Positions 1 to 64,000 of a stretch of 64,000 nucleotides of DNA are shown here, piece by piece. The stretch is taken from positions 1,024,001 to 1,088,000 of the forward strand of contig CAWJPJ010000006.1 of assembly GCA_963844715.1 (NCBI GenBank). The letters run 5' to 3'. This DNA is from an uncultured Phycisphaerales bacterium. GTDB lineage: Bacteria; Planctomycetota; Phycisphaerae; Tepidisphaerales; Tepidisphaeraceae. Below the pieces are notes generated by a model that made no database searches, was not told where the DNA came from, and was given only the letters and a program-made list of their open reading frames with translations. The position numbers and the translations under genes are program-made. How positions within the stretch are numbered: position 1 is the first letter of the stretch; the number at the start of each line of letters is the position of its first letter.

Positions 1-836
1 CCATCGCATGTTCAATTTGCGCCGTGAAAGATAAACAGCCCGGTCATCGCGCCGACGAGAATCCACGCTGGCGCATAACTTCGCCGATCCGGATCGGGAA
101 CGCTCGACGCAAACTCGTGCGCATCAACCGCCTCTTTCAACGCCGCCCAATCCCGCGCAAACCACCAGCGGCAGACTATAAATACCCATCCCAGCACAAT
201 CACTGAAATCGGCGTCGCCCAGCGGAAAAAATCCAGTACCGTCGGCCTCGCTTTTAGCGCGATCGTCACCCCCACCGGCCCGAACGCGCTCGCCGCCGAT
301 CCGATATTCGTCGCGAACACCAGCATGATCAGAAACGGAATCGGCTGGAGCTTGTAACGCTCCGCGATATGCAGCATCGCCCCCCCGACAAACAGAATCG
401 CCGCCACTTCCCCCACGATCGCCGACGCGATCATCGCCGACATCATCAGCACCCCAAGCAAAACCCCTGGCCGGCGGCCCGCGTGACGCACAATCTGGCT
501 CGCCACATGCTCGAAAAACAGTTTCTGCTCCAGATACCCCGCCACAAAGAACGTGCCCAGCAAAAAGAAAATGACGTCGAGCCCCGCCGCGGCCACAAAT
601 TGCCCGGCCGACGAAAACAATCTCAATCCAAGTATCGCCGCGATCGCGCACCCGCAGACGAACAGCCGGTAATCTTCGTAAAGCAAAATCCCGATCAGCA
701 CCCCGCAAAAAATCGCCAGGCTTTCCACCTGATGCGCGCTGGAAAAAACCCCCACGTGCAACCCGTGAACGAGTAAGCCGACCGTCAAGCCCACAAGCCC
801 CGCGAAGATCGCGGCTCGCTGAAATCGGGTGGTCAA
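1..836 (-). CDS. SLC13/ArsB-NhaD (IT superfamily) permease, N-terminal part, probably runs off the window edge
   Basis: Many TM helices; motifs 'LDVIFFLLGTFFVAGYLE' and 'VFATNIGSAAS'. Start assigned to in-frame TTG at 836. The stop at 12-14 is probably an indel artefact. Confidence 0.75.
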
Positions 837-995
837 TACTCGCGGCACGCGCGAGCCGACCGCAATGACTTGGTTTTGGGCCAAGAGGTCCAACCCCGGC
901 TTCGCTCGAAGCGAAACTTCCGAAAGAGATGGCGGCCCGACCATCCCGAAGCCTGCGAGCCGGCCACAGTCCGGCCCGCACCCGCACATATATTA

Positions 996-1634
996 TTACA
1001 TCCCCGCTTCAAGTCGAGCGAAATCGCGCTTCCCACTCCGCGACCCATGTCCGGCGGGCCCGAACATCGCCCGCGTTTGGGCGTTGGGGGCCTGGATAAA
1101 AAACATTCCGATCAGTTGCACAGGATCGGCTGAACCCACGAACGCGTGCGGAAAGCCGTTGGCTGTAAAGAGCGCCGCCAGCGACTTGGCGGTGTACCCC
1201 GTCTTATGCAGATAGAAATCGTTCCCGCTGCTCTCCACCATGGGACTAAATCCGTAAATCACGTCTCGAACCCGAATGGGTCCCGCCGTCGATACGTAAA
1301 GCTGATCGTCCACATCCAGCTTCTCCCGAACCACGAGCTGAAAGAGTGCTCCCAAATCCGGCACGAGCGCGTGGACGAATCCCTCCGGCTTGAGAACGTG
1401 CCGGAATCCCCGAACAACTTTAGCCGCGTCGCGGCGATGGAAGTGTTCTAGATTATGCGAACAGTAAACCGCGTCGTAAGTCGCCGGCGGCAATTGAGCC
1501 AGCAACCTCGCATCCAGACAAATATCCGGCCGAGCCCGCGGATCGATATCCAGCCGATCGCAACGCCAGCCGCCGTATTGCGGCGGCATTGGGATTTCGC
1601 GCCTGCCCCCGCCGACATTCAGAACCGCTTTCAT
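996..1634 (-). CDS. Class I SAM-dependent methyltransferase (tandem paralog 1)
   Basis: Motif I 'VLNVGGG', 'RLDIDP', 'YDAVYCSHNLEH', 'VLKPEG'. Confidence 0.85.
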   Translation of the reverse strand: MKAVLNVGGGRREIPMPPQYGGWRCDRLDIDPRARPDICLDARLLAQLPPATYDAVYCSHNLEHFHRRDAAKVVRGFRHVLKPEGFVHALVPDLGALFQLVVREKLDVDDQLYVSTAGPIRVRDVIYGFSPMVESSGNDFYLHKTGYTAKSLAALFTANGFPHAFVGSADPVQLIGMFFIQAPNAQTRAMFGPAGHGSRSGKRDFARLEAGM

Positions 1635-1823
1635 TCAGGGCCTCCATCCGTTCGTCTCAGCGCGCCCCGGGGAATCCTCGATATAAAGCTGCAAGAAATG
1701 CCGCGACAATTTTGTATATATCGAGAAATTGCGCCAAAAACTGCAAAGTTTCCCCAAATCCCAGGGCGACGTCGAAATGAACTCCCCGTGAAGTCGGGGC
1801 AAATCGTATTCACCGGCACGCGA

Positions 1824-2414
1824 TCATGCCCCGCCGGACCCAATCGCCGCCCGCGTTTTCGGGTCGGGAGCTTGTATAAAGAACAATCCCATCAGCAGCA
1901 CCGGATCGCTCGAACCCACTATCCCATGCGGAAACCCGTTGGCCGCGAAGAGCGCCTTCAGCGATTTGGCCGTATACCCCGTCTTGTGAAGATAGAAATC
2001 GTTCCCGCTGTTCTCGACTTCGGTGCTTAAACCGTAAATGACGTCCCGAACCCGGATCGGCCCCAGCGGCGATTCGTACAGCACATCATCCACATCCAGA
2101 TTCTCCCCCACCACGCGCTTAAACAGCGTGTCCAAATCCGGCACGATCACCTCCACAAACCCCTCCGGCTTCAACACATGCCGAAACCCGCTGATGACTT
2201 TCCCCGCATCCCGGCGATGAAAGTGCTCCAGATTGTGCGAACAATAAACCGCGTCGTAGGTCGCCGCAGGCAATTGCGCCAGCAGTCTAGCATCCAAGCA
2301 AATATCCGGCCGGACGTTCGGATCAATATCCAGCCGAACCTCTCGCCACCCGTGGTAATGCCCTGGCAATTGAATCCCGCCACTCCCCCCGCCGACATTG
2401 AGAACTGCTTTCAT
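1824..2414 (-). CDS. Class I SAM-dependent methyltransferase (tandem paralog 2)
   Basis: Same motifs as 996..1634, with long identical peptide stretches. Confidence 0.85.
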   Translation of the reverse strand: MKAVLNVGGGSGGIQLPGHYHGWREVRLDIDPNVRPDICLDARLLAQLPAATYDAVYCSHNLEHFHRRDAGKVISGFRHVLKPEGFVEVIVPDLDTLFKRVVGENLDVDDVLYESPLGPIRVRDVIYGLSTEVENSGNDFYLHKTGYTAKSLKALFAANGFPHGIVGSSDPVLLMGLFFIQAPDPKTRAAIGSGGA

Positions 2415-2507
2415 CCTGGGTCTCCATCCGCTCTGCTGAGCCCGGGCCCGTGTCTGATTTCGGCTTTAGACTCCGCCGGCGATTGTAATGCCACCTCGCG
2501 AATTCGC

Positions 2508-3722
2508 TTAGCGTGAAATCGATTGAGTTCGCATGTCTAAATCTTCCGGCGGCCCGCCGACTATAAATCGTTCCGCGATCTCATCGATAACCAGATCCGG
2601 CTTGTGAGCCGCAATGAAATCGGGGTAAATCGGTGCACTTCCCCGAAAATAAACTCCATGCGAAAAACTTCTGGCCATCAAAGGAACGAGTTCATATGCA
2701 AACGAATCGTGATACATCACCAACCGCGGTCCCGATGGATCGCCATTGACGATGTACAACTGGTCCAGTTCATTTCGAGGCGGCAACCTCTGGCCTGGCG
2801 GAACCATCGTGATCGCCCTCTCGCTAAACATTTCAGGAACCCCCAGCATGTTCGCCAGGTCGCCGCCGAAACCCACTGCCTCGCTGCCCGATAAATCCGT
2901 TGGTTCCAGAATGATCAGCGGCCTCGTCGGCAGCATCCGCTGGACTTCGGCCATCAAGTCTCGGTAGACGAGATACGCGCCAACATAATTCCAGTGCGTA
3001 TCGGCTCTCCAATAGACCGGCTGGAATCGCTTCGCCGACAGCAGATCGGGGCGAACATCCAATATCCGCAAAGAAGAATGGGTCTCGCGGAGCCGCCGAA
3101 GCAGCTGGTCCAGTCGCTGGTCATGCTGAAACCTTCTCAGTTCTTTGGGCAGGAATTCGGCATAGATTGTCTGTTTTTCGGGTGCAATCAGGACCAGATA
3201 CTGAATATGTCGTGCCGCCAGCCATGCCTGACGCTGCTCAAACACATGTTGCCAGTCGTTAAGCTCGTTGTCGCTCAGTGGCGCGAGCAAGCTGAATTTG
3301 GTGGAGGACGGATCATCTTTCAAACGTAGAAACAGCCAACCATCGTCGCCGATGATCACCTCGGGCGAGCCGCTGACGTGAAAGAGACCCACTTTCACTT
3401 TCATCAGCGCATGGATCATCGAATCGCGAAAACCAAAATGATCGCGATAAAACGAGAGTACACTTGGGAGATAAGGTGAGATCTGCGAGTATTGTCTTGG
3501 CCACCGCGGAAAAGCCGCGAGCCTTCGTTTTTCGTTAAAGGCTTGCCATGGGTCCAGACGTAGGAACGTGCCCAAGAGCGGCGTGGTTAAGCCGGCGAGA
3601 AACAGGAATATCAGCACAGCTTGAAACACCCGATTGATCGCAGGGTGACGGTCGCGCGCAGCCGTGGCTGCGATCGACGGGCTGCGGAACATGATTCGGC
3701 GGGGAGCGGTCATTTCGGTCAA
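2508..3722 (-). CDS. AlgX/AlgJ-like SGNH polysaccharide O-acetyltransferase
   Basis: N-terminal TM, 'EKRRLAAFP', 'DHFGFRD', 'GDDGWLFL', catalytic-type 'DTHWN'; start overlaps the MBOAT stop. Confidence 0.85.
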   Translation of the reverse strand: MTEMTAPRRIMFRSPSIAATAARDRHPAINRVFQAVLIFLFLAGLTTPLLGTFLRLDPWQAFNEKRRLAAFPRWPRQYSQISPYLPSVLSFYRDHFGFRDSMIHALMKVKVGLFHVSGSPEVIIGDDGWLFLRLKDDPSSTKFSLLAPLSDNELNDWQHVFEQRQAWLAARHIQYLVLIAPEKQTIYAEFLPKELRRFQHDQRLDQLLRRLRETHSSLRILDVRPDLLSAKRFQPVYWRADTHWNYVGAYLVYRDLMAEVQRMLPTRPLIILEPTDLSGSEAVGFGGDLANMLGVPEMFSERAITMVPPGQRLPPRNELDQLYIVNGDPSGPRLVMYHDSFAYELVPLMARSFSHGVYFRGSAPIYPDFIAAHKPDLVIDEIAERFIVGGPPEDLDMRTQSISR

Positions 3723-5174
3723 AAGCGGAAATATATAAACGGGCTATAAGTTCCAGCGGCGGACATCGCGGCAGAACTGGCGAACACCAGGCAAAGCACC
3801 ATGAGTTCCATGGATTGCGCGAAAAGTTCAGTGACCGCGCTGAACCTCCCGGAGCCCTCCGTGAGGCGATTCCACAAAGCGCAGCGCGGGAATGAAAGGC
3901 ACGCTGAAAAGGACGCCGGCGATCATGGCGACAACCAGAAGCCGATTGAGGTAAAGTTCGGCGGAATAAATGCCCCCGGTTCCCCCAATGAAGGCCATTC
4001 TGGCAAGATAGTGCACAGCGGCATCAAAAGATGTCGCCCGGAACAACACCCAACCGACGGTCACCGCCAGCGGCACATAAATGTGCCGGGCTATGGAATG
4101 CCGTTCCAGCCCACGTGCGAATCCCATCCTTTCGATGACGAGAAACGCGCCGTGAAATAGGCCCCAGGCGACGAAAGTCCACCTCGCTCCGTGCCAAAGC
4201 CCGCATAAGAAAAAGACCACGAGCAGGTTCACGTACAACCGCGCCTTCGGAACGCGGTTGCCGCCCATGGGAATGTATAAGTAGTCTCTGAACCAACTCG
4301 TCAGAGTCATGTGCCAGCGCCGCCAGAAGTCAGTTATGCTGACCGCCGAATAGGGATAATTGAAGTTCTCGGGGAAAACGAAACCGAACATGCGCGCCAT
4401 GCCGATCGCCATGTCGGTATAGCCGGAAAAATCAAAGTAAATTTGCAGCCCATAACAGCATGCGCCCAGCCATGCGGCGGCCGGTGTGATGGACGAGGCG
4501 CTTTGCGAGAATATGTCGTCAACGGCGACGGCCACGACGTTGGCGATCAGCATTTTCTTACCCAGGCCGATCACAAACCGCCGCACCCCCTCGGCGAAGC
4601 GATCCGGCGTGTGCGAACGTCCAGACTCGCCGCCGATGCTCAGTTGTTTGTCGATCGTTTTGTATCGAATGATGGGTCCGGCAATGAGCTGCGGAAAGAG
4701 CGTGATGTACAGCGCGAATTGGGTCGGGGATTTCATCGGCTCCGCGTCGCCGCGGTAAACATCCATCAGGTAACTGATCGCGTGAAAGATGAAGAATGAT
4801 ATTCCCAGCGGCAAAGCGATCGACGGCGCTTTCAGCGGCGAGAAATGCCAATCGGACAAAACCCCATTCAAATTCTCAATCAGAAAGCCGGCATATTTGA
4901 AGTAAACAAGCAACAGGAGATTCGTCCCCAATCCCGCGGCAAGGACCACTTTGCGGGTTCCGTTAGCTCGCTGCTTTCCGATCCAACGCCCCATGAAATA
5001 ATTGAAGGCGATCGAAAAGAGGATCAATAGAACGTAACTGCCTTCGCCAGCCGCATAGAAGACAATGCTTGCCGCAAGAAGCACGCCATTTTTCAATATT
5101 CTGGGAGATGCATAATACCGACCGAGAACGACCGGAAAAAATAGAAATAGAAAACACGGGTCGGTGAAAAGCAT
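3719..5174 (-). CDS. MBOAT family O-acyltransferase (AlgI/DltB-like), frameshift near C-terminus
   Basis: 'LPLGISFF', 'FPQLIAGPIIR', 'YFDFSGYTDMAIG', 'FWRRWH', 'GLWHGA'. The typical C-terminus 'TYSPFIYFRF*' is in another frame, ending at 3719. Confidence 0.92.
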
Positions 5175-5276
5175 GAACGACAAACCGATTGAGTGTCAAA
5201 CGATATCAACTGATACGTCGGCCAACAAAAATCCCCCGTTTTTACCGGGGGAAGGCGATTTTGACGAATCGCCGGA

Positions 5277-5358
5277 TGGGCGCGGTTGGATTCGAACCAA
5301 CGAAGGCAGAGCCATCAGATTTACAGTCTGACCCGTTTGTCCACTTCGGTACACGCCC
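5277..5358 (-). tRNA. tRNA-Tyr(GTA)
   Basis: Minus strand GGGCGTG...TCAGA-CT-GTA-AA-TCTGA, long variable arm, GTTCGAATCC, CGCGCCC-A; CCA not encoded. Confidence 0.97.
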
Positions 5359-5471
5359 GAACGACTTTTTCTTCCTCCTCCACTGCCGTTATTAACGCGC
5401 ATTGTTGCCGATGCGGCGGTCGATTTCAAATCGGTCAAAAATGCCCGAAAATTGGTATCCTGCTCCCCAAC

Positions 5472-6459
5472 ATGCGCGCACATTCCAATCGCCGATTTGA
5501 TCGACAAATTAACCGGCCTCTTTGCGGGCGCCGGCGTCCCCGCCGCCCGGGCGCACCGCCTCGCCGAACTCTTCACCCAAGGCAGCGCGGATGGAGTCTA
5601 CTCCCACGGAGTCCATTTCGTGCCGGGGCTATTGCGAAGCCTTCGCGCGGGCGAAATCGCCGACCTGCAAAGCGACCCAACCCTAGTCGCGGCATTCGGT
5701 GCGCTCGAGGCGCTATGACGGACACTCCGGCCTCGGCCCGCTCAATGCCGAATTCTGCATGGACCGCGCCATGGACTTGGCCGACAAACTGGGCGTCGGA
5801 TGCGTTGCCCTGCGCAACACGCGCCATTGGGGCCGCCCCGGTAATTTAGGCTGCGCGCCGCCGAGCGCGGATTTCTTGCGATCTGCTGGACCAACACCCC
5901 CGCCCTCATGCCGAGCTGGGGCGCAAAAGAAAAAGCCGTCGGCAATAATCCCATCGTCCTCGCCGCGCCAGGAACGGCCGGAAAACATCTCGTCCTCGAC
6001 ATGGCGATGAGCCAATTCTCGATGGGAAGATTAGGCACCCACAAAGCCGAAAAAATCCCCCTTCCCGTCGTCGGCGGCGTGGATTCCTTCGGCCATCCCA
6101 CCACCGACGACGCCGCCATCCTCGACGGCGGTCTCCCCTACCCCATCGGATTTTGGAAAGGCTCCGGCCTGGCGATCCTCCTCGACGCCTTCGCCGCCAT
6201 CCTCGCCGACGGCAATGACACCTCCGCCCTAAAACCCGGCCACGGCGACATCGGCGTCAGCCAGGTCTTTCTCGCCTTTCAACCTACTCACCTAAACGGT
6301 CGCCCCGCGACCCAACGCACGCAGGAGATTCTAAAAGCCCTTGCCGAAAGAAACCCCGAAACGCGATATCCGGGCGAAGCCGCATTGGCCAATCGCCGAA
6401 GGAGCCAAATTGAGGGCGTCTTTGTCCGCGATGATGTGTGGCGCGCCCTGAGCGCCTAA
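5472..6459 (+). CDS. yiaK: Ldh_2 family oxidoreductase, 3-dehydro-L-gulonate 2-dehydrogenase (YiaK/DlgD-like), frameshifted
   Basis: 'GVYSHGV', 'GCVALRNTRHW', 'MPSWG', 'DMAMSQFS', 'GFWKGSG' across three ORF fragments. Confidence 0.8.
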
Positions 6460-6468
6460 ATATATCAC

Positions 6469-6485
6469 TTGGCAACTGTTGCCAA
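6469..6485. promoter_or_regulatory. Perfect palindrome TTGGCAAC-T-GTTGCCAA, likely autoregulatory operator
   Basis: 8-bp perfect inverted repeat ending 18 bp upstream of an RHH antitoxin start codon. Confidence 0.6.
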
Positions 6486-6503
6486 TTTGACGATAACACC
6501 TGC

Positions 6504-6784
6504 ATGCCCACTCAGAACGTGAATCTCTCGGAGAAACAGCGAAAGTTCATACGAGATCGCGTCGACGGCGGAGATTTCCGAAATGCCAGTGAGGTTGTTC
6601 GGGCCGGCTTGCGCTGCTTGAGCAACGCGATCAGGAAGACCGGCTCAAACTCCGTGCCCCGCGCCGAGCGGCAAAAGGCACGTTCGATGAAATTGATCGT
6701 GGGAAATTTGAAATTGTCGAACCCGGCGAAATTGGCCGGCTCACGAGAATGCTGGCCAAAAAGGCGCGGGCTCGCCGGCCGTGA
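6504..6784 (+). CDS. ParD-like ribbon-helix-helix antitoxin (CC2985 family), frameshifted
   Basis: 'MPTQNVNLSEKQRKFI...GDFRNASEVVRAGLR', then shifted frame 'LEQRDQEDRLKL' to TGA at 6784. Confidence 0.8.
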
Positions 6785-6791
6785 GCCGGAT

Positions 6792-8993
6792 TCAGAATCG
6801 ATAAAGCTTCGCCCCATGAGCCGGAACAATGATGGGCGCATTGCCCGCGACATCGACGTCCTGATGCAACCAGAGATCGCGCACCGGCTGATACGCCGCA
6901 ACACCCAAATCGCTCCAGCTCAAGCTCGCGCTCGCCGATCCGCGATTGAATACCGCAACCGCTTTGGACCCGTCCGCGAGCGCCTTCACCCACACCTCAA
7001 CACCGTCTTTTTGCAAGATTCGCTCGGCCCCCTTCCCCAGCGGGTCCTGATTGATCGCGATCACTTCATCATTCGTCAGCAGCGAAAGCGTCCAATCATC
7101 CGTATCCGGCAGATTATTCCCCAGAATCAGCGGCGACGGCGCAATCGCCCAAAGCGTTATCAAACTGATCTGCTCATCGCGCGTGAATCGCGTCTGCCTA
7201 TCCGGCCCGGCGATCGAGCAGCGGATTCCGATATGCCCGATCGGGAGCATGTCCCCATCCGGCCAATGCCCTGGCCCCGCCACGCCCTGCCAGTTGGCGA
7301 ACAGATCAAAGTGATGATCCAGATCAGCCCACCGGTCCCAAAAATCGCTGGAGATGCGCCACATGTTCGCCAGCCCGCTGATCTGCCTGGCGTGCGAGAC
7401 ATCGGTCGGTCCCGGCGACGTGCTGAAAACAATCGCCCGCCCGCAGCGGTCGATTGCCTTGCAAATCATCTCGATTTCGTCCGCGTAGTACGGCGATGAA
7501 AGATCGTCGACTTTCACAAAATCCACCCCCCACTGGGCATAAAGCCGGAAGATCGAATCGTACCACGCCTGCCCGGCGGGGTTGTTGCGCACGCCGAGCA
7601 TATCCGGGCACCACGAGCATGTGCTGTTCTGATCGACCGCATCCGCTGCCGTAAATGGCGAACCTTCGATGGGATCGTTATTCGCCACCGTCTGCCGGGG
7701 AATCCCGCGCATAATGTGAAAACCGAATTTCAAACCCATCGCGTGAAGCCGATCCGCAAGTGGCTTGAATCCCGCCCCTCCCTCGGCCGATGGAAATCGA
7801 TTGACCGCCGGAAACAAACGGCCGAATTCATCGATCGCGAGTTTCGCTCCGCTCCGCTGCGTATTGAAATCGCGATCATCCACCGGCGAATTGGCGTCGT
7901 ACCACCGTGCGTCGATCACCACCGTATTCCAGCCGTGCGAAAGCAAATGCTTCTGCATGAACTCGGCGTTGGCCATGAACTCCGCTTCATCAACCGTCGT
8001 GCCCCACGCATCGTAACTGTTCCACCCCATCGGCGGCGTCGGAGCCCAAGTGCGAAAATCCGATGTCGAACTCTGTTTCGCAGGCGTCAGCAATTTCTCC
8101 TCCTTCATCCAATCCATGAACCGGTCCGGCCAGGTCGAGACCGGAATCGTCGCCGGCCGCACGCCGAAACCCTCCGCGCCGAGCAAATAAATATGCATCT
8201 CGGCAGCAATCCCCGCAGCTTGCAACCGGGCGAAATAACCCGCCACCCGCGCGAGCGCGGATCGTCGTGAACATCCACCAGAAAAGTCGGCGGCGTCTCG
8301 TCGGTAATCTTGATGGCCGATGGATCATCCAACCCTCTCGGGTAGAGCAGCGCCGCAAAATCCGGCCGCGAACTTAACTCGTCGATCGCATCCACGCCCG
8401 GGGGCACCGGATGATCAAAACTCGTCGAAGCCAGAAGTGCCAGCTCGCCGCCCGACGAAAACCCCACCACGCCGATCCGATGCGGATCGAGATTCCAATC
8501 CCTGGCATGAGCCCGCAAATATCGAATCGCCCGCTCTTCATCCATCAGCGAATGTACCTTCATCTTATAAGGCGAGCCCGGTTCCTTAGGCAGGCGATAC
8601 TTCAAAACAAAACACGCAATCCCCCGCGACGCCAGAACCCTGCGCCACATCATACCCCTCATGCTGCACCGACAAATGCGTGTAACCCCCGCCCGGCGAG
8701 ATCACCACACCGACTCCCGTCGCCTTATCCGCATCAGGAAGAAATGGCGTGATCGACGGGTTGTGAATATTCGTAACGATCGGAACGCTGCGAGGCGCGC
8801 TATAAGGCGTCGCCTTATCCTGACGCCACGTGACGATCTCGGCCGACGTCTTCCCTTCCGATCCCGGCGCGCCAGTCCAGAGCGGAATCGAATCCGGCAG
8901 CGCCTCCGGATTGGAAACCGGAGCCGCCGGCGGCGCCGCCGAGCACGCCCCCAAAACCAGAAACAACGCCGACAAACACATCACGGATTTCAT
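6792..8993 (-). CDS. Lipoprotein: alpha/beta-hydrolase (esterase-like) domain fused to GH27 alpha-galactosidase-family domain, frameshifted
   Basis: Lipobox 'LGAC'; 'SPGGGY', 'GFSSGG', 'RPDFAALLYP'; GH27 motifs 'TPPMGWNS', 'VIDARW', 'DFVKVDD', 'MWRISSD', 'PDGDMLP'. Confidence 0.85.
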
Positions 8994-9043
8994 GCCGGCA
9001 GATTTTACACATTTCTATGACCCCAACGATCTCCCCCTCTTCT

Positions 9044-9110
9044 CCCCTCTCCCCGGTATTCCGGGGAGAGGGCAAGGGTGAGGGGCAGTCTTTCGAATTT
9101 CGAACGCCCC
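9044..9110. repeat. REP-like palindromic repeat (CCCTCTCCC...GGGAGAGGG..GGGTGAGGGG family)
   Basis: Hairpin-forming; related copies at 27009, 57606 and 59189. Confidence 0.75.
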
Positions 9111-9204
9111 CGCTCTCCCAACAGTCGCGCGGCAACAAATTCCTTGACGAACGCTATCACCTCCGTTATTTCACTATTAGGTTAATTAACCATTAGATAA
9201 AGTA

Positions 9205-9551
9205 ATGCCCGACACCCTCAGCACCATCTTTTCCGCCCTTTCCGATCCCACCCGCCGGGCCATTCTCGCCCGCCTTTCACGGGGCGAGCAGTCGGTCATG
9301 CAATTGGCCCAGCCTTTCGACATCTCCCTGCCCGGGATTTCCAAGCTCTGAAGGTCCTGGAGCGGGCCGGCCTGATCACCCGCGGGCGAGAAGCCCAGTG
9401 GCGACCCTGCCGCCTCAATGCCGAGGCCCTCAAGGACGCGTCCCACTGGATCGAGAAATACCGCCGCTTCTGGGAGGAAAGTTTCGACCGCCTGGATGAC
9501 TACCTGCACGAATTGCAAAAGAAGGAGAAGCATCATGCCCGGAAAAAATGA
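9205..9551 (+). CDS. ArsR/SmtB family transcriptional regulator, frameshifted
   Basis: 'FSALSDPTRRAILARL', 'SLPGISK', 'LERAGLI', 'FWEESFDRLDDYL'; palindrome GGTTAATTAACC upstream at 9180-9191. Confidence 0.85.
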
Positions 9552-10937
9552 ATCGCTCGTCGTCTTCCATGTCTTTCCGTTTCCGGCGGAAAAAGTCTTC
9601 GACGCCTGGCTCGATCCCATCTCCGCGGGCCGCTGGCTCTTTGCCACTGCGACCGGCAAGATGACCAAAGTCGAAATCGACCCGCGCGTTGGCGGAACAT
9701 TCACCGTCATCGAGCAGCGCGGCCAGGAATCCGCCGAGCATCACGGAACCTACCTCGAGATCGACCGCCCCCGCCGCCTCGTCTTCTCCTTCCACACCAG
9801 CCATAGCGCCGATCCGACGCGCGTGACCGTCGAAATCGCACCCACGCCCGGCGGCTGCAAATTGACCCTCACCCACGAACTCGATCCCACGTGGGCCTCC
9901 TTCGCCGATTTGGCCCGTAAGGGCTGGACCGGGATTCTCGACAATCTCGACTCGACTCTCTCCCCCGACGCTGAGTTCGTCATCACCCGAGTTTTCGACG
10001 CCCCGCGCGAACTGGTCTTCCGCATGTGGACCGACCCGAAACATCTGGCCAACTGGTGGGGTCCGCGCATCATGAAAACCCCCGTCTGCGAACTGGACGT
10101 CCGACCAGGCGGAAAACACCGCATCGTCATGCGCGCCCCGGACAATGTCGATTACCCCATCACCGGCGTTTTCCAGGAAGTCACGCCGCCCCAGCGCCTG
10201 GTCCTCACCATGGATCCCTCCGAGCATCCCGCCGCCTGGCACGACCTGGTCAAGCCCGATCGAAAAAAGAGCGAGACCAACCCGGCCGGCGTCATCCTCA
10301 CCACCGTTACATTCGAAGAGTCCGATGGAAAAACGACCATGACCGTGCGGCAAAAGCTCCAGTCGCCCTCGATTGCCCAGGCCATGAAAAAAATGGGCAT
10401 GCGCGAAGGATGGTCCGAAAGCCTCGACCGGCTCGCCGAACAACTCGCGCCCGCCGAAGCCACGGCCAAGACAATCCTCTCGCGCCCAACGAACGGTCGC
10501 TCGAATACACCCGCGTATTCGACGCCCCGCGCGATCTCGTCTGGGAAGTCTGGACCGACCCAAAGCACGTCGTCCAATGGTGGGGACCCAACGGATTCAC
10601 CACGACCAGCAAGGAGATGGACGTCCGCCCCGGCGGCGTCTGGCGGCTGATCCTGCGCGGCCCTGACGGCCGCGATTATCACAACCGCATCGTCTACATC
10701 GAAGTCGTCAAGCCTGAGCGACTCGTCTATCGCCACGCCGGCGAGGCAGGCGACGAACCCGTGAAATTCCAAACCACCGCGACATTCGAAGACCTCGGCG
10801 GAAAAACCCGCGTCACCATGCGACAGGAATTTGCATCGTTCCAGGAATTGCAGGGAGTCATCGATAAATACAAAGCCGATAAAGGCGGCGTGCAGACCTT
10901 CGAACGCCTCGGAGAATACCTAACCGAGATTATTTAG
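9535..10937 (+). CDS. Protein with three tandem SRPBCC/AHSA1 domains, frameshifted
   Basis: Three repeats: 'VFDAWLDP', 'TRVFDAPRELVFRMWTDP', 'TRVFDAPRDLVWEVWTDP'. Confidence 0.8.
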
Positions 10938-11631
10938 CCGGCAGGACGCGCTCCTGAAGCAATTTGAGATAGTCCTTCGAAGTCTTGGTCGCCAGAATGA
11001 AAAGTAGCGCAATCGGATAGATCAGTGCGATCGCCGTCATGATCCCCGCCTCGAACACCGCCGTCATATTGGTCACCGACCGCGAAATTTGCGGACCAAC
11101 CTGATTCCCCCCCATGTTCATCATTCCGTTGAACAGGCTTGTGTACGTCCACCACATCGCAACCGCCGCCACCGCGATCAGCGGGAGCTTGATCAGAATA
11201 TAAAGTCGATGCAATCGCCAGGACATCGGCGAATCCCGCAACATCAAGCTCCCCGCCACGATAAGCAGCACCGCGGCACATAGACTCAACACCGCCTCCA
11301 CAATCGTCGTAACGGACGCCCCAAGATCGACGTGAAAGCTGAACGTCGCCATCTGAACCGCCCCCGCCGCCGGTGCCGTCGTAGCCTGTGTCGCCGGTGC
11401 CCTCGCCGGAATGGGGAGGTTCATCGGAGCGTGCGACATCACCACATACGCGATCCCGCTGAATATCCCGCTCAGGCTCATCAGCGCGCTCAGCCCGCCG
11501 ACGATGATGCTGCAAATCCCCACGCTGCTAAGCAACCCCGGGCGAGCATAAATCGCCGTCGCATACTGGATAGACGGCGGATGCGGCGGCTCAGACGGAT
11601 ACGGCGGCAGACTTTGCGGCGGTTGGCTCAT
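10930..11631 (-). CDS. Hypothetical membrane protein (about 4 TM segments)
   Basis: Pro-rich N-terminus followed by hydrophobic segments. Confidence 0.65.
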   Translation of the reverse strand: MSQPPQSLPPYPSEPPHPPSIQYATAIYARPGLLSSVGICSIIVGGLSALMSLSGIFSGIAYVVMSHAPMNLPIPARAPATQATTAPAAGAVQMATFSFHVDLGASVTTIVEAVLSLCAAVLLIVAGSLMLRDSPMSWRLHRLYILIKLPLIAVAAVAMWWTYTSLFNGMMNMGGNQVGPQISRSVTNMTAVFEAGIMTAIALIYPIALLFILATKTSKDYLKLLQERVLPAK

Positions 11632-11664
11632 TGGCTCTTCGCAAAATCTTCCCACACTAGTACA

Positions 11665-12942
11665 TCAATTGCCAGAGTCGCGAATCGCCGCCTGAACCAG
11701 ATTTCGATACGGCTCGGCCACGTGCAATCTTCTAAACATCAACTGCCGGCCGAGCGATTCCGTCATCGGCGAGATTTCCGCCAGCGTTGTCAGCTTCCCC
11801 CGCGCATCCGCCACCAGAATTTGCGCCCCCGGCGCCTGCGCATCGTAAATCTCATAAGGCGTATCCGCCGGCTGATCGTAAAAAAGATCATAATCGGCAT
11901 CCCCTCCTGCCGTCACAATCGCCGCACGCGCTGCCTCGACGATTTTCTCCGCTTCCCGCCAATCGGTGATGTTCGAAATGTCGAGCGTCTTGAAAAGCTT
12001 CCGGAAAAGCAGCCCATGGCATAGCCGCGCCAGGATCGGATCGTCCCCGCGCGTCCACTGTTTGAGACACTGCTGTAGCGCCACATCATCCAAATCCGTA
12101 AATTCCTCCACCGACAGCCGCTGCCCCACAAGCGTCTTATAAATTGGCTGATCCCGATCCGGCCAAGGCAACCGGTCCTGCACCGCCAGTCTGGCCGCGC
12201 GTTGAATCGCCAGCTTCAGCATCCCCTCCGCGGCACGAACGACCTTGTGAAAATAAACATTGCGATACATGTGATACCGCGACTGCAAATACGCCTCCAC
12301 GGCACTAACGCCCTTCCACGTTACGGCCAGCCGATCCCCAGCCACAGTCAGCGCATGCAGAACCCACGTTAGATCGAAATCCCCATAGCGGCTTCCCGTA
12401 TGCAAATTATCCCGCAGCAAATAATCGAATCGATCCGCATCAAGCTGGCTGGAAATAATGTCTCGATGCACCGACGGCTTGGCCTTCGGACTCAGCAACT
12501 CCGCAACTTTCCCCGGCAACTGCGAATCATATTCCGCCAGTGCGGAGTGCACCTCGCTCGACGCATCGCGAATAATGCCCAGCGTGACTGACTCATGCCG
12601 ATCCCCCGTCACATGTTCAAACACGTGACTGAACGGCCCATGCCCCAGATCGTGCAAGAGCGCAGCGCACAGACAAGCCGTCGAATCTTCCGCATTCCCC
12701 GACCCATCCCGATCGAGCTGCCTCAGAATCAGCCGGGCCGTCTGCATGACCCCCAGGCTATGGCTGTACCGCGAATGGTCCGCCCCTGGATATGCCAGCG
12801 AGGCCATCCCAAGCTGCCGAACCCGCCGCAACCGCTGAAATTCACGCGTGTTAATGAGCCTGAAGAGCAACGCGTCCGCCGGCTGATCGAGCCGAAAGGC
12901 GATCACATCGTGCACCGGGTCGCGTATTATTTTCTCTGCCAT
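11665..12942 (-). CDS. HD-domain phosphohydrolase (dNTP triphosphohydrolase / SAMHD1-like family)
   Basis: 'IRDPVH', 'FQRLRRVRQLG', 'HSRYSHSLG', 'LLHDLGHGPFSH', 'LDADRFDYLLRD', 'VYFHK'. Confidence 0.92.
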   Translation of the reverse strand: MAEKIIRDPVHDVIAFRLDQPADALLFRLINTREFQRLRRVRQLGMASLAYPGADHSRYSHSLGVMQTARLILRQLDRDGSGNAEDSTACLCAALLHDLGHGPFSHVFEHVTGDRHESVTLGIIRDASSEVHSALAEYDSQLPGKVAELLSPKAKPSVHRDIISSQLDADRFDYLLRDNLHTGSRYGDFDLTWVLHALTVAGDRLAVTWKGVSAVEAYLQSRYHMYRNVYFHKVVRAAEGMLKLAIQRAARLAVQDRLPWPDRDQPIYKTLVGQRLSVEEFTDLDDVALQQCLKQWTRGDDPILARLCHGLLFRKLFKTLDISNITDWREAEKIVEAARAAIVTAGGDADYDLFYDQPADTPYEIYDAQAPGAQILVADARGKLTTLAEISPMTESLGRQLMFRRLHVAEPYRNLVQAAIRDSGN

Positions 12943-12969
12943 CGCCGCTGGTAGTGTAAAATAGCAGGG

Positions 12970-13299
12970 ATGATCATGCGAATATTAAGACTAGCCCCCC
13001 TCCTGGCCGCCCTGACGCTATGCGGCGCCATGCCCATGGCCAGCCCCGTGGCAAAAACCGTTCAGGTCTCCATCAAAGGCGGATTCATTCCCCAGTCCAT
13101 CACCATCAACGTCCGCGATTCCGTCACCTGGCGAAACACCGATACCTCGGACCACGACGTCACCGCCCTCGACGGCACCTTCAAGTCCGGAAACCTCAAG
13201 CCCGGCGACACATTCACCTGGACATTCCGAGCGGCGGGAATCGAGCAATATGAATGCTCCCTACACCCCAGGGAGCGAGGAACCGTGACGGTGCAATAG
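12970..13299 (+). CDS. Secreted cupredoxin (plastocyanin/amicyanin-like)
   Basis: Signal peptide; 'F.PQSITI', 'VTWRN.D..DHDVT', 'YECSLHP'. Confidence 0.85.
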   Translation: MIMRILRLAPLLAALTLCGAMPMASPVAKTVQVSIKGGFIPQSITINVRDSVTWRNTDTSDHDVTALDGTFKSGNLKPGDTFTWTFRAAGIEQYECSLHPRERGTVTVQ

Positions 13300-13303
13300 G
13301 ATT

Positions 13304-13390
13304 GAGAGACATAGAGACAAAGAGACGGAGAGACGGAGAGACGAAGTGTCAGATTGGAGCACTTCGTCTCTCCGTCTCTATGTCTTTTTT
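13304..13390. terminator. Long hairpin of 8-bp AGAGACRG-type units between convergent genes
   Basis: AGAGACGGAGAGACGAAGTG pairs with CACTTCGTCTCTCCGTCTCT, followed by a T run. Confidence 0.65.
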
Positions 13391-13395
13391 TTTAT

Positions 13396-13776
13396 TTACG
13401 CCGCGTCGAGCTGCGCCGAAGTGTTCGCCACAAATTCGATCCCCGCTGACAGAGTTGTCCGGGCCGGATCGGAGGATCGATTCACCCACACCACTCTGGC
13501 TGGGATCATCTGCCTGCGATTGGCCAGCGCCTGACCCTGCTCATTGAGCCCCACGTGGATGGTCAGCAGTTTCCCCGGGCAAAGAGGTAGGGACCGGGGT
13601 AGTTCCAGGCGCAGGCCGGTGGCGCTGACGTCCTGGGTCTGCCCGCCGAAGTAACGCGAGACCGTCGGCTCGAAGACTTTGATCGGCCGATTCTGTTGAA
13701 TACGCAATCCGCGGCGGCGTTCCACGCCGGAGTCCGCCGACTGCATGCCGTCCTGGGTTTCGGTCAAGGTCAACAT
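13396..13776 (-). CDS. Stand-alone PilZ domain protein
   Basis: RxxxR ('RRGLR') and DxSxxG ('DVSATG') motifs; 'ARVVWV'. Confidence 0.85.
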   Translation of the reverse strand: MLTLTETQDGMQSADSGVERRRGLRIQQNRPIKVFEPTVSRYFGGQTQDVSATGLRLELPRSLPLCPGKLLTIHVGLNEQGQALANRRQMIPARVVWVNRSSDPARTTLSAGIEFVANTSAQLDAA

Positions 13777-13797
13777 GACGCTGCCTCCCAGTTTCAG

Positions 13798-13825
13798 TTA
13801 TCGGAACAATGCGGTGAGAAATTAG
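13798..13825 (-). promoter_or_regulatory. sigma28 (FliA)-like promoter
   Basis: Minus strand CTAAT-N15-TCCGATAA just upstream of the GGAGG RBS of the PilZ gene. Confidence 0.6.
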
Positions 13826-13933
13826 AAAAATTTTGGCTTCTTTTCATGCCGACCGCACGATTCCGTGAAAAACGCCACTGACGAGCGCCAGAGGCGTATC
13901 GCATTGCGCGATGCCCGTTTATATTGGACCCCC

Positions 13934-16796
13934 ATGGGATACAACTTCACCGCCATTGAGAAGAAATGGCAGCAATATTGGCTCAAAAACCGCTCCTTCC
14001 GGGCCTTGGACCCCCAGGAGGCGGGCGCCAAACCCAAGGCTTACGTGCTGGACATGTTCCCCTATCCCAGCGGCGCGGGCCTGCATGTCGGGCACCCCGA
14101 GGGATACACCGCCACCGACATCATGTCCCGCTATCTCCGCATGCGCGGCTTCAACGTCCTCCATCCCATGGGTTGGGACGCCTTCGGCCTGCCCGCCGAG
14201 CAATACGCCATCAAGCAAAACGTCCACCCGCGCGTCACCACCGAGCAAAACATCGATAACTTCCGCCGCCAGATCCAGATGCTCGGCCTCTCTTACGACT
14301 GGGACCGCGAGATCGACACCACCGACCCGATGTACTACCGCTGGACCCAGTGGATCTTCCTCCAGCTCTTCAACAGCTATTTCGACCCCCAGGATCAAAA
14401 GGCACGGCCCATCAGCGCTCTGATCGACGAACTGCAAAGCGAGCGCTACGTCGTCGCCCCGGACGGATCGATCCGCTTTAATCCTGTCCATGAAGCCACC
14501 GAGGCCATCAGTTGGGAGTCCCACGTCGAGCGCACCTGGAAGGAACTGAGCGAGGACGACCGCCGCGATATTCTCGACGGCCAGCGCCTCGCCTACATGG
14601 ATGAAATTCCCGTCAACTGGTGCCCCGCCCTCGGGACCGTCCTGGCCAACGAGGAAGTCATCGACGGCAAAAGCGAAGTCGGCGGGTTCCCCGTGATCAA
14701 GCAGCCCATGCGCCAATGGATGCTTCGCATCACCGCCTATGCCGACCGGCTCCTGGACGATCTCGACGACTTGGATTGGCCCGAAAGTTTGAAGGAGATG
14801 CAGCGCAACTGGATCGGCAAAAGCGTCGGCGCCGAAATCGACTTCGACATTGAGGGGGATGACGAAGAATCAATCACCGTCTTCACGACTCGCCCCGATA
14901 CTTTATATGGCGCGACGTATATGGTCCTTTCCCCCGAACACCCGCTGGTGGAAAAACTGACCACGCCGGAGCATCGCGATGACGTGAAGAAATATCAGGA
15001 GTCCGTCGCCACCAAAAGCGAGCGCGACCGGATGGCCGATGCCAAGGACAAAACCGGCGTCTTCACCGGCGCTTTTGCGATCAATCCGATCAACGACGAG
15101 TTGATCCCGATTTGGATCGCGGATTACGTTCTGATGGGTTACGGCACCGGCGCGATCATGGCGGTTCCCGCCCACGACCAGCGCGATTTCGATTTCGCGA
15201 CTAAATTTCATCTGCCGATTCGCACGGTTGTCAGGCCCGCCAAAGGCGAAGCGCCCGCCGATCGCGCCTTCGAAGGGGATGGATTCGCAGTCAATTCCCC
15301 CGTCATCGAAGGTTTGCCGACCGCGCTGGCGAAGGAAGAGATTACCAAAGTCGTGGACGCCGAGGGATTCGGGCAGGCCTCGGTGAAATATAAACTCCGC
15401 GATTGGCTCTTCAGCCGGCAGCGCTATTGGGGCGAGCCGTTCCCCATCATTCTCGACGCCCAGGGGAACGCCTGGGCCGTCCCAGAGGATCAGTTGCCCA
15501 TTACTCTGCCCGAACTGGAGGATTTTAAACCCACCGGCACCCCCGAGCCGCCGCTATCCAAGGCCAGGGACTGGGTCCGCGTAAATCTCGACGGCCAACC
15601 CGCCGTACGCGAAACCAACACCATGCCCCAATGGGCCGGAAGTTGCTGGTACTACCTCCGCTATATCGATCCGCACAACACCGAACAGCTTCGTCGATCC
15701 GGAAAAGGAAAAATACTGGATGCCCGTCGATCTCTACGTCGGCGGCGTCGAACATGCCGTCCTGCATCTCCTCTATTCGCGCTTCTGGCACAAGGTCTTG
15801 TTCGACCTCGGCCACGTCTCAACCGCCGAGCCCTTCAAAAAACTGATCAATCAAGGCCTCATCCTCGGCGAAACCGAATTCCACGTCTTTCACGACGAGT
15901 CCGGAAAACCCGTCAGCGTCTCGGAGCTGCGCGACATCGCCGAAGAAGCCGGCGCCGACGGCGTGAAAATGATCGGGACCCGAAAAGACACCGGCCAAAA
16001 GCTCCTCGGTCGGCGCATCGACGAAAGCGAAGTCGAAAAATCCGGCGACGGATATGTTTTGAAATCCGACCCCAAAATCCGCGTTGACGGCCGCAGTTTC
16101 AAAATGAGCAAGAGCCGCGGCAACGTCGTCAACCCCGACCAGATCGTCGGCGATTACGGCGCCGACACCTTCCGCCTCTATGAGATGTACATGGGCCCAC
16201 TTGAAGCCCAAAAGCCCTGGAACACCCGCGACATCGTCGGCATGTCGCGATTCCTGGCCGGAGTCTATCGAAATCTAGTCGGCGACGACGAAACCCAGAA
16301 AAAGGCCCAAATTACTTCCGAACCCATCCCCGACGCGCTCGATCGCCAATTGCATCGCACCATCAAAAAGGTCGGCGACGACATCGAAGCCCTGCGTTTC
16401 AACACGGCCATCGCCCAGCTCATCATCCTCAACAACGAGATGGGCAAGCTGAAAAGCGTCCCCCGCGACTTGGCCGAAAAGTTCACGCTGCTGCTCGCCC
16501 CCTTCGCGCCGCATTTGGCGGAAGAAATCTGGAGCCTCCTCGGTCACACCGAGAGCCTCACCCGCCACCCCTGGCCGACGTTTGATCCGGCCAAGCTCAC
16601 GGATTCGACCGTTGAACTGGCCGTACAAGTCAACGGCAAACTGCGCGGCACAGTCAGCGTCCCCGCCGACGCAGCCGAAGAAGCCGCGATCACCGCCGCC
16701 CGAGAAGTCCCCAACGTCAAACCCTGGCTCGAAGGCAAAACCGTCGTCAAAAGCTTGTACGTTCAAAAGAAACTCGTGAATTTCGTCGTAAAATAA
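13934..16796 (+). CDS. leuS: Leucine--tRNA ligase, one frameshift near 15690
   Basis: 'MFPYPSG', HIGH-type 'HVGH', 'FTTRPDT' editing domain, '[11 protein letters not shown]', 'KMSKS'. Confidence 0.97.
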
Positions 16797-16807
16797 GTCG
16801 TGCAATA

Positions 16808-17369
16808 ATGGGCCAGGAAATCGAAGCCAAAATGAAGGTCCCCGACCACGACGGCGATGCGCAATCTCCTCAAGCAACTTGGCGCAAAACCCGCCGGCGA
16901 AAAATTGGAAACCAACATCTTCTTCGACGCCCCTGATTCCTCCCTTCGCAAAGCCGGCAAAGGCCTGCGCATTCGCGTCGCCGAAAGCCCCACCGGCGAA
17001 AAGAACTGCACCATCACTTTCAAAGGCCCGTTACAGAAAAGTGAATTGAAATCCCGCGAAGAAATCGAATTCACCGCCAGCGATCCCGACGCCGCGCAAC
17101 AACTCCTCGAACATCTCGGCTACGCCCCCACCCTCACTTTCCAAAAACGCCGCGAATCCTGGCGGCTCGACGATTGCAAAATCGAACTCGACACCATGCC
17201 CCATCTCGGCACCTACGTCGAAATCGAAGGCCCCGGCGAAAAAGCCGTGATGGCCGTGCGCGAAAAATTAAATCTCTCCGCCGACCCTCTTATTTCAAGC
17301 GCTTACGTCTCCCTATTGGCAAAATATCTCGAAGAACACGCCATTCGAGAGACTTTCGTTCGACTGTAG
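16808..17369 (+). CDS. CYTH domain protein (class IV adenylate cyclase-like), frameshift near N-terminus
   Basis: ExExK motif 'EIEAK', 'LRIR', 'FKGP', 'SREEIE', 'YVEIEG'. Confidence 0.85.
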
Positions 17370-17443
17370 TAATTGCGACCGAATCTCCCCGACGCCCAAG
17401 GCTCGACAGCCCTCCCCGATCCGATTACTTTCCCGGTATTGCT

Positions 17444-18361
17444 ATGGCGGACAAGGCGTTCCTCGTTCAAAAATTCGCCAAGATTCCACTTGGATCGATT
17501 CACGTCGTCGGCTACAGCGTCGCCGGCGAAGAGACCCTCGTCCAAGTCCCCGAGCTCAACGTCTGCTTCGACATCGGCCGCTGTCCCCACTTCGCTCTCA
17601 CCAGCGATATCGTCTGCATCTCACACGGCCACATGGATCACATCGCCGGCTTGCCCTATTACCTCTCCCAAAGATCGTTCCAGGGAATGAAAACCGGTAC
17701 CGTCCTCTTGCCGCGCGAACTCGCCCGCCCCGTAGAGAATCTTTTGAAATGCTGGCGCGACGTCGAACGCCAGGCCACCCCCTACGACATCGTCGGCATG
17801 TCCCCCGGCGACATCCACCAGGTCCGCAAGGATTTTCTCATCCGCTGCTTCGCCACCCACCACGGCTCCGCCAGCCTCGGCTATTCCCTCGTCAGCGTCC
17901 GCGAAAAACTCAAACCCGAGTACATGGGCACTCCCGGCCAGGAACTGGCCGCCCTGCGCAAGAAAGGCGTCGAAATCCAATACCGCGTCGAAGTCCCCCT
18001 CGTCGCATTTCTCGGCGACACCACCATGGGCGCCGTCTTCGATCATCCCGACGTCCAGACCGCCGAGGTGCTCATCACCGAATGCACCTTCTTCGAACCC
18101 GAGCACAAAGCCAAAGCCAAAGTCGGCCGCCACCTTCACGTCGACCAGTTCGTGAACCTCATCGCCAACCTGAAGAACAAGGAGATCGTTCTCACCCACG
18201 TCTCCCGCCGCACCAGCGTCCGCCGCGCCCGAGGAATCCTCCGAAAAGCCCTCGGCAACGAGCGAATGAAGAACATCCATTTCCTGATGGATTTCGAGGG
18301 ATCGACGGATGCGGGGGATATTGATGCCCTGGTCCCGCCGTCGACGGGCGATGCGACATAG
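17444..18361 (+). CDS. MBL-fold hydrolase, tRNase Z-like
   Basis: 'SHGHMDH', exosite-like 'EKLKPEY', 'FLGDT', 'ITECTF', 'LTHVSRR'. Confidence 0.8.
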   Translation: MADKAFLVQKFAKIPLGSIHVVGYSVAGEETLVQVPELNVCFDIGRCPHFALTSDIVCISHGHMDHIAGLPYYLSQRSFQGMKTGTVLLPRELARPVENLLKCWRDVERQATPYDIVGMSPGDIHQVRKDFLIRCFATHHGSASLGYSLVSVREKLKPEYMGTPGQELAALRKKGVEIQYRVEVPLVAFLGDTTMGAVFDHPDVQTAEVLITECTFFEPEHKAKAKVGRHLHVDQFVNLIANLKNKEIVLTHVSRRTSVRRARGILRKALGNERMKNIHFLMDFEGSTDAGDIDALVPPSTGDAT

Positions 18362-18478
18362 CGAAACCCGAAACCAGAATCAAGTCAGAATGCTCGAATC
18401 CCGAATGATACCAATTCGGTCATTCGGGCTTTCAGGCCTTCGGATTTGATTCGGAATTCTGGTTTCGGATTTCGGGTT
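18362..18478. repeat. Imperfect palindromic intergenic repeat with ~7-bp periodicity
   Basis: CGAAACCCGAAACCAGAAT ... ATTCTGGTTTCGGATTTCG between convergent genes. Confidence 0.6.
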
Positions 18479-18488
18479 TAGCCCGAGA

Positions 18489-19916
18489 TCACGCCGCTTC
18501 CAGCAGAAGCCCGCGTTTCTCGCCCCACTTGATCTTCCGGTACGCCTGCACCGAAACCGCCTGACTGTGCAGCAGCGGCTGCAACTGCTCCGCCGATAGA
18601 TCGGAGTAATCCACCAGCAAGCGCACGCTCGGAATCGCCTGGGCGTCGATCGCCAGTTGCGGCATCGCCATCCGGATCAGTTCGCAATTCTCATTCATCC
18701 AGCGAAGCGCCAGCCCGATCGGGCGAAGCTGGCTCAATCCTCGCCCCGCCACGGCCACGAGAATCAGCCGATGATCCCTCCCCACTGCCAGCACCGCCTG
18801 CGGGCACATCGGGGGTTTCAGCGGGCATTGCACCCACTCCCCGGCCGCTCCGCCGCGATTCACGATCGCTTCCAGAACCGATTCCTCCCCATCGTCGGGT
18901 AGATCGACAACTTCCTCAGCCGGATTCATCGCGGGCATGGGCATCACCTTTCTCGCTATCGTCGGCGGCGCTACAGGCTCAATCTTCATCGCCGGCGCTG
19001 CCGCCTGCGGGCGTTTAGGCGACACTTCCGTGCCCGCCGCAACACCGGACCCAGCGCGCGAAATGAAATCCGCGATCACGTGCCATTGCGGTCCGGCCGC
19101 GCCCTGCGGCTTATCTCGCCCTGCCCGGCAATGCAAAATCGGATGTTCCAGAATCCCCGCCTTCTCGCCGCCCGTTCGCACCGGCGACTGCGCCGCAATC
19201 CTGCAGCCCAGAAACTGCCCGGCCACCGCGTCAAGCTTGTGGAACACGGCGTCCGCTTCCGCGTCGTCGTGCGAATCCAGCACGGCCGCCGATATTTTCG
19301 GCTTGCCGATTTCCGCCAGGCCCTTCAGCGCCCGATAGGCCGCCACCACACCCTCGTGATCCGCCGTCGTCAGCAGAATCCACTGCGACGAAGCCCGCAA
19401 AAGCTCCCGAGCCTCCGGCGTGCGCGGATTGCCGATCGAAATCAGCCATCGATCCACGTCAAAGCTCATCTCCGCCAGTGTCTCGCTCATCCGCCGGGCG
19501 TCCAATTCGTCCGCGATCGGCGCGGCCGATTCCGTATGAATCGCGTCGCCCGACTCCGGCTCAAACCCCGTGATCGCAAATTCGTTTCCATCGATTTCAA
19601 TCAGCCCTACCCGCCCGCGCTTTCCAGCGACGTGACGGGCATATTGCCGAATCCGCTGCGGCGCATCAGAAAGATGTGAAGCCAGAATAATCGAGATTTC
19701 CGCCCCGCCTGCCGCCCCCTCGCCCCCCTCTTCGCCGCGCACCGCCGCCATTTCTTCCGGAGTCAGATCAACGCTTGCATGGGCCTTCGCCGCCGCCGGC
19801 TTCGCCGCCGCGCCCGGTGGCACGCGCGAAGGCCGAGCCCCCGGCCCGCCCGGCCGCTGTCGAATCTCGCTGAGGAAAAGGTGGCTGATCTCGCTGAGCG
19901 TCTGTTTGGAGTCCAT
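18489..19916 (-). CDS. Hypothetical protein with degenerate FlhG/MinD-like central domain
   Basis: 'RVGLIEID', 'ILLTTADHEGVVAAYRALK', 'EADAVFHKLDAVAGQFLG' resemble FlhG/FleN; no KGGxGK Walker A seen; RBS AGGA upstream. Confidence 0.6.
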   Translation of the reverse strand: MDSKQTLSEISHLFLSEIRQRPGGPGARPSRVPPGAAAKPAAAKAHASVDLTPEEMAAVRGEEGGEGAAGGAEISIILASHLSDAPQRIRQYARHVAGKRGRVGLIEIDGNEFAITGFEPESGDAIHTESAAPIADELDARRMSETLAEMSFDVDRWLISIGNPRTPEARELLRASSQWILLTTADHEGVVAAYRALKGLAEIGKPKISAAVLDSHDDAEADAVFHKLDAVAGQFLGCRIAAQSPVRTGGEKAGILEHPILHCRAGRDKPQGAAGPQWHVIADFISRAGSGVAAGTEVSPKRPQAAAPAMKIEPVAPPTIARKVMPMPAMNPAEEVVDLPDDGEESVLEAIVNRGGAAGEWVQCPLKPPMCPQAVLAVGRDHRLILVAVAGRGLSQLRPIGLALRWMNENCELIRMAMPQLAIDAQAIPSVRLLVDYSDLSAEQLQPLLHSQAVSVQAYRKIKWGEKRGLLLEAA

Positions 19917-19948
19917 GTTGTCCTTTCCTCGGCTCCGCCGGGGTGGTG

Positions 19949-21454
19949 TCAATCGACTTCGATCACGTTGTTCAGTTCTCCGAACTGATTGGTTTCAACG
20001 TAATTGTTGTGCGGGTCCGTCATCCACTTCCCGTCCACCACGAACCGGTAGCGATATCGCCCCGGCCGCAGCGGCAGGCACATCCAGAATTCGCCAGGCT
20101 GCCCTCGATTGATCATCGGCGTCGACATCAGAGACCAATTGTTAAAGTCCCCCGCGATCAAAACCTTCTTCGCGTCGCTGAAGCGGGCCGCGAAGATCAC
20201 TTCTCCGCCCACCTGCTTCACGCCGTAGAATTCCGCGATCTTCTGCGCCGTGGTCTTCATGGCCGGCGCAGGTTCCAGGGCTTCGGATGGCTCCGCCGCC
20301 TCCGACTCCTCTGGCTCCCGCACCGTCACCTCCACAATTTCCTCCGCAACCTCCACCTGCAAATCCTTGTCCTCCTGCATCACCAGAACGCCCATCGCCG
20401 AAGCGGAGCTTTCCACTTCCAGCGACGCTTGTGCCTGCGCCGGCGCCGGCTTCTCTTGCATCAAAGACGATCGATCAAATACCGGCTGGCTGAAAATCGG
20501 CGCGGGAGGCGAAAATGCGAATGGCGCCGAAGTCGGCACCGCCGCCGGAGCCGCCGCGGATGCCGCGCGTCATCGCCGCACTCTTCCCAAACTGCAAATT
20601 CGTAAGCTGCGCAAGCTGCTTCGCTCGCTGCACGAGTTCCGCCGGACGGGAGAGCGTTTCGCTGCTCGTCGGCTCCACTCTCCTCGGGCCGATGGCCCAT
20701 CAGCTCGCGCGCCAGGTTCAGGAAATCCTTGTAACCCCGGCTTCCCGGATCGTATTCCGTGATCGGCTGCCCGAAACTGGCCGCTTCCTTCAGCTTGGTG
20801 TTGAAGTTGACCGTGCTCTCCATCAGATATTCGCGGAATTTATTCCGCAGCTCCGACAGAACTTCGCGGGCCAGCTTGGTGCGCGTGTCGTAAAGCGTCG
20901 GCAGCACGCGGATCAAAATATCCTTGCCGCATTTCTCCCGCATGATCTCCAGCGTCTGCATCATCTTCGCCAGACCATGCAGGCTGAAATACCCCGTCTC
21001 CACCGGAACGATCACTTCGTCGCAAGCCCGCAGCGCGTTAAAGGTAATGAGCCCCACGCTCGGCGGGCAGTCGATGATGCACCACTGGTACGTCGGCGCC
21101 GCATGCCGCGAGCGCATTCTTCAGCCGATCCTCGCGACCCGGCCGCCCGGCGAACATCTGCTCGAACGCCGCCAGCTTGATATTCGCCGGCGAAAGATCG
21201 AAATCGCTGGCGATCTGCCAGACGGTGTCGACCAGACGAATCGGTGTCCCGTCGCGCTCTTCGATCAGCGCATCGAGAATGGTTCGTTCAATCTGTTCCT
21301 CGGGAACCGCCAGGCCCACGGCGCAGTGCCCCTGCGGATCCATGTCGACCAGCAAGGTCTTCTGACCCAGCCGTGCCAGGCAGGCCGCCAGGTTAATGCT
21401 CGTGGTGGTTTTCCCGCAGCCGCCCTTCTGGTTGATGATGGCGATGGTGCGCAT
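19949..21454 (-). CDS. ParA/Soj family ATPase fused to a C-terminal CBM48/AMPK1_CBM glycogen-binding domain, frameshifted
   Basis: 'NQKGGCGKTT', 'DMDPQG', 'IIDCPPS', 'LPTLYD.RT'; C-terminal 'IAGDFNNW...GRYRYRFVVDGKWMTDP'. Confidence 0.85.
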
Positions 21455-21574
21455 TGAGACGCCTTCCTTGGACGTGTGGCTCGCGCTTGTATGGCAGAGC
21501 CGATCCTTCGACCCTTGAGTTCCAGAATGCCCTCATCTTCTGCGCCGTCGCGCAAGAGACCGCATCCAACCGAA

Positions 21575-21603
21575 TTATCGGGAGGTGAGCTTGGAGAACT
21601 TTA
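21575..21603 (-). promoter_or_regulatory. sigma28 (FliA)-like promoter
   Basis: Minus strand TAAAG-N16-CCCGATAA; a second TCCGATAA about 30 bp upstream. Confidence 0.65.
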
Positions 21604-21728
21604 CTTTTATCGGACAACGTCAATCAGACCCGATTCGCTTCCCCAGCAAGCGAAAAAATGACCCCCTTTGTATTTCCCATCCATGCCCTCCGTGAAATCC
21701 GCGGTTTATTCGCATACGATTGGCCACC

Positions 21729-24661
21729 ATGAAACCAGGCGATCGAATCGATGGGTTTGTTGTTAATAGAGTTACGACGCTCCCCAACCTCCGCTCCGTG
21801 GCGTACGAACTCAAACACCAGGCCAGCGGCGCCCGCATTCTGCACCTCCATAACCAGGACCCCGAAAACCTGTTCTCGGTCTCCTTCCCCACCCCCCCGC
21901 CGGATGACACCGGCGTTCCCCACATCCTCGAGCACAGCGTCCTGGCCGGCTCAGCAAAGTATCGCGTGAAGGACCCCTTCTTCGAGATGGTCAAGTCCAG
22001 CATGGCCACTTTCATCAATGCCATGACCGGCAGCGACTACACCGTCTATCCCGTTGCTAGCAATGTAAAGCAGGACTTCTTCAACCTCGCCGAGGTCTAC
22101 TGGGATGCCGTTTTCTATCCCCTTCTGACCGAGCAGACGTTCCAGCGCGAAGGCCACCACCTTGAGATCACCACCCGCTGGCGAATTGATCATCAAGGGC
22201 ATCGTCTATAACGAAATGAAGGGCGCCAAATCCAGTCCTGAAGCGCACGTCTGGGACCTGATCGAAAAAAATCTCTGGCCCGACACCCCCTACGGCAAAG
22301 ACGCCGGCGGCGACCCCGATCACATCCCCGAACTCACCTGGCAAGGCCTGTGCAATTTCCATCGAACCTTCTACCATCCCAGCAACGCTTATATCTTCCT
22401 TTACGGCGATATCCCCACCGCCGAGCATCTCAAATTCCTCTCCGGCCGCCTGGCGCAGTTTGCCGATCAGGATATCGGCGTCGATCTGTCCCCCCAACCC
22501 CGGTGGAAGACCCCGCGCACCGTCTCGGCCGGTTATCCCGTCGCGCCCACCGACGCAACCGAGGGCAAGACCTATATTGTTCACAACTGGCTCGTTGGCG
22601 ATAGCACGAACCCGGCCGAGCTATTCGCCCTCAGCGCCCTGGAGCGCATTCTCCTCGGCAACCAAGCCGCACCCCTCCGTAAAGCGATCATCGACTCCAA
22701 ACTCGGCCAGGACCTCACCCACAGCAGCGCAAACGTCAACGGCCCCGACGCTTCATTCCATATCGGCATCAAGGGAACCGAAACCAACCGCGCCGGCGAT
22801 TTTGAACAGCTAGTCATGAACACCCTGCGCAAGATCGCCGATGAAGGCGTTTCCTCCGACCGTTTCGACGCCGCCATCCAGCAATTACAGTATCGCTATC
22901 TCGAGATCACCCCCTCCTATCCCCTGCATCTGATGGGCGGCGCCGTTCGCCATGTGGCAGCACAGCGCCGACCCCCTGGAGTTGTTCCGCGCCGAGGAGC
23001 ATATCGCCAATCTCAAGCGATCCTTCGCCGCCGATCCCGACGCGTTCGGAAAAATAATCCGTGAGCGATTGCTGGATAATCCGCACCGCCTCACCGTGAT
23101 CGCCGCGCCCGACCGCGACATTCAGGCCAAAAAAGACGCCGAATTCGCCCGCAAGATGAAAGAGCAAAAGGACTCCCTCTCCCCCGCTCAAATCGAGGAC
23201 ATCACACGCAATCAAACCGAACTTGAGGCGATTCTCAACGCTCCCAATTCCCCCGAGGCCATCGCCTCCCTCCCCCAGCTTCGCGTCAGCGACCTCCCGC
23301 GCAAGCCCAAGCATATCCCCACAACCGTTGAGACGTTGTCCGGCGGCGCGATCCTCCTGAACAACGACGTCTTCGCCAACGGCGTCAATTACCTCCTCGT
23401 CACTCTCGATCTGGGTGGCCTGCATCCCGACCTCGTTCCTTATCTCTCCCTCTATTCCGACGCCGTGCAAAAAATGGGCGCGGCCGGCCAGAATTTCGTA
23501 CAAATCGCCGAGCGCATCGCCGCCCACACCGGCGGCGTCGCCTTCACCCCGGCATTCCACGGCCGCGTCGACGACGCCAATCGCGTCATGCAATCCGGAA
23601 CCTTCAGCATCAAATTCCTCGACGACCACGCCGACGCGGCCCTGAGCGTCCTCGCGGATCTCATGCTCTCCCTCGACCCAACCGATGTTCCGCGCCTAAA
23701 AGACATCCTCCTCCAGGCCCGCGCCGCCCAACGCATGCGCCCCAACACGACGGCATGGGACTCGCCCTCCGCCACGCCGCGTCCCGTTTCAACACCGAAG
23801 CCCAATTAAACGAAATGCACGGCGGCCTCCCCCTCATCCGCCTCTATGAAAAAATCGCCGAAGGACCCACCGATGAAGTGATCGACAAACTCTCGCCGCC
23901 TGCGCGACTATCTCTTGTCCGCCCCACACATCACCGCCAGTTTCACCGGGAGCGGCAAAGTCCTGGATCTCGTCCGCCGGCGAATCACCGGGTGGTCCAA
24001 AGCGAAGCTGACAAAATCCCAGGCCAGGCAATCATATGCTACTTTTTTTGAGTATCCCCCAATACGCAGCGGCCTGGCCGCACCCATGAACGTCGCCTAT
24101 TGCACCAGCGTCATGCCCGCCCCGCATGTTTCTAATCCAGACGCCCCGCTGCTGGCCGTCGCCTCAAGATTGCTCAGCCTCAACTACGTCCTCGAAGAAG
24201 TCCGCTTCAAAGGCACGGCCTACGGCGGAGGCTGCGGCTACAACGGCTCCGGCCAACTCTTCTCCTTCCATTCCTACCGCGACCCCTGGATCAATCGCAC
24301 CCTCGACGTCTACGCCGTCTCCCTACAGCACGTCCGCGAGACCAACTGGACGCAAGGCGACGTCGACCGCTCCATCATCGGCACCGCCAAGGAAGGCGAA
24401 AAACCCATCCGCCCCCCCCAGGCCAGCGCCATCGCTCTCCTACGTCATCTCACCGGCGACACCCCCGCACTCCGAGAAACCCGCCACGCCGCGATCCTCT
24501 CGACGACTCTATCCGGCGCCAAACGCGTGCTCACCGAGCAATTCGAAGCCCACGCCAAAGAAGCTGCCGTCTGCGTCGTCTCCAGCCGCGAAAAACTCGA
24601 AGAGGCGAACGCCCAAAAACCGCAAAACGTCCTGGAAATCGAGGACATCCTCCCACAATGA
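21729..24661 (+). CDS. M16C family metallopeptidase (PreP/Cym1-like), multiple frameshifts
   Basis: Inverted zincin motif 'HILEH', 'FINAMT', 'GIVYNEMKG', 'YHPSNA', 'VRFKGTAYGG', 'SYRDP'. Confidence 0.92.
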
Positions 24662-25188
24662 TCGTCGCCGAAACGCCGCGCCTCATTCTCAGGCATTTTC
24701 ACATCGCTGACGGCGAGGCGATGGATCGCGTATTCGGCGATCCCGAAGTGATGAAGTTCGGAACCGGAGTGAAGGATTCGGAATGGGTCCGAAAAAAGTG
24801 GCTGCCCGGATGCCTCGAGGATTACCACAAACTATGGGGTTTCGGCCTTTGGGCCGTCGTCGAAAAGAAATCGCGCACGACGATGGGATATTGCGGCCTG
24901 AGTTATTTTGAGGATGTCGGCGGAAAGCCGGAGGTGGAAATCGGATACCGCCTTGCCACGGCACATTGGGGAAACGGATTCGCCACCGAAGCGGCGACCG
25001 CCGTGCGCGATTATGCGTGGAACGTGCTCTCCCTAACCCGCCTGATCGCCCTCATCGACCCTCGAAACACCGCATCCATCCGCGTCGCCCAAAAACTGGG
25101 GATGCACTACGAAAAAGACGTGCTATTTAAAGGGTTTATCGACGGGGTCTACGCGATCGAACATCCAAACCCGCCCGCCAAACCGTAG
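24658..25188 (+). CDS. GNAT N-acetyltransferase (RimJ/RimL family)
   Basis: 'ETPRLILR', 'EIGYRL...WGNGFATEA', 'NTASIRVAQKLG'. Confidence 0.9.
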   Translation: MIVAETPRLILRHFHIADGEAMDRVFGDPEVMKFGTGVKDSEWVRKKWLPGCLEDYHKLWGFGLWAVVEKKSRTTMGYCGLSYFEDVGGKPEVEIGYRLATAHWGNGFATEAATAVRDYAWNVLSLTRLIALIDPRNTASIRVAQKLGMHYEKDVLFKGFIDGVYAIEHPNPPAKP

Positions 25189-25196
25189 ACAAAGGC

Positions 25197-26972
25197 ATGA
25201 AGTCATGCCGTTAGATGGTTCTCATTCTCCTCCTCTCCGCCGCCCCCGCGTCGCAACCCATCGACTGGCACGACTGGTCCCCATCAATCTTCGATCAAGC
25301 CAAACGCGAAAATAAATTCGTCCTCCTCGATCTCGGCACGCGCTGGTGCCATTGGTGCCATGTCATGGAGGGAACCACCTACGCCGATCCCGACGTCATA
25401 CGATTGATCGCCGAAAAATATCTCGCCGTCCGCATCGACGCCGATTCACGTCCGGATCTCGCCAATCGCTACGAAGACTATGGCTGGCCCGCCACCATCG
25501 TCTTCAATTCCGACGGCTCCGAAATCGTAAAACGCCGCGGCTACCTCCCGCCCCAGGAAATGGCCTCCCTCCTCAAAGCCATCATCGCCGATCCCACCCC
25601 CGGACCCTCCGTCGTCGCGCCACAAACCATCCATTACACAACCGACGCCGCCCTGACTGACGACCTCCGCCAAAAACTGCTGCGCATCTATTCCCAAACC
25701 TACGATTGGAAAAACGGCGCCTGGGGATTCAGCCAGAAATTTCTCGATTGGAACGACGTCGAATGGGCCATGCGCCGCGCCGCCGCCGGCGACGAAACTG
25801 CCGATCGCATGGCTCGCCAAACCCTCGACGCCCAGCTCAACCTCCTCGACCCCGCCTGGGGCGGCGTCTATCAATATTCCACCGATGGCGACTGGCAACA
25901 CCCCCACTTCGAAAAAATCATGCAGATGCAAGCCGAGAATCTGCGCATTTATTCCCTCGCCTACGCGCAGTATCACGACGAAAAATACCGTCACGCCGCC
26001 GAGGCCATCCACGCCTACCTGATTTCCTTCCTCCACTCCCCCGACGGCGCCTTTTACACCAGCCAGGACGCCGATCTAATCGACGGCGTGCACGGCGGCG
26101 AATATTTCTCCCTCACCGACTCCCAGCGCCGCGCAAAGGCATCCCCCACATCGACACCCGCGAATACACGCGCGAAAACGCCTGGGCCATCCGCGGCCTG
26201 ACCGTCCTCTTTGAATCCACCAACGACCCCGCCGCCCTGCAAGAAGCCACCGCCGCAACCAATTGGATCATCTCCAACCGGTCGCTCCCAGGCGGCGGTT
26301 TCTCCCACTACCACCAAGACCCCGCCGGTCCCTACCTAGGCGATACCCTCGCCATGGGCCAGGCCTTCCTCGAACTCTACGAAGCAACGGCCGATCGCCA
26401 ATACCTCGCCCGCACCCAATCCGCCGCCGATTTTATAGCCACGCATTTCCATCGCCCCGGCACTGTTGGAATCGTGACATCCGACTCCCCCGCTGCGGAT
26501 TTGCAGACCGCAGATCCCCTGGCCGCAGCCCCCGAATACGACGAAAACGTGGACTTAGCCCGATTCGCAAATCTTCTGAGTCAATACACCGGCCGATCCC
26601 CCGATCGCAAACTCGCCGACGCCGCCATGATGTACGTCGCAACGCCGCAGATCGCGCACGATCACGGAATTCAAGTCGCCGGCGCACTGCTTGCCGATGA
26701 CGAACTTTCGCGCCCGGCCCTGCACATTGTCATCGTGGGAAAAAAATCAGACCCCAAAGCCGCCGATTTATTCGCCGCCGCGCCAAATCCCGACGGCGTT
26801 TAAACGCCTCGAATGGTATGACTCTTCCGAAGGCCCGCTGCTGAATTCAGATGTGGAATACCCCGCGCTCGATCAACCCGCCGCATTCGTTTGCAACGGC
26901 ACCGCCTGCTCGCTCCCCGCTTTTAATCTCGATCAATTATCCAAACGAATCGCCCGCGCAAACGCCCCGTAA
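25197..26972 (+). CDS. Thioredoxin-domain protein, DUF255/YyaL family, frameshifted
   Basis: 'WCHWCHVM', 'RPDLA', 'GWPAT', 'PHFEK', 'FYTSQDAD', C-terminal 'AFVCNGTACSLP'. Confidence 0.88.
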
Positions 26973-27008
26973 TCCGGATTCTCTTAAGGATTCGCGCGCC
27001 TTCTTTTG

Positions 27009-27052
27009 CCTCTCCCTGCCCTCCGGTAGTTTCCGCAGGACGGGTGAGGGGC
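27009..27052. repeat. REP-like repeat variant
   Basis: CTCTCCCTGCCCTC..TAGTTTC..GGGTGAGGGGC, resembling the inner part of the 57606 copy. Confidence 0.55.
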
Positions 27053-27089
27053 GGGCGCGCGATTCATTCACGATCCGGATATTCCTGAT

Positions 27090-27788
27090 TTATCCCAGCG
27101 CATCGATCAGCGATCCCGGCGGAAAATTACTGAAAAGCGCCGACATATCGATCGGGCTCCCGTTCGTTTTCGCCTGCTGCAATCCGGACATCAAATCCTG
27201 GTGAAATTGTTCCGGCGTTACCCCGCTGCTCTGCAAGGTCTGGAAGAATTGCTGCATCGAATTCGTTCCGTCTGACACAGTCGTCGGCGTGGTTGTCCCG
27301 GATGCCGCGGTCCCGGACGCCGCCGTTTCCAGCGCCGTCTCCAGCGAGGTCGCCAGCCCGCTCACGGTTGGATTCGACGTCAGCGCGGTCGCCAAAGCCG
27401 AAGTTCCCGCGGCCGATTGCCCGCTCCCCGATGCGGTTTGCAGATAGGATGTAATGGCGCTGGAAATCGCCGCATTCGGGTCCGAACCGGCGGGGAGATT
27501 CTGCAATGCACTCGTAATGCTCGATTGCAAAGCGCTGTTTATTCCGCCCGATTGCTGGCTCTGGCCTCCGCCGCCGCCACCGCCATGGTGATGGTGGTGA
27601 TGTTGCTGCCCCGAAACCTGCGACGTGGTTGCAAGTCCGCTGGCGGATGAGGAACTCACCTGGCTCGCGGCCGTGCTGTTGGCTGTATTGCTCGTTGAAT
27701 TTGTGGCTTGAGTGGAGTTACTGGTGAGTTGCTGAAGCCACTGAAACAGACCCTGCGCGTTGCCCGCAATCCCGGAAATCAATGACAT
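27090..27788 (-). CDS. Hypothetical low-complexity S/T/Q-rich protein with His6-Gly7 tract
   Basis: Open 232-aa frame, upstream AAGGGA; 'QQHHHHHHGGGGGGG'; C-terminal 'GSLIDALG'. Confidence 0.7.
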   Translation of the reverse strand: MSLISGIAGNAQGLFQWLQQLTSNSTQATNSTSNTANSTAASQVSSSSASGLATTSQVSGQQHHHHHHGGGGGGGQSQQSGGINSALQSSITSALQNLPAGSDPNAAISSAITSYLQTASGSGQSAAGTSALATALTSNPTVSGLATSLETALETAASGTAASGTTTPTTVSDGTNSMQQFFQTLQSSGVTPEQFHQDLMSGLQQAKTNGSPIDMSALFSNFPPGSLIDALG

Positions 27789-27829
27789 AGAGCGTCCCTT
27801 TCACTCTTCGTGATCCGCGCATGCAGGCC

Positions 27830-27858
27830 TCATCGGCAACCCCGCCCGAAAATCTTCA
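27830..27858 (-). promoter_or_regulatory. sigma28 (FliA)-like promoter
   Basis: Minus strand TGAAG-N16-GCCGATGA. Confidence 0.6.
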
Positions 27859-27947
27859 CCTCATCCCTCCGCCGCAGCCGGTTTGACCTGCGGTATGTAG
27901 AGGCGTTATTGTCGAGGGTCTGTCCATTTATCTAGAAGGGTTGATTC

Positions 27948-28502
27948 ATGCGAGCGAGCGAAATTCGACGAGGTCAGGCCGTCATCATCGACGGGAAGCT
28001 GTTTGTGGTGACCAACGCCGATCACAACACCCCAGGCAACCTGCGGGCCAAGGTGCAATTCAAACTCCGCGACGTCGGCAAAGGCACGATCATGGACAAG
28101 CGGGTCGGTGCCACGGATGACATCGAAACCACCACCCTCGACAGCCGTCAGGTCGAATACCTCTATTCCGACAACTCCGGGCACGTGGTCATGGATATGG
28201 AAACGTTCGACCAGACGCCGGTCCCCAAGGAAGTCTTTGGCGACGACATCCTCTACCTCAAGCCCAATACCCAGTTCACAGCCCAGTTCCACGAAGGAAT
28301 CGTGGTGGCATACACCCTCCCGGCCTCGGTCGATCTGGAAGTGACGGACACCCCGCCGGTGATCAAAGGAGCCACGGCCACCAACCAGCTCAAGGAAGCG
28401 ACCCTGGAGACAGGCCTCAAGACCCGCGTGCCGGGGTTCATCGTGACCGGGGAGAAGCTAAAGATTAGCACCGAAAACGGGGAGTACCTGAGCCGGGCCT
28501 AG
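27948..28502 (+). CDS. efp: Elongation factor P
   Basis: 'EYLYSD', 'MDMETFDQ', 'KGATAT', 'ATLETG', 'VPGFI..GE', 'GEYLSRA'; tip loop PGNLR. Confidence 0.95.
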   Translation: MRASEIRRGQAVIIDGKLFVVTNADHNTPGNLRAKVQFKLRDVGKGTIMDKRVGATDDIETTTLDSRQVEYLYSDNSGHVVMDMETFDQTPVPKEVFGDDILYLKPNTQFTAQFHEGIVVAYTLPASVDLEVTDTPPVIKGATATNQLKEATLETGLKTRVPGFIVTGEKLKISTENGEYLSRA

Positions 28503-28566
28503 CCAAATTGAACGGATAGCCATCCGTCGGGGCCATCATCGAAAGCGAATAAGGGTAGCGAATAAA

Positions 28567-28598
28567 GGGACATCACTACCTGCTTTTAGTGATGCCCC
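28567..28598. repeat. Palindromic hairpin GGGACATCACTA-loop-TAGTGATGCCCC
   Basis: 12-bp near-perfect inverted repeat between convergent genes. Confidence 0.55.
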
Positions 28599-28713
28599 AC
28601 GCGGATGTCACCTTCGAATCTTTGAATCGCCAGCCCGAGATCATCCGAGACCTATTGACCACTACTCGACCGTACGGCACGACCACATTTGCCGCGATGC
28701 TTCGCCGTGGCCC

Positions 28714-29466
28714 TTAGTTCTGCGTATGCTCCACTTGGCTGGCACGGCATAGGTCCTCGCGCGTGCGCCACTGGTGCTCGACGCCCCGCATCAGAAGGGC
28801 GCAGTCGAATGTCGCCGAGCCTGCCGGGAATTTCATCACGTCCTCAAAATAACTGGACTCGACTTGTTGGACAGCCAGCGGCTGAACAGACCATGCCTCA
28901 CACCGCAGCTCCAATCCGTCGTAGCGGGCCGGATCACGGGTAGCCGAGTAGCCCAGCGCCCCGCCCTCGAAGAAACGAGAAGCCTCGCCAAGCGAAGAAA
29001 AAACCGAGCCGCTGGGCAAATCGTCAATCCGTTGGGCCACGACCTTCACCGCCACCTGTCTATCATCGCTCTGGAACGCAACGCTGAAGCGGTCACCCGA
29101 TTCGTCAACGTTGAACCGCGCATGGTGGTGCTCCCCGGGCACCAGACGCCCGCCGAGCAACGCATTGAGGCGAGAATTGCTGTCACGCCGTGGGATGTAT
29201 ACGCCCTCCTCCGGGAGGCCGTCCCGATCCCACTCGACAGCAAAGCGGTGGGCCGCGTTCTCCGATCCAATCCCCACGGCAACAGGGAGAAAGGCAGGCC
29301 GGATTTTTTTTAAACGGATGAGGCAGATTCCGGCAATTGCATAGCCGCCAGCTAACTTCGGCCGAAATGGCGGAGGTAGAAGGCGTGAGGCCACCTCAAC
29401 ATCCACGCGATAATTCACCAGTATGCGGCGGTCGATCACACCTTGAATGGCTGGCAGCCGCATCAT
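28714..29466 (-). CDS. DUF2071/YqjF-like protein
   Basis: 'RRILVNYRVD', 'AGICLIRL', 'SENAAHR', 'GVYIPRRD'. Confidence 0.75.
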   Translation of the reverse strand: MMRLPAIQGVIDRRILVNYRVDVEVASRLLPPPFRPKLAGGYAIAGICLIRLKKIRPAFLPVAVGIGSENAAHRFAVEWDRDGLPEEGVYIPRRDSNSRLNALLGGRLVPGEHHHARFNVDESGDRFSVAFQSDDRQVAVKVVAQRIDDLPSGSVFSSLGEASRFFEGGALGYSATRDPARYDGLELRCEAWSVQPLAVQQVESSYFEDVMKFPAGSATFDCALLMRGVEHQWRTREDLCRASQVEHTQN

Positions 29467-29566
29467 GGCTTTGAGAATAACGGATTACGAATGACCTGAA
29501 AATAGGCCCGCGCCAGCCCCTCTTGGCGTATTTAGATGCGGTTTACCCGCCATTCGCCTTGCTTTT

Positions 29567-30175
29567 TCACGCCACGCCGCGAATCCTCTTTAATTGCAAT
29601 CGCTGCATGAGGGAGGTCAACTGCTGGAGAGTTTTCCTTGCCGCGGCGTCGCTTTGGGGGACCAGGAATCCGCATCGGAATTTGCCGTCAGGGCGCTCTC
29701 GCAAGGTTTGAACTCGGGCGGTTGTTTCCAGCGCGTGGTCTTCGCCGTGCAGCTTGATATGGACGACCGATCCCAAGGCCAGCTTGCTCGCGGTCACCGC
29801 GGCGAACCCCTCGTTGCTGACATCCAAAACCTGGCAGGCGGTTTCCCGACCGATGCCGACGATGATGTCCGTCGCCGCTGTGCTGACACGATACGACTCG
29901 CGGCTTTCGGCGGAAACGATCTCGCCGCTGCGCTCAAAGACAATCGCGTTCTGGGGAGTCAGGAGAATTTCCCGTACGATCGCACCCTGTTGGCAGAATC
30001 GCCGATTCGTCTCGCAAAAAGCGATGACGTCGCTGCCTAGTTCCGGCGTGATTGCATCCTCAAATATGGCGGTGAAACTTGTGCGATCGGATTTGATCAC
30101 CGTGCCGGGATGGAGGTACTTCGTCTTCGACGGCGACGGAAGCAGCAAAAACATGGACTGACCCTTGGCAAGCAT
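29567..30175 (-). CDS. Protein with C-terminal PilZ domain
   Basis: 'SRESYR' (RxxxR) and 'DVSNEG' (DxSxxG). Confidence 0.8.
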   Translation of the reverse strand: MLAKGQSMFLLLPSPSKTKYLHPGTVIKSDRTSFTAIFEDAITPELGSDVIAFCETNRRFCQQGAIVREILLTPQNAIVFERSGEIVSAESRESYRVSTAATDIIVGIGRETACQVLDVSNEGFAAVTASKLALGSVVHIKLHGEDHALETTARVQTLRERPDGKFRCGFLVPQSDAAARKTLQQLTSLMQRLQLKRIRGVA

Positions 30176-30291
30176 GTTTTTTCTCCGGGTTTCGCGTTTT
30201 CAACATATCGCCGCGCCCTTCGCCGCTGACGCGATGTGTCGAATTGGCATCAAATAATTATTAAATCCCCAACCAAATGTTAGCACCTCAC

Positions 30292-30319
30292 ATATCGGCA
30301 AACGAAGATTCGTGCTGGA
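30292..30319 (-). promoter_or_regulatory. sigma28 (FliA)-like promoter
   Basis: Minus strand TCCAG-N15-GCCGATAT upstream of the PilZ gene. Confidence 0.55.
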
Positions 30320-30659
30320 GAAGGCGATTCCCGGTTTTGTGAGATGCCGATAAAATCGGCGAGGGGCGTTTATGGAAAAGAGATGGGGCGGGGAAGGGTC
30401 CGTTTCATCCGAACGAGGAGAGCGATTGGGATTACGATTACGGTTACGATTGGAAGGCGGTGGCGATGAGTTGTTTCCCCCTCGGACTTGGGAGGGCCAA
30501 CGGATGGCAATCCGTTAGCTTTGGAAAAAAAAGAGCAGGATTGGAAGGGTGTGTCAACCCGCCTTAGAGTCGAGTTGGGGAATCGGAGGCAAAAATCAGG
30601 GGCGCAACCTCCGTAGGGGTGGCTGCGCCCTGGTTGAATTATTTGGCCGACCGCGGGAT

Positions 30660-31330
30660 TTACACCCGGATTTTCACCGGCGCTTCGGTGGCCGAGGCTG
30701 CGGCTTGGCGGATCACCGAATCTTCCGAACTATTCGCGGAGACCGCTTTCAATTCGGTGGCGGGCGCTGGTCGTCGCGGAAGCTGGCGAGCGCTGCGACG
30801 GCGGCGAGGCGGGCCGTGGGGAGGAAGAAGCCGTTGGAATTCCGGACGACTTCGATCAAGGGGGCGACGGCGCGGGGGTCGCCGAGGGCGGCGAGGGCCC
30901 GAATCGCTTCGGCGCTGGGCTCGGCGTGGGTGTCTCGGACCGCGACGAGCAATGACTCGACGGCGCGGCGGTCGCCGAGACGGCCTAGGCTGCCGGCAGC
31001 GGCGGCGCGGACGACGGGGTGATAGAAGCCGTCGGCGTTTTGCAGCACGTCAATCAGCGGCTGGACCGCCGCGGAATTGGCGAGCGAGCCGAGGGACGTG
31101 GCGGCATCGCGGGCGACATCCGCATCGGAATTCCGCAAGGACGCGATGAGCGCGGCAGCGGAAGCCTCGATCGGCGACTGGGTGGCCGCGACCGCGGCGG
31201 GTTGTTTGGCCTCGACGCTGGTGGCCGGGATTTCGGCGGCGTTGGTCGGCTTGGATTTGGACGGAGCCGACGTGAATCGGCTGGCGGAACGCTGGGTCGA
31301 GCTTTTGCTCGAAGTCTTCTTGCGCGGCAT
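30660..31330 (-). CDS. HEAT repeat protein with basic disordered N-terminus, frameshift near C-terminus
   Basis: Repeats 'VARDAATSLG...AVQPLI', 'VRAAAAGSLG.LGD.RAV'; shifted frame ends 'VKIRV*' at 30660. Confidence 0.8.
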
Positions 31331-31395
31331 GGTTCGTTTCTCCTGGGGTTGGTGTTCGATTTTTTGGTTCGATCAATTGATACAACGAGCGAGGC

Positions 31396-31424
31396 TTATC
31401 GGACGAAATACCCTCAATGCTTCA
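31396..31424 (-). promoter_or_regulatory. sigma28 (FliA)-like promoter
   Basis: Minus strand TGAAG-N16-TCCGATAA. Confidence 0.6.
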
Positions 31425-31572
31425 AAACAATTTGAGAAGAAGCGGGTTTCGTGGCCGCAAGGACGATCCAACCGAACATGGAGGAACGCCGATGCGGTGA
31501 GGCAAATTATACTACGCGGAAGTTCCGCTTCAAGCGGGGTGAGGAAAAATGTAGGCAGGGAAATGAGCGGCG

Positions 31573-33573
31573 TCAGGCGCTGCGGGCGAAATATTCCTTT
31601 TCCAGTTCGCGCAATTTTTCGGCAAGAGCATCATGCTCTTGCGCAATTTGCCGCAGGCGCTGGGGATCGCGGGCAAATTTGGGGTCGATCATGTTTTCCT
31701 GGCAGCGGGCGATTTCCTTTTCCGTGGCCGCGATCTGCTTTTCCAATTCCTCAACGGCAAGGCGCCCGAACCGGCGGGAATAGGGATTTTGCGGATTGCG
31801 CGAGTGAGCCCCCCTAACACCTTGGTGCTCGCCCGCCTGGTCCCCTGGCCGAGCTTCCCTATCGCCCGGCGGATTTGGGGATTTCTTCTTTTTAGATTGC
31901 GATTGACGGGCGGCCTTGGCGGCTTGGGCCTCGGCCTCTTTGGCGGCCGCAGCAGTCTCGGCTTTCTTTTTTTGCGCCGGCGTGGGCCCAGGCTGTGTAA
32001 TTGCCGTCGAAGGAAACGATATCCGGCGGCTCGAGGATCAGCAGGCGCTGGGTGACTTTATCCAGGAAATAGCGATCGTGGCTGACGCAGACGACTGTAC
32101 CGTCGAAATCATTCAGGGCACGCTCGAGGGCTTCGCAGGAATTGATATCGAGGTGGTTCGTCGGCTCGTCCATGACCAGGACGTTGGGGCGATCGATGAG
32201 GAGCTGGGCGATGGCGACTCTGGCGCGTTCGCCGCCGCTGAGCATACGGATGGGTTTGTCAATGTCTTCGTTGCGGAAGAGCATGAGGGCCAGGACCGCG
32301 CGAACGTCGGCGTCGTTGACATCGCGGCCGACGCGGACTTCCTCAGAAACGGTGTGATCGGGATTGAATTCGCCGAGGCGCTGATCGTAGTAGCCGAGTT
32401 TGAGGCTCGCGCCCAGCGGACTTCGCCGGCGTCGAGTTCGCGCTTGCCAAGGAGGACTTCGAGGAGTGTAGTTTTTCCGGAGCCATTGGGGCCGATGATT
32501 CCGATGCGCTCGCCGCGCGTGATATCGAGTTTGACGTCGGACCAGAGGGGTTTGTCGCCGTAGCGCTTGGTTAGTTCCTTGACGCGGAGCACGCGATCGC
32601 CGGCGCGGAGATCGCTGTTCATGGAGACGCGGATTTTGCTCGTGGTCTCGACGCTTTTGATGAGGTCGTCGCTGGCGAGCAGGCGCTGGAGGCGTTTGTC
32701 GCGGCCCTTGGCTTCCTTGCGCGCTGACCGGCGCCGAAGCGGCGGATGAATTCGGACTGCTTGGCGATATCCGCCTGCTGCTCTTCGTAAGCGCGCTGCT
32801 GAGACAGTTCGTGCAATTTGCGCTGCTCGACGTAGGCGGAATAGTTGCCCGGATAACTTTTGAGCTTGGCGCCAGTGAGCCAGACGATGCGCGTGGCCAG
32901 GCGATCGAGCAGATAGCGATCGTGACTGACGAGGAGCACGGCGCCCGGGAAACTCGCGAGATATTCCTCGAGCCAGGCGATGGCGGTCAGATCGAGGTGA
33001 TTGGTCGGCTCGTCTAGCAGGAGGAGATCACACTGGCCGGTGAGGAGTTTGGCCAGGGCGAGTCTGGATCTCTGGCCGCCGGAAAGAGTCGCGACGTTTT
33101 GTTCCCACGACTCCGGCGGCAGGCCGACGCCTTCGAGCATGGCTTCGAGTTTGTGTCGCCAGGCGTATCCGCCGGCGAGTTCGAAATCGTGCTGCGCTTC
33201 CTGATATTGGTGGAGAATTTTTTCGAGTTTCTCGCCGGTGACGTGGGCCATCTCGTGTTCCAACTTGCGCAGGCGATGGGATAGATCGTGAAGTGTCGAA
33301 AAGGCAAGTTCGGCCTCGTCCATGACGGTGTTGGCGGGATCAAAGACGGGGTCTTGCTCGAGATAGCCGAATTTGACGCCGTCGGCGATGGAGACAGTGC
33401 CGGCGTCGACGGGCAATTGTTTGGTAAGAACGCGGAAGAGCGTGGTTTTTCCGCTGCCATTGTCGCCGATGAGCCCGATGCGGCTCGCCGCGGTCGATGG
33501 AGAAGGCGAGCTTGTCGAACATGACGCGCCGGCCGAAGGTTTTTTCGATATCGAGTAGTGTTGCCAGTGCCAT
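31573..33573 (-). CDS. ABC-F family ATPase (Uup/YheS-like), multiple frameshifts
   Basis: Two NBDs: 'LSGGQRSR', 'LLDEPTNHLD', 'GPNGSGKTT', 'LSGGERAR', 'MDEPTNHLD'; no TM segments; coiled-coil C-terminus. Confidence 0.9.
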
Positions 33574-33676
33574 AATGAAAATCCGATGAGTCGATGCGGG
33601 GACCGGTCATCGGGAAACCGGAGCCATTTGTATCAGGCGGATGACTGGTTTGAAATCTCGGCGAGCTGCAAGCAGC

Positions 33677-33898
33677 TTAAGGCCCATTAACCGCGGGTGT
33701 TTGTTGGACGGCGCGTTTGCCGGGTCTGAGGGAAAGATCGTCGGTCATCACATAGACCAGGATCATGGCGAGCATCAAGGCCACCGCGACCCAGACGCGC
33801 CAATCTTTATGGGCATGCTTCCAAAAATGATGGCGTTCGTGGACGTGATCCCGCGGTTTGGATCCCTCGCTCTCAACATTGTGCTTTTGGGCGGCCAT
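33677..33898 (-). CDS. Small hypothetical membrane protein
   Basis: 'WKHAHKDWRVWVAVALMLAMILVYVMTDD', single TM. Confidence 0.6.
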   Translation of the reverse strand: MAAQKHNVESEGSKPRDHVHERHHFWKHAHKDWRVWVAVALMLAMILVYVMTDDLSLRPGKRAVQQTPAVNGP

Positions 33899-34012
33899 CT
33901 GCTTTCACCGTAAGGCGACTTCCAGACGAGGCGATCTTTGCCGCAGTTGGGGGAGAGACCCATCACCCATCCCGCGGAATCTAGCAGAGGAACGGGGCGA
34001 CGGGAATAAGAG

Positions 34013-34686
34013 CTACACGTTCGCCGTCTGCGAACTTGCCGCCGCCTTGGCGGCTTCCCTGGCGGCGGTGGATTGCTCCCTGTTGCGGTCGTGCTCTTCC
34101 TTTAAGGGGACCAGGATCTCGATCACCTGGCTGAGGACGCGGATTTGGGAGAGGGTGGCCTCTACGCGGATGACTTTTTCGGGGGGATATTTGCTCAAAA
34201 TCGGGCGGGTTTCACGTTCGTACACTTCCAGCCGTTTGCGGATGACGGCGTCGCTAGCGTCGTCGAAACGGTTTTCCTTCAATGCCCGGCGGCGCAGGCG
34301 CTCGACCATTTTGGTTTTGTCGGCGCAGACGAGGTGAATCACTTTCAGGACATTGATCGTTTCGTCGAGGAGTTCGGCCTGCTGGATATTTCTGGGGATG
34401 CCGTCGAGAACGAGAATTTCGCTGTCGGGGTGGAACTGATTGATCATTTCCATCCCCTTGATGTACTGCTTCCACAGACGAATGGTCAGTTCGTCGGGGA
34501 CGAGCTGGCCTTTGCCGGCGTATTCCCAGAAGACGCGGCCCATTTCGCTTTGAAGATCGAGGGAGCGGAAGATTTCGCCGGTGGCGGAATGATAGAAGCC
34601 GGGGATGGAGCCGAGGATTTTTCCCTGGGTTCCCTTTCCGCTGCCCGGGTGCCGAAGAGAAGGATGGCTTTGTAACGCATGTCCAT
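34013..34686 (-). CDS. adk: Adenylate kinase / NMP kinase, frameshifted
   Basis: P-loop region 'ILLFG..GSGKGTQG' across the frameshift, 'GQLVPD', 'LDGIPR', 'RFDD', 'RLEVY'. Confidence 0.85.
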
Positions 34687-34715
34687 GGGGTATATCGGTA
34701 CGATTTTGAAGCGGC

Positions 34716-36347
34716 TCAATCGGACGCTTCGATGCCTAAATCTTTCACTTTTTTATTGAGCGTGTTGCGGTTGATTCCGAGAAAATCGGCGGCCTTGGTC
34801 TTGACCCCGCCGCATTTGGCCAGGGCGCGGTCGATGAGGGCGTGCTCGATTTGCTCGATCACCAGGGAGTATATCTCCCCTTCGCGCATTTCGTAATCGG
34901 CGATCGCCTGATCGGCGAGGCGGCGGGTGAGGGTTTCAATGGATTCGCTGGATTGGGCCTGGCGGCGCTGCTGGGCAAAAATGCGGACGCTCAGGGGGAG
35001 CAATTCCTCGTGGAAATCCTCATCCGTGCTGAGGACCACGGCGCGCTCGATGGTGTTTTCCAGTTCGCGGACGTTCCCGGGCCAGGGATAGCGGAGCAGG
35101 ACGTTGAGCATATCGCGGCTGATTCGCCGCAGCTTTCGCTCGTTTTGCGAATTGTATTTATCGAGGAAGAAGTCGATCAGGCGCGGGACGTCTTCGCGGC
35201 GATTGCGTAACGGAGGGAGATAGACGCTGACGACGTTGAGGCGGTAGAAAAGGTCCTCGCGGAAAGCGCCCTTGGCGACTTGTTCCTGGAGATCGACGTT
35301 GGTGGCGGCGATGACTCGGACGTCGACCTTGACGGTTTGCGTGTCGCCGACGCGCTCGAATTCGCGCTCCTGTAGAACGCGCAGAAGCTTGACCTGCAAC
35401 TGGGGCTCGAGGGTGCCGATTTCGTCGAGGAAAATCGTGCCGGCATCGGCGGCCTCGAAGCGGCCCTGTTTGTCGCGGATGGCGCCGGTGAAGGAGCCTT
35501 TGACGTGGCCGAAGAGTTCGCTTTCCAGAAGCGTGCCGCTGAGTGCGCCGCAGTTGACGCGGATGAAGCTTTTGTCCTTGCGGGGGGAGTTATAGTGAAT
35601 CGCCTTGGCGATCATTTCCTTTCCGGTGCCGGTTTCTCCCAAAAGTAAAACCGTCGCGCGGCTGTTGGCGACCTGGCCGACGGTAGCGAAGACTTCGTGC
35701 ATCGCGGGGGAGTCGCCGATGATGTTTTCGAAACGGTAGCGATCGCGCACCTGGGCGCGGAGCTGGGCGTTCTCCTCGAGGAGTTCTTCCTTCTGGCGCA
35801 TCATCATGCGGTTGATTTGAATGGCTTGCGCCAAAAAGGCGGAAATGATTTCCAGGAAAGTTTGATCGCCCTGCAGCGCTTCGGTCGTGGCCAGCGGTTT
35901 GTCGACGGAAAGGGCCCCGGCGGTGCGGCCTTCGATCTTAATGGGGATGCAGAGGAAGCTCATCGGGGTGCCGGAGTCGGGGGCGAGGCGGCCGGTTTTG
36001 TTGAGGAAATCGGGTTCCAAGCGGACGTCCTGAATAATCCGTGCCCGTCCGGTGGCGACTACGTTCCCGGTAATTCCTTCACCCAAGGCGTACTTGCCGC
36101 GTTCGATGTCTTCGGGGGGGATGCCGACTGCCGCCTCTGTGCGCAGTCGGCCGGAGGAATCATCGAGGAGGACGAGGGCGCCGCGCCGCATATCCAGCTT
36201 TTCTGAAATGATTTGCATCATCTTTCCGAACGCATCGCGGAGATCGAGCGTGGAGGAAAGAATGCGGCCGATCTCCATGAGAATGGCCAATTCCTGTTCA
36301 GAGGAAGCGCGGGGTGCTTGGGAATTAGGCGGCATGGACCCTTCCAT
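34716..36347 (-). CDS. GAF-domain sigma54-dependent activator (NifA-like architecture)
   Basis: GAF 'GEGITGNV', Walker A 'GETGTGKE', 'ESELFGH..GSFTGA', 'FLDEIG', 'WPGNVREL', Fis-type HTH. Confidence 0.92.
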
Positions 36348-36509
36348 GTCTATAATGTACGCAGGAGGAGCGGCGAGGGCAAATTTGCACCCATAAATCG
36401 ATGAAAAGTCTTGAGTAATCGAGATTTGAGTCGCCGCGACGGACTGTCGATAGGGATATTAACGATTTTTCCGCCTGTTAGAAGCGCCGCGGCGGTCGAG
36501 AGCGTGCAT

Positions 36510-37647
36510 ATGTGGTCGTTTTGGCTGATGGCGGCGGGGTTCGGGGCGCTGGGGGCGGCAGGGGCACTCTTTTACCTATTTCGTCAGGTCCGGAGTCAGA
36601 ACGCCGTTCAGCAATCCCTCGCCGAACGCACGGCGACGGTGAATCGGCTTCTAGAGTTTTCCCAAACCATCCAGGGCGCCGGCAAGCCGGATCAAATCTT
36701 TGCGTCTCTTACCCATTACTTGAAATCAGAACTTGGGCTTTGGGGGCTGGTGATCCTGACCAACGAGGCGGATGCCGTGCCGGCGATCGAACTGCGCGGC
36801 GTGGCCCGAGAATTTGATTTCAACAGCGGCGCTGGCGGAGATGGAACCGGCGCTATGCCCGTGCCTGCGTCAGAATCTGCCGCGCGTTTTTAAGCCGGAT
36901 AATTCACCGGTGCGGTGCGGCGTGGATTCGTGTTTGCACTTGCCGACGACTCACGCGGCGTATTGCATTCCGTTCACGATTGGGACGAAGGTTCAGGCCG
37001 TCGCCCACATGGTTCTGCCGGTGCGCATGGAGTGGAACGAGCAGCGCCAGCAACTGGCGCAAACATACATCAACAGCGCACAGTCGGTGCTGACATCGCT
37101 AAACCTGCTGGCGGAGGCCGAAAAACAGTCGATGACGGATGCGCTGACGGGACTGTACAACCGCCGATCAATGGATCAACTGCTTCAGCGCGAAGTGGCG
37201 ATGGCGGAACGATATGGGCATCCGATGTCGCTGGTGATGATCGACCTGGATTACTTCAAGGAGATCAACGACGCGCACGGGCACGCAGCGGGCGATCACA
37301 TGCTTCGCGCGTTTGCGGATTGCGTGCGGATCACGCTGCGGAAGACGGATCTGGCGTTTCGGTATGGGGGAGATGAGTTCGTCATTGCGCTGCCGCAGAC
37401 GCCGCTGTTTCAAGCGCAGCAGGTTGTGCAGAAGCTCCGGCAGGCGTTTTTGTCGGTCGACTTCTCGCACGCCATCACGCATCTGGACAAGAATCCGACC
37501 CTGAGCATTGGGGTCGCCGAGCGGAGCAAGACGGGGAACATATTGACGCTGGCGAGCCTTCTGTCCGCGGCTGATCAAGCGCTTTATAACGCCAAAAACA
37601 GCAATCGGAATTGCGTCCGTGTCTTCGAGCCTCCACAGGCTGCATAA
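36510..37647 (+). CDS. Membrane-anchored diguanylate cyclase, frameshifted
   Basis: N-terminal TM, 'TDALTGLYNRR', 'DLDYFK.IND..GH..GD', I-site RKTD, 'YGGDEF'. Confidence 0.9.
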
Positions 37648-37820
37648 ACGGACCCGCCCAATATCACCTCAAATTGCACTGCAACTGCCGCTTGGCATTA
37701 ATCTTATCCGTCAAATTGAGGCGGATATTTTTGTGTTGCCCATGTAAATTGGTGTAGGATATAGGGCAAGCGTAACTCTTAAGTGGCGGCAGAAGTCCTG
37801 TGGAGACAGGGGGCTTTGCG

Positions 37821-38816
37821 ATGCAAATGGCAGTAGGGCAGGCAGTTTCAGATCGCCCGGTCATGGGCGCATTGCCGGAATTTGAATCGCGCTTCATCGT
37901 TCAATCGTCGGCGATGACCCGCGTTCAACAGGCGGCGAAGGCCGTGGCCACGCGCGCAAGCACCGTGATGCTTCTGGGGGAAACCGGCAGCGGCAAGGAG
38001 ATGCTGGCGCGGTTCGTTCACGAGAATTCCCCGCGGAAAAATCAGCCGTTTATTCCCGTCGACTGCTCGGCGTTGACCGAAACATTATTTGAAAGCCAGC
38101 TATTCGGGCACGTCAAAGGGGCATTCACCGGGGCTGTGCGCGATACCATGGGTTTCGTTCGCGCCGCCGACGGCGGGACGCTTTTTCTGGACGAAGTGGG
38201 CGAATTAACGCTGAATTTACAGGCAAAATTGCTGCGCGTGTTGCAGGAGCGCTGCGTCGTTCCGGTGGGCGGCACGCAGGCGTCTCCCGTTGACGTGCGC
38301 GTGGTCTGCGCCACGAATCGGGATTTGCAGGCGATGGTGGAACAAGAGACGTTTCGCCAGGATCTGTTTTTCCGAATCAACGTGGTGGTGCTGCGGGTTC
38401 CGCCGTTGCGCGAGCGCACGGAAGACATCGTGGCGTTGTCGGAATATTTCCTGGCGCGGCAGGCGGGGATGAGCCAGGAGCCGCGGAAATCTCTGCATCC
38501 CGACGCGGTGCAAAGCCTGATCAAATACAACTGGCCGGGGAACATCCGCGAGCTTTTCAATGTTTTGGAGCACGGGCACATCATGTCGCTGGGCCCGGTC
38601 GTTGAGTTAAGCGATTTGCCTCCCCCACTGAGCAATTCCGGGTTTGCGGGGCGCGTTCATGCGTCGGAGTTGAATCTCCAGCGGCTGGAGCGGAATGCGA
38701 TCATCGAAGCGTTGAAGCGCACGCGATTTAACCGCGCGGCGGCATGCCGTCTTTTGGGAATTGAGGCGCGTCGCTTGAATCGCCGAATTCTCGCCTTGCG
38801 CATCCCCCTGCCCTAG
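37821..38816 (+). CDS. sigma54-dependent activator (bEBP) without N-terminal sensor domain
   Basis: AAA+ domain begins after about 20 aa; 'GETGSGKE', intact GAFTGA, 'FLDEVG', 'WPGNIREL', C-terminal HTH. Confidence 0.92.
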   Translation: MQMAVGQAVSDRPVMGALPEFESRFIVQSSAMTRVQQAAKAVATRASTVMLLGETGSGKEMLARFVHENSPRKNQPFIPVDCSALTETLFESQLFGHVKGAFTGAVRDTMGFVRAADGGTLFLDEVGELTLNLQAKLLRVLQERCVVPVGGTQASPVDVRVVCATNRDLQAMVEQETFRQDLFFRINVVVLRVPPLRERTEDIVALSEYFLARQAGMSQEPRKSLHPDAVQSLIKYNWPGNIRELFNVLEHGHIMSLGPVVELSDLPPPLSNSGFAGRVHASELNLQRLERNAIIEALKRTRFNRAAACRLLGIEARRLNRRILALRIPLP

Positions 38817-38868
38817 CCCATCTTACTATTTCTCGCGTTTTCAATCAGGTTATAATACGAGGGCGCGG

Positions 38869-39070
38869 CCAAAATGGTATTTTTCCGCCATATCCATTTA
38901 TAATCAAACAAGTTACGCGATCATCATACCCCCCACCACCCACCATTATGGCCGGTCGCGGTGCTTTGTTTGAATTTGAATGCAAAGGGCAATGCCAGCC
39001 ATAACCGTATTTATTTAGGGCACTTAGCATCAGATCGACGGACCTAATTTTAGGCGGCACGCGGTTCGTT
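38869..39070 (+). promoter_or_regulatory. sigma54-like promoter region, copy 1 (enhancer palindrome, IHF-like tracts, -24/-12-like box)
   Basis: CCAAAATGG 38869; ACC-CA-CCA-TTA-TGG-CC-GGT 38938-38956; CGGCACGCGGTTCGTT 39055-39070 (-12 is GT rather than GC); spacing matches copy 2. Confidence 0.65.
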
Positions 39071-39401
39071 ATAGCTTCCCGCGTAAGGCAGCGCCCATGA
39101 GCTAGGGCCATAAGGCTCTGTCCCTGTTGGGTGCGGATGCTTGCTCGATGGTGAGCTGGCATCGGGTGCTGCGGTAAGTGGATGGGTCGATCGCCGTAGC
39201 AGTTTTGATCGAATCCCAATTTGTTGTTCAGCCGTGTTCAGGGAGTCCCCCGCTGCGCGAGCCGCATGCCTAGAGCAGTGGCTTCGTTGTGGGTGTTGTG
39301 TGTACCGCCGGGAATTGTGCGGGGTGAGGTCCCCGTGATTTTCGGCGGAATTCGGAGTGGTGAAATAAGACAAGTCCCCTAACGGGGCCGAGGAGAGAAT
39401 C

Positions 39402-40745
39402 ATGAGTATCGTGGAGTCAACGAAGTCGAAGACACCCCGTATTACGCGACTTGAAGCCGTTGCCGGCGGAGCAATCATTGCTGCCGCCGTTTTCGCGGCT
39501 GCTCCGAAGTTCGCGTCCGCTCAATCCATTCAAATGCAGGTTTCGGGCGGCACCACGACCGACCCCACGGCCGCTGGCGCACTGACTTGGTTCAATACCT
39601 CGAACTGGAATAATGCCGGTGTTACCGGGACCCTTCCGGAAAGCGACACGGGCTCGCTCACCGCGCAAAACATCGCACCGGATAACGCCACGATGCCATC
39701 GGTGGGCTTGGTGTTTGATCCGGTCAACGACCCCAACGCGGCAGGACTTGGCGGTAACGCATATGTGGCGAACTTGGACGAGATTTCCGGTTCGACCTAT
39801 ATCGCTTCGGTTGCAGGAACTTATGCCGCTCCGGCAAAGCTCACGATCGAAAGCGGCACCCTCATCGCCGGCACAGCCACGGTTGGGCGCGATAGTCAGG
39901 GAATCCTGGCTCTCAACGGCGGAGCGTTCCTCACCGTCGGCTCAATCAAAATCCAAGGCACAAACAAGGCCGTTACGGCTATTGGTACTGGGACCTTCGA
40001 ATATCACGGAGGAACATTAGATGCCGAACAGGGCATCCAGCTCGGCTCGGGCGCTTGCAGTACGGGTCTAACCAAGACTTCAGCCGGTGTCGGCTACTTC
40101 ACGGTCTACAACGATGGCCCCGCCGGCGCGATTCTCAGCCAGAACGGTTTCCAGATCGCCACCAACACCAACCAGGCGGGCACGATCGGAATTGTTGAAT
40201 TCCACTATGACATCAACACGGGTGGAATCGGCGGAACCCGCCCGATCCAAACCAACGTGGACCAGGGCAACGGCGAAACCGGTCAGGGCATCCTGCACAT
40301 CCAAAATAACACCAACAATTCGGCGCGATTGAACCTTGTTCTTGACGCGGCGCCGAGCGTCATCGGCGGCCTCGTGCAGAATCTGGGCCTGTTCGATGAC
40401 ACCGTCATCTCGGGCTCCGGCACGTATCCGAAGGCCTTCTATTCAGTGGATGGCACGACGGTATTCACGCAAGGCGCCACCATCACGGCGGCATACATGG
40501 GCACGTCGTATAGCTGGACGATCAGCTATAGCGGGCAGATCAACTTCACGAATACGGCCACGTCAGGCTACGACTCGTCGGGAATCGATGCGGTTGGCGG
40601 CAACGACGTGGTACTGATCGGATTGCCGTCGGGCGGCGCTCCGCCGATCCCGGAACCGACCAGCTTGGCGCTACTCGGTGGCGCGGGCGGGATGATTATG
40701 GCCCGTCGCAGAAACAGGAAAGAAAACCAGGCCCCCAAAGCGTAA
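39402..40745 (+). CDS. PEP-CTERM sorting domain surface protein
   Basis: RBS GAGGAG; signal peptide ending 'ASA-Q'; G/T/N/S-rich body; C-terminal 'IPEPTSLALLGGAGGMIMARRRNRK'. Confidence 0.93.
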   Translation: MSIVESTKSKTPRITRLEAVAGGAIIAAAVFAAAPKFASAQSIQMQVSGGTTTDPTAAGALTWFNTSNWNNAGVTGTLPESDTGSLTAQNIAPDNATMPSVGLVFDPVNDPNAAGLGGNAYVANLDEISGSTYIASVAGTYAAPAKLTIESGTLIAGTATVGRDSQGILALNGGAFLTVGSIKIQGTNKAVTAIGTGTFEYHGGTLDAEQGIQLGSGACSTGLTKTSAGVGYFTVYNDGPAGAILSQNGFQIATNTNQAGTIGIVEFHYDINTGGIGGTRPIQTNVDQGNGETGQGILHIQNNTNNSARLNLVLDAAPSVIGGLVQNLGLFDDTVISGSGTYPKAFYSVDGTTVFTQGATITAAYMGTSYSWTISYSGQINFTNTATSGYDSSGIDAVGGNDVVLIGLPSGGAPPIPEPTSLALLGGAGGMIMARRRNRKENQAPKA

Positions 40746-40764
40746 AGCGCTGGCAGGTCTGAGC

Positions 40765-40826
40765 TAAAACTCTCCGCTACACCCCCGGCTCCTACCCTAC
40801 AATGCCCCGGGGGTTTTTTATGCGCC
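40765..40826 (+). terminator. Intrinsic terminator / direct repeat copy 1 (62 bp)
   Basis: Stem ACCCCCGG/CCGGGGGT, 18-nt C-rich loop, T tract; identical to 41164-41226 except T-run length. Confidence 0.9.
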
Positions 40827-40867
40827 GAGTTCGCCCCAAGTTTGAAGGCGCTTATGGGACCGGGTTA

Positions 40868-41068
40868 CCAAAGTAGTATGCTATTCGTCTATCCATATTG
40901 ATAACAAGGACTTAAATATCAAAATCACATATGTCCACCTACCAAAATGGCGGGTCTGGGCACGAGGTGAAGAATATAGAACCAGCAGTCTGATTGTTAT
41001 AACAGATGATTTGATAGGAAGTTAAAGAATTAATTGCCGATAGAAACAGCCGCGGCACGCAGTTAGCT
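40868..41068 (+). promoter_or_regulatory. sigma54-like promoter region, copy 2
   Basis: CCAAAGTAG 40868; IHF-like TAACAAGGACTTA; ACC-TA-CCA-AAA-TGG-CG-GGT 40937-40955; CGGCACGCAGTTAGCT 41053-41068 (GG-N10-GC). Confidence 0.7.
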
Positions 41069-41078
41069 GTTCATCGGG

Positions 41079-41219
41079 TGACCTAGTGGCTGCGGTGTTC
41101 GAAAGGACCCGCAGATTTGAAGATGAAAGCCGTCGTTGCCGAGTAAGGTGGCCACCGGCAGTTTAAAACTCTCCGCTACACCCCCGGCTCCTACCCTACA
41201 ATGCCCCGGGGGTTTTTTT
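41079..41219 (+). ncRNA. Putative sigma54-dependent small RNA (~140 nt)
   Basis: Lies between a sigma54 box and a terminator; GAAA-tetraloop hairpin 41090-41114; only a 7-codon ORF inside. Confidence 0.55.
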
Positions 41220-41226
41220 ATGCGCC
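41164..41226 (+). terminator. Intrinsic terminator / direct repeat copy 2 (63 bp)
   Basis: TAAAACTCTCCGCTACACCCCCGGCTCCTACCCTACAATGCCCCGGGGG(T)nATGCGCC. Confidence 0.9.
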
Positions 41227-41248
41227 CGCCGAGAAGCAGCGCGAGGGT

Positions 41249-43441
41249 TTACTGGCCGATCTTGACGTAGTCTCTCCAAAACTCGCGATAGGCGCCCTCG
41301 ATGGCACGCACGAATCCAGGCACGTCCGTCAGGGGTGAGCTGCGCATTCTTTCCCGCAAGCTTGCGCGGAGGGCGGGAAGGCGCGGGAGGTCATTTGCCC
41401 AGGCGTCGGCGAGGCGGACGAACTCGGATTCGTCGGCAGCGGCCAGATCAGTCAGTTGCAAATTGCTCAATTGACTCAAGCCGGCACGCCCCACGCTGGT
41501 CTTGCCCACAAGCGTCAACACGGGGACGCCCATCCAATAAGAGTCGAGGCTCGTGGTATGACCGTTGTAAGGCAAGGTATCCAATCCGAGATCGATCCGC
41601 TGATAGGTCTGGAGGTATTGCCGGCGGGGCTGCTGAGGAACGAATTCGATGCGATCCTGGCCGAGCTGGCGAAGAACCGTCTCGCGCGCGGAACCGGGCG
41701 GGGCCATGAGGAGGATCCGCGAATCTGGAATTTGATCGAGAACGGTTTTCCACCTCCGCAGGGTTTCGGGTGTGACTTTGCAGAAGTTGTTCAGGCAGCC
41801 AAAAGTTAGGCGCCCGGATGAAATGGCCGGGAGGGGACCGACGTCCGGACCATCAAGCACGTCCATCGACTTGGGATCGTAACACCAAAAACTGTGTGGG
41901 AGCCGATGGACTTTTTCCGCGTAATGGCTGTCGGTTCGCCCGGCGGGATCGAGGTAGGGGTCGCTGAGGCGCCAGTCGATTGTTTCGAGGCCGGTGCCGC
42001 CGGGATAGCCGCCGAAGGTGACTTGGATTGGGGCGGGCTTGCGAGCGAAGAGAGGCAAGCGATTTCCCGCTGATTGCCCGGCCAGATCGACGAGAATATC
42101 GATCTTGTCGGCGCGGATCGTTCGTTCGGCGGTTTCGTCGTCCATCAGCTGGATATTCCGCCAGGCGACAGCAGCGGCGGAAACCTTTTGCGTGACGGAA
42201 TCGACTCTGGGGGAATTGGAATAGCAATAGGCCTGGATGGATAGGCGGTCGTGTCCGGTAATCAGCGGCAGGAGATTTCTTCCGACAGGATGGTCGCGGA
42301 AGTCGGCGGAGACGTAGCCGACGCGAAGGACCCGCTCGGGATGGCGATCGTTATCATGGGGGCGGGCCAGCGCCTTGAGCGGCGCGGCGTGCAGTTGAGA
42401 CCAGCGCTTGGCTTCGGCGAGAATCGCGGCGGGATCGTCGTGCGAATAATGCAGGGAAAAGACGAGATTGCCGTGGTACTCGGTGTCGGCGGGCGCAAGG
42501 GCCATGGCTCGGCGATAGCAATCTTCGGATTCGGCCAGGCGGCCGAGTTGTCGCAGGGCGTTGCCGAGATTATTGAATGCTGGGGCGAAATTTGGGCGGA
42601 GGTGGATCGCTTTGTTGCACGCCTCGACGGCGCCGTCGGGATCATTCTGATCGCATAGAGCATTTCCGAGATTGTTGAGGGCCTCGGGATAATCCGGGCG
42701 CACGCCGAGCGCTTTGCGATAGCTTTCGATGGCTTCGCGGACTTTGCCAATGGTGCGAAGGGCGATGCCGAGGTTGTAATGGGCGTCGGCCAGTTGAGGA
42801 TCGAGTTCAACGGCGCGGCGATACTCGGCAATGGCTTCGTCGAATTTGGCGGTGTTTCTCAGGGCTTCGCCCAGGTTGTTATGTCCGGCGGCGAAATTGG
42901 GGGCGATGGTGAGGAGCTTGCGGTAAGTTGAGATGGCGCGGGGGAGGTCTCCCTTGGACATCAGGGCGGCGGCGAGATTATTCAGGGCCTCGGGGTAATC
43001 CGGGCGGAGGGTGAGGGCCTGCTCGAATTCGGCGATGGCTTCATCGGGGTTCCCCGATGAGGCGAGGGCCACGCCGAGGTTGTACGCCAGTTGCGGGACG
43101 CGCGGGTGACGGACGATTGCCTTTCGCAAAACTTCGATTGCGCGGTCGAACTGACCGGTGGAGAGCAGGGCGTTGCCTAGATTGTTGCACGCCGAGGCGG
43201 ATGCGGGATCGATTGCCACGGCCCGCTCGAACTCGGCGACGGCGGCGGTTTTCTGGCCGGATTGAATCAGTAGAATCGCCAGTTCCTGAATGACGTCGGC
43301 ATCTCGCGGCTTGAGAGTCAGGGCCTGGCGGAAAAGTTGTTCCGCTTCGCGGATGCGCTCCCCCTGCTGAGCACGGCGGGCTCGCTGAAGAATTTCGTCA
43401 ATGTTGCCGAACGGTTTCAACGCGAAATTCCCTCTTGCCAT
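41249..43441 (-). CDS. TPR-repeat GT41 glycosyltransferase (SPINDLY/OGT-like) 4
   Basis: About 9 TPRs ('NNLGNAL'), 'RVGYVSADFRDHPV', 'DILVDLAG', 'PAPIQ', 'FGCLNNFCK', 'LDTLPYNGHTT'. Confidence 0.93.
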   Translation of the reverse strand: MARGNFALKPFGNIDEILQRARRAQQGERIREAEQLFRQALTLKPRDADVIQELAILLIQSGQKTAAVAEFERAVAIDPASASACNNLGNALLSTGQFDRAIEVLRKAIVRHPRVPQLAYNLGVALASSGNPDEAIAEFEQALTLRPDYPEALNNLAAALMSKGDLPRAISTYRKLLTIAPNFAAGHNNLGEALRNTAKFDEAIAEYRRAVELDPQLADAHYNLGIALRTIGKVREAIESYRKALGVRPDYPEALNNLGNALCDQNDPDGAVEACNKAIHLRPNFAPAFNNLGNALRQLGRLAESEDCYRRAMALAPADTEYHGNLVFSLHYSHDDPAAILAEAKRWSQLHAAPLKALARPHDNDRHPERVLRVGYVSADFRDHPVGRNLLPLITGHDRLSIQAYCYSNSPRVDSVTQKVSAAAVAWRNIQLMDDETAERTIRADKIDILVDLAGQSAGNRLPLFARKPAPIQVTFGGYPGGTGLETIDWRLSDPYLDPAGRTDSHYAEKVHRLPHSFWCYDPKSMDVLDGPDVGPLPAISSGRLTFGCLNNFCKVTPETLRRWKTVLDQIPDSRILLMAPPGSARETVLRQLGQDRIEFVPQQPRRQYLQTYQRIDLGLDTLPYNGHTTSLDSYWMGVPVLTLVGKTSVGRAGLSQLSNLQLTDLAAADESEFVRLADAWANDLPRLPALRASLRERMRSSPLTDVPGFVRAIEGAYREFWRDYVKIGQ

Positions 43442-45452
43442 GCGCGGCGAAAGGCGGACTCAACATCGGCGGCAAAGGCGCGGGCGTCGAGCAACCGCGA
43501 GGCGCGCATTTTTTCTCGGAGCGAGGGACGCAACTCCTCCAGACCGGTCATGGCGGCGGCCTTTTTCACGTATTCATCTTCGGAGCCAGCGGCCAGTTCC
43601 GCTAGCCCGAGATTTGTCAGCAAGCTGAGTCCGACGCGGCTGGCGTGAGTTTTGCCGGTCAATGTTACGACGGGAACGCCCATCCAGATCGCCTCGCAGG
43701 TTGTGGTTGTGCCGTTATAAGGATAGGTATCCAGGGCGATGTCCATCTCGGCATAGGTTTGCAAATGCTGGTGAATGGATGGGGATTTGCCGCGGAGATC
43801 GATGCGCGCGGGGTTGATGCCGACGGATGTAAAACGATGGAGAAATTCCGCCCTTGCTTCCGAGTCGCTCAATCCGGCGTTCTTGATCAGCAAACGGCTG
43901 TTGGGAACGGACTGGAGAATCCGAATCCATAGATCTGTCACCTTTTGATTCATTTTGGCCAGGTTGTTGAATGAACCGAAGGTGATGAAGCCGTTGCGCT
44001 TGGCGGGTTGCGGTGAGACTTCCGGCGCATCGGATGGGGGTTGATAGCAGACAAAGCTGTGCGGCAATCGGAGGAGTTTCTCACTGTAATATCCCTCGGT
44101 CATTCCGGGGGGATCGGCGTGGAAGTCCGTGAGGCGGTAATCCATGACGGAGAGACCCGTCGTGTCGGGACAGCCGAGGTAGGTGAATTGAACGGGAGCG
44201 GGTTTGCGGGCGAAGACGAGGAGGCGGTTGCCTGCGGTGTGGCCGGCCAAATCAACGAGGATGTCGATCTTATCCGCGCGGATCATGTCGGAAAGATTTT
44301 GATCGGTGACTCCTGTCGTGTCGCGCCAGTGGTGGACGAGTTTTTTCAATCGCGCTGTCGTCGCGTCACCTTTTAGCAAATCGGCATAGGCAAAAGTCTC
44401 CACCTGGTTCCGATCGTGACCGGCGAGGAGGCTTTCGATGAAGAATCCTACGGAGTGCTCACGGAAATCGGGGGAAACATAGCCAACGCGCAATCTTCGG
44501 TTGGGATCGCGATCAACATCGTAGGGATTAATCTGAGTTGCCAAGGGTTTGGCAAAGCGATCATTCCATTTTTGATGCTCGGCGAAAATTTCGCCGGGTC
44601 GGGGTCGGGAAGAAAATGCAGGGCCCAGAGAAGATTGTCGGCGGCGGGTGGATAGTTTTCCGCGCCGGAACGAATCAATGGCCTCGGGGATGTGGTTCAT
44701 ACCGAGGAGGGCGTTTCCTAGATTTGAATAAGCCTCGGCAAAATCAGGTCGCAAGCTGATCGCGCCCGTGCACGCGGCCGCGGATTCATGGAAACGGGCG
44801 GCGATGGAGAGGCTGTTCCCGAGATTGCTAAACGCCTCGGCAAAATCCGGCTTGATGGCGATCGCCTGGCGGTAGATTTCGATGGCTTCTTCGGTTTTTC
44901 CCTGACGCTCCAGGGCGCCAGCGAGATTATTCAGGGCCTGGGGATGGGGGCCAATGGCGGCGGTTTTGCGGAAATTTTCGACGGCGCCGTCCCAGTCGCC
45001 GGTGGCCCGATAGGCATCGGCCAGATTGTAGTACGAACCCGCGTCGTCCTTGTTGTATTGGATCGCGCTGCGGTAGGCGGAAATTGCCCCTTTCCAATCG
45101 GTCATCGCGCCCAGGGCGCAGCCGAGGTTAAACCAGGCCTGGGACCAATCGGACCGAATGGCAATGGCGCGGCGGCATGCCGCTGCCGCCTCAGCGGGCG
45201 CGAGAGGGCAAGAAGCACGACCGCGAGATTCAACTGGAAATCGGCGCGGCGCGGATCGATTGATGCGGCCCGCTCGAGCGGAGGCAGGGCTTCTCGCGCT
45301 CGCGCGGTTTGAAAAAGGAGAGTCCCGAGGAGATGGAGAGCCTGCGGGTCGTTGGGTTTTTCGGAGATTGCTTTTCTATAAAGCGTCTCGGCCTGGTCGA
45401 GGCGTCCGGCCTGGTGATGGGCGGCGGCGAGGGTGAGTGATTCGCTGGTCAT
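43417..45452 (-). CDS. TPR-repeat GT41 glycosyltransferase (SPINDLY/OGT-like) 3, frameshifted
   Basis: TPRs; 'RVGYVSPDFREHSV', 'DLAGHT', 'FGSFNNLAK', 'LDTYPYNGTTTTCEA.WMGVP'. Confidence 0.92.
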
Positions 45453-47425
45453 CCCGGCGATTTGCAGTATTCGACCCAGATTCGGCGAAGAGCCGCTTCG
45501 AAGCCGCGGGCGAATTTTGCTCCGTCCATGAGGGCGGATTCCTGCATGCGCGGACGCAAGGATGCCCGCAGCTCCCCGAGGCGCGCGGTGTCTGCGGCAA
45601 GGTCGGCGGCAATTTTAGTAAATTCCTCGGGGGTTTGGGCCGCAAGATTCTGGAGATTCAGATTCGACAGGGCCGTGTAAGAAGCGCGTCCCATGACCGT
45701 TGGACTGACGAGAGTCACGACGGGAACCCCCATCCATAAGGAATCGAACGTGGTGGTATGCCCGCTGCACGGATAGGTGTCGAGGGCGACATCGATTCGG
45801 TTGAACACGCGCAGATATTTCGCACGGAGCAGGCGGTCCATGAATTCAACCCGCTCCATGCTGATCCCTTTTTGGACGAACCGATCGGTGACGCGCTGCC
45901 GAGCCGAGCCTGGGGGCGCGAGCATGATGAACCGGGACGAGGGAACGGCTGCAAGGACGTCGGCCCACATGTCGAGCGTTTCGTCGTTGATTTTCCCAAA
46001 CGTGTTGAGAGAGCCGAAGGTGATGAAGGCGGCGTTCTTCGCCGGGAGAGGACCGACGATCGGCTCCTTCGTCATCGGATCGTAACACCAGAAACAATCG
46101 GGAAGAGGCATGGCAAGCTCGTTTCCCGGTGCGGCCACGGTTGGCGGGCCGTCGGGCGGTTCGAGAAAGCGGTCGGTGAGCCGCCAGTCGATGGTGTCGA
46201 GGCCCGACGTTCCGGGGTATCCCAGCCAACTGACCTGCACGGGCGCGGGTTTTCGCGCGAATGCGAGAAGGCGATTCCCCAGGGTGTGAAGCTTCAAATC
46301 GACGAGAATGTCGATCCCATCTTTGCGAATCTGCTCGGCCAAGTCCTCATCGTGCCAGCCATGGGTGAAGCACCAAGTATCGGCGTAGGTTTGAAACCTT
46401 TTCGTGGAGTCATCCGGTTCGTCAACATCGGCGTAGCAAAAAATCTCATATTGGGCGTGATCGAGATGGCTTAGAAGCGGTTCCAGGAAGAACTCACTGG
46501 CGTGGGCGAAAAAATCGGAGGATGAATAGCCGATGCGCAGGCGGCGTGTGGGATCGCGATCATTCTCATGGGCGCGGAGTTGCGATTTGAGCGGCGCCGA
46601 ATGCAGCTCGTTCCAACGGCGCATTTCGTCGGCCAGGACGCGCAAATCCATTTCCCCATAGTTCACAGTGCCGATAAACGTGCTTCGGTATGCGGCGCTG
46701 TCCGGGCGCAATTCGACGGCTTTGCGATAACTGGCCAGAGCCTCGGGTATCTTTCCCAGATCCTTTTGAATGTTGCCTAGATTGTTGTGAACGTCGGCGC
46801 GGTCGGGATTGAGATAGAGGGCGCGGCGGCAGGCGGTGAGGGCCTCGTCGTATTTCCCCTGGGTCCAGAGGGAATGGCCGAGATTGTTGTAAGCGACGGC
46901 ATCATTGGGACGCGCGGCAATGACCTGGCGAAAGGCTGTTTCCGCGTCCTCCTGGCGACCCAGGGTGCCCAGGGCGCTGCCGAGGTTGTTCAGGGCGTCG
47001 ACAAAATCGGCGCGAATGGCGAGGGTCTGGCGGAACATGGCGATCGCCTCCGGCAGGCGATGCATGGTCGCCAGGGCGATGCCGATATCGTTGGACGCCT
47101 CGGCGTAGTCGGGCTTCAGCTCAAGCGCACGCATCAGGGGTGCAATCGCCTCATGGGGCTTGCCCGACGTGCGCAGGACCACGCCCATGGCGTAATGCAG
47201 ATCGGCGCGCTGATCGTTCTTGGCGACGGCAAGCTGAATATGCTCCAGGGCAGCCTGGGGTTTTCCCTGTCTATATTCGAGAACGGCAATGCGATAGAGC
47301 AAATCGGGGGAATCGGGTTCGTGTTCCAGGAGCTGCTGAAAATGAACGCGCGCCTGTTCGAGATCGCCCGCCTTCTCGTGCCGGAGCGCTTGTTCGAGAA
47401 TTTGTTCCGCCGTCATCTCCGCCAT
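45449..47425 (-). CDS. TPR-repeat GT41 glycosyltransferase (SPINDLY/OGT-like) 2
   Basis: TPRs; 'RIGYSSSDFFAHAS', 'DLKLHT', 'WLGYPGT', 'FGSLNTFGK', 'LDTYPCSGHTT'. Confidence 0.92.
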   Translation of the reverse strand: MAEMTAEQILEQALRHEKAGDLEQARVHFQQLLEHEPDSPDLLYRIAVLEYRQGKPQAALEHIQLAVAKNDQRADLHYAMGVVLRTSGKPHEAIAPLMRALELKPDYAEASNDIGIALATMHRLPEAIAMFRQTLAIRADFVDALNNLGSALGTLGRQEDAETAFRQVIAARPNDAVAYNNLGHSLWTQGKYDEALTACRRALYLNPDRADVHNNLGNIQKDLGKIPEALASYRKAVELRPDSAAYRSTFIGTVNYGEMDLRVLADEMRRWNELHSAPLKSQLRAHENDRDPTRRLRIGYSSSDFFAHASEFFLEPLLSHLDHAQYEIFCYADVDEPDDSTKRFQTYADTWCFTHGWHDEDLAEQIRKDGIDILVDLKLHTLGNRLLAFARKPAPVQVSWLGYPGTSGLDTIDWRLTDRFLEPPDGPPTVAAPGNELAMPLPDCFWCYDPMTKEPIVGPLPAKNAAFITFGSLNTFGKINDETLDMWADVLAAVPSSRFIMLAPPGSARQRVTDRFVQKGISMERVEFMDRLLRAKYLRVFNRIDVALDTYPCSGHTTTFDSLWMGVPVVTLVSPTVMGRASYTALSNLNLQNLAAQTPEEFTKIAADLAADTARLGELRASLRPRMQESALMDGAKFARGFEAALRRIWVEYCKSPG

Positions 47426-47436
47426 CGCCAAACTTC

Positions 47437-49510
47437 CTACACGACAGGGCCGTTTGGGGCAACTGCCTGGCGCCACATGCGGCGGTAGGCCGCTTCAATA
47501 TTTCGCGCAAACCGCTTCGCGTCGGTCAGGGGGCACGCCTGCATCTTTTGGCGCAACTGGGCCCGAAGATCTGCCAGGCGAGTCAAATCTCGGGTCCAAT
47601 CGACGGCAATTTGAACGAATTGCGCTTCGTCGCGGGCGGCGAGTTCCGACAGATTCAGATTGGACAACTGGCTCCATCCGGCGCGGCCGACGCTCGTTTC
47701 GCCGATCAGTGTCACGACCGGCACGCCCATCCAAAAGGAATCGAGACCGGTGGTGTGGCCGTTATACGGAAGCGTATCCAGACCGAGATCGATGCGGTGA
47801 TACGTGTTCAAATAGTCATCACGCGGCTGCTGCGCGACGAATTCGATTCGGGCGGGATCGACGTTCAAAGTTTTTAGGACCCAATCGCGCGCGGAGCCTT
47901 GGGGGGCGAGAAGGACCAGCCGACTCTGCGGCACGGCCGCCAGAACCTGGGACCAAAGATTGAGCGTCTTGGCGTTGATCTTACAGAAGTTGTTGAGGCA
48001 ACCGAAGGTGACGAATCCATTAGTAATCGCCGGCAGAGGATTGACTTCGAAATTCCGGACATCCATCGCATCAGGATCGTAACACCAGAAACTGTCGGGG
48101 AGGCGAGCGAGTCGCTCGGTGTAAAGATTGTCGCCGAGTTCGGGTGGATCCAGATAGGGGTCGGTGATTCGCCAATCCATGGTTTCCAAACCTGTGCCGC
48201 CGGGATATCCGCCGAAGGTCGCCTGGATGGGGGCGGGCTTGAGCGCGAAGAGCGGGAGGCGATTGCCGGCGGTATGGCCGGATAGATCGACGAGGATATC
48301 GATTTGGTCCGCGACGATGGCGTCGGCGGCCTGGATGTCGCCGAGTAATCCGATCGGCCTCCATCCGTCTGATGCAGCGCGAAACTTTTCGGTGATCGAA
48401 TCGACGGTGCGCGAAGTGGGGTAGCAGAATATTTCGAAATTGGCGCGGTCGTGATTCAAAACGAGGGGGAGAATATTTTTCCCGACGGGATGGATGCGCA
48501 GATCGAATGAGACGTAGCCGATGCGCAGGCGGCGGTCCGGATTGCGATCGTTTTTGAGCGTGCGGCGCAGCGGGCGAAGGGGTTTGGCGTAGCGGTCGTT
48601 CCATGCGCGGCATGTGCTGGAGGAGGGTCTGGGCGGACTGCTGGGGATCGTAGAGCCCCAAGAAAACCAGATTGCTGCCGAATACCGGGTCGCCGGGGCA
48701 CAGATCGACGGCGCGGCGGTAATAAACCATGGCTTCGTCCATGCGTCCGACGGCGCGGAGAGCATTGCCGAGATTATTCAGGGCGGGAGGCGCGCTGGGA
48801 GCCAGCTCGACGGCGCGGCGGGCCTCGGCGATGGCGTCATCGAGCCGATTCGCGGACATCAAGGCGTTGGCGAGATTGTGGTGAGCCGGCGCGAAATCGG
48901 GACGAATCTGAATCGCCCGGCGGGCGGCGGTTATGGCCTCCTCGTTTCGATCCACCATCCAGAGGGCATCGCTAAGATTGCTCCATGCCTCGACATAATC
49001 CGCGCGAATCTCGACGGCGCGGCGGAAAAGATCGATCGCGTCGTCGAATCGGCCCTGCAATTTCCGGGCATTTCCGAGATTGTTATGCGCTGGCGCAAAA
49101 TCCGGGCTGGCGGCTATCGCCAAATTGACTTGGGAGATTCCGTCACCGATCCGGCCCAATTGGCAGAGGAGAACACCCAGATCGTTGTGGGCCTGGGGAA
49201 CCCCTGGCCGCAAATCGACAGAGGATTGCAGGGAGGCGATGGCTTCCTCCAATCGACCCTGTGCTTTGAGGGCGTAGGCGAGGTGCTGGTGATATTCCGC
49301 CTTGCGGAAATTCGCGGCGATCGCCTGGCGGAAATAATTTTCGGCCTCCTGCGGACGTCCGGAGCGCAAGAGCAGCTTGGCGAGATCGTGGAGGGCGTCT
49401 TCCCGCTGGGGCTGGCGCTGAAGAATTTGGCGATAGGTTGATTCGGCCTCGCCGATTCGCCCGGCCTGCTCGTGCTTCCTGGCGAGGTCGAGGGTCTGCT
49501 GGATATTCAT
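47437..49510 (-). CDS. TPR-repeat GT41 glycosyltransferase (SPINDLY/OGT-like) 1, frameshifted
   Basis: TPRs in 48071..49525; catalytic part in 47437..48765 ('RIGYVSFDLRIHPV', 'NNFCK', 'LDTLPYNGHTT'). Confidence 0.92.
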
Positions 49511-50356
49511 CGGGCGTCGGGCCATTCCCCGCTGAAGACTTCGGTTGCCGGTCCCGTCATGTAGACGTTGTCATCGGTTTGGCGCCAGTCGAGTTGCAAA
49601 TCGCCGCCGGGAAGATGTCCGAGTATTTTGCGATTCGTTCGGCCGGTTAAAGCGCCGGTGACGCAAACGGCGCAGGCGCCGGTTCCGCAGGCGAGGGTGA
49701 TGCCGCTGCCCCGCTCCCAGTGGCGCATGACGACCTCGTCGGGGTTATTCACTTGCACCCAATGTACGTTGATGCGGCGCGGAAACGCCGCGGCGTTCTC
49801 GATCTTGGGGCCCAGAGCGCTGCACGTCGACCCCGGCGGGATCGTCGGTGAAGATCACCAAGTGCGGATTTCCCATGGAGACGAACGTGGCGCGGAATTC
49901 CTCGCCGTCGATGGTGAAATCGTATTCGTGCTCCCCGACTTTTTTCATTTTTTCGGGATCGACGGGGATTTTGGGAAGGTCCAGGACCGGGCGGCCCATG
50001 TTTACGGTCACGTCGGTGACCCGCTGTTCGCGAAGATGCAAGTCGAGGGTCAGGACGCCGCGGCCGGTTTCGACGGTGAGCGGATTTTTATCGCTGAGAT
50101 TGCGCTCGTGGGCATATTTCGCCAGGCCGCGGATTCCGTTTCCGCACATTTCCGCCTCGCTGCCGTCGGCGTTGAACATGCGCATTTTCAGGTCAGCCTT
50201 CTGGGAGGGGAGAACGAGAATCAGCCCGTCGGCGCCGACGCCGAAATGGCGATCGGAGATGGTTTTCGCCAGTTGCGCGGGATCAGCGACCGTCTCGGCG
50301 AATCCGTTGACGTAAATGTAATCGTTGCCGATGCCGTGCATCTTCGTGAACTTCAT
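49507..50356 (-). CDS. dapF: Diaminopimelate epimerase, frameshifted
   Basis: 'MKFTKMHGIGNDY', 'EMCGNG', 'SMGNPH', 'WERGSGITLACGTG'. Confidence 0.96.
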
Positions 50357-50416
50357 CGAGGAAAGTTTAGTCTCAATGGGGGATCAGAGCCAAAACGCTC
50401 AATTGCGGAGGGCTCA

Positions 50417-52147
50417 ATGTCCGATAATCTCCAAGTGCTACACGAAATATTGAGCATTGGACGGATTTTGGACGGCGAACCAGTGCAGCTCGAATTGCCG
50501 CCGCCAGGCGTGGCGGAGGCCCAGGCATTGAAGAATTGGGCGCTCAATCTGGATGCCATCCAAATCCTGCAACCGAAGCTGGAACAATGGGTTAGGGATA
50601 TTCATACGCCCTTTCACTGGGCGCTGGCGCGGGATGGATATCTGACGGCGAAGGATGGAGAAAGCTGGTGGCGCGGGTGCTCCGTGCCGCTGCTGGCCGG
50701 GCGGGAGATGCTCAAGAAGCTGGAACTGGGCGGGTCGGTCGGGTGCTTTGTTTGCCCGTCCCATGCGGGGGAAATCCGGGCGTGCTTCGAGCGGCTGGCG
50801 GCGAATCAGGCCTTTGTGGCTGTGGTTCCGGACCCGCTGACCCTGGCCGTCATGCTCCATTGTGATGACTTCTCATCGGAAATTCGGGGCGGGCGACTGA
50901 TGTTTGTCGGGGGGTGGGATTGGGCGGATCAACTCAACGAGCTTTTCGAATCCCAGCCCGGGCTGGCGCTGCCGCAGACGTTCATCCGCACGGTGCTGAC
51001 AGACGACGACGAATTGAATCGGTTCGCGGCTGAGGCGCAGGCGGTCATCTCCGATCTCAACGCGCGGCGTGCGCAGCGAATCGCCCTGGCGCGCGAGTCG
51101 GCGGAGCGAACCCAGCGGCGCACGGGCCCGGTTCTGGTGGTTGCTTCGGGGTTTCTGCGCGTTTCGGATTTATCGGGGATCACTCTGTCAGCGGCCCTGT
51201 GTGACGAGCAGCGCACGGGCGGTTCGTTTGTTCGGCTCGATCCGGATTATCCTCTTTCCGGCTCGCCGGTTGCCGTGGCGATGAAGGCTGTGGAATGCGA
51301 TGCGATCATAACGGCCAACGCTTTTCGGGCGGGATTGCCTGGGATCGTGCCGGCGAATCGCCCGTGGATCACTTGGGTGACAAAGGGCCCCCACTGCATC
51401 TTGCCGCCGGACGACGCCGCTCCGTTGGATCGCGTGATGCTGGCTGATCCTGAATGGACGCCTGCCGCGCGGCGGTTGGGCTGGCGCGAGGATCAAATTG
51501 AAATTGCTGCGTGGCCTGACCGGCTGGGGTTGTTCGCCGGTTCGGCGTCACCGTCGGGAAAATCGCTGGGTCTACTGGCGGACGTCAGGTCCATCGAAAT
51601 GCCGGATCAGCTCAAAGAGGTCTCGAGTCACCGGTTGTTGTGGGAATCGATCGCGGACGAACTGGCCAACGACCCGCCGGCGCTGGGGATTGATCCAAGG
51701 AAATATCTGGAAAATCGGATGGCGAAAATGGGCGTGACGGCGGAAAGATTCGATTTTGGGCTGTTTTTCGAGCGGCTGATCATGCCGGCGTATTGGGCGG
51801 GATTGACTGACGCGGCCCTGAAGGCGGGATTGCCTGTCTCAATCATCGGGCGCGATTGCACGGGCACGCCGGGCGATCTGGTCGAGCGCATCCTGGATTG
51901 CGGGGCGATGATTCATCCGATGCCCGGGAAAGATGCACATCCGGTCGATGTGCTGGGAATCCCGGTGATTCAGCCGGCGGGACTAAGTTTGAATCAGTTC
52001 ATTTTTGCGGCCAAACGCGTGCTGGCGGGCGAGACGCCGATTCGGCGCCGGGCAATTCCGCCGCTTTCGATTGGGCGCGTTTTGAGTTTGATTCCATCGA
52101 TGCGATGGACGGTGACCGATGAGGTTGTGGACAAATGCTCCGATTGA
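50417..52147 (+). CDS. Hypothetical protein, possibly Maf-like N-terminus with a degenerate glycosyltransferase-like C-terminus
   Basis: Long open frame from ATG 50417; 'VVPDPLTLAVMLHCDDFSSEI..GRL' resembles Maf/DUF115-associated N-terminal regions (weak, by eye). Confidence 0.55.
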   Translation: MSDNLQVLHEILSIGRILDGEPVQLELPPPGVAEAQALKNWALNLDAIQILQPKLEQWVRDIHTPFHWALARDGYLTAKDGESWWRGCSVPLLAGREMLKKLELGGSVGCFVCPSHAGEIRACFERLAANQAFVAVVPDPLTLAVMLHCDDFSSEIRGGRLMFVGGWDWADQLNELFESQPGLALPQTFIRTVLTDDDELNRFAAEAQAVISDLNARRAQRIALARESAERTQRRTGPVLVVASGFLRVSDLSGITLSAALCDEQRTGGSFVRLDPDYPLSGSPVAVAMKAVECDAIITANAFRAGLPGIVPANRPWITWVTKGPHCILPPDDAAPLDRVMLADPEWTPAARRLGWREDQIEIAAWPDRLGLFAGSASPSGKSLGLLADVRSIEMPDQLKEVSSHRLLWESIADELANDPPALGIDPRKYLENRMAKMGVTAERFDFGLFFERLIMPAYWAGLTDAALKAGLPVSIIGRDCTGTPGDLVERILDCGAMIHPMPGKDAHPVDVLGIPVIQPAGLSLNQFIFAAKRVLAGETPIRRRAIPPLSIGRVLSLIPSMRWTVTDEVVDKCSD

Positions 52148-52165
52148 GCAAAAGGGGATTTCCCT

Positions 52166-53730
52166 ATGCCGTCTCTCTTGCAATTAGTTGAGCGTGTGAA
52201 CAAGTCGCTGCCAGTGGAACCGGTCCGGCTTGAGATTTACGAAAAGTCGGACAACGCCGCGGAGGCGTTTCTTTCCAATCGCGCTTCGGCGACGTTGAAG
52301 CTCCGGCAAGCGCAGGGATACCTCAGAAAGTGCCTCGAAGCCATCGACTTTGCCGACAGCAAAGTCCTGCTGGACTACCTTTCCGTCTGCGGACTTCTGG
52401 ACGAAAGCACCCCTCAGGTTGAGCCGGCCGCGCGATTCGGCGCGGCGAGAATCGCGCGAAAGGATTATTCTCTTGGGATCGAAGCGATCCAAAGCGCCGC
52501 GGCGCGGGATTTGGCGGAGGGGGGGAAATTCCTGGCTGGCCTGGAGAATTGTCTGTGGGTGGCGTCGCAATATCAGTACGTCGCGGAAGAGATGGGATGG
52601 AGCACGCCGGAGGGGCATGACTGGGAAAACGGGGTGATTCGGCTGGGATTCGTGGTTTCGAAGATCGACGACCGGGATTCGGCGTCGCAGATGCTGGTGG
52701 CGCTGGCGGAAAATCTTCATCCCGCCGCGCTGCGAGTTTTACGTTTACAGCACCGAGGCGGCACGTCCGCCATGCCGACGAGCGGTTTGCGCAGCCGTCT
52801 TATGTGGAGTCGAGCCAGAGCCGGGGGAGCAAAACGATCGAGCAACTGGAGAGGGCGGGGGCAGGCGTATGGCTGGCGCCGGCGGACTGCGACGCCCTGG
52901 CTGACGCCGGGGCGCTGGCGGAAAAAATGATCTTCGACCGCATTGACGCCGTCATTTATGACACGACGCAGGCGGACGCCGCCGCCGCGCTCACGGCTTG
53001 CTGGCCCGTTGCCCGGGCCAAGATCAACTTATGCAGAACCACTCCGCTTTATGCCGGGGATATCTCGACAATCCTTTATTCCGACGCCAGTCGTCACGCG
53101 GCGTCCAAGAACTTCTGGAACGAGCGGAACGTACAGAGCCGGTATCTGTTCGAAGGCGCTGCGACGCCGCGTTCAGCGCAAAGCCGCCCCGACTGGGGAA
53201 TTCCTGCCGGCGCCGCCGTGCTGGCGGCTGCGGGAAATTTTCTGGATGAGGAATTCGTTGAGGTCGTCATCGAAACGCTTACGTCACATCGGCAGGCCAT
53301 TTTCCTTGTCATCGGGGCCGGGGACTTTTCGCGGCAAAAGCAAAGATTTGAGCGAGCGGGAGTGAGCGGGCGGGTCGGATACACCGCGGACTTTGACGTG
53401 CTGAGCATCTGCGACGTTTATCTGGCGAGCGACCAGGAGGCCAGGTCGGATGGAATTCTGGCGGCGATGGCGCTGGCGAAGCCCGTGCTCATCGGGCGGC
53501 CCGGGGAGGTTTATGCGCGGCGACTGGCAAAACTGATCCGCAATCCCCAGCAGCGGCGGACGCTGGGGCAGACGATGCAGCAGGAATTCCAGAAGAACTA
53601 TTCCGCACGTCACATGGCGCAGCAGATCGAGCAATTGTGCGAAGCTCTGCTGCATAAACCCCAGGCAAGCGCTCCGCCAAGGCAGCGTAGGCGGGGTCTG
53701 GCGAAAGCCGCACGGTTCAAAGTACCATAA
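52166..53730 (+). CDS. GT-B fold glycosyltransferase-like protein (GT4-like C-terminus), frameshifted
   Basis: 'FLVIGAG', 'LSICDVYL', 'LAAMALAKPV', 'LIRNPQQRRTLG'. Confidence 0.65.
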
Positions 53731-53737
53731 TCGCACA

Positions 53738-55231
53738 ATGGACAACCGCCTGATCCAGATCGTGCAGTCGTTGCCGCCCAGTCCGGTGCTGCTTCTGGGC
53801 GACATGATGCTGGATAAATATCTCTACGGGAACGCCGAGCGGGTTTCGCCCAAAGCGCCGGTGCTGGTGCTTCATTATCAGTCCGAGGAATTGCGGCTCG
53901 GGGGCGCGGCGAACGTGGCGTCGATGCTGGCGGCGCTGAATGCGCGGGTGAAGGCGATCGGAGCCATAGGCAATGACGCGGCGGCGCAGGACGTGCGCCG
54001 TCTGATGAAACAAGCCGGCATTGAGCCGGATTATCTGGTCGCGTGCGACGACCGCCCGACCACGTGCAAGCTTCGGCTCGTTGGGGCTGCGCAGCATCGG
54101 CACGCGCAGCAGCTCATGCGGCTGGATTATGAAAATCCGCGGGCGGTTCCGGATTCGATTGTGAATCAGCTCGTTGCTCACGCCCAGGCCGCGCTCGAGG
54201 GATGCGCGGCGGTTTGCATCGAAGATTATAACAAGGGGGCCGTTTGCGAGCCGGTCTGCAAGCAAATCATCGCGGCGGCGCGGAAACGGGATATCCCGGT
54301 GCTGGTCGATCCGGCTTCGGCGGGAGATTACTCAAAGTACCGCGGCGCGACGGCGGTAAAGCTGAATCGCTCGGAGGCCGGAAGAGCAACGGGAATTAAT
54401 CTGGACGGACCGGATCAATATCGGGCGGCGGCGGAAAAGTTGCTCTCGATGCTCGATCTGGAGGCGGCGGTCGTCACGCTGGATCGCAACGGCGCTTACC
54501 TGGCGACGCGGGATGGGGAGCGGCGATGGTTGAAGCATGCCAGGCCGCGTCAGGTTTTCGATGCCACGGGCGCGGGGGACATGGTGCTGGCAATGCTGGC
54601 CGCGGCTCGGGCGGCGGGGGCGAGTTGGGTCGAAGCCGTTGCGCTGGGAAACGTGGCGGCGGGCCTGGAGGTGGAGCGATTTGGGACCGTCCCCATCCGG
54701 CCGGAAGAAATCGTCCAGGAACTGCGGGCCGAGGCGCACGAAAGATTAACCAAGGATCGCACTTGCGATCAGCTCATCGGGGAATTGGCGAGGCATCGCT
54801 CCAGCGGAAAGCGCATCGTCTTCACCAACGGATGCTTCGATCTGATCCACCTTGGCCACGTCAAATATTTTCAATTCGTGCGCAAGCAGGGAGATCTGTT
54901 GGTTGTGGGGGTCAATACCGACGCGAGCGTGCGGCGGTTAAAGGGGGACAAGCGGCCGATCATTTCCGAGACGGATCGACTGGGCGTGCTGGAGGAATTG
55001 GAGAGCATCGATTACCTGGTTCGATTCGACGAGGACACGCCGTTGGAGTTAATTCAGCGGATTCGCCCCGATGTGCTGGTAAAAGGCGCGGATTACGGGA
55101 AAGAGGAGGTCGTGGGATGGGATTTTGTGGAGTCGTACGGGGGCTGCGTGGCGTTGGCGCCGCTGGTGGATGGGAAAAGCACGTCCGCGCTCATCCAGCG
55201 CATACTCGATACGCATAGCCGCGGGGCTTAA
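53738..55231 (+). CDS. hldE: Bifunctional heptose 7-phosphate kinase / heptose 1-phosphate adenylyltransferase
   Basis: PfkB domain 'GDMMLD', 'GGAANVA', 'DATGAGD'; cytidylyltransferase-like 'FTNGCFDLIHLGH', 'LVKGADY'. Confidence 0.95.
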   Translation: MDNRLIQIVQSLPPSPVLLLGDMMLDKYLYGNAERVSPKAPVLVLHYQSEELRLGGAANVASMLAALNARVKAIGAIGNDAAAQDVRRLMKQAGIEPDYLVACDDRPTTCKLRLVGAAQHRHAQQLMRLDYENPRAVPDSIVNQLVAHAQAALEGCAAVCIEDYNKGAVCEPVCKQIIAAARKRDIPVLVDPASAGDYSKYRGATAVKLNRSEAGRATGINLDGPDQYRAAAEKLLSMLDLEAAVVTLDRNGAYLATRDGERRWLKHARPRQVFDATGAGDMVLAMLAAARAAGASWVEAVALGNVAAGLEVERFGTVPIRPEEIVQELRAEAHERLTKDRTCDQLIGELARHRSSGKRIVFTNGCFDLIHLGHVKYFQFVRKQGDLLVVGVNTDASVRRLKGDKRPIISETDRLGVLEELESIDYLVRFDEDTPLELIQRIRPDVLVKGADYGKEEVVGWDFVESYGGCVALAPLVDGKSTSALIQRILDTHSRGA

Positions 55232-55254
55232 AAGTCACGGGAGAAGGCCAATCC

Positions 55255-55749
55255 CTACTGCCCCGGCGTCGGTACGCCTGGAATAATTTGCAATGCTGGA
55301 CCGGTCTCGCCAGATGGGATCTGAATATTTTTTATGATTTGCGAGCCTGCGTGTGAGCCCATCATCACCCAATCGGTGTCGCCGGGACGCTTGACCTGAG
55401 TGCCGGTATTCGGATCAACATCATCTCCAGCAATAGGATGCGCTAACCGCTCACGCATATCGTCGGTGTACTTTTGAAGGAACCCGACAAACGGCGGATT
55501 TGACCCGCAATGGTAAACATGCGCGAGCACAGCTTGCTTACCATCATGGTCATATGGCGGAAGATTCGACATTGAGTCAATATAAAACGTTTTGCCGTCG
55601 TCATCACTGTAATAAACGCCGGTCCTTAACGGAGCCGCCCCCTTCGGGCTCAGTTCGTAGACGACCAAAGCCAAGGCCAACACGATGATAGCGATGACAA
55701 TCCCGCTAGTCAGACCCGGCTTCTTGTTCATTGTTTCGCGGATTCCCAC
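55255..55749 (-). CDS. Hypothetical protein with N-terminal TM anchor
   Basis: GGAGG RBS; TM segment then 'YYSDDDGKTF', 'FVGFLQKYT', 'VKRPGD..WV'. Confidence 0.7.
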   Translation of the reverse strand: MGIRETMNKKPGLTSGIVIAIIVLALALVVYELSPKGAAPLRTGVYYSDDDGKTFYIDSMSNLPPYDHDGKQAVLAHVYHCGSNPPFVGFLQKYTDDMRERLAHPIAGDDVDPNTGTQVKRPGDTDWVMMGSHAGSQIIKNIQIPSGETGPALQIIPGVPTPGQ

Positions 55750-56169
55750 GGGTTGAACCTCCGTTAAATATCCTCGTTTCCAAGCGGACCGCGGGGGGAA
55801 GAGTCGCGGTTACGCCGCCCGGAGTTCATTTTAGGTAATGAATGCTAAATGATCCACGCATTCCTCGCAAGAATGGATGCCCCAACCCCACATTGGGACC
55901 CGGTCGCCAATCCTCGGCAGATTCACGAATTGCAGGCGAGCCCGCCCCGGCTCCGACGTGGCGGACTCCCGGGTTTTGCGAAAGTTGAGCGGGGCGGGCG
56001 GAGTTACCCTCAAGCCCTATAAAGGTTGCCCGAATTGCCATGATCCAGCCGCCTCAGCCTGCGCAAGCCCATTTTTTAGTTGGAGGAAGCGGGAATTAGG
56101 GATACCTTGAGGCTCAGTTGGAACACCCGCCGTGTCGGGGGGTTTGCCGTGTTTTCTTCCTGTGCCAAT

Positions 56170-56352
56170 ATGATCCGCCGCGTTTTTACGTGGGTTCTCT
56201 GTTTCGGTCTGCTCGTGGCGGGCTCGGGTGTCTCGAGCGCGGCTGCCGCGCCGACAAAGGTTGCCGACCTATCAGACGTGCATCTCCGCCGGATACACCT
56301 GGTTCGCCCGGATTTGATCCCTTACCCGATCGCCTATTCGGCCCTCTGCTGA
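56170..56352 (+). CDS. Small secreted hypothetical protein (60 aa)
   Basis: Signal peptide, then a short mature part 'HLVRPDLIPYP'. Confidence 0.5.
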   Translation: MIRRVFTWVLCFGLLVAGSGVSSAAAAPTKVADLSDVHLRRIHLVRPDLIPYPIAYSALC

Positions 56353-57582
56353 GCCGAACCCGCCGCGATCGCGGGCTTTCCACCATCCATCGATCCCGCT
56401 ATGTCCGCCAGGGCATCGGCTGCGTATTGCACGTCCTGCACGCTCAGGAATGGGCCAAAGCTGAAGCGCGTTGTGCCGCCGGCGGCGAGAGTGCCGATCG
56501 CCTCATGCGCGAGGGGTGCGCAATGAATTCCCGAGCGGGTGAGAATGCCGTAATGCGTTTCGAGAACGGCGGACAATTCATGCGGCGAGAGCCCCTCGAC
56601 GGCGACGGAAAACACGCCGACCCGATGCGCCACGCCTGCGCGGACCGAAATATCGCAGGCCCGGGACATCGGAAATTCCGTCCAAAAACGTCCCGACCAA
56701 CTCGCTTTCGTGGCGCGCGATCTCTTCAATTCCTTTAGTGAGAACCCATTGCACGCCTTGCGATAGGCCGATGATGCCAATGGCGTTGTGGCTCCCGGCT
56801 TCGTACTTATCAGGCAGAAAATCCGGCTGGCGATCCTGCTCGCTAACCGAGCCGGTGCCCCCCTCGCGAATGGGGCGAAGAGCCTTTTCCAGCCCGGGGC
56901 GAATGTACAGGAATCCGGTCCCCAGGGGACCGAGCAAACCCTTATGTCCCGGAGCGGCCAGCAGATCGATGCCATCAGCCTGGAGGTCGATCGGCAGATG
57001 GCCGGCCGACTGCGCGGCGTCGACGATGAGCGGAATATTTCGCTCTCGCGCGATCGCACCGATTTCCCGGATGGGCTGCACCGTGCCCGTCACATTGCTT
57101 GCGTGCGTGACGGCGATTAAGCGCGTGTCGCTCCGAATCGCCTTGGCAATATCGCGCGGATCGACCAGGCCGGTTTGCCCATCCACCGCGATGCGCGTTT
57201 GCTCGATCAACCCGGCATCAGCCAGTGCGTTCAGCGGCCGCAAGATTGAATTGTGATCGATGTGCGTGCAGATCGCGTGCCCTTTTTTGGACGGATCGAT
57301 GAGTCCCTTGATCGCAAGGTTCAGCGCATCAGTGCAATTGAGGGTGAAGATGAAATTTTCGGGCGCTTCCCCATGGAAGAGGCGCTGGAGACGGCGGCGG
57401 CATTCGGTCATCAGGCGGCCGGTTTCCATCGCCTCGCGATAAGCGCCGCGGCCGGCGCTGGCGCCCAGGTCGGTCGCGTAGCGGACCATCGCCTCGATGA
57501 CGGCCGGAGGCTTGGGGAAACTCGTCGCCGCATTATCCAGATAAAGCCGGCGAGGTTCGGGTTGATTGGGTGAACGATGCAT
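56334..57582 (-). CDS. Aminotransferase class V / cysteine desulfurase family protein, frameshifted
   Basis: 'YLDNAATSFPKP', 'HASNVTG', 'VDAAQSAG', PLP lysine 'PGHKGL', 'RSGIHCAP'. Confidence 0.92.
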
Positions 57583-57605
57583 TCGACACTGCTGAAGATT
57601 TTTTT

Positions 57606-57743
57606 CCCTCTCCCTGGTACTCCGGGGAGAGCACTCCCTGTCCTCTTCTGCTAGTTTCGGCACGATGGGTGAGGGGCAGTCTTTCGACGTTCGAAAAACG
57701 CCCCTCGCCCTGGCCCTCTCCCCATGATTACATGGGGAGAGGG
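57606..57743. repeat. Composite REP-like element
   Basis: CCCTCTCCCTGGTACTCCGGGGAGAG...GGGTGAGGGGCAGTCTTTCGA...CCCCTCGCCCTGGCCCTCTCCCC..GGGGAGAGGG; shares GGGTGAGGGGCAGTCTTTCGA with the 9044 copy. Confidence 0.8.
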
Positions 57744-57777
57744 AAAATTATGATAGGAAACGCCCGCCCCCCTGTCA

Positions 57778-58476
57778 TCACCAGAACCACCAATCATGCG
57801 TGTGGAGGACGTAAATGCCCAGTAGGAGATTGGTAACCCCATGCGCCACAATGCACGCCCCTAGGCTGCGGGTTCGCACCAGCAAGTATCCGATCATGAT
57901 GGCCCAGACGATCGCGGTGATCCATTGGACGTGCTCGGAGGCGAACAAAATGACGATGGTCCAGAAGACCTTGGTATCCCACTCCCCCACCGCCGCGAGT
58001 TTGAAGTCGATCGGAGCGATCAGGGTCCGCCAGAGAAAATCGCGCCAGAAATATTCTTCCATGAACGGGACGACCAGCGCCGGTCCGAGCAATCGGAAAA
58101 CCAGGAAGACCATCAGCCAGGGTCGCGGCGAAACTTCTTTGAAAGGATCGAAAACCTCGCGGCTGAGAGTCGGATAGTTGGGCCAAAAATGCAGGAGCGC
58201 CTTTTCCATCCCGACCCATTGAATCGCGCCGAGGATGCCGACGGCGATGCCAAGCTGCCAATAACGCCAGGAAATTTTGGTGAAGTGCCGCCGCAGGAGG
58301 ATGAGCAGAACGCCGGCGACGATGGTTTTGGCCACATATCCGGCTGGTAGGAGGGAGGGCCAGGTGCTACCAATCAGGGTGATGCCGAGAAACGCCGCCA
58401 TGGGGAGGACGTACGCGACGTCATCGCGGACCCAGCGATCGAGGGAAAGGAGCCCGACGGGCGGGGAATCAGCCAT
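57778..58476 (-). CDS. CAAX prenyl protease-related (CPBP) protein, resembling the PEP-CTERM-associated type
   Basis: 'VVPFMEEYFWR', 'FASEH', 'AHGVTN', multiple TM segments. Confidence 0.85.
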   Translation of the reverse strand: MADSPPVGLLSLDRWVRDDVAYVLPMAAFLGITLIGSTWPSLLPAGYVAKTIVAGVLLILLRRHFTKISWRYWQLGIAVGILGAIQWVGMEKALLHFWPNYPTLSREVFDPFKEVSPRPWLMVFLVFRLLGPALVVPFMEEYFWRDFLWRTLIAPIDFKLAAVGEWDTKVFWTIVILFASEHVQWITAIVWAIMIGYLLVRTRSLGACIVAHGVTNLLLGIYVLHTHDWWFW

Positions 58477-58500
58477 GCGAATCTGATTGTGTCCGGCGAT

Positions 58501-59145
58501 TCATGTCGACGCAAATGCGGATGTGAGTTGATCGACCAGAATGCGCTGCATGGCTTCGATCGAGGGGGCCGAATCACCGAGGATTTTTTGAACGGTGGTC
58601 ACGGGGCGGCCGGCCAAGCCGCATGGATTGATCAGCGCAAAGCCGGACAGATCCGCCACCACGTTCAAAGCCAAACCGTGCAAGGTCGCCCCGCGGCGGA
58701 TGCGGACGCCGATGGCGCAAATCTTGGCCAACTGCCCGCGATCGTCCGTCCAGACACCGATGGCGGCAGGGTCGGTCTTGCCTTCGATCCCGACTTTCGC
58801 GAGGGCGGAAATGACGATTGATTCGAGTCGATGGACATACCCGCCGACGCTTAGCTTGTGATCAATGAGACGAATGATTGGATAAGCGACGATCTGGCCG
58901 GGGCCGTGAAAGGTGATGTCACCGCCGCGATCGCTGTGGACGAGTTCGACGCCGAGTTGGTTTAGTTCGTCGCGGGATCGGAGCAGGTTCCCGGCGTCGT
59001 CGCCGCGGCGGCCGAAGGTGATGACCGGTGGATGCTGAACGATGAAGATTTGCTCTTCGCCGCCATCGGCAACAGTCTCCAGGGCGCGCTCTTGAATCTG
59101 CCACGCCTGGCGATAGGGCATCAAACCGAGATCGGTGACTTTCAT
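58501..59145 (-). CDS. lipB: Lipoyl(octanoyl) transferase
   Basis: 'QHPPVIT.G', 'DRGGDITFHGPGQ', 'KICAIG', 'HGLALN', 'INPCG'. Confidence 0.96.
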   Translation of the reverse strand: MKVTDLGLMPYRQAWQIQERALETVADGGEEQIFIVQHPPVITFGRRGDDAGNLLRSRDELNQLGVELVHSDRGGDITFHGPGQIVAYPIIRLIDHKLSVGGYVHRLESIVISALAKVGIEGKTDPAAIGVWTDDRGQLAKICAIGVRIRRGATLHGLALNVVADLSGFALINPCGLAGRPVTTVQKILGDSAPSIEAMQRILVDQLTSAFAST

Positions 59146-59188
59146 CTGGGGGAAGATTATACGGGTGGCAGGTGAATCGCGCGTTCAA

Positions 59189-59228
59189 CCCCCTCCGCAG
59201 CCCTCCCCCTGAGTACAGGGAGAGGGGG
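59189..59228. repeat. REP-like half element
   Basis: CCCCTCCGCAGCCCTCCCCCTGAGTACAGGGAGAGGGG. Confidence 0.65.
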
Positions 59229-59261
59229 AAAAAGTGCGCGGATCGCAAAGCTACAAATAGA

Positions 59262-60673
59262 TTAGGCGGCAACCAGATAGGTTGCCACCGGGGTGCGATA
59301 GGCTTTGATGGCGGGGACCAGGCCGGCGACGACTGCCAGAATGACGACGCCGAAGACGTAGAGAATCTCCAGCGGCGATACGCCCATCCAATTGAGCGAT
59401 TCGCCAAATGTGCTTTGCATGTACGCGGAGCCGATGCCGCTTACGGCGTGGCCGGCAACGAGACCTAGCAGGGAGCCGATCAGGGCTATCGTTCCGGCTT
59501 CGAGACAGATCAATGTCAGGACGGTTTGGCGGGTGCGCCGAGGCGGCGCAGGATCGCGATTTCGCGCAGTCTCGCCGAGACGGAGTTGTAGATGCTGACG
59601 AGAATTCCCACGGCGGCGACGATAGTTACCAGGGAGCAGATGAGGAGGAGCATTTGGCGCGTGGGTTTGAGAAAGACGTCGAAAAATCCTCGCATGACGT
59701 CCGCGGGGTTGCAGGCCATCACGTCGGTGCCGTTGTTGAGGTCGTAAGCCAGGCTCTGTTCGGTGACGCCGCCGCGGGACTGAACGAGAATCGCCGAGAC
59801 CGCCCAGGCCTCGGGCGGGATGGTGATTTTCAGGGTTTGGTCGTGGGTGTTGAAATCGTAATTACGCCAGTGTTCGATGCCGTTGGCGTCGGGTGGAGGT
59901 TCGATCGTCTCCGGCCCCTGGGGCACCTGGAACATGGTCAGTCCCTCGCGGAGTTTTTCCTGCACGATCAAACCCGCGCCGTGCTCGGCGATGGTATAAA
60001 AGCTGAGGAGCGGGATGTAGAGCACGCGGTCGTTGGCCGTGTGGGTCGGGGCGAGAATTCCGACGACGGTCCATTTTTGCAGGTGGAGATTTGGCGCCTG
60101 GCCGGGCGTGGGAGTGCCGTGCGTGGCCTGGAATTGATCGCCGATTTTCAATCCCGTCAGGCGCGCTATATCACTCCCTATGACGGCCTCGAATTTGTTG
60201 GCGGCGAAAACCCTGCCCTCGGCAATGCGCATGTGCCGGCCGGGGCGATAGTCCATGATTTCATCTTCCGGCAACGGATTTTCCAGATCGTCGTACCCAA
60301 ACAGCTTCGCAAGCGTTCCCACGATCCGATATTTCCCCTGATAGGTGTCGCCTACCACGGTCGGCACGGCCAATCTCACGAACGGATACAAATCTCCGCC
60401 TTTGAGCAGCCGTCCATAGACGGTGAACGGAATATTTCCGGGGCTAACGTCCATGTGATAGATGGTATTCAGCACCAACTGCAATTGCGATCCCTTTTTC
60501 CCGATAATCGCGTCGTAGCCGTAATCGTTTTGACCGAAGAGATTTTCCGTCTCGCGCCCCATAACGAGGATGGCGATCGCCAAGCCTACGCCGAGCATGA
60601 CGGAGAGCGTGGTCAGCCAGGTGGAAAGGGCCCGCTGGCGCATCTGCTTGAGGACGAGCTGGAAGTAATTCAC
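59262..60673 (-). CDS. ABC transporter permease (FtsX/MacB-like), frameshifted
   Basis: N-terminal TM, periplasmic domain, 'R.REIAILR.LGA', C-terminal TMs 'GLVPAIKAY'. Confidence 0.9.
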
Positions 60674-61398
60674 GGTTGGGCCGCCCCTACCGCGGTCATC
60701 GCGCGGTTGACTTCGGTGAGCTTCAGGACCCTGGAAAATTCTCCGGCGATATCCAGATCGTGAGTCACCAGGAGCAGCGAGGCGCTGACCTCGCCGCAGA
60801 GTTTTCGGATCAGATCGAGAACCTGACGGGCATTCCCGGCGTCGAGGGCGCCGGTGGGCTCGTCGGCCAGAACCAGACGCGGGCGATTCGCCAGCGCCCG
60901 CGCGACGGCAACACGCTGCTGTTGCCCGACGGACAATTTCTGCGGGCGGTAATTCAGGCGATCCGCCAACCCCACTTCCTTCAGCAAATGCTCCGTCCAG
61001 GCCTTGTCGCGCGACCGCCCGGTAAAGCTCATCCCGAGGAGGACGTTTTCCAGGGCGGTGAATCCGTTCAGAAGATGGTGGGTTTGAAAAATGTAACCGA
61101 CGTATCGCCCGCGAAATTCATCGCGTTGCGCTTCGGTAAGGAGAGTGAGATCGACGACGCCTTCGGCGGTGCCGGCCATGGGGCGGGCCGGATCGTAACC
61201 GAACAGAACCCCGCCGGAATCGGGCCCGAGAATACCGGCGATAAGATGGAGAAGCGTGGTCTTGCCCGAACCGCTGGCGCCGATGAGGGCGGCTTGCTCG
61301 CCGTCGGGGATGAACAGCTCGGCGACATCGATGACCCGCACGACGCTTCCGTCGGGGCCGGTGTAATTCTTTTTCAGATTCCTGAGCAGCAGACCCAT
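60670..61398 (-). CDS. ABC transporter ATP-binding protein (LolD-like)
   Basis: 'GASGSGKTT', 'LSVGQQQRVA', 'LADEPTGALD', 'VTHD'. Confidence 0.93.
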   Translation of the reverse strand: MGLLLRNLKKNYTGPDGSVVRVIDVAELFIPDGEQAALIGASGSGKTTLLHLIAGILGPDSGGVLFGYDPARPMAGTAEGVVDLTLLTEAQRDEFRGRYVGYIFQTHHLLNGFTALENVLLGMSFTGRSRDKAWTEHLLKEVGLADRLNYRPQKLSVGQQQRVAVARALANRPRLVLADEPTGALDAGNARQVLDLIRKLCGEVSASLLLVTHDLDIAGEFSRVLKLTEVNRAMTAVGAAQP

Positions 61399-61496
61399 GG
61401 GGTTGTTTAACTTGTAGAAGCGGAACCGCGCTGCGTCAACTTTCTAAATCCGCCGTTAACGGGGTATATTACCCGCATCGGAAAGGAAGAGCCGCC

Positions 61497-61694
61497 ATGA
61501 CCGAATCCCAAATCCAGGCGTCGGTCCTTGATCGCTATGGATTGCGAATTCAAATTCCCATGGCGCGATTCGCCATTGGGCAAATTCAGACGTCGCCGGA
61601 GGTCGCTTTGATCGGCGTGGACGCACGGACCGGGGTGCCCCGGCGGGTAATTGTCGCGCGGGACGCCGTTCTTCAAACGATTCGACATCAATAA
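61497..61694 (+). CDS. Small hypothetical protein
   Basis: AGGAAG upstream; ends 5 bp before the GHMP kinase start. Confidence 0.5.
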
Positions 61695-61699
61695 ATGCC

Positions 61700-62700
61700 A
61701 TGATTCATACCTCGCACGCCTTCGCTCGCGCCGGACTGGTGGGGAACCCGTCCGATGGGTATTTCGGGAAGACGATCTCGTTTGTCATTCGAAATTTCAA
61801 GACGACTGTCCGCCTCTGGGAAAGCCCGCATCTGGAGATTCTGCCGACGCACGGCGATCTGACCAAATTTGGAACGCTGGATGATTTTTTGCGGGATGTC
61901 CGCCTCAACGGGTATTACGGCGGCATGCGGCTGATCAAGGCGGCCGTCAAGCGATTCAGCGATTACTGCAACCAGATGGGGCGCGAACTTCACCGCCGGA
62001 ACTTCACGATCGACTTTCAAACCAATATTCCGCGGCTGGTGGGGCTGGCGGGGAGCAGCGCCATCGTGACGGCCACAATGCGCGTGCTGATGCAATTTTT
62101 CGAAGTTGATATCCCGATTCATTACCTGCCTACGCTGAGCCTTTCGGTCGAGCGGGACGAATTGGGGCTGAACGCCGGATTGCAGGACCGGGTCATCCAG
62201 ACTTACGAGGGGATGGTTTTTATGGACTTCGACCGCGCGCTGATGGAATGCGCGGGTATGGGAACTACGAGGTGTTGCGGCCCGATCCGATGCCGCCGCT
62301 GTACGTCGCTTATGACCCGGACCGGGCGGAGATCAGCGATGTGCCGCATCGAAATCTCCGCGCGCTGTTCAACGCGGGCGATAAGACGATCGTCGGCGCA
62401 ATGCAGAAATACCGCGAACTGACCGATCGCGGCAAGGCGGCGCTGATGAGCGGCAACTGGGCCGAACTGGACAAGGTGATGAACGAGAATTTCGACTTGC
62501 GGCGCACGATCATGAACATCGCCCCGGAAAATCTTCGCATGGTGGAAGCGGCACGAAGCGTCGGCGCCAGCGCGAAGTTCGCCGGAAGCGGCGGCACGAT
62601 CCTCGGCCTCTATCACAGCGGACGGCAATACCAGGAACTCGTCGATGCGCTGGGAAAAGTGCGCTGCACGGTCCTGCGCCCGCTGATTTTTGAGGCGTGA
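61700..62700 (+). CDS. GHMP kinase, glucuronokinase-like, frameshifted
   Basis: '[18 protein letters not shown]', '[11 protein letters not shown]', 'GLQDRVIQ', 'KFAGSGG'. Confidence 0.85.
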
Positions 62701-62713
62701 TCAACTTAAATGC

Positions 62714-62838
62714 AACCGCGGTCGCTGAGGCGCGGAGACAGACGCGGAGAAGACGCATTCTTTTTTTCAAAACAAGAATTCAGTTCTCCGCGTCCGGAGT
62801 TTGCCCGCCGCGTCGGGCGCCTCCGCGTCTCCGCGGTT
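62714..62838. repeat. Palindromic CGCGGAG/CTCCGCG intergenic repeat, possible terminator
   Basis: AACCGCGG..GCGGAG..ACGCGGAGAA ... TTCTCCGCGT..CTCCGCGTCTCCGCGGTT followed by a T run. Confidence 0.6.
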
Positions 62839-62859
62839 GCTTTTTTTTCGTAAAAACTA

Positions 62860-62888
62860 TTGACGTGCGCCATGCGGCGCGTTATCTT
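62860..62888 (+). promoter_or_regulatory. sigma70-like promoter
   Basis: TTGACG-N17-TATCTT with an AT-rich upstream tract. Confidence 0.65.
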
Positions 62889-62893
62889 CTCTA

Positions 62894-62959
62894 CGTTGTT
62901 CTGGTGAAAATCATTTGACGCGGACCGAAGTTGGTGGCTCCTCTTCGGTCCGCTTTTTT
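62894..62959 (+). ncRNA. Putative small RNA (~65 nt) ending in an intrinsic terminator
   Basis: Promoter upstream; 11-bp stem GCGGACCGAAG/CTTCGGTCCGC, loop TTGGTGGCTCCT, T6; no plus-strand gene follows. Confidence 0.5.
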
Positions 62960-62962
62960 ATT

Positions 62963-64000
62963 TCACTTCCGTTTTTTCTTCACGAACGATCGAAGCTGAG
63001 CGAGAGACATGCAGTTGATGACGTCGCCGGCGCTTGCCCAGGCGCGCCGGGCCACGAAGAGGCCGAACTGCATCGCGGATAATCCCTCGACGCTGTGGGC
63101 ATCGGTGTCGATGGCAAGCTTCACGCCCGCCGAGAGCGCGGCCTTGGCGTTCACGTCGTTCAAATCCAGTCGCGGCCAGCTACCGTTAATCTCCATCGCC
63201 GTGCCGGAATCCGCGGCGGCTTTGAAAATCCTTTCGAAATCGAACGTCAGGCCCTCGCGCTCGAAAATCAATCTGCCGGTGGGGTGACCGATGATGTTGA
63301 CGTACGGATTCCCTATGGCGCGCAGCAGTCGATCGGTAGCCTTATCGGCCGGCTGCTTGAGGGCGACGTGGGGGCTGGCGACGACGAAATCCAATTCGGC
63401 CAGAACCGAATCCTCGAAATCGAGATGGCCGTCGGCGAGGATGTCCACCTCGCAACCGGCCAGGAGCGTGATGCCCTTGAGACGGTCAGAAACGCGGCGA
63501 ATTTCGGCGGCGTGTTTCAGCAGGCGCTCGGCGGACAGCCCGTTGGCGATCACCTGCGTTTTGGAATGATCCGTGATGGCGAGGAATTCATAGCCGAGCT
63601 TGAGGGCGGCCTCGGCCATCTGCTCGATCGTCGCCTGCCCGTCGGAGGCGGTCGTGTGGCAATGCAAATCGCCGCGAATTTCCGAGAGTTTTATGAGTTT
63701 CGGGAGCTTTCCGGCGGCGGCCGCTTCGACCTCGCCGCGATCCTCGCGCAGCTCGGGGTCGATCCATTCGAGGTCTAGTTTTTTGTAAACCTCGTCCTCG
63801 GTTTTGGCCGCGACGGGTTTGATCGACGGCGCTTCGCCCGGCTCTTTTTTTGATTTCTCGTATTCGGACAGCTTGTACAGACCCCATTCGTTCAGCGTCA
63901 TCTTCATGGATAGCGCCAGGCCGCGCAGGCGAACATTGTGCTCCTTCGATCCGGTGAAGTGGAGGAGGGTCGCGCCGAAATTCGCCGGGGGGACGATCCG
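62963..64000 (-). CDS. polX: DNA polymerase X / PHP domain protein, C-terminal part
   Basis: 'TLLHFTGS..HN', 'LNEWGL', 'PELREDRGE', PHP motifs 'GDLHCHT..SDG', 'ITDHS', 'GHPTGR', 'IDTDAH'. Confidence 0.93.
   Translation of the reverse strand, partial: RIVPPANFGATLLHFTGSKEHNVRLRGLALSMKMTLNEWGLYKLSEYEKSKKEPGEAPSIKPVAAKTEDEVYKKLDLEWIDPELREDRGEVEAAAAGKLPKLIKLSEIRGDLHCHTTASDGQATIEQMAEAALKLGYEFLAITDHSKTQVIANGLSAERLLKHAAEIRRVSDRLKGITLLAGCEVDILADGHLDFEDSVLAELDFVVASPHVALKQPADKATDRLLRAIGNPYVNIIGHPTGRLIFEREGLTFDFERIFKAAADSGTAMEINGSWPRLDLNDVNAKAALSAGVKLAIDTDAHSVEGLSAMQFGLFVARRAWASAGDVINCMSLAQLRSFVKKKRK

Follow-up and report, generated by a model that had tools for sequence, protein, structure and literature searches.

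ParA/MinD ATPases place DNA, division sites, flagella, chemoreceptors and carboxysomes, and McdA-McdB, PomZ-PomX/Y and ParC-ParP are pairs of this kind devoted to cargo positioning. We know of no ParA/MinD ATPase that places a carbohydrate store. Literature searches, in which subscription papers were thinly covered, found no report on the positioning of glycogen granules by ParA/MinD proteins, and only unrelated matches for ParA/MinD proteins with a glycogen-binding domain; a search for CBM48 with ParA/Soj gave nothing relevant among the matches listed. The sole literature match joining AMPK1_CBM and ParA is a computational preprint by Li, Burroughs and Aravind, in which a "CBM-containing system" (ConB5) is predicted to act in immunity (bioRxiv 10.64898/2026.10.19.760177). 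According to that text, ConB5 is sporadic, and the fast divergence of its CBM is the stated ground for the immune assignment; another reported variant features a membrane protein with an outer CBM (bioRxiv 10.64898/2026.10.19.760177). The layout discussed here is already in print, with a rival immune function.

The window, the whole stretch of 64,000 nucleotides analysed, carries this layout on the minus strand as two adjacent genes, with the following features.

19949..21454 (-): ParA (Soj-like)-helix-linker-CBM48 fusion gene, about 500 aa, in four frame pieces, with frameshifts near 21110, 20685 and 20570
21404..21427 (-): deviant Walker A, KGGCGKTT; K10 and K15 invariant in 59/59 rows
20680..21108 (-): C-terminal half of the ATPase; Walker B (DCPP); DNA-face R191, R196 and K220 kept; Phe at the position of Soj R218
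20568..20687 (-): conserved helix following the ATPase (residues 269-292 of homologue P0002)
20264..20567 (-): Pro/Ala/Glu-rich linker of variable length, predicted disordered
19952..20263 (-): short helix and CBM48 of AMPK-beta type; equivalents of W100, W133, G147 and N150 kept; K126 replaced by Arg, L146 by Phe, T148 by Glu
18489..19916 (-): partner gene, 475 aa, with peptide helix, dead FlhG-like domain, linker and dead NucS-like domain
19872..19907 (-): partner residues 4-15, helix with family motif LSEISHLFLS, predicted counterpart of the ParA-binding peptide LG[RK]GL of ParB
19047..19709 (-): partner residues 70-290, FlhG/FleN-like fold without P-loop (4RZ2, Z 12.5, rmsd 4.2, 180 aligned)
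18492..18890 (-): partner residues 343-475, NucS/restriction-endonuclease-like fold (2VLD, Z 8.5, a middling value, rmsd 3.0, 103 aligned)

The original prediction had assumed that ParA, linker and CBM join into one protein of about 500 aa once three indels are corrected, and this holds. The pieces (21454-21110, 21108-20680, 20687-20568 and 20524-19952, in frames -1, -2, -3 and -1) match the intact homologue P0002 by tblastn with 97, 98, 80 and 75% identity, which corresponds to three single-base frame changes. Against a Pfam cut-off of 27, AAA_31 scores 96.7 bits on the first piece and 57.2 bits on the second; the last piece contains AMPK1_CBM, at 64.5 bits for a cut-off of 26.8, and CBM_48, at 26.8 bits for a cut-off of 22.4. 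Among longer proteins homologous to the CBM piece, the 120 best matches include 115 in which AAA_31 and AMPK1_CBM coexist in a single fused protein, the remaining five being unrelated multi-CBM proteins. Fused homologues and the match to P0002 rule out that ParA and CBM are separate genes. In the assembly from which the window derives, frame changes were found in 5 of 9 housekeeping queries having an orthologue there (a tenth had no match), and leuS and the M16 peptidase gene adjoining the fusion are likewise split; in a genome of the same genus the ParA part shows one frame change plus an overlap. Since homologues are intact and five of nine housekeeping genes are frameshifted, the three breaks are most likely assembly errors. 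No sigma-70 promoter was found by scanning positions 18300-21800.

The claim of a complete Soj/ParA ATPase is borne out as well. The motifs of the domain are intact as judged by alignment, with K10, K15, D37, D39 and D128 invariant in all 59 rows, and the best solved match is M. xanthus ParA (8RAY, E 2e-54). Among the residues considered for binding to nucleoid or membrane, the equivalents of R189, K199 and K230 are kept, and the R218/K227 equivalent is Phe. Binding of the fusion to nucleoid DNA is uncertain, because Phe occupies the R218 position in 26 of 28 copies from the planctomycete class concerned here (below, "the class").

A fusion so close to Soj in sequence and fold, and with so strongly conserved an ATPase, might be the chromosome-segregating ParA itself, working with an unlinked ParB; parB lies apart from parA in 29 of 30 loci examined. 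As had been predicted, no parB adjoins the pair, the sole strong ParB residing on another contig, though this is a weak test of a chromosomal role, ParA2 being unlinked too. The pocket that receives the ParB arginine is more telling. In M. xanthus ParA it is described as formed by Y81, D110 and E117 (PMC12462528). A second ParA of the class, ParA2, keeps it (Y 27/27, D 25/27, E 26/27) together with R218 (27/27), but in same-family copies of the fusion D110 and E117 are both found in 0 of 16; over Y81, E82, D110 and E117 the pocket is retained in ParA2 and not in the fusion. In addition, the fusion was not found, at the threshold used, in 50 of 151 class genomes, including family f2 (0 carriers of 21). 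A chromosomal role is largely rejected on these grounds and seems most improbable; the fusion is an orphan ParA, as originally proposed, a different ParA serving ParB. A search of the window's assembly for canonical parS, allowing up to two mismatches from the consensus, gave no convincing site.

Between ATPase and CBM, the linker is predicted with pLDDT below 50 across residues 293-388 of P0002, and relatives range from 380 to 580 aa. Both motifs quoted for the CBM in the original prediction, GDFNNW and YRFVVDGKW..DP, are present in the last piece. The module is of AMPK-beta type, its profile score being above cut-off and its binding residues kept, and glycogen binding is predicted. The sugar-site residues W433, R463, W470, G485 and N488 (P0002 numbering), invariant in 59/59 rows, align to AMPK-beta W100, K126, W133, G147 and N150. 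In eukaryotes the AMPK-beta CBM serves to sense glycogen; its substitutions W100G and K126Q abolish glycogen binding, and W133L and G147R lower it (PMC6274970). Some family members lack the CBM (L168, L174, L178, L180, G131 and G145), and strong GlgA matches occur in both non-planctomycete genomes among them; the core module can therefore operate without a CBM.

Whether the system goes along with glycogen metabolism was asked in two ways, and the co-occurrence envisaged by the original prediction failed in both, by neighbourhood (Pfam, NCBIfam) and by presence across genomes. Glycogen synthase, phosphorylase and branching enzyme are absent from 80 Pfam-scanned proteins of 40-odd loci, which include one GH15 and two GalT-like genes, and no glycogen enzyme occurs among 55 NCBIfam-scanned neighbours. 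Across 150 class genomes, the presence of the system does not track that of glycogen synthase or phosphorylase: family f13 has the system in 16/16 and GT3 synthase in 0/16, f5 GT3 in 20/21 and the system in 5/21, f2 phosphorylase in 21/21 and the system in 0/21, f3 the system in 12/12 and a phosphorylase of this type in 1/12. The host does have a glycogen pathway, with a GT3 glycogen synthase, two phosphorylases and a GH57 branching-enzyme-like gene. In one genome (G030) a GT3 synthase lies about 13 kb from the fusion. PF08323 matches were discarded as GlgA, being weak in most class genomes, and the match in the window's assembly is a GT4-type enzyme below glgA cut-offs; GlgC above cut-off was not found in any of five genomes. 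The notion that glycogen may be the cargo, or a modulator of the ATPase, is partly supported, by the fusion, the sugar site, the orphan ATPase, the FlhG-like partner with its peptide and the host pathway, and has lost the footing of co-occurrence.

The missing tie to glycogen enzymes is what one would expect if the CBM bound another glucan (maltodextrins, or cyclic or exported precursors), the module positioning or regulating, in a BcsQ-like manner, a complex for polysaccharide synthesis or export. A PseB-like UDP-sugar dehydratase is found upstream in 4 of 20 loci, and the membrane protein with outer CBM reported in the preprint (bioRxiv 10.64898/2026.10.19.760177) points in the same direction. 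Against it, the pair has no synthase or export operon beside it, the gene for the membrane protein with a CBM does not occur here, and the solved structures nearest to the CBM are modules that bind glycogen and starch. This reading looks very unlikely.

The partner starts at ATG 19916, 32 bp past the fusion stop, behind a strong ribosome-binding site. A co-oriented FlhG-like gene devoid of P-loop had been announced at this distance, and profile (FlhG/FleN, E 2e-7) and fold (Foldseek E 5e-8, match to 4RZ2) both recover it. No Walker A was found in the partner sequence at the first strand of this domain, and no Pfam family is matched by the partner at E≤0.1. In the ESM Atlas it falls in unnamed Planctomycetota clusters only, the nearest named entries being MinD/ParA (0.82-0.83). 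By profile, and with crude gene calls, a partner is found downstream of the fusion in 30 of 80 wider loci. The C-terminal NucS-like domain is a feature absent from the original prediction: a stand-alone relative matches NucS at E 2e-6, and aliphatic residues replace the D...E-x-K catalytic motif both in the window's partner and in the family consensus.

The Arg-rich N-terminus attributed to the partner stands in part, R19 and R31 being conserved in at least 90% of 133 rows and the stretch before 19916 being probably untranslated. The N-terminal helix is, by prediction, a ParB-type ParA-binding peptide. LGRGL is present in 30/30 ParB proteins examined; outside the class, a full LG[RK]GL precedes the same helix of the partner in 5 of 19 loci, and a shortened form in 8 more. 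R or K occupies the activating-Arg position in 97 of 133 partner rows, Gln in the window's own peptide. A literature search for the LGRGL motif linking ParB and ParA, with thin coverage of subscription papers, found nothing. A predicted complex of the P0002 ParA dimer (residues 1-292, ATP, Mg) with partner residues 1-62 lends weak support, with a score of 0.38 against 0.00 for the best of three controls. The mark applied to it is reached by 116/157 solved complexes and 2/215 mismatched pairs; just 18/157 solved complexes, and both mismatches, reach it at 0.60 or less. At least 32% of contacts recur between runs, with partner pLDDT of at least 49, and the score may be explained by likeness to solved ParA-ParB peptide complexes.

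Taken as a whole, the two-gene module may serve to hold or position alpha-glucan granules as a tether switched by ATP; glycogen positioning is our best guess (probability around 0.4). ATP would dimerise ParA and bring two CBM48s together, raising their avidity for glycogen, and R191, R196 and K220 would give the dimer a weak hold on the nucleoid. The partner would switch the fusion ATPase off by its N-terminal peptide, which would dock at the dimer interface and elicit hydrolysis and release. The partner itself could be anchored at a landmark by either dead fold, on DNA by the NucS-like one, or at the pole or flagellar base by the FlhG-like one. Granules would be kept apart from the nucleoid, spread along it, or shared out with it.

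The inheritance of the module bears on the choice between glycogen placement and immunity. Most bacteria of the class have the fusion, frequently with the partner gene behind it. ParA of this subfamily occurs in 101 of 151 class genomes, in single copy in 100 of the 101 carriers, the presence of the system is all-or-none across most families of the class, and the 16 same-family copies of the fusion group together with support 97 in a quick, unrooted tree read for grouping only. Within the class the module is, on these comparisons, vertically inherited. In the immune reading, phage glycans, fragments of the cell wall or the depletion of glycogen would be sensed by the CBM, multimers of ParA would restrict infection, and DNA might additionally be sensed by the dead nuclease fold. 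The layout does match the second ConB5 variant (bioRxiv 10.64898/2026.10.19.760177), restriction-endonuclease-like folds are common in defence, presence in other phyla is scattered, and the partner diverges more quickly than the ATPase does (47% and 56% identity within family, about 20% between families). The fast divergence of the CBM, however, is not seen in the class. Identity within and between families is 67.0/45.0% for the CBM versus 63.9/44.7% for the ParB core, with ParA at 84.5% and ParA2 at 75.6% within family, and the sugar-stacking residues are invariant. A gene present once per genome and kept by whole families does not resemble defence genes with their patchy distribution, and identified neighbours are housekeeping genes (aspS, carB, lysA, fusA, clpX and truD, among others, by NCBIfam). 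PADLOC matched 7 of 103 flanking ORFs from 28 loci, all partially and through general domains (ABC, E1-like, phospholipase-D-like, MotB-like), and neither fusion nor partner. These comparisons lean against immunity within this class, where we consider it unlikely; outside the class the ConB5 reading may hold. The tethering or placing of glycogen stores is favoured over immunity because of the steady single-copy inheritance.

A different use of the same parts is conceivable, in which glycogen is the input tuning the ATPase, and the FlhG-like partner reports the carbon store to flagellar or polarity machinery, and hence to motility or the cell cycle. FlhG/FleN is the closest fold of the partner, the eukaryotic AMPK-beta CBM is itself a sensor (PMC6274970), and members devoid of CBM fit an optional input domain. 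Co-occurrence with flagella is partial only. In family f5, system and flhA reside in the same 5 of 21 genomes (G028, G129, G143, G155 and G171), family f16 has neither (0/3), and the CBM-less G145 has no flhA. In contrast, flhA occurs without the system in f2 (17/21) and f14 (4/4), and f3 has the system in 12/12 and flhA in 6/12. Moreover, the f5 match may reflect a single loss event, kin not being independent, the scanned loci show no flagellar operon beside the pair, and the true flhG resides elsewhere, in a flhA-flhF-flhG-fliA cluster. A sensing role is rather unlikely.

The boldest version of the granule-placing reading is that the locus encodes the first bacterial machine for actively placing and sharing out glycogen granules, made of a ParA that holds the polysaccharide by its AMPK module and of a dead-fold partner with a ParB-type peptide, insulated from the chromosomal ParA-ParB pair by its rewired pocket and fixed in most of the class, the immune reading being wrong there; as a whole it is somewhat doubtful. 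If true, these bacteria would inherit glycogen by an active process, and a ParA could have a sugar polymer directly as its cargo or matrix. The locus pits opposed predictions, granule placement or sensing and phage defence, and should the immune reading be true, the defence gene would be unusually stable and would resemble a housekeeping gene.

The fusion is about 40% identical to chromosomal ParA/Soj (8RAY, 1WCV, 6IUB) and has the same fold, the full set of catalytic motifs and three of the DNA-face basic residues, but bears a C-terminal CBM48 extension and Phe at the R218 position, and has an altered ParB-arginine pocket, that role being filled by the second ParA. Its CBM48 matches solved AMPK beta-subunit structures (4Y0G, 1Z0N) at E 1e-12 and keeps both stacking tryptophans, G147 and N150; it differs by K126 to Arg, a conservative change, L146 to Phe and T148 to Glu, and by attachment to a bacterial ATPase, its alpha-glucan binding being predicted from sequence. 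The first domain of the partner has the fold of FlhG/FleN (4RZ2, 8P53), without P-loop and outside a flagellar operon, the C-terminal one that of NucS (2VLD), without the E-x-K motif. As in McdA-McdB-type pairs, an orphan ParA-type ATPase is co-transcribed with a partner having an N-terminal basic/hydrophobic peptide. Unlike in those pairs, the geometry is inverted, the cargo-type module being on the ATPase and not on the partner, no cargo genes adjoin, and the partner contains a pair of dead enzyme folds. The nearest relative in print is the second ConB5 variant, which has a ParA fused to a C-terminal AMPK1_CBM and, encoded alongside, a second ParA-like domain and an REase domain, both inactive (bioRxiv 10.64898/2026.10.19.760177). 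The dead domains are separate genes in that text and one protein here, and a ParB-type peptide does not figure in the text; in contrast to the sporadic ConB5 described there, the system is here widespread in the class and single-copy, with a CBM conserved like ParB.

The gene, in the window, for the fusion of a ParA-type ATPase with a carbohydrate-binding module is broken into pieces:

21454-19949, minus strand, ParA ATPase, conserved helix, Pro/Ala/Glu linker and CBM48, in four frame pieces

The pieces are 97, 98, 80 and 75% identical to the intact homologue P0002 (494 aa), with three frame changes, and, among the 120 longer homologues that match the CBM piece best, 115 carry AAA_31 and AMPK1_CBM in a single chain. 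Both results agree with the original reading that the pieces join into one protein once three indels are corrected. The assembly is prone to indels: the adjoining leuS (13865-16796) and presequence-protease-like M16 peptidase gene (21720-24661) are both split by frameshifts, and frame changes occur in 5 of 9 housekeeping orthologues of the same genome (G000). Because these genes are also frameshifted, the breaks in the fusion gene are, on sequence grounds, most likely assembly errors.

The predicted structure of P0002 (mean pLDDT 80.8) features two folded domains separated by a disordered linker. The closest solved relative of the ATPase is M. xanthus ParA, and its catalytic residues are invariant in all 59 aligned copies, as befits the complete Soj/ParA ATPase initially proposed. 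DNA-face residues reported elsewhere include R189 and R218 of B. subtilis Soj (PMC3778016), and K199, K227, K230 and K247 of H. pylori ParA (PMC11229316). The fusion is basic at the R189, K199 and K230 positions, but carries Phe at the R218/K227 position in 26 of 28 copies from Phycisphaerae (hereafter, the class), and Gly at that of K247. The CBM aligns with AMPK-beta (E 1e-12); W100, W133, G147 and N150 are retained and K126 is replaced by Arg, all invariant in 59/59 rows, whereas T148 is Glu. The glycogen-binding residues listed in a review include W100, K126, W133 and G147 (PMC6274970), and the AMPK-beta-type domain previously suggested is plausibly a glycogen-binding one.

The partner gene (18489-19916, minus strand, 475 aa) starts at ATG 19916, 32 bp past the fusion stop, and is preceded by a good ribosome-binding site. 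It matches no Pfam family at E<=0.1, but a profile built from 133 relatives matches FlhG (E 2e-7) and FleN. In the predicted structure (mean pLDDT 83.3), residues 70-290 resemble FlhG (Z 12.5, rmsd 4.2, 180 aligned), and residues 343-462 resemble NucS with a middling score (Z 8.5, rmsd 3.0, 103 aligned). Neither a P-loop in the former domain nor an E-x-K motif in the latter was found in the sequence or the alignment of relatives, and the early description of a P-loop-less FlhG-like gene holds. A long imperfect hairpin (18360-18488; -59.7 kcal/mol, z -6.2) separates the partner from a convergent metallo-beta-lactamase-fold gene; its sequence is a dispersed repeat, of which contig C6 alone holds 15 or more related copies, and it could act as a two-way terminator.

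The partner N-terminus features the helix LSEISHLFLS, preceded in 5 of 19 loci outside the class by a full LG[RK]GL, and in 8 more by a shortened form. LGRGL is the N-terminal motif of 30/30 ParB proteins examined; this type of motif is described to bind the ParA dimer interface, its central Arg activating the ATPase (PMC12462528). Of 133 partner rows, 97 have R or K at the activating position; the window's partner has Gln there. Structure prediction of a dimer of ParA (P0002 1-292) together with partner residues 1-62 gave a score of 0.38, the highest of three controls scoring 0.00; contacts agreed to 32% or more, and partner pLDDT was 49 or higher. This lends weak support to an interaction. 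In the benchmark, 116 of 157 solved complexes attained the mark, as did 2 of 215 mismatched pairs; those that did so with scores <=0.60 were only 18 of the 157 but both mismatches. The score may reflect solved ParA-ParB complexes.

Outside the class, separate genes often encode the FlhG-like and REase-like domains; a remnant P-loop persists in some of the FlhG-like genes, and one REase-like gene matches NucS at the sequence level. The partners at L172:5077-5856 and L174:5250-5561 kept the peptide, joined to a REase-like fold or to a small domain, and lost the MinD-like domain, while those of L112 and L114 kept the MinD-like and lost the REase-like domain. A short L[ST]xxE helix, close to the N-terminus in the fused partner (residues 53-59), is C-terminal in separate REase-like genes (third genes of L177, L178, L183 and L184; L077 partner), and is possibly a mobile docking motif.

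The single strong ParB of G000 (C7:309097-309366) is unlinked to the fusion, in keeping with the claim that no parB is adjacent. A second Soj-like ParA, ParA2 (C7:52358-53250, minus strand), is itself frameshifted and unlinked from ParB; a parB with a neighbouring parA was seen in 1 of 30 loci only (G026), and a canonical parS scan of G000 found none. In the single-contig genome G030, GT3 synthase, ParA2 and fusion all lie inside 17 kb (C1:1640703-1657366). ParA2 retains the ParB-arginine pocket (Y81 27/27, D110 25/27, E117 26/27), as well as R218 (27/27), whereas D110 and E117 are both absent from the fusion in 16/16 same-family copies. The fusion was accordingly largely rejected as the chromosomal ParA, and a role in chromosome segregation is hardly credible.

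The system is real, conserved, and already listed computationally in print. By the labels of its close homologues, the host belongs to the family Tepidisphaeraceae within the class. A strong partner match occurs in 23 of 24 same-family genomes, directly behind the fusion in 21 (one exception ends at a contig edge, the other has no fusion within 1.5 kb; counts take in G004, without which conclusions are unchanged), and a partner-like gene follows the fusion in 10 of 12 loci from other families of the class. In wider loci, the profile found it in 30 of 80, from crude gene calls; the partner is therefore optional. The ParA subfamily of the fusion resides in 101 of 151 class genomes, single-copy in 100, mostly all-or-none per family. 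The CBM query matches 107 of the 151, a few matches being small stand-alone CBMs, and the CBM is missing from some subfamily members. Fusions also occur in records labelled Myxococcota, Desulfobacterales, Omnitrophota, Eisenbacteria, Auribacter and Acidobacteriota. A Nitrospirae-labelled locus (L178:3415-6410) carries in one run a MerR-type regulator, a CBM-less ParA, a peptide plus MinD-like gene and a REase-like gene.

The most likely role, with a probability of roughly 40%, would be that of an ATP-switched tether for alpha-glucan granules. G000 hosts a eukaryote-type GT3 glycogen synthase (C7:151994-153856; present in 77/151 class genomes), two phosphorylases and a GH57 branching-enzyme-like gene; no GlgC was seen in G000, and a test of 5 genomes gave none in 5/5. 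Nor did G000 yield a CBM48 enzyme of the GlgB/GlgX type. A stand-alone protein of ~110 aa (C6:834695-835027, minus strand) consists of one AMPK-type CBM48, and comparable frames of 90-190 aa occur in many class genomes. Co-occurrence with glycogen genes was not borne out: no glycogen enzyme flanks the pair in the loci scanned, and by family the system does not track GT3 synthase or phosphorylase. That the CBM ligand is another glucan is highly unlikely. Five genomes with a ParA match and no CBM motif lack GT3, and all have GT5 matches, strong in two. In the part of a genomics paper on the class available to us, glycogen appears only as a predicted substrate (PMC11266412). Sensing of carbon stores for motility or cell cycle is somewhat unlikely; FlhA tracks the system exactly in families f5 (same 5/21 genomes) and f16; in f2, f14 and f3 it does not, and these are related genomes, not independent cases. 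Of 20 loci, 4 (L107, L109, L115, L118) carry a PseB-like UDP-GlcNAc dehydratase gene upstream of the fusion.

The earlier listing is the 'CBM-containing system' ConB5, described as ParA fused to AMPK1_CBM, with a variant that adds a second ParA and a REase, both inactive; carbohydrate-triggered immunity was predicted, argued from rapid CBM divergence (bioRxiv 10.64898/2026.10.19.760177). Immunity would fit the faster evolution of the partner, but is unlikely: flanking genes are housekeeping, and PADLOC matched 7 of 103 flanking ORFs, all partially and to general domains. Moreover, the stated ground fails in this class, since CBM identity (67.0% within, 45.0% between families) is comparable to that of the ParB core (63.9% and 44.7%; 12 same-family genomes, up to 8 others). 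Compared with the ConB5 variant as described, the window's pair has the same parts, with both dead domains fused in one protein. Besides this fused partner, the present analysis adds to that description a peptide of the ParB type, a rewired pocket and an inheritance like that of housekeeping genes.

Follow-up and report, generated by a model that had tools for sequence, protein, structure and literature searches.

What does the second promoter of this locus transcribe? Within the window (the whole 64,000-nucleotide stretch of DNA that was analyzed, from a genome of the Tepidisphaeraceae, Planctomycetota), a gene for a sigma-54 activator (bEBP) and a PEP-CTERM surface-protein gene are followed by another promoter, which has no gene downstream on its own strand because the next gene, encoding a TPR/GT41 glycosyltransferase, is convergent. 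An earlier note, made from the letters alone, had described two plus-strand units with the same layout, and our analysis bears this out: the units have collinear promoter blocks, boxes and −24/−12 elements, and end in the same 3′ module (Table 1). Sequence comparison leads us to favor, on balance, the reading that unit 2 (41079 to 41226) is a small noncoding RNA gene with a sigma-54 promoter, coactivated with the PEP-CTERM gene by the neighboring sensor-less activator. Both units carry GG-N10-G(C/T), a CCAWWWTGG box 112 to 113 nt upstream, a distal box region, and the 62-nt end module.

Table 1. Features of the activator–PEP-CTERM locus and its second unit (positions in the window)
Feature	Position	Strand	Details
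GGDEF diguanylate cyclase gene	36411..37647	+	5′ of activator; PF00990, E 1.8e-46
Sigma-54 activator (bEBP) gene, 331 aa	37821..38816	+	Sigma54_activat, AAA_lid_14, HTH_8; without N-terminal sensor domain
Promoter 1 distal box pair	38869..38896	+	CCAAAATGG-N10-CCATATCCA; putative activator site; CCAWWWTGG near −187
Promoter 1 proximal box	38943..38951	+	CCATTATGG; 113 nt 5′ of GGCAC
Promoter 1 −24/−12 element	39056..39069	+	GGCACgcggtTCGT
Predicted 5′ leader of PEP-CTERM mRNA, 321 nt	39081..39401	+	first ~160 nt align well with G001
PEP-CTERM surface-protein gene, 447 aa	39402..40745	+	TIGR02595; one of a paralogue family
3′ module copy 1	40764..40826	+	CU-rich flank, 8-bp hairpin with 18-nt loop, T run
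Promoter 2 distal box region	40868..40896	+	degenerate: CCAAAGTAG ... TATCCAT
Promoter 2 proximal box	40942..40950	+	CCAAAATGG; 112 nt 5′ of GGCAC
Promoter 2 −24/−12 element	41054..41067	+	GGCACgcagtTAGC; G001 counterpart TTGGCACatggtTAGCT
Predicted small RNA, ~147 nt	41079..41226	+	stem-loop 1, A-rich linker, stem-loop 2, CU-rich flank, module hairpin, U run
3′ module copy 2	41164..41226	+	repeat comparison and genome-wide blastn
Convergent TPR/GT41 glycosyltransferase gene	41249..43441	−	bounds unit 2; same neighbor in G001 and G002

We examined the presumed regulator by domain search, which found about 25 residues ahead of the AAA+ domain (PF00158, E 1.6e-67) and no receiver domain, in agreement with its earlier description as sensor-less. 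GAFTGA is present in the translation, the orthologues in the two congeneric genomes are likewise short (86% amino acid identity in G001, 70% in G002), and the genome under study (G000) encodes rpoN (PF04552 at 202 bits; 511-aa open frame). Identity with PrsR was ruled out by the missing receiver domain and by a TIGR02915 score below cutoff (306.1 bits versus 502.6, with only model positions 141 to 431 matched). The protein resembles PspF in lacking a regulatory domain, and scored 239.7 bits against the PspF equivalog model TIGR02974 (cutoff, 443.55). The closest solved chains were NifA, NtrC-type, ZraR, and FleQ cores, not PspF, a generic bEBP similarity only. A paralogous short activator elsewhere in the same genome (C7:703665-704564) contains one in-frame TGA, and the genes downstream of it are unrelated.

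The gene upstream of the activator is split here into overlapping frames (36411 to 36893 and 36772 to 37647), whereas its G001 orthologue is intact (380 aa) at the same position. The split is likely an assembly indel, since several other genes in the assembly are split too. Conservation of this GGDEF gene suggests that c-di-GMP may take part in controlling the sensor-less activator. Orthologous loci in other genera bear a small receiver-like gene.

The PEP-CTERM identity of the unit 1 gene held up, with TIGR02595 at 25.6 bits (cutoff, 16) and PF07589 at 19.3 bits, just under its cutoff of 20.7. Exosortase genes are present in the genome (PF09721 at 146.5 and 123.2 bits), in keeping with an exosortase substrate. 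An AlphaFold2 model of the protein, built from a four-sequence alignment, was unusable (mean pLDDT, 31.8). In G002, a receiver-like open reading frame (ORF) occupies the position of the leader. A leader derived from a decayed receiver gene was rejected: when this ORF was compared by tblastn with the leaders of G000 and G001, the only match had E = 4.2 and lay on the opposite strand.

To compare the two promoters, we aligned 38840 to 39110 without gaps to the region 1,999 nt downstream, which gave 101 matches in 271 positions (93/271 at offset 1,998; 65 to 85 at 16 other offsets). Because the matches cluster in collinear blocks (CCAAAaTgGTAT, TATCCAT, CCACCyACCAwwATGGCsGGTC, ATAAC, and GCGGCACGCrGTT), the similarity is block-wise, not overall. 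Against the sigma-54 consensus used (TGGCAC-N5-TTGCW, with GG and GC 10 nt apart), the unit 2 promoter reads GGCAC-N5-TAGC and has GG-N10-GC; its G001 counterpart, TTGGCAC-N5-TAGCT, is nearer the consensus. The unit 1 promoter, GGCAC-N5-TCGT, retains the G with the C replaced, so that its −12 element is TCGT, not TTGC; this departure and the degenerate distal box of unit 2 count against the proposed small-RNA gene. The unit 1 pattern GGCAYG-N4-TTCGwTATAG is kept in G001 and G002 and is the same or close in G004. The transcription starts predicted from these elements, near 39081 for unit 1 and 41079 for unit 2, are consistent with those proposed earlier.

The pairing of boxes with such elements is rare in the genome. 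Among 87 strict CCAWWWTGG boxes, unit 1 holds the sole cluster of at least two within 150 nt. Only 3 of the 182 sites matching GGCAC-N5-T[ACT]G[CT] have a box up to 260 nt upstream, namely, unit 1 (−113), unit 2 (−112), and one intragenic site (−161). Related promoters place distal boxes at −183 to −210 (six of eight) and proximal boxes at −112 to −117 (five of eight). Spacing-correct sites also occur at orthologous loci in other genera (TGGCCC-N5-TTGCT in G052; GGCACG-N4-TCGC in G048), where the arrangement of activator, box, sigma-54 promoter, and secreted-protein gene is seen again.

The 62-bp 3′ module of the earlier note proved to be an exact 55-nt direct repeat (100% identity; 40765 to 40819 versus 41164 to 41218), extending to about 62 nt when one T indel is allowed. 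Searching the whole 4.55-Mb genome by blastn with both copies detected no further copies, only chance matches of 15 to 20 nt. Its stem has 8 bp (7 of them G-C pairs) around the 18-nt loop and is followed by 6 to 8 U residues. Textbook terminator loops are 3 to 8 nt long. A consensus terminator scan did not call the hairpin, and folded module windows reached −15.5 to −17.6 kcal/mol, a weak hairpin. In contrast, G002 has an ordinary terminator at the same position (−33.3 kcal/mol, 6-nt loop); given this difference, the large loop of the module seems to be kept for its sequence. Each of the five module copies in two species retains the motif in the flank, the initial 10 bases of the loop, and a TGCGC that follows the T run, the invariant CU-rich parts being ACUCUCCGCUAC ahead of the hairpin and CUCCUACCCU within the loop. 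This TGCGC, directly past the T run, counts against the small-RNA reading, since a transcript that stops within the U run leaves it unexplained. What makes the locus unusual is that an mRNA and a predicted small RNA have in common a 3′ module that is CU-rich and invariant. Contig C8 of G001 offers a parallel: there, a third module copy lies downstream of a short activator paralogue, a site of the sigma-54 type, and a PEP-CTERM gene. This copy is preceded by a repeat of 66 nt, which recurs ahead of the next PEP-CTERM gene.

Unit 2 itself has the makings of a small-RNA gene: a predicted promoter and terminator of its own, no conserved ORF, and conservation above the neutral level in one of the two congeners. 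Rfam covariance models gave no matches at E ≤ 1 over 36000 to 43000, a tRNA/tmRNA search of the locus found none, and no ORF of at least 40 aa starts within the unit 2 body. A small protein was rejected, because the mini-ORFs (seven codons in G000, five in G001) are unrelated; no reading frame is conserved, since the alignment of the two genomes contains gaps of 2, 3, and 1 nt. The same three hairpins are predicted for both RNAs, with weak fold z-scores (−1.05 and −0.80). Compensatory double changes were seen at none of the 32 predicted pairs, as unit 2 is known in only two species.

To determine how widely unit 2 occurs, we searched a family set of 121 genomes with a covariance model and found it in two. 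Exact pattern scans of genome contigs and of metagenome contigs each returned only two loci, and the metagenome loci (L016 and L017) are 99 to 100% identical to those of G001. In the search of relatives that had been proposed for the module and its synteny, G001 was found to carry a short unit 2, but apart from the activator, and G002 lacks the unit although the activator/PEP-CTERM locus is present. The G001 unit is on contig C183, where the 5.7 kb upstream of it contain no activator gene; the activator orthologue is found on C236, and the unit 2 boxes are still kept. L016, an independent contig (99% identical), confirms this layout, and none of its 14 substitutions relative to G001 falls in the boxes, the −24/−12 element, the RNA body, or the modules. 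A full gene between promoter 2 and repeat 2 in relatives, which the earlier note had said would count against its proposal, did not turn up in either congener.

In the first alternative, unit 2 has no function of its own and is what is left of a tandem PEP-CTERM unit after loss of its leader and coding region, a promoter stub and a terminator. The layout of unit 2 is the outcome expected of duplication followed by internal deletion, and the narrow distribution with absence from G002, the lack of covariation, and the lack of a convincing target all fit a relic. The small-RNA reading is further weakened in that gene conversion between the two module copies could keep them identical with selection acting on copy 1. 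Against the relic stands the divergence between G000 and G001: in the activator, 286 of 331 residues are identical, but third codon positions agree at only 56% and four-fold sites at 45 of 100, so that synonymous sites are near saturation. Unit 2 has nevertheless persisted since the two genomes split. Its spacer has decayed to 52% identity (48% when shuffled), whereas identity is 70% over the RNA body and complete over the module core (55 of 55 positions), and the −24/−12 element is intact. Retention of the G001 boxes, with the activator gene elsewhere, also argues against decay. On these comparative grounds, a small-RNA gene under selection is better supported than a neutral relic, which we consider unlikely.

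In a second alternative, the module would mainly be a protein-binding or RNA-stability element on activator-dependent transcripts, and unit 2 would serve as a decoy or sponge rather than a base-pairing RNA. The constancy of all five module copies and the unusually large invariant loop speak for such an element, and no Hfq gene was found in the genome (85% complete). Nor did a specific base-pairing target emerge. The initiation regions of the two PEP-CTERM-family paralogues (MSIVES start) ranked 402 and 924 of 2,580 crude starts, and these duplex-energy ranks leave anti-Shine-Dalgarno pairing with the paralogues unsupported as a specific target. The top target of the flank (C6:320475, −24.0 kcal/mol) was dropped, lying inside a longer 195-aa ORF rather than at a ribosome-binding site. 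Pairing of the module with the unit 1 leader was no better than with shuffled sequences; with C7-type leaders it was 1.4 to 2.2 standard deviations better through a 9-nt complement, a weak lead, as the complement in the paralogue leader is 1 of 51 occurrences of that 9-mer in the genome. The in silico target predictions for the unit 2 RNA are not convincing. On the other side, no candidate binding protein was identified, and motifs that are CU-rich and unpaired are a typical form of base-pairing seed. The tests run here are compatible with both readings; we regard a mainly protein-directed role as quite improbable.

Least probable is a role for promoter 2 at the convergent glycosyltransferase gene, through read-through past the module hairpin into RNA antisense to the 3′ end of that gene or through a two-way terminator. 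In favor, 23 nt separate the stop codon of the gene (41249) from module 2, the hairpin has little strength as terminators go, and the same neighbor is found in both congeners. Against it, a run of 7 to 8 U follows the module stem, the G001 neighbor ends about 205 nt past the module so that the close spacing is not conserved, and G002 retains the gene pair without unit 2.

Returning to the small-RNA gene, we propose the following sequence of events. Dimers of the activator, through their HTH domains, would bind the CCAWWWTGG boxes, and the AAA+ ring would remodel the sigma-54 holoenzyme, yielding two transcripts, the PEP-CTERM mRNA with its 5′ leader and an RNA of about 147 nt. The same regulatory domain would thereby stand at the 3′ end of the mRNA and on the small RNA. 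The invariant CU-rich module parts may be the active portion of the RNA, most likely pairing, independently of Hfq, with sequences that are G-rich or resemble a Shine-Dalgarno motif. As for origin, a promoter-to-terminator unit was probably duplicated, its leader and coding region were lost, and the remainder may have been retained under selection. A bolder extension, which we hold to be doubtful, is that a planctomycete sigma-54 regulon uses the module as a portable regulatory cassette for 3′ ends. The module would have arisen from an ordinary terminator that acquired a flank and loop of invariant, CU-rich sequence, and it would be carried on surface-protein mRNAs and free-standing sibling RNAs, so that all transcripts of the regulon share a trans-acting or factor-titrating domain; such a cassette would be a regulon-wide RNA signal operating without Hfq.

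To our knowledge, almost nothing is known of small RNAs and sigma-54 regulons in Planctomycetota, and a full-text literature search found no paper that brings these subjects together. If the favored reading is true, CCAWWWTGG boxes and −24/−12 elements would form a cis-code for a family-wide sensor-less activator of secreted and PEP-CTERM proteins, a nonproteobacterial counterpart of PrsR. Unit 2 would be a clean case of small-RNA gene birth from a duplicated promoter and terminator, and a whole invariant 3′ domain on both mRNA and small RNA would give 3′UTR-based regulation a new twist. The immediate value is limited by the narrow distribution in two uncultured species.

How does the locus compare with known systems? 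The earlier note cited PrsR and sigma-54 control of proteobacterial PEP-CTERM genes, and this background is in print: the source describes a motif that is conserved upstream of these genes together with a sigma-54 site, a phylogenetic profile of the motif matching PrsR, and confinement of the motif to Proteobacteria (PMC1569441). Binding of DVUA0057 to PEP-CTERM gene regions by DAP-chip is given in another report (PMC3333781). As in the PrsR/PrsK system, the PEP-CTERM unit consists of one gene, preceded by a long intergenic region in which an activator motif accompanies a sigma-54 site; unlike that system, the activator lacks a receiver domain and scores under the TIGR02915 cutoff, and the upstream motif consists of CCAWWWTGG boxes.

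bEBPs without a regulatory domain include PspF and HrpR/HrpS. The present activator is likewise composed of AAA+ and HTH domains only, which leaves a partner, a ligand of the AAA+ domain, or the expression level as the source of control; it differs from PspF in its subthreshold equivalog score and its closest structures. Small RNAs dependent on bEBPs include CrcZ with CbrB, GlmY with GlrR, and the Qrr set (Qrr1-5). For the Qrr RNAs and LuxO, sigma-54 dependence is reported in the literature. With both kinds of element known, calling the locus an undescribed module was an overstatement. Like Qrr, CrcZ, and GlmY, unit 2 is predicted to be a short noncoding gene that has activator sites upstream of a −24/−12 promoter, ends in an intrinsic terminator, and lies near its presumed activator gene and coregulated with protein-coding targets. 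Unlike them, it has no sequence or Rfam relation to these RNAs, belongs to Planctomycetota with no Hfq gene found, is paired with an activator that lacks a receiver domain, and has its entire 3′ module in common with an mRNA of the same predicted regulon.

DapZ and GcvB provide the precedent of a 3′UTR-borne small RNA whose seed is common to a stand-alone small RNA, and RsaE/RoxS are small RNAs with C-rich loops. In the present locus, identity goes beyond a seed and covers all 62 nt of the 3′ end. As with DapZ and GcvB, a presumed regulatory motif occurs both at the 3′ end of an mRNA and on a free-standing RNA, and as in the RsaE/RoxS group, unpaired C/U-rich motifs lie beside or within the terminator hairpin.

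The earlier note described two plus-strand units of like layout after the bEBP gene, ending in a common 3′ piece, and this was confirmed by the exact repeat and by a block-wise promoter match. The two copies of the shared module are identical over 55 nt, a stretch that grows to ~62 nt if one T indel is allowed. They are the only ones in the genome (G000; 4.55 Mb in 8 contigs, 59% G+C, 85% complete), in which the window spans C6:1024001-1088000. Several genes are broken across reading frames in this assembly, which points to assembly indel errors. Since the GGDEF gene of the congener G001 encodes one intact 380-aa protein and several bEBP genes elsewhere in G000 are likewise frame-split, the splits of these genes suggest assembly indels rather than pseudogenes. 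A second sigma-54 activator gene, encoding an N-terminal GAF domain (34716 to 36347, minus strand), lies divergent from the GGDEF gene; two bEBPs and one diguanylate cyclase are therefore clustered here.

Features of the two-unit locus in the window and of the additional module copy in G001
Feature	Position	Strand	Details
GGDEF gene	36411-37647	+	Split in two overlapping frames, 36411-36893 and 36772-37647
Sigma-54 activator gene	37821-38816	+	Sigma54_activat, AAA_lid_14, HTH_8
Promoter region 1	Between activator gene and leader	+	
Leader, 321 nt	Upstream of PEP-CTERM gene	+	
PEP-CTERM gene	39402-40745	+	TIGR02595
Module copy 1, promoter region 2, ~85 nt of structured sequence, module copy 2 (in this order)	After PEP-CTERM gene	+	
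TPR/GT41 gene, convergent to unit 2	Beyond module copy 2	-	
Third module copy	L012 (G001:C8) 2870-2930		

Sensor-less bEBPs are a known class. In the 331-aa activator, ~25 residues precede the AAA+ domain and GAFTGA is present in the translation; it falls below every NCBIfam equivalog cut-off (PrsR, 306 versus 502.6; PspF, 240 versus 444). The surface protein carries a PEP-CTERM domain (25.6 bits; cut-off, 16), and G000 encodes rpoN and exosortase genes; an Hfq gene was not found in this 85%-complete genome. Three tandem PEP-CTERM paralogues lie at C6:344695-348958, with further copies on C7 and C4, and the module and box/sigma-54 promoter are absent from all of them. Two consecutive TPR and GT41 (O-GlcNAc-transferase-like) genes converge on unit 2 (41249 to 45105, minus strand), and a similar gene comes after the C7 paralogue; a functional tie between GT41-type glycosyltransferases and PEP-CTERM proteins is possible.

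Promoter regions 1 and 2 resemble each other in collinear blocks rather than overall (ungapped, 101 of 271 positions match at offset 1999 versus 65 to 85 at 16 other offsets). Both contain GGCAC-N5-TnGn, where unit 1 reads TCGT and unit 2 TAGC in the last four bases, with a CCAWWWTGG box, a putative activator site, 113 nt (unit 1) or 112 nt (unit 2) upstream of the GGCAC element. In unit 1, another box lies at −187, and a half-degenerate partner follows it at a distance of 10 nt; the distal box region of unit 2 is degenerate. Across the whole G000 genome, strict boxes number 87, and unit 1 is the sole cluster of at least two within 150 nt. Only 3 of 182 GGCAC-N5-T[ACT]G[CT] sites have a box at most 260 nt upstream, namely those of units 1 and 2 and a third, intragenic one whose spacing differs. 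Under a looser combined pattern, G000 gave three matches (one of them outside the two units) and G001 five (both units included), against zero to one match per strand for the reversed control.

In G001, one contig (C236) carries the GGDEF gene, an activator orthologue with 286 of 331 aa identical, and promoter 1, and it ends after the leader. Another (C183) carries a different PEP-CTERM paralogue, orthologous to the C7 copy of G000 and with a promoter that looks like a sigma-70 type, followed by the module, promoter 2 (TTGGCACatggtTAGCT; boxes at −210, −191, and −117), and a short body leading into a second module; the GT41 gene beyond it, again convergent, is the same as in G000. Unit 2 is therefore retained in short form, not adjacent to the activator gene, in G001. 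The earlier note had held that a full gene between promoter 2 and the second repeat in relatives would mark unit 2 as a deletion relic; G001 has the short unit instead. The arrangement is confirmed by an independent metagenome contig (99% identical to the G001 unit-2 locus over 1438 nt). None of its 14 substitutions falls in the boxes, −24/−12 element, body, or modules, and 7 lie within the 45-nt spacer between distal and proximal boxes, although such numbers are small.

Between G000 and G001, the activator genes are 56% identical at third codon positions and identical at 45 of 100 four-fold sites. Identity is 52% in the spacer upstream of promoter 2 (shuffled, 48%), 58% in the unit-2 core promoter, and 70% in the RNA body, and the module core is identical at 55 of 55 positions in both copies of both species. 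The best-supported explanation, which we favor with moderate confidence, is that the activator would co-induce the PEP-CTERM mRNA and a sibling RNA. That unit 2 is instead a neutral relic is unlikely, because the conservation pattern speaks against it. The distribution is narrow: a DNA search of 41 genomes with the unit 2/module region matched G001 only, exact module-pattern scans of two public collections returned G001-like contigs only, and a covariance model (R1) matched 2 of 121 family genomes, G000 being one.

A parallel locus on another G001 contig (L012 555-4443, on C8) encodes a short activator paralogue that shares 63% identity with that of the window, and a 283-aa PEP-CTERM protein, and has a GG-N10-GC site (GGCACGcccTTCGCA). 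Three copies of a 66-nt repeat (2681, 2980, and 3465) precede a module-ending stretch, a LuxR-type gene, and the next PEP-CTERM gene. As read from sequence, this locus repeats the design, with a promoter-like repeat common to a PEP-CTERM gene and a putative short module-ending unit; the 285 nt there might just as well be a long 3′UTR. No orthologue of this locus was found in the 85%-complete G000 assembly.

In the C8 module copy, ACTCTCCGCTAC and the hairpin arms are retained, as are the first ten bases of the loop (CTCCTACCCT), the T run, and the subsequent TGCGC; the remainder of the loop differs. The module hairpin is weak as a terminator (windows fold at −15.5 to −17.6 kcal/mol; 18-nt loop). 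At the homologous position, the congener G002 has an 11-bp stem with a 6-nt loop (window, −33.3 kcal/mol), and the hairpin at the end of the C7 paralogue of G000 (CCCCCGGC...GCCGGGGG) likewise has a short loop. We infer that the module is a derived terminator that acquired a sequence-constrained flank and loop. TGCGC directly follows the T run in all five copies (window 40820-40832 and 41220-41232; L011, the C183 locus, 5790-5800 and 6238-6248; L012 2925-2935) and is able to base pair with CGC in the module flank motif; the predicted RNA does not account for its conservation, because an RNA ending in the U run would exclude it. The unit-2 RNAs of G000 and G001 share a fold in which an A-rich linker separates stem-loop 1 (CUGCGG/CCGCAG) from stem-loop 2, with the module hairpin last. 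Among the 32 pairs of the consensus, some show one-sided changes and none a double compensatory change; the z-scores, −1.05 and −0.80, are weak, and two sequences are too few to prove the structure.

The G002 locus consists of the GGDEF gene, an activator (70% identical), promoter 1 (TGGCATgagcTTCGTTATAGC; boxes shifted to −205 and −183), a 183-aa receiver-like ORF (PF00072, 26.9 bits, under the cut-off of 30.2), and a PEP-CTERM gene with an ordinary strong terminator and a GT41 gene directly after; unit 2 is absent from it. Many genera of the family have short activators with 54 to 64% identity to the query, and three loci in three genera (G052, G048, and the unpublished genome G004) share a layout of activator, ~300 nt with a spacing-correct −24/−12 site, small receiver-like ORF, and secreted protein. 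Such an ORF (~125 to 185 aa) stands between a sigma-54-type promoter and a secreted-protein gene in G002 (L039, G002:C4 6199-6750, minus strand) and three other genera (L021, L022, and L024; L022 from an unpublished genome). G000 and G001 have at this position a noncoding ~320-nt leader instead, its first ~160 nt conserved. The input that the sensor-less activator lacks could come from the receiver-like protein.

The invariant unpaired parts of the RNA are CU-rich, which suggests that it might base pair with G-rich or Shine-Dalgarno-like sites. No specific target was found, the initiation regions of PEP-CTERM paralogues ranking 402 and 924 of 2580. The best match was dropped, being inside a coding region. 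The leader of the C7-type paralogue (G000 C7:598620-598880; L011 3990-4230) contains GGAGAGU motifs in tandem. Among these is a stretch of 9 nt complementary to the module flank (GCGGAGAGU), also conserved in the G001 leader; as a candidate interaction site it is weak, since G000 carries this 9-mer at 51 places. A protein-binding role for the module may be as possible as base pairing.

A full-text literature search (subscription journals outside its coverage) returned no paper combining Planctomycetes, sigma-54, and sRNA, or Tepidisphaera, PEP-CTERM, and RpoN. By sequence, the locus belongs to none of the Qrr/LuxO, CrcZ/CbrB, GlmY/GlrR, or PrsR families. Its likeness to the first three lies in the mode of working, a bEBP- and sigma-54-driven sRNA, here predicted, and its predicted mode of control is similar to that of PEP-CTERM genes by PrsR (PMC1569441; PMC3333781).

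Follow-up and report, generated by a model that had tools for sequence, protein, structure and literature searches.

The window, a stretch of 64,000 nucleotides from an uncultured Phycisphaerales bacterium (genome G000), contains a gene for a PEP-CTERM protein (gene A) with one promoter region, P1, ahead of it and a second, similar one, P2, behind it (Table 1). Gene A has an unknown cargo domain and five paralogues elsewhere in the genome, where an exosortase is also encoded; within a species these paralogues have become homogenised, and they have been shuffled from locus to locus. The leader of gene A is partly conserved in the relative G001. No viral relative of protein A was found, and an Atlas search with this protein returned hypothetical clusters only (≤0.90). 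The short bEBP encoded upstream of P1 has neither an N-terminal regulatory domain nor a receiver, and its Walker A, GAFTGA, Walker B, and WPGN motifs are intact. It is preceded by a GGDEF gene, whose 5′ part lies in another frame at 36411-36893. The GGDEF gene is also found ahead of the bEBP in G001 and G002 and is conserved upstream in the genus. One metatranscriptome contained 6% of the words. Its single contig matched 39139-39311 in the P1 leader with no differences, which cannot show transcript starts; none lay on the predicted small RNA or gene A. Nothing of this organism was found on 19.9 kb of neighbouring DNA, and the cover is too sparse in either case to prove absence.

Table 1 Features of the P1–gene A–P2 locus (positions in the window).
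Feature	Position	Strand	Basis or remark
GGDEF diguanylate cyclase gene, 3′ part	36772..37647	+	PF00990, E 1.8e-46
Short bEBP, AAA+ and Fis-type HTH, likely cognate activator	37800..38816	+	PF00158 and PF02954 only
P1 distal degenerate enhancer site	38864..38882	.	core CCA-N3-TGG, 74 bp upstream of proximal site
P1 proximal enhancer palindrome	38938..38956	.	second-best genome-wide matrix match
P1 YAA-N19-TTR AT-rich element, possible IHF/HU bend	39002..39026	.	
P1 sigma-54 −24/−12 box	39055..39070	+	GG-N10-GT; predicted +1 near 39081
Long structured 5′ leader of gene A, start predicted	39081..39401	+	fold z −3.58
PEP-CTERM protein gene A, 447 aa	39402..40745	+	TIGR02595, 25.6 bits vs cut-off 16
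T1, C/U-rich tail, hairpin and U-run, gene A 3′ UTR	40769..40819	+	62/63 identical to T2
P2 distal degenerate enhancer site	40863..40881	.	P1/P2 alignment
P2 proximal enhancer palindrome	40937..40955	.	best genome-wide match; kept in G001 and L089
P2 YAA-N19-TTR element	41000..41024	.	
P2 sigma-54 −24/−12 box	41053..41068	+	GG-N10-GC; predicted +1 at 41078-41080
Predicted small RNA, ~142 nt, no conserved ORF	41078..41219	+	driven by P2
T2, 52-nt element with predicted pairing seeds	41168..41219	+	52/52 identical in G001

The sequence-only reading had proposed that P1 and P2 keep the same motifs at the same spacing within otherwise different DNA. A formal pairwise check bore this out: the global alignment scored 79, a value reached by none of 2000 dinucleotide shuffles (−6.3 ± 11.1; maximum, 34). 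The distal block (38869 and 40868) is identical at 10 of 12 positions and lies 186 and 185 bp before the CGGCAC boxes at 39055 and 41053, respectively. TATCCAT is identical at 7/7 positions at +22 in both promoters, the palindrome block matches at 18 of 22 positions, the CCA cores are 74 bp apart in both copies, and ATAAC-N18-TTA begins 54 bp ahead of the box in each. Motif identity exceeded spacer identity (1/10 and 11/38 for the spacers, 34/100 in the box-proximal 100 bp). TATCCAT was absent from both promoters of G001 in the cross-species comparison and was thus rejected as a conserved block.

The genome encodes rpoN (TIGR02395, 384 bits over the cut-off). The P2 enhancer and box are kept in G001, and conservation across species restarts at the predicted P2 start. 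The GT at −12 of P1, flagged earlier as non-canonical, is indeed so; it is shared with G001, G002, and G151, and therefore represents a conserved variant rather than decay. A sigma-70 reading was rejected, with three promoter-like sites found versus 2.3 expected. Both regions are likely sigma-54 promoters.

The 4.55-Mb genome contains exactly two instances of the palindrome ACC-N2-CCA-N3-TGG-N2-GGT, both of them in the window, and comparison with relatives widens it to RCCTRCCA-N3-TGGYAGGY. In 10 promoters from four genomes, this pattern lies 117–122 bp ahead of a sigma-54 box; together with rpoN and the intact, adjoining bEBP, this spacing supports the earlier reading of an enhancer with a sigma-54 promoter. 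A downstream GG-N8-T-N-G[CT] was found at 117–122 bp from 10 of the 17 distinct sites inspected, the chance of a box at this spacing being 2% per oriented site for a 116–123 window that was picked after the data were seen. Another three sites have the box at 210–214 bp, and three have none at spacing. When a matrix was built from the relatives only, with this genome left out, the sites of P2 and P1 ranked first and second, respectively, in 4.55 Mb. The distal/proximal offset of 74 bp recurs in P1 of G001 and in the promoters of G052. The pattern is present in 13 of 141 family genomes, mostly as single matches, and drops below its reversed control when two mismatches are allowed. A wider range was rejected: across a class sample of 401 genomes, the single matches found in 20 others appear chance-like, and none of these 20 unrelated palindromes has a box at spacing in either orientation. 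The expectation of further sites before other PEP-CTERM genes failed in this genome, where 1 of 53 regex-called PEP-CTERM-like ORFs has one, and came true in G052. We conclude that the palindrome is very probably a sigma-54 enhancer.

As for the proposed enhancer–IHF–sigma54 layout, the enhancer and sigma-54 parts stood, and the IHF part did so only partly. YAA at −53 to −55 with TTR at −31 to −33 is present in 9 of the 10 promoters, three of which have the exact ATAAC. An IHF consensus with at most one mismatch lies between enhancer and box in five of the 10 (1.05 expected), and an IHF-like positional signal lies at −42 across the set; the best match in P1 has three mismatches. HU/IHF-family genes are encoded in the genome.

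A site with the CCA-N3-TGG core lies beside five of the eight bEBPs that have an xxRRLNR recognition helix, versus none of 26 paralogues with NIQ/NVQ. PspF-type bEBPs consist of the AAA+ and HTH domains only and have no regulatory domain. The short bEBP is like PspF in domain make-up; it scores below the cut-off of the PspF model (239.6 vs 443.55), and its candidate site is different. FleQ chains and PspF chains were both among its matches, and its activity may be controlled by c-di-GMP in the manner of FleQ. NorR uses a multi-site enhancer, and the two or three spaced candidate binding sites seen here are a NorR-like trait. From the helix type and the placement of the sites, the short bEBP is probably the activator at the palindrome.

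This assignment has a competitor, in which another factor, for example a repressor or the NifA-like bEBP with a GAF domain at 34716-36347, binds the palindrome and the short bEBP is a bystander. The GAF-domain gene is 2.5 kb upstream, several further bEBPs are encoded in the genome, and three of the eight bEBPs with this helix type lack a site in their vicinity. However, the GAF-domain bEBP is near-universal (55 of 61 family genomes) and is on a different contig from the short bEBP in G002 and G052, whereas the enhancer site directly adjoins the short bEBP gene in five genomes. We regard binding by another factor as unlikely.

P2 drives no conserved gene. The T2 element downstream folds into a single-stranded tail, an 8-bp stem, an 18-nt loop, and a U-run; its hairpin was missed by the terminator scan because the loop limit of that scan was 8 nt. 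A TPR gene runs convergently towards the element. G001 retains the promoter, the unit without an ORF, and the two copies of the element, although its T1 has a 3-nt loop insertion. T2 is unchanged between the two species, whereas spacers are ca. 50% identical: 61 of 90 columns match in the 5′ part of the small RNA, compared with 52 of 104 for the spacer of the promoter and 17 of 42 for the downstream sequence. The reading frames of the unit are not conserved against G001, and a small protein was rejected, as the 7-codon ORF of G000 is not kept there. The element was restricted to two species, with two copies in G000 and three in G001, and was found nowhere else among 141 family genomes (scores fall from 73 to 31 bits), with no match to the RNA model in G002. 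This distribution led us to reject a mobile or REP-type repeat. An assembly artefact was rejected as well, since both copies are also present in G001 and L089. The third copy of G001 lies behind another PEP-CTERM gene and lacks the 3′ half of the loop seed. The parts that are invariant in all five copies, namely the C/U-rich tail and the loop's 5′ half, match GGAGAG and AGGAG; the sister terminators of the gene A paralogues differ in their loops. No Rfam family reached threshold in the region (best 17–21 bits vs 40–57, including ErsA/Pseudomon-1 and LhrC) or in the five paralogue loci. Compensatory pairs numbered 0/28 in two sequences. Hfq (PF17209) was not found in any of the five genomes, which are 61–95% complete. 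A tandem duplication of promoter, gene, and terminator with loss of the coding part is the likely origin of the P2–T2 unit, and there is good reason to expect that P2 yields a functional RNA.

The single-stranded parts of the element show complementarity to other PEP-CTERM mRNAs, in their leaders and first codons. Among the top-scoring genes of G000, 7 of 19 encode PEP-CTERM proteins, compared with 42 of 3965 overall. PEP-CTERM genes scoring at least 14, a threshold that, like the others, was picked after the data were seen, numbered 11/43 in G000, 8/33 in G001, and 3/56 in G002, a single, more distant control without the element; shuffled seeds gave 1.0–1.6. With the paralogue family left out, the comparison was 14/69 versus 3/55 (Fisher p 0.019). 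Gene starts came from a crude in-house caller. Of the 3965 called genes, paralogue B (G000:C7:598877) alone matches both the tail (−95) and the loop (+4) perfectly over 9 nt. Both sites are present in its G001 counterpart and missing in G002. The first 33 coding bases of paralogue B and this counterpart are identical at 32 positions, while the proteins share 40–82% per window. Three G000 paralogues have no 8-nt loop site, and a sigma-54-driven gene of G002 has a 7-nt one. The best non-paralogous target, G000:C6:419043, has no orthologue in four relatives. Gene A codes the shared N-terminus MSIV by synonymous codons that lack the loop site, and would therefore escape. A whole-element energy model, run over 900 of the 3965 genes, discriminated poorly: paralogue B fell in the 10th percentile at the start and the 4th upstream, the G002 gene at 1.7% via SD pairing, and host gene A at 9.3% and 6.0%. 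On the balance of these comparisons, we moderately favour the view that the P2 RNA works by pairing with PEP-CTERM mRNAs, most likely repressing them.

Three other explanations of the RNA were weighed. If P2 and its terminator were the leftover of a duplicated gene, with real sigma-54 promoters and a short, functionless transcript, the resemblance of P2–T2 to P1–gene–T1 without the gene would follow, homogenisation and shuffling of the paralogues within species could keep T1 and T2 alike, and the unremarkable folding of the small RNA (z −1.44) would be no surprise. Yet homogenisation within a genome cannot hold 52/52 identity between species whose spacers are ca. 50% identical; moreover, P2 retains its enhancer and box in G001, and target-site enrichment tracks the presence of the element. 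We judge a mere leftover to be quite improbable. The RNA might also be real but act as a general anti-Shine-Dalgarno or protein-binding RNA, the PEP-CTERM enrichment merely reflecting purine-rich leaders. The invariant tail and 5′ loop half would suit such a role, a GGAG ribosome site is found in 21 of the 42 PEP-CTERM genes compared with 24% of all genes, and the loop-only tests are weak (p 0.02–0.049 with the tail kept and the loop alone shuffled). Against this, 6 of the 10 top genes were PEP-CTERM genes after masking of the SD window, the enrichment held when only genes with long intergenic regions or only GGAG genes were compared, PEP-CTERM leaders of G002 showed none, and the +4 and −95 sites of paralogue B lie outside the SD. 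This explanation, too, seems unlikely. Finally, the element could act in cis, either pairing with its own mRNA at the 5′ end or serving simply as an unusually constrained terminator or stability hairpin. In G001 it terminates the very gene that carries both target sites, and the TPR gene opposite would suit such a constraint; in G000, however, the host gene has no sites while unlinked genes carry them, and for the stand-alone copy, which has a promoter to itself, there is no mRNA to act on in cis. Action in cis is thus very unlikely in our estimation. The G001 arrangement also fits poorly with a simple switch, and reflects either a true exchange between paralogues or a mis-join.

The locus shares a sigma-54 box, an upstream activator site, and large intergenic regions with the PEP-CTERM box/PrsR/PrsK systems, as set out in PMC1569441 and in the report on Aquincola pepA (PMC9850573). 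The PEP-CTERM box is described there as a TTTACA-ending motif restricted to Proteobacteria with a mean spacer of 62.8 nt (Haft et al. 2006, PMC1569441), whereas the motif of the window is a different palindrome ending ca. 100 bp from the box, and TTTACA is absent from P1 and P2. PrsR (TIGR02915) is a receiver-domain regulator, with none listed for Rhodopirellula (PMC1569441); in contrast, the short bEBP and the GAF-domain bEBP have no receiver domain and score 306.1 and 333.6 bits, respectively, against a cut-off of 502.6. LhrC of Listeria monocytogenes, according to PMC4132741, is likewise multicopy with CU-rich motifs in a region that is single-stranded and in the loop of its terminator, and keeps the mRNA of a cell-surface protein from being translated, with no need for Hfq. 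It belongs to another phylum, has no sequence relation to the element, and is controlled by LisRK instead of sigma-54; here, furthermore, a 3′ UTR makes up one of the copies, and codons 2–4 are covered by a seed that is specific to the gene. In Streptomyces coelicolor, s-SodF is a 3′ UTR complementary to a rival gene at its 5′ end, with the two genes regulated inversely, a feature in common with our proposal. It matches a single target perfectly over one stretch of 19 nt and lacks its own promoter (PMC3919588), whereas the RNA proposed here would use two short seeds against several predicted targets, and one of its copies stands alone behind a duplicate of the enhancer-dependent promoter.

In the mechanism we propose, the short bEBP would activate P1 and P2 via paired RCCTRCCA-N3-TGGYAGGY sites. 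P1 would then give one PEP-CTERM surface protein, gene A, and P2 the predicted small RNA of 142 nt; the terminator loop and C/U-rich tail of this RNA would pair with rival PEP-CTERM leaders and first codons and block translation. The gene A mRNA ends in the same element, and this 3′-UTR-derived copy may join the RNA pool. We lean slightly towards such a sigma-54 switch, in which one surface protein is turned on and its rivals are repressed by a small RNA. More tentatively, the RNA from the gene A 3′ end and the gene-less duplicate may silence about a quarter of the other PEP-CTERM genes as a coat switch, with gene A escaping by synonymous codons, a version that we consider possible rather than probable. 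If it is true, the small RNA would have arisen from a terminator not long ago, and its targets would be co-evolving.

For PEP-CTERM genes outside Proteobacteria, in which Haft et al. (PMC1569441) detected no regulatory motif, these findings supply a concrete enhancer sequence together with a candidate activator. They also offer a testable candidate for a base-pairing small RNA in Planctomycetota; a search of the open-licence literature found no paper on one. The locus shows one route of small-RNA birth, in which promoter and terminator are duplicated and the ORF is dropped. If the proposed switch is true, cells with 40–60 exosortase-sorted surface proteins would swap their coat by activation together with RNA repression, without Hfq.

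The sequence-only reading held that two diverged promoter regions keep the same motifs at the same spacing. These are termed P1, before PEP-CTERM gene A, and P2, before a unit without an ORF; both are predicted sigma-54 promoters. All its blocks and distances were found in the sequence, and formal pairwise alignment gave a score of 79 against −6.3 ± 11.1 in 2000 dinucleotide shuffles, none of which reached 79. Identity was higher in the motif blocks (10/12, 7/7, and 18/22) than in the intervening spacers (1/10 and 11/38), and the two-promoter observation is confirmed. The GT at −12 of P1, already noted as non-canonical, is common to the congeners G001 and G002 and to the related genome G151. 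Genome-wide, rpoN, HU/IHF-family, and exosortase genes are present, with 48 PEP-CTERM matches over the cut-off. Frame shifts, probably sequencing errors, split many genes of this assembly, including the GGDEF gene (unbroken in G001), two paralogues (G000:C6:344708-349107), and several enhancer-binding protein (bEBP) genes. Arrays of TPR and glycosyltransferase-41 (GT41; O-GlcNAc-transferase-like) genes, found in the window and at L036, L037, and L112-L115, repeatedly adjoin gene A's PEP-CTERM family in all three congeners; their products might glycosylate this family.

Features of the locus, in order along the window
Feature	Position	Strand	Remarks
GAF-bEBP gene	34716-36347	−	
GGDEF gene	36411-37647		upstream of the short bEBP gene; domain search
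Short bEBP gene	37800-38816		followed by P1
Leader of gene A	39081-39401	+	320 nt, between P1 and gene A
PEP-CTERM gene A	39402-40745		followed by T1
T1, P2, gene-free stretch of about 90 nt, T2			in this order
TPR/GT41 genes	41249-47476	−	convergent, after T2

The palindrome shared by P1 and P2 had been read as a probable enhancer. A pattern search found exactly two copies in the 4.55-Mb genome, both in the window. Among 61 and 141 related genomes, the pattern matched in G001, in G052 (nine sites), and in G151 (one), and G002 has a copy with one mismatch; the consensus across relatives was RCCTRCCA-N3-TGGYAGGY. We inspected 17 distinct sites and took 14 into the box-spacing analysis, leaving out L039:6237, L049, and L054, which have no box at that spacing under a slightly different pattern. 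A GG-N8-T-N-G[CT] box lay 117–122 bp downstream of 10 of the 14 sites (chance, 2% per oriented site, for a spacing window chosen after the data were seen) and at 210–214 bp in three, where the strong site is the distal one; the last was the distal partner of another site. Of 20 single palindromes found by scanning 401 genomes of the class, none had a box in either orientation. Sites were paired or tripled, 74 and 93–96 bp apart, and a matrix trained on relatives only gave its two highest genome-wide ranks to the window sites. These results support the enhancer reading at the level of sequence comparison.

Other parts of the proposed layout fared unevenly. A YAA at −53 to −55 with a TTR at −31 to −33 was kept in 9 of 10 promoters, whereas TATCCAT is not kept in G001. 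IHF-like scores peaked at fixed offsets across promoters (0/500 circular shifts matched, under a null that ignores relatedness), but P1 has no good IHF match. Sites expected before other PEP-CTERM genes were absent here, where no comparable matrix site precedes any other of 53 PEP-CTERM-like ORFs, but G052 has five enhancer promoters before such genes. The regulon of this enhancer is larger in G052 (L038-L041, L063), where triple sites have distances of 19–21 and 74 bp and the boxes are of the canonical TTGC type; G052 is the best genome for defining the motif. In G002, nine PEP-CTERM genes cluster around another short bEBP (L158, G002:C13:7900-21600), after which comes a box that has the GT variant of P1 but a palindrome that is only degenerate.

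In the short bEBP the catalytic motifs are intact and a regulatory domain is lacking; its gene follows a GGDEF gene in all three congeners. Its subfamily is present in 49 of 141 family genomes and divides by recognition helix. At 34 loci, among the 69 matches listed, a core-bearing site flanks 5/8 xxRRLNR-type genes (scores 11.8–30.2; one of the three misses belongs to G004, a further related genome) and 0/26 NIQ/NVQ-type genes (maximum 8.4), rows that are not independent because the two helix types separate on the tree. The GAF-bEBP (GAF-AAA+-HTH, NifA-like, just below the NifA cut-off) is single-copy, 67–89% identical, and found in 55/61 family genomes, a far broader distribution than that of the motif. 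Neither protein reaches the PrsR cut-off. A sister clade of regulator-less bEBPs (G000:C7:703665-704564 and 25 loci), widespread in the family, has an invariant NIQRLNRR helix and, judged by eye, several times adjoins purB- or thiG-like genes.

T1 and T2 are 62/63 identical. In the predicted fold of the element, a C/U-rich tail stays single-stranded, an 8-bp stem closes an 18-nt loop, and a U-run follows. T1, the enhancer, the box, the ORF-less unit, and T2 are all kept in G001 and in the metagenome contig L089, itself near-identical to G001. Against G001, identity was 52/104 columns in the spacer, 61/90 over the unit's 5′ portion, 52/52 in T2, and 17/42 after the unit; conservation resumes at the predicted P2 start. 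The unit has no ORF conserved between this genome and G001 and no Rfam family. Counting against a functional RNA, its overall folding is ordinary (z −1.44), the two sequences available showed no covariation, and Hfq was not found in five genomes. A covariance model of the element over 141 genomes gave two copies here and three in G001 at 73–94 bits; the next match scored 31 bits, and G002 (95% complete) had no copy. Since terminators of paralogous genes have the stem in common and differ in the loop, their sequences suggest that the element arose from the terminator of the PEP-CTERM family. The third G001 copy lies 220 bp behind another PEP-CTERM gene, among three repeats of a ~45-bp motif (L145:2650-3560, G001:C8:25650-26560) that flank a small LuxR-like HTH ORF as judged by eye. 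Upstream of this stretch are the PEP-CTERM gene and a second bEBP of the xxRRLNR type, and the copy may belong to a sibling RNA controlled by a different regulator.

For 3965 genes from a crude in-house gene caller, positions −150 to +30 were scored for perfect pairing with the tail and the loop. Paralogue B of gene A (C7:598877), which stands behind a sigma-70-like promoter as judged by eye, was the sole gene with 9-nt matches to both seeds (GCGGAGAGT at −95 and GCATTGTAG at +4). Both sites are present in its G001 counterpart, with the first 33 coding bases 32/33 identical and the proteins 40–82% identical per window; neither is present in the G002 counterpart. The loop site is absent from gene A, which has the same MSIV start in different codons. 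PEP-CTERM genes, 42/3965 in the background, made up 10/53, 7/19, and 4/7 of genes at scores of at least 14, 15, and 16 (thresholds set post hoc), the last matched by 0/1000 seed shuffles. Enrichment held with the Shine-Dalgarno window masked (8/35, 6/10), among long-intergenic genes, among GGAG genes, and without paralogues. With leaders recovered for 33/41 (G001) and 56/57 (G002) HMM hits, scores of at least 14 were reached by 11/43 PEP-CTERM leaders here, 8/33 in G001, and 3/56 in G002, the one, more distant, control (shuffled seeds, 1.0–1.6); with the paralogue family removed, the counts were 14/69 versus 3/55 (p 0.019). Counting against targeting, three paralogues in this genome lack the loop site, shuffling the loop alone gave p 0.02–0.049, and the G002 gene ranked at 1.7% by co-folding energy; these energies did not single out paralogue B (background, 900 of 3965 genes). 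What the analysis adds to the sequence-only reading is this predicted small RNA, together with the comparative evidence on its targets.

Also at odds with a simple switch, the T1-P2-T2 cassette of G001 stands behind the gene with the sigma-70-like promoter, which itself bears both target sites; either paralogues have exchanged sequence here, which would make the gene self-limiting, or the sequence is mis-joined. Comparison of G000:C7:598300-600300 with L036 and L115 of G001 showed that two paralogous PEP-CTERM genes have swapped flanks, both 5′ and 3′, and paralogues are more alike within species than between, by concerted evolution or recombination.

A 173-nt RNA-library contig matched 39139-39311 in the P1 leader without differences, and 19.9 kb of neighbouring DNA gave nothing from this organism in the same run; this single run is a weak hint that P1 fires and is silent on P2. 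The gene A leader is the only part with RNA-library cover. None of 100 shuffles folds as well as this leader (z −3.58), which is conserved in part in G001 (both bases differ in 13/58 predicted pairs, with just two sequences compared) and has no Rfam match. It may be a cis-regulatory RNA.

bEBPs bind enhancer sites, loop to the sigma-54 holoenzyme, and start transcription. Here the short bEBP, as the presumed activator, would act in this way from the paired sites so that P1 and P2 start together, and P1 firing would yield protein A. The promoters would work like the proteobacterial PEP-CTERM box/PrsR system (PMC1569441, PMC9850573), but fall outside it on motif and regulator; the Desulfovibrio PEP-CTERM regulator is the subject of PMC3333781. 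Neither PEP-CTERM nor sRNA occurs in the main text of a phylum-wide sigma-54 survey (PMC12316311), and searches of the openly available literature turned up no description of the enhancer motif, the short-bEBP subfamily, or the RNA. The predicted RNA would work like LhrC (PMC4132741) and s-SodF (PMC3919588), without sequence relation to either. By complementarity and this analogy, it would mask the leaders, ribosome-binding sites, or starting codons of other PEP-CTERM messages and reduce translation from them.

What the first reader, a model, noticed from the sequence alone, without database searches (positions are those of the whole stretch)
41079..41219. Structured ~140-nt sRNA candidate with GNRA hairpin and a 7-codon micro-ORF
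Contains CTGCGG-T-GTTC-GAAA-GGAC-CCGCAG (41090-41114, GAAA tetraloop, one G-U pair), a second possible stem TGCC..GGTGGCCACC..GGCA, and the terminator. A micro-ORF MKAVVAE* lies at 41123-41146 with only a weak RBS. A sigma28-type -10 (GCCGATAG, 41036-41043) is also upstream, so dual control is possible. I recognise no Rfam family here.
Basis: partly seen in the sequence, partly recalled or inferred. Interest (0 to 1): 0.7.

Follow-up and report, generated by a model that had tools for sequence, protein, structure and literature searches.

The report
Duplicated anti-ribosome-site small RNA, Planctomycetota
This is probably a real, undescribed small regulatory RNA whose working end is a duplicated C-rich tail that matches the translation-start regions of messages for surface proteins, in a bacterial group where I found no such regulator described.

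Summary
The hairpins, terminator and micro-ORF are at the stated places, but comparison moves the weight elsewhere. In congener G001 the GNRA loop, micro-ORF and sigma28 box are lost. The sigma54 box, an upstream CCA-W3-TGG site ~112-117 bp away and the 3' end are kept: 51/51 nt identical there, against 60/90 in the 5' part. This 62-nt C-rich module (single-stranded seed, terminator with an 18-nt loop) is also duplicated at 40765-40826, in the 3' UTR of the upstream PEP-CTERM gene. It resembles an undescribed CCUCCUCCGC sRNA module found in 73 of 141 Tepidisphaeraceae genomes, with no Rfam match, but scores only as a divergent relative. Exact >=8-nt complements of its seeds occur at translation starts of 6/22 PEP-CTERM genes against 16/1050 others. 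At >=9 nt, 4/15 G001 PEP-CTERM genes match; 0/23 match in G002, where no module was found. Best reading: a sigma54 sRNA plus a 3'-UTR twin that repress other PEP-CTERM mRNAs by base-pairing, without Hfq. Expression is not shown, the seeds were picked partly after seeing matches, and only two genomes carry it.

The parts
37800..38816 (+). sigma54 activator (AAA+ and HTH_8, no receiver or sensor domain found); candidate activator of both promoters
   Evidence: Pfam, NCBIfam; 86% orthologue in G001; related activators lie next to PEP-CTERM genes in G001 C8 and G002 C4. Activator role inferred.
38869..38877 (+). CCA-W3-TGG palindrome, candidate activator site 1
   Evidence: 87 such sites in the genome; kept at the same place in G001 C236
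38943..38951 (+). CCA-W3-TGG palindrome, candidate activator site 2, 113 bp before the box
   Evidence: G001 has CCAATTTGG 115 bp before its box
39056..39069 (+). sigma54-type -24/-12 box of the PEP-CTERM gene (GG-N10-GT variant)
   Evidence: conserved in G001 C236; similar box at the G002 C4 locus
39402..40745 (+). PEP-CTERM surface protein, 447 aa, of a genus-expanded family (7 matches in G000, 4 in G001, 3 in G002)
   Evidence: TIGR02595 over cut-off
40765..40826 (+). Module copy A in the 3' UTR: seed + terminator with C-rich loop
   Evidence: 62/63 identical to copy B; present in G001 with a 3-nt loop insertion
40942..40950 (+). CCA-W3-TGG palindrome 112 bp before the sRNA's sigma54 box
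   Evidence: G001 has it 117 bp before its box plus two more upstream
41054..41067 (+). sigma54 -24/-12 box (GG-N10-GC) of the sRNA; predicted +1 about 41079
   Evidence: one of 4 matches to a strict pattern in the genome; conserved in G001; rpoN present
41090..41114 (+). 5' hairpin 1; outer stem conserved, GNRA loop not
41123..41146 (+). micro-ORF MKAVVAE*, judged chance
   Evidence: not conserved; 33% of shuffles give one
41129..41159 (+). hairpin 2; similar fold in G001 with changed sequence
41164..41180 (+). Seed 1 (UAAAACUCUCCGCUACA): CUCUCC core complementary to GGAGAG ribosome sites, plus GCUACA extension
   Evidence: its 3' half is predicted to pair with the RNA's 5' end in G000, not in the G001 centroid fold
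41180..41219 (+). Terminator: 8-bp stem, 18-nt open loop 41188-41205 (seed 2), U-tract
   Evidence: fold; most loop positions unpaired with p>0.85; 41169-41219 identical in G001, 51 of 51
41249..43441 (-). Convergent TPR + glycosyltransferase-41 gene, first of an array (context)

Best explanation
A sigma54-transcribed ~140-nt sRNA whose functional part is the 3' module. SHOWN: conserved promoter elements, an invariant module, a twin copy in the 3' UTR of the upstream PEP-CTERM gene, and an excess of exact complements at PEP-CTERM translation starts. INFERRED: the adjacent activator switches on both the PEP-CTERM gene and the sRNA through the shared CCA-W3-TGG sites. The module, as sRNA and as mRNA 3' end, pairs seed 1 with GGAGAG-type ribosome sites and the loop with GGUAGGAG leaders or with AGC-AUU-GUA-G (codons 2-5) of paralogues. 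It thereby blocks translation of other PEP-CTERM mRNAs, without Hfq. The G000 host gene has synonymous differences at that site and would largely escape.
For: Module 51/51 identical between species against 60/90 for the 5' part and 29/52 for the promoter stretch; a plain terminator does not need an invariant 18-nt loop, and paralogues end in a plain stem. 3 of the 5 genome-wide pairings of CCA-W3-TGG with a downstream sigma54 box are at this locus. Among 1072 ATG+SD genes, >=8-nt exact complements: 6/22 PEP-CTERM (6/16 clusters) vs 16/1050 others, Fisher 2e-6; 0/500 full shuffles and 1/500 core-keeping shuffles reach the cluster count; >=9 nt: 4/22 vs 5/1050. Canonical family seeds give 3/22 vs 57/1050 and 0/22 vs 14/1050. 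G001: 4/15 genes (2/10 clusters) at >=9 nt, 4/1000 shuffles; G002, no module found: 0/23 even at 7 nt. Best case C6:419043: 11-nt loop match over its ribosome site plus an upstream seed-1 match. Loop duplex -13.6 to -14.5 kcal/mol with five paralogue starts, -7.1 with the G000 host. Related sigma54-linked family with a covarying stem.
Against: No expression data for the sRNA. Only two genomes carry the module, and no covariation inside it. Seeds were delimited after the first matches were seen, and the codon 2-5 match was noticed in G001 data, so G001 is not independent for it. By duplex energy, seed-1 shuffles that keep CUCUCC do as well (36/60) and the canonical seed ranks PEP-CTERM genes equally (AUC 0.755 vs 0.753). 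At 7 nt the core-keeping control is not beaten (70/500). GGAGAG sites also mark PEP-CTERM genes in G002 (10/27), and one G002 paralogue still pairs with the loop (-11.6). By summed energy the four MSIV-start family members rank only 86, 343, 544 and 2312 of 3858. G001 vs G002 by cluster is 2/10 vs 0/15 (p 0.15, my arithmetic). In G000 half of seed 1 is predicted occluded. Gene starts come from my own caller on a frameshift-rich assembly.
Confidence: 0.58

Rival explanations
1. A real sigma54 sRNA, but a broad anti-Shine-Dalgarno repressor of strongly initiated mRNAs; PEP-CTERM genes score only because their ribosome sites are purine-rich.
For: Energy-based enrichment is explained by the CUCUCC core and matched by the canonical seed; 16 non-PEP genes also have >=8-nt matches; GGAGAG predates the module.
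Against: Exact 8-9-nt matches beat core-keeping shuffles and canonical seeds; the codon 2-5 site lies outside the ribosome-binding motif; 0/23 in G002.
Confidence: 0.2
2. A real RNA that acts by binding a protein or another RNA (decoy or sponge) rather than by repressing mRNAs.
For: Repeated CUAC/CUCC motifs; tandem modules in relatives (L166); two CsrA genes in the genome; a conserved hairpin loop in the host leader is partly complementary to seed 1 (-10.6 kcal/mol).
Against: The transcribed strand is C-rich and has no GGA loops of the CsrA-decoy kind (motif recalled); non-random target matches.
Confidence: 0.1
3. A relic: promoter plus terminator left after a tandem duplication lost its gene, with the copies kept alike by gene conversion and no function beyond termination.
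For: Same promoter architecture as the host gene; stem arm CCCCCGGC shared with paralogue terminators; whole-RNA fold z only -1.9 and -0.9.
Against: Copies are identical across species while the two G001 copies differ by 3 nt; box, upstream site and hairpin layout are kept at 67% identity; stand-alone sigma54 genes ending in a related module recur in the family.
Confidence: 0.09
4. A micro-protein gene, an insertion with direct repeats, or an assembly artefact.
For: ORF present; exact direct repeat; assembly has frameshifts.
Against: ORF not conserved and expected by chance; same duplication in G001; spacer has no second copy in the genome.
Confidence: 0.03

Closest known systems
LhrC1-5 of Listeria monocytogenes (PMC4132741, abstract read)
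   Same: Multicopy sRNA with redundant CU-rich sites; blocks translation of a surface-protein mRNA; Hfq not needed for pairing; driven by one regulator.
   Different: Different phylum; here sigma54 with an enhancer-type activator, one copy embedded in the 3' UTR of a member of the target family; no Rfam match.
RepG of Helicobacter pylori (PMC8295292, passages read)
   Same: C/U-rich terminator loop is the pairing site for a G-rich leader; affects the cell surface.
   Different: RepG reads a homopolymeric G-repeat; here two seeds, mixed-sequence sites and a duplicated module.
Cuckoo RNAs (RSs0680/CcsR) of Alphaproteobacteria (PMC4615179, passages read)
   Same: Modular anti-Shine-Dalgarno C-rich motif in hairpin loops with variable stems; the wider Tepidisphaeraceae family has CCUCCUCCGC and tandem modules.
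   Different: Cuckoo has CCUCCUCCC in each of 2-4 hairpin loops and was reported from alphaproteobacteria; here one seed is single-stranded, the motif differs, and no Rfam model matches.
Undescribed Phycisphaerae CCUCCUCCGC module family (found here)
   Same: Single-stranded CUCCGC, terminator with ACCCU loop, U-tract, GCGC; occurs both as sigma54 stand-alone gene and as 3' UTR.
   Different: Seeds changed to CUCUCCGCUAC and an 18-nt loop; 14-19 bits against 25-88 bits for typical members; G000 has a separate canonical member at C6:834604-834662.

Membership tests
Any Rfam 15 family | Score at gathering threshold | tested here: not met
   also none for the module in 25 related loci
Cuckoo RNA | CCUCCUCCC in each hairpin loop | tested here: not met
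   loop is CUCCUACCCUACAAUGCC; hairpins 1 and 2 have no C-rich loop
Cuckoo RNA | Alphaproteobacterial host | tested here: not met
   matching records are titled Tepidisphaeraceae
Phycisphaerae CCUCCUCCGC family (this work) | Single-stranded CUCCGC + terminator with ACCCU loop + U-tract + GCGC | tested here: met
   aligned
Phycisphaerae CCUCCUCCGC family (this work) | Intact CCUCCUCCGCC seed | tested here: not met
Phycisphaerae CCUCCUCCGC family (this work) | Significant covariance-model score with a model built without these copies | tested here: inconclusive
   R2: 15.6 and 15.1 bits, ranks 1 and 3 of the window, E 0.07-0.09. R3: ranks 1 and 2, E 0.007 and 0.08 in 64 kb; the three G001 copies are the top 3 of 5 hits, E 0.003-0.04 in 40 kb. 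Not significant genome-wide.
sigma54-dependent gene | GG-N10-GC box, upstream activator site, rpoN and an activator in the genome | tested here: met
   (sequence level only)
sigma54-dependent gene | Transcription start 12 nt after the box, rpoN-dependent | not testable with these tools
   only contig-level RNA runs were available
Base-pairing repressor sRNA (LhrC/RepG kind) | Exposed, conserved CU-rich seeds complementary to target start regions | tested here: met
   loop open and invariant; enrichment; seed 1 partly occluded in G000
Base-pairing repressor sRNA (LhrC/RepG kind) | Measured binding and repression | not testable with these tools
   needs experiment
Hfq/ProQ-dependent sRNA | Chaperone gene present | tested here: not met
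   Hfq 0 of 5 genomes, ProQ 0 of 3; G000 is 85% complete, and divergent homologues could be missed
Dual-function sRNA / micro-protein gene | Conserved ORF with ribosome site | tested here: not met

The most novel reading that the evidence does not exclude
A surface-protein switch in Planctomycetota: a sigma54-induced PEP-CTERM mRNA carries in its own 3' end a silencer of its paralogues, amplified by a co-induced sRNA twin, and escapes it through synonymous changes in codons 2-4. It is one retargeted offshoot of a class-wide, Hfq-free family of plug-in anti-Shine-Dalgarno terminator modules that serve interchangeably as sRNA ends and mRNA 3' UTRs.
Probability: 0.3. Interest if true: 0.78.

Novelty: new variant of a known kind. 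Interest (0 to 1): 0.58.

Why it matters
My searches (listings only) showed no characterised base-pairing sRNA in Phycisphaerae and no sRNA acting on PEP-CTERM genes. If true, this gives post-transcriptional control of the large, poorly understood PEP-CTERM surface-protein repertoire, and a case of how a new sRNA arises by duplication of a 3' UTR module and retuning of its seed. It also exposes a wider family, in about half of the Tepidisphaeraceae genomes searched, whose canonical members can be tested in cultured relatives.

Tried and rejected
Rfam at gathering and E-value thresholds: nothing; the weak ErsA hit (E 1.6) is a C-rich terminator look-alike. The sigma70/terminator scan missed both terminators because the loop exceeds 8 nt. 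RNA runs: two runs of one study, shares 0.05-0.06, kept as contigs; they cover only 39139-39312 at depth about 3 and nothing over the sRNA, which is no evidence either way. Duplex-energy ranking alone did not single out PEP-CTERM targets beyond the anti-SD core. CCA-W3-TGG is not enriched before PEP-CTERM genes in general (2/39 vs 38/3814, p 0.06), so it marks this locus, not a regulon; the copy upstream of C6:419043 lies about 420 nt away and has no box. R3 on 151 phylum-wide genomes found 2, both Phycisphaerae (only 36 candidates scored per genome). Earlier-findings look-ups returned nothing. tmRNA-tag, toxin-antitoxin and att-site readings were considered: no Rfam match, no small hydrophobic ORF seen, no second spacer copy. 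For model R2, G112 (L165) and the short-stem members were left out because their stems were out of register; for A7 I gave 33 loci chosen one per genome where possible.

Full report
Observation. Rfam has nothing here at gathering score and nothing better than E 0.28 locally. The finding as written does not mention that 41164-41226 repeats 40765-40826 (55 nt exact, 62/63 with one U). Copy A follows the stop of a 447-aa PEP-CTERM gene (39402-40745; TIGR02595). A sigma54 activator without a sensor domain lies upstream and a TPR-GT41 array converges from downstream. Records matching the module are titled Tepidisphaeraceae.

Conservation. DNA searches of 61 and 141 genomes found the full element only in G000 and congener G001; the other hits were U-tract tails or chance. 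G001 has the same layout (PEP-CTERM gene, copy A, spacer, sRNA with copy B) and a third, more divergent copy after another PEP-CTERM gene. The duplication is therefore not an assembly error. Identity is 51/51 over 41169-41219, 60/90 over the 5' part and 29/52 over the promoter stretch. The outer stem of hairpin 1 and the shape of hairpin 2 are kept. The GNRA loop, the micro-ORF and the sigma28 box are not; 33% of 2000 shuffles give such an ORF. G002 (same genus, 95% complete) has plain terminators after two family members and no module was found in it. The plain terminator shares the arm CCCCCGGC with the module, so the module may have grown from it, from the family below, or from both.

Promoter. 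GGCACGCAGTTAGC at 41054-41067 is one of 4 strict-pattern boxes in the genome, is kept in G001, and predicts +1 near 41079; rpoN is present. The palindrome CCA-W3-TGG (87 sites in 4.55 Mb) lies 112 bp before this box, 113 and 187 bp before the host gene's box, and 117, 115 and 189 bp before the G001 boxes. Three of the 5 genome-wide pairings of this site with a downstream box are at this locus. I infer co-activation of gene and sRNA, most likely by the adjacent activator. In G001 the activator and host promoter are on contig C236, while the gene in front of the module has, by eye, the upstream region of G000's C7 paralogue: recombination or a paralogue mis-join.

Wider family. Weak hits of model R1 led to a module of the form single-stranded CCUCCUCCGCC, terminator with ACCCUCC loop, U-tract, GCGC. 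Model R2, built from 7 sequences outside G000/G001, hit 73 of 141 family genomes at E<=0.01 (the tally includes G004, an unpublished genome, on which nothing else here rests) and 28 of 151 class genomes, mainly two families. R3 found 2 of 151 phylum-wide. Among 29 loci read, the module ends sigma54 stand-alone genes, sigma54-driven genes for a ~110-aa protein with weak GlgB N-terminal similarity, ~70-aa membrane-protein genes and RNAs with a conserved 5' motif. In 33 aligned members 96.9% of stem cells pair and 11 of 13 pairs change on both sides, above all 500 shuffles and all slid controls (alignment fitted to the model, kin not independent). None of 25 loci scanned has an Rfam match for it. 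The window's copies are the best or near-best hits in the window but weak (R2 E 0.07-0.09; R3 E 0.007 and 0.08), and the three G001 copies top a 40-kb search. So this is a divergent relative with altered seeds, not a proven member; G000's canonical member is at C6:834604-834662.

Targets. Reading PEP-CTERM leaders showed complements of both seeds. With one start rule for all genes (1072 ATG+SD genes from my own caller; -50 to +25), >=8-nt exact complements occur in 6/22 PEP-CTERM genes (6/16 clusters) and 16/1050 others. 0/500 full shuffles and 1/500 shuffles keeping the anti-SD cores reach 6 clusters. At 9 nt the counts are 4/22 and 5/1050; at 7 nt the core-keeping control is not beaten (70/500). 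Canonical seeds give 3/22 vs 57/1050 and 0/22 vs 14/1050. Examples: 11 nt over the ribosome site of C6:419043; 10 nt at C4:239740; the loop 9-mer CUACAAUGC against GCAUUGUAG in codons 2-5 of paralogues C7:598877 and C6:344706. I fetched 30 of 44 PEP-CTERM matches in G001 and 30 of 61 in G002, plus family loci held already; starts were recoverable for 15 and 23 genes. G001 has 4/15 (2/10 clusters) at >=9 nt, 4/1000 shuffles; G002 has 0/23 at >=7 nt. Seed-1 duplex medians were -13.6 and -10.7 kcal/mol (p 0.009); seed 2 and the canonical seed did not differ. The G000 host reads AGT ATC GTG where paralogues read AGC ATT GTA, and pairs at -7.1 rather than -13.6; GTA is 10% of early Val codons.

Against. 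Energy-based enrichment is carried by the CUCUCC core and equalled by the canonical seed. GGAGAG sites are common in G002's PEP-CTERM genes too (10/27), and one G002 paralogue pairs at -11.6. Family members do not rank at the top by summed energy. Seeds were delimited after the first matches were seen, and the codon-site match was noticed in G001. Half of seed 1 is predicted to pair with the 5' end in G000. There are two genomes and no expression evidence. Hfq (0/5) and ProQ (0/3) were not found; CsrA was.

Comparison. It works like LhrC (multicopy, redundant CU-rich sites, surface-protein target, Hfq dispensable; PMC4132741, abstract seen) and RepG (C/U-rich terminator loop as seed; PMC8295292, passages seen). 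The wider family resembles cuckoo RNAs (PMC4615179, passages seen) but fails their motif and host range. PMC3333781 (passages seen) reports a response regulator binding PEP-CTERM gene targets in Desulfovibrio and, separately, another regulator with an sRNA target. Searches (listings only, beyond the four papers named) showed no description of this RNA or family; subscription papers and supplements were not seen. Sigma28 and sigma54 consensus spacings and the CsrA motif are recalled.

Verdict. A real sigma54 sRNA gene with probability about 0.85; a base-pairing repressor directed at PEP-CTERM mRNAs about 0.58. New variant of a known kind; interest 0.58.

Noticed in passing
G000:C6:834604-834662 (L213) and 73 of 141 family genomes: Undescribed CCUCCUCCGC anti-SD terminator module, as sigma54 sRNA end or as 3' UTR of a sigma54-driven ~110-aa gene with weak GlgB N-terminal similarity; covarying stem; no Rfam match.
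   Followed up: partly
L194-L197, L200, L202, L205, L209, about 100-170 nt upstream of the module: A subtype has a conserved 5' motif GCGCGGTTGGTTCCC followed by a long hairpin with CCCGCAG/CTGCGGG arms; no Rfam match. A candidate structured RNA of its own.
   Followed up: no
L166:1500-1800 (-), G022; also G234 C150, G252 C33, G131 C34: Three tandem modules in a row in G022, cuckoo-like; closely spaced hits in the others suggest the same.
   Followed up: no
window 39079-39401: ~320-nt leader of the PEP-CTERM gene, conserved in G001, with a hairpin near 39183-39218 that shows a compensatory change and a loop partly complementary to seed 1. The only RNA-run contigs laid (depth ~3, one study) fall in 39139-39312. 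At the G002 C4 locus this place seems to hold a small receiver-like ORF instead (read by eye).
   Followed up: partly
L183, L185, L189-L193: Long-stem subtype follows either a ~70-aa two-helix membrane-protein gene or a sigma70-like promoter.
   Followed up: no
L012:1440-1520 (+), L018:~950-1010 (-): Other C-rich-loop terminators (TTCCCCCCCTC loops) in G102 and G144; the G144 one lies near tmRNA; possibly a second small family.
   Followed up: no
window 927-983 (-): nhaA-I riboswitch candidate, Rfam RF03057, 53.3 bits.
   Followed up: no
window 41249-49525 (-): Array of TPR + glycosyltransferase-41 (O-GlcNAc transferase-like) genes, several apparently frameshifted; similar genes follow PEP-CTERM paralogues in G001 and G002.
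   Followed up: no
window 32619-33573 (-): ABC-F-like ATPase gene split by frameshifts, consistent with assembly indels.
   Followed up: no
G001:C183 vs C236: The G001 gene carrying the module has the upstream region of G000's C7 paralogue, while the activator and promoter orthologue are on another contig: recombination or mis-join.
   Followed up: partly
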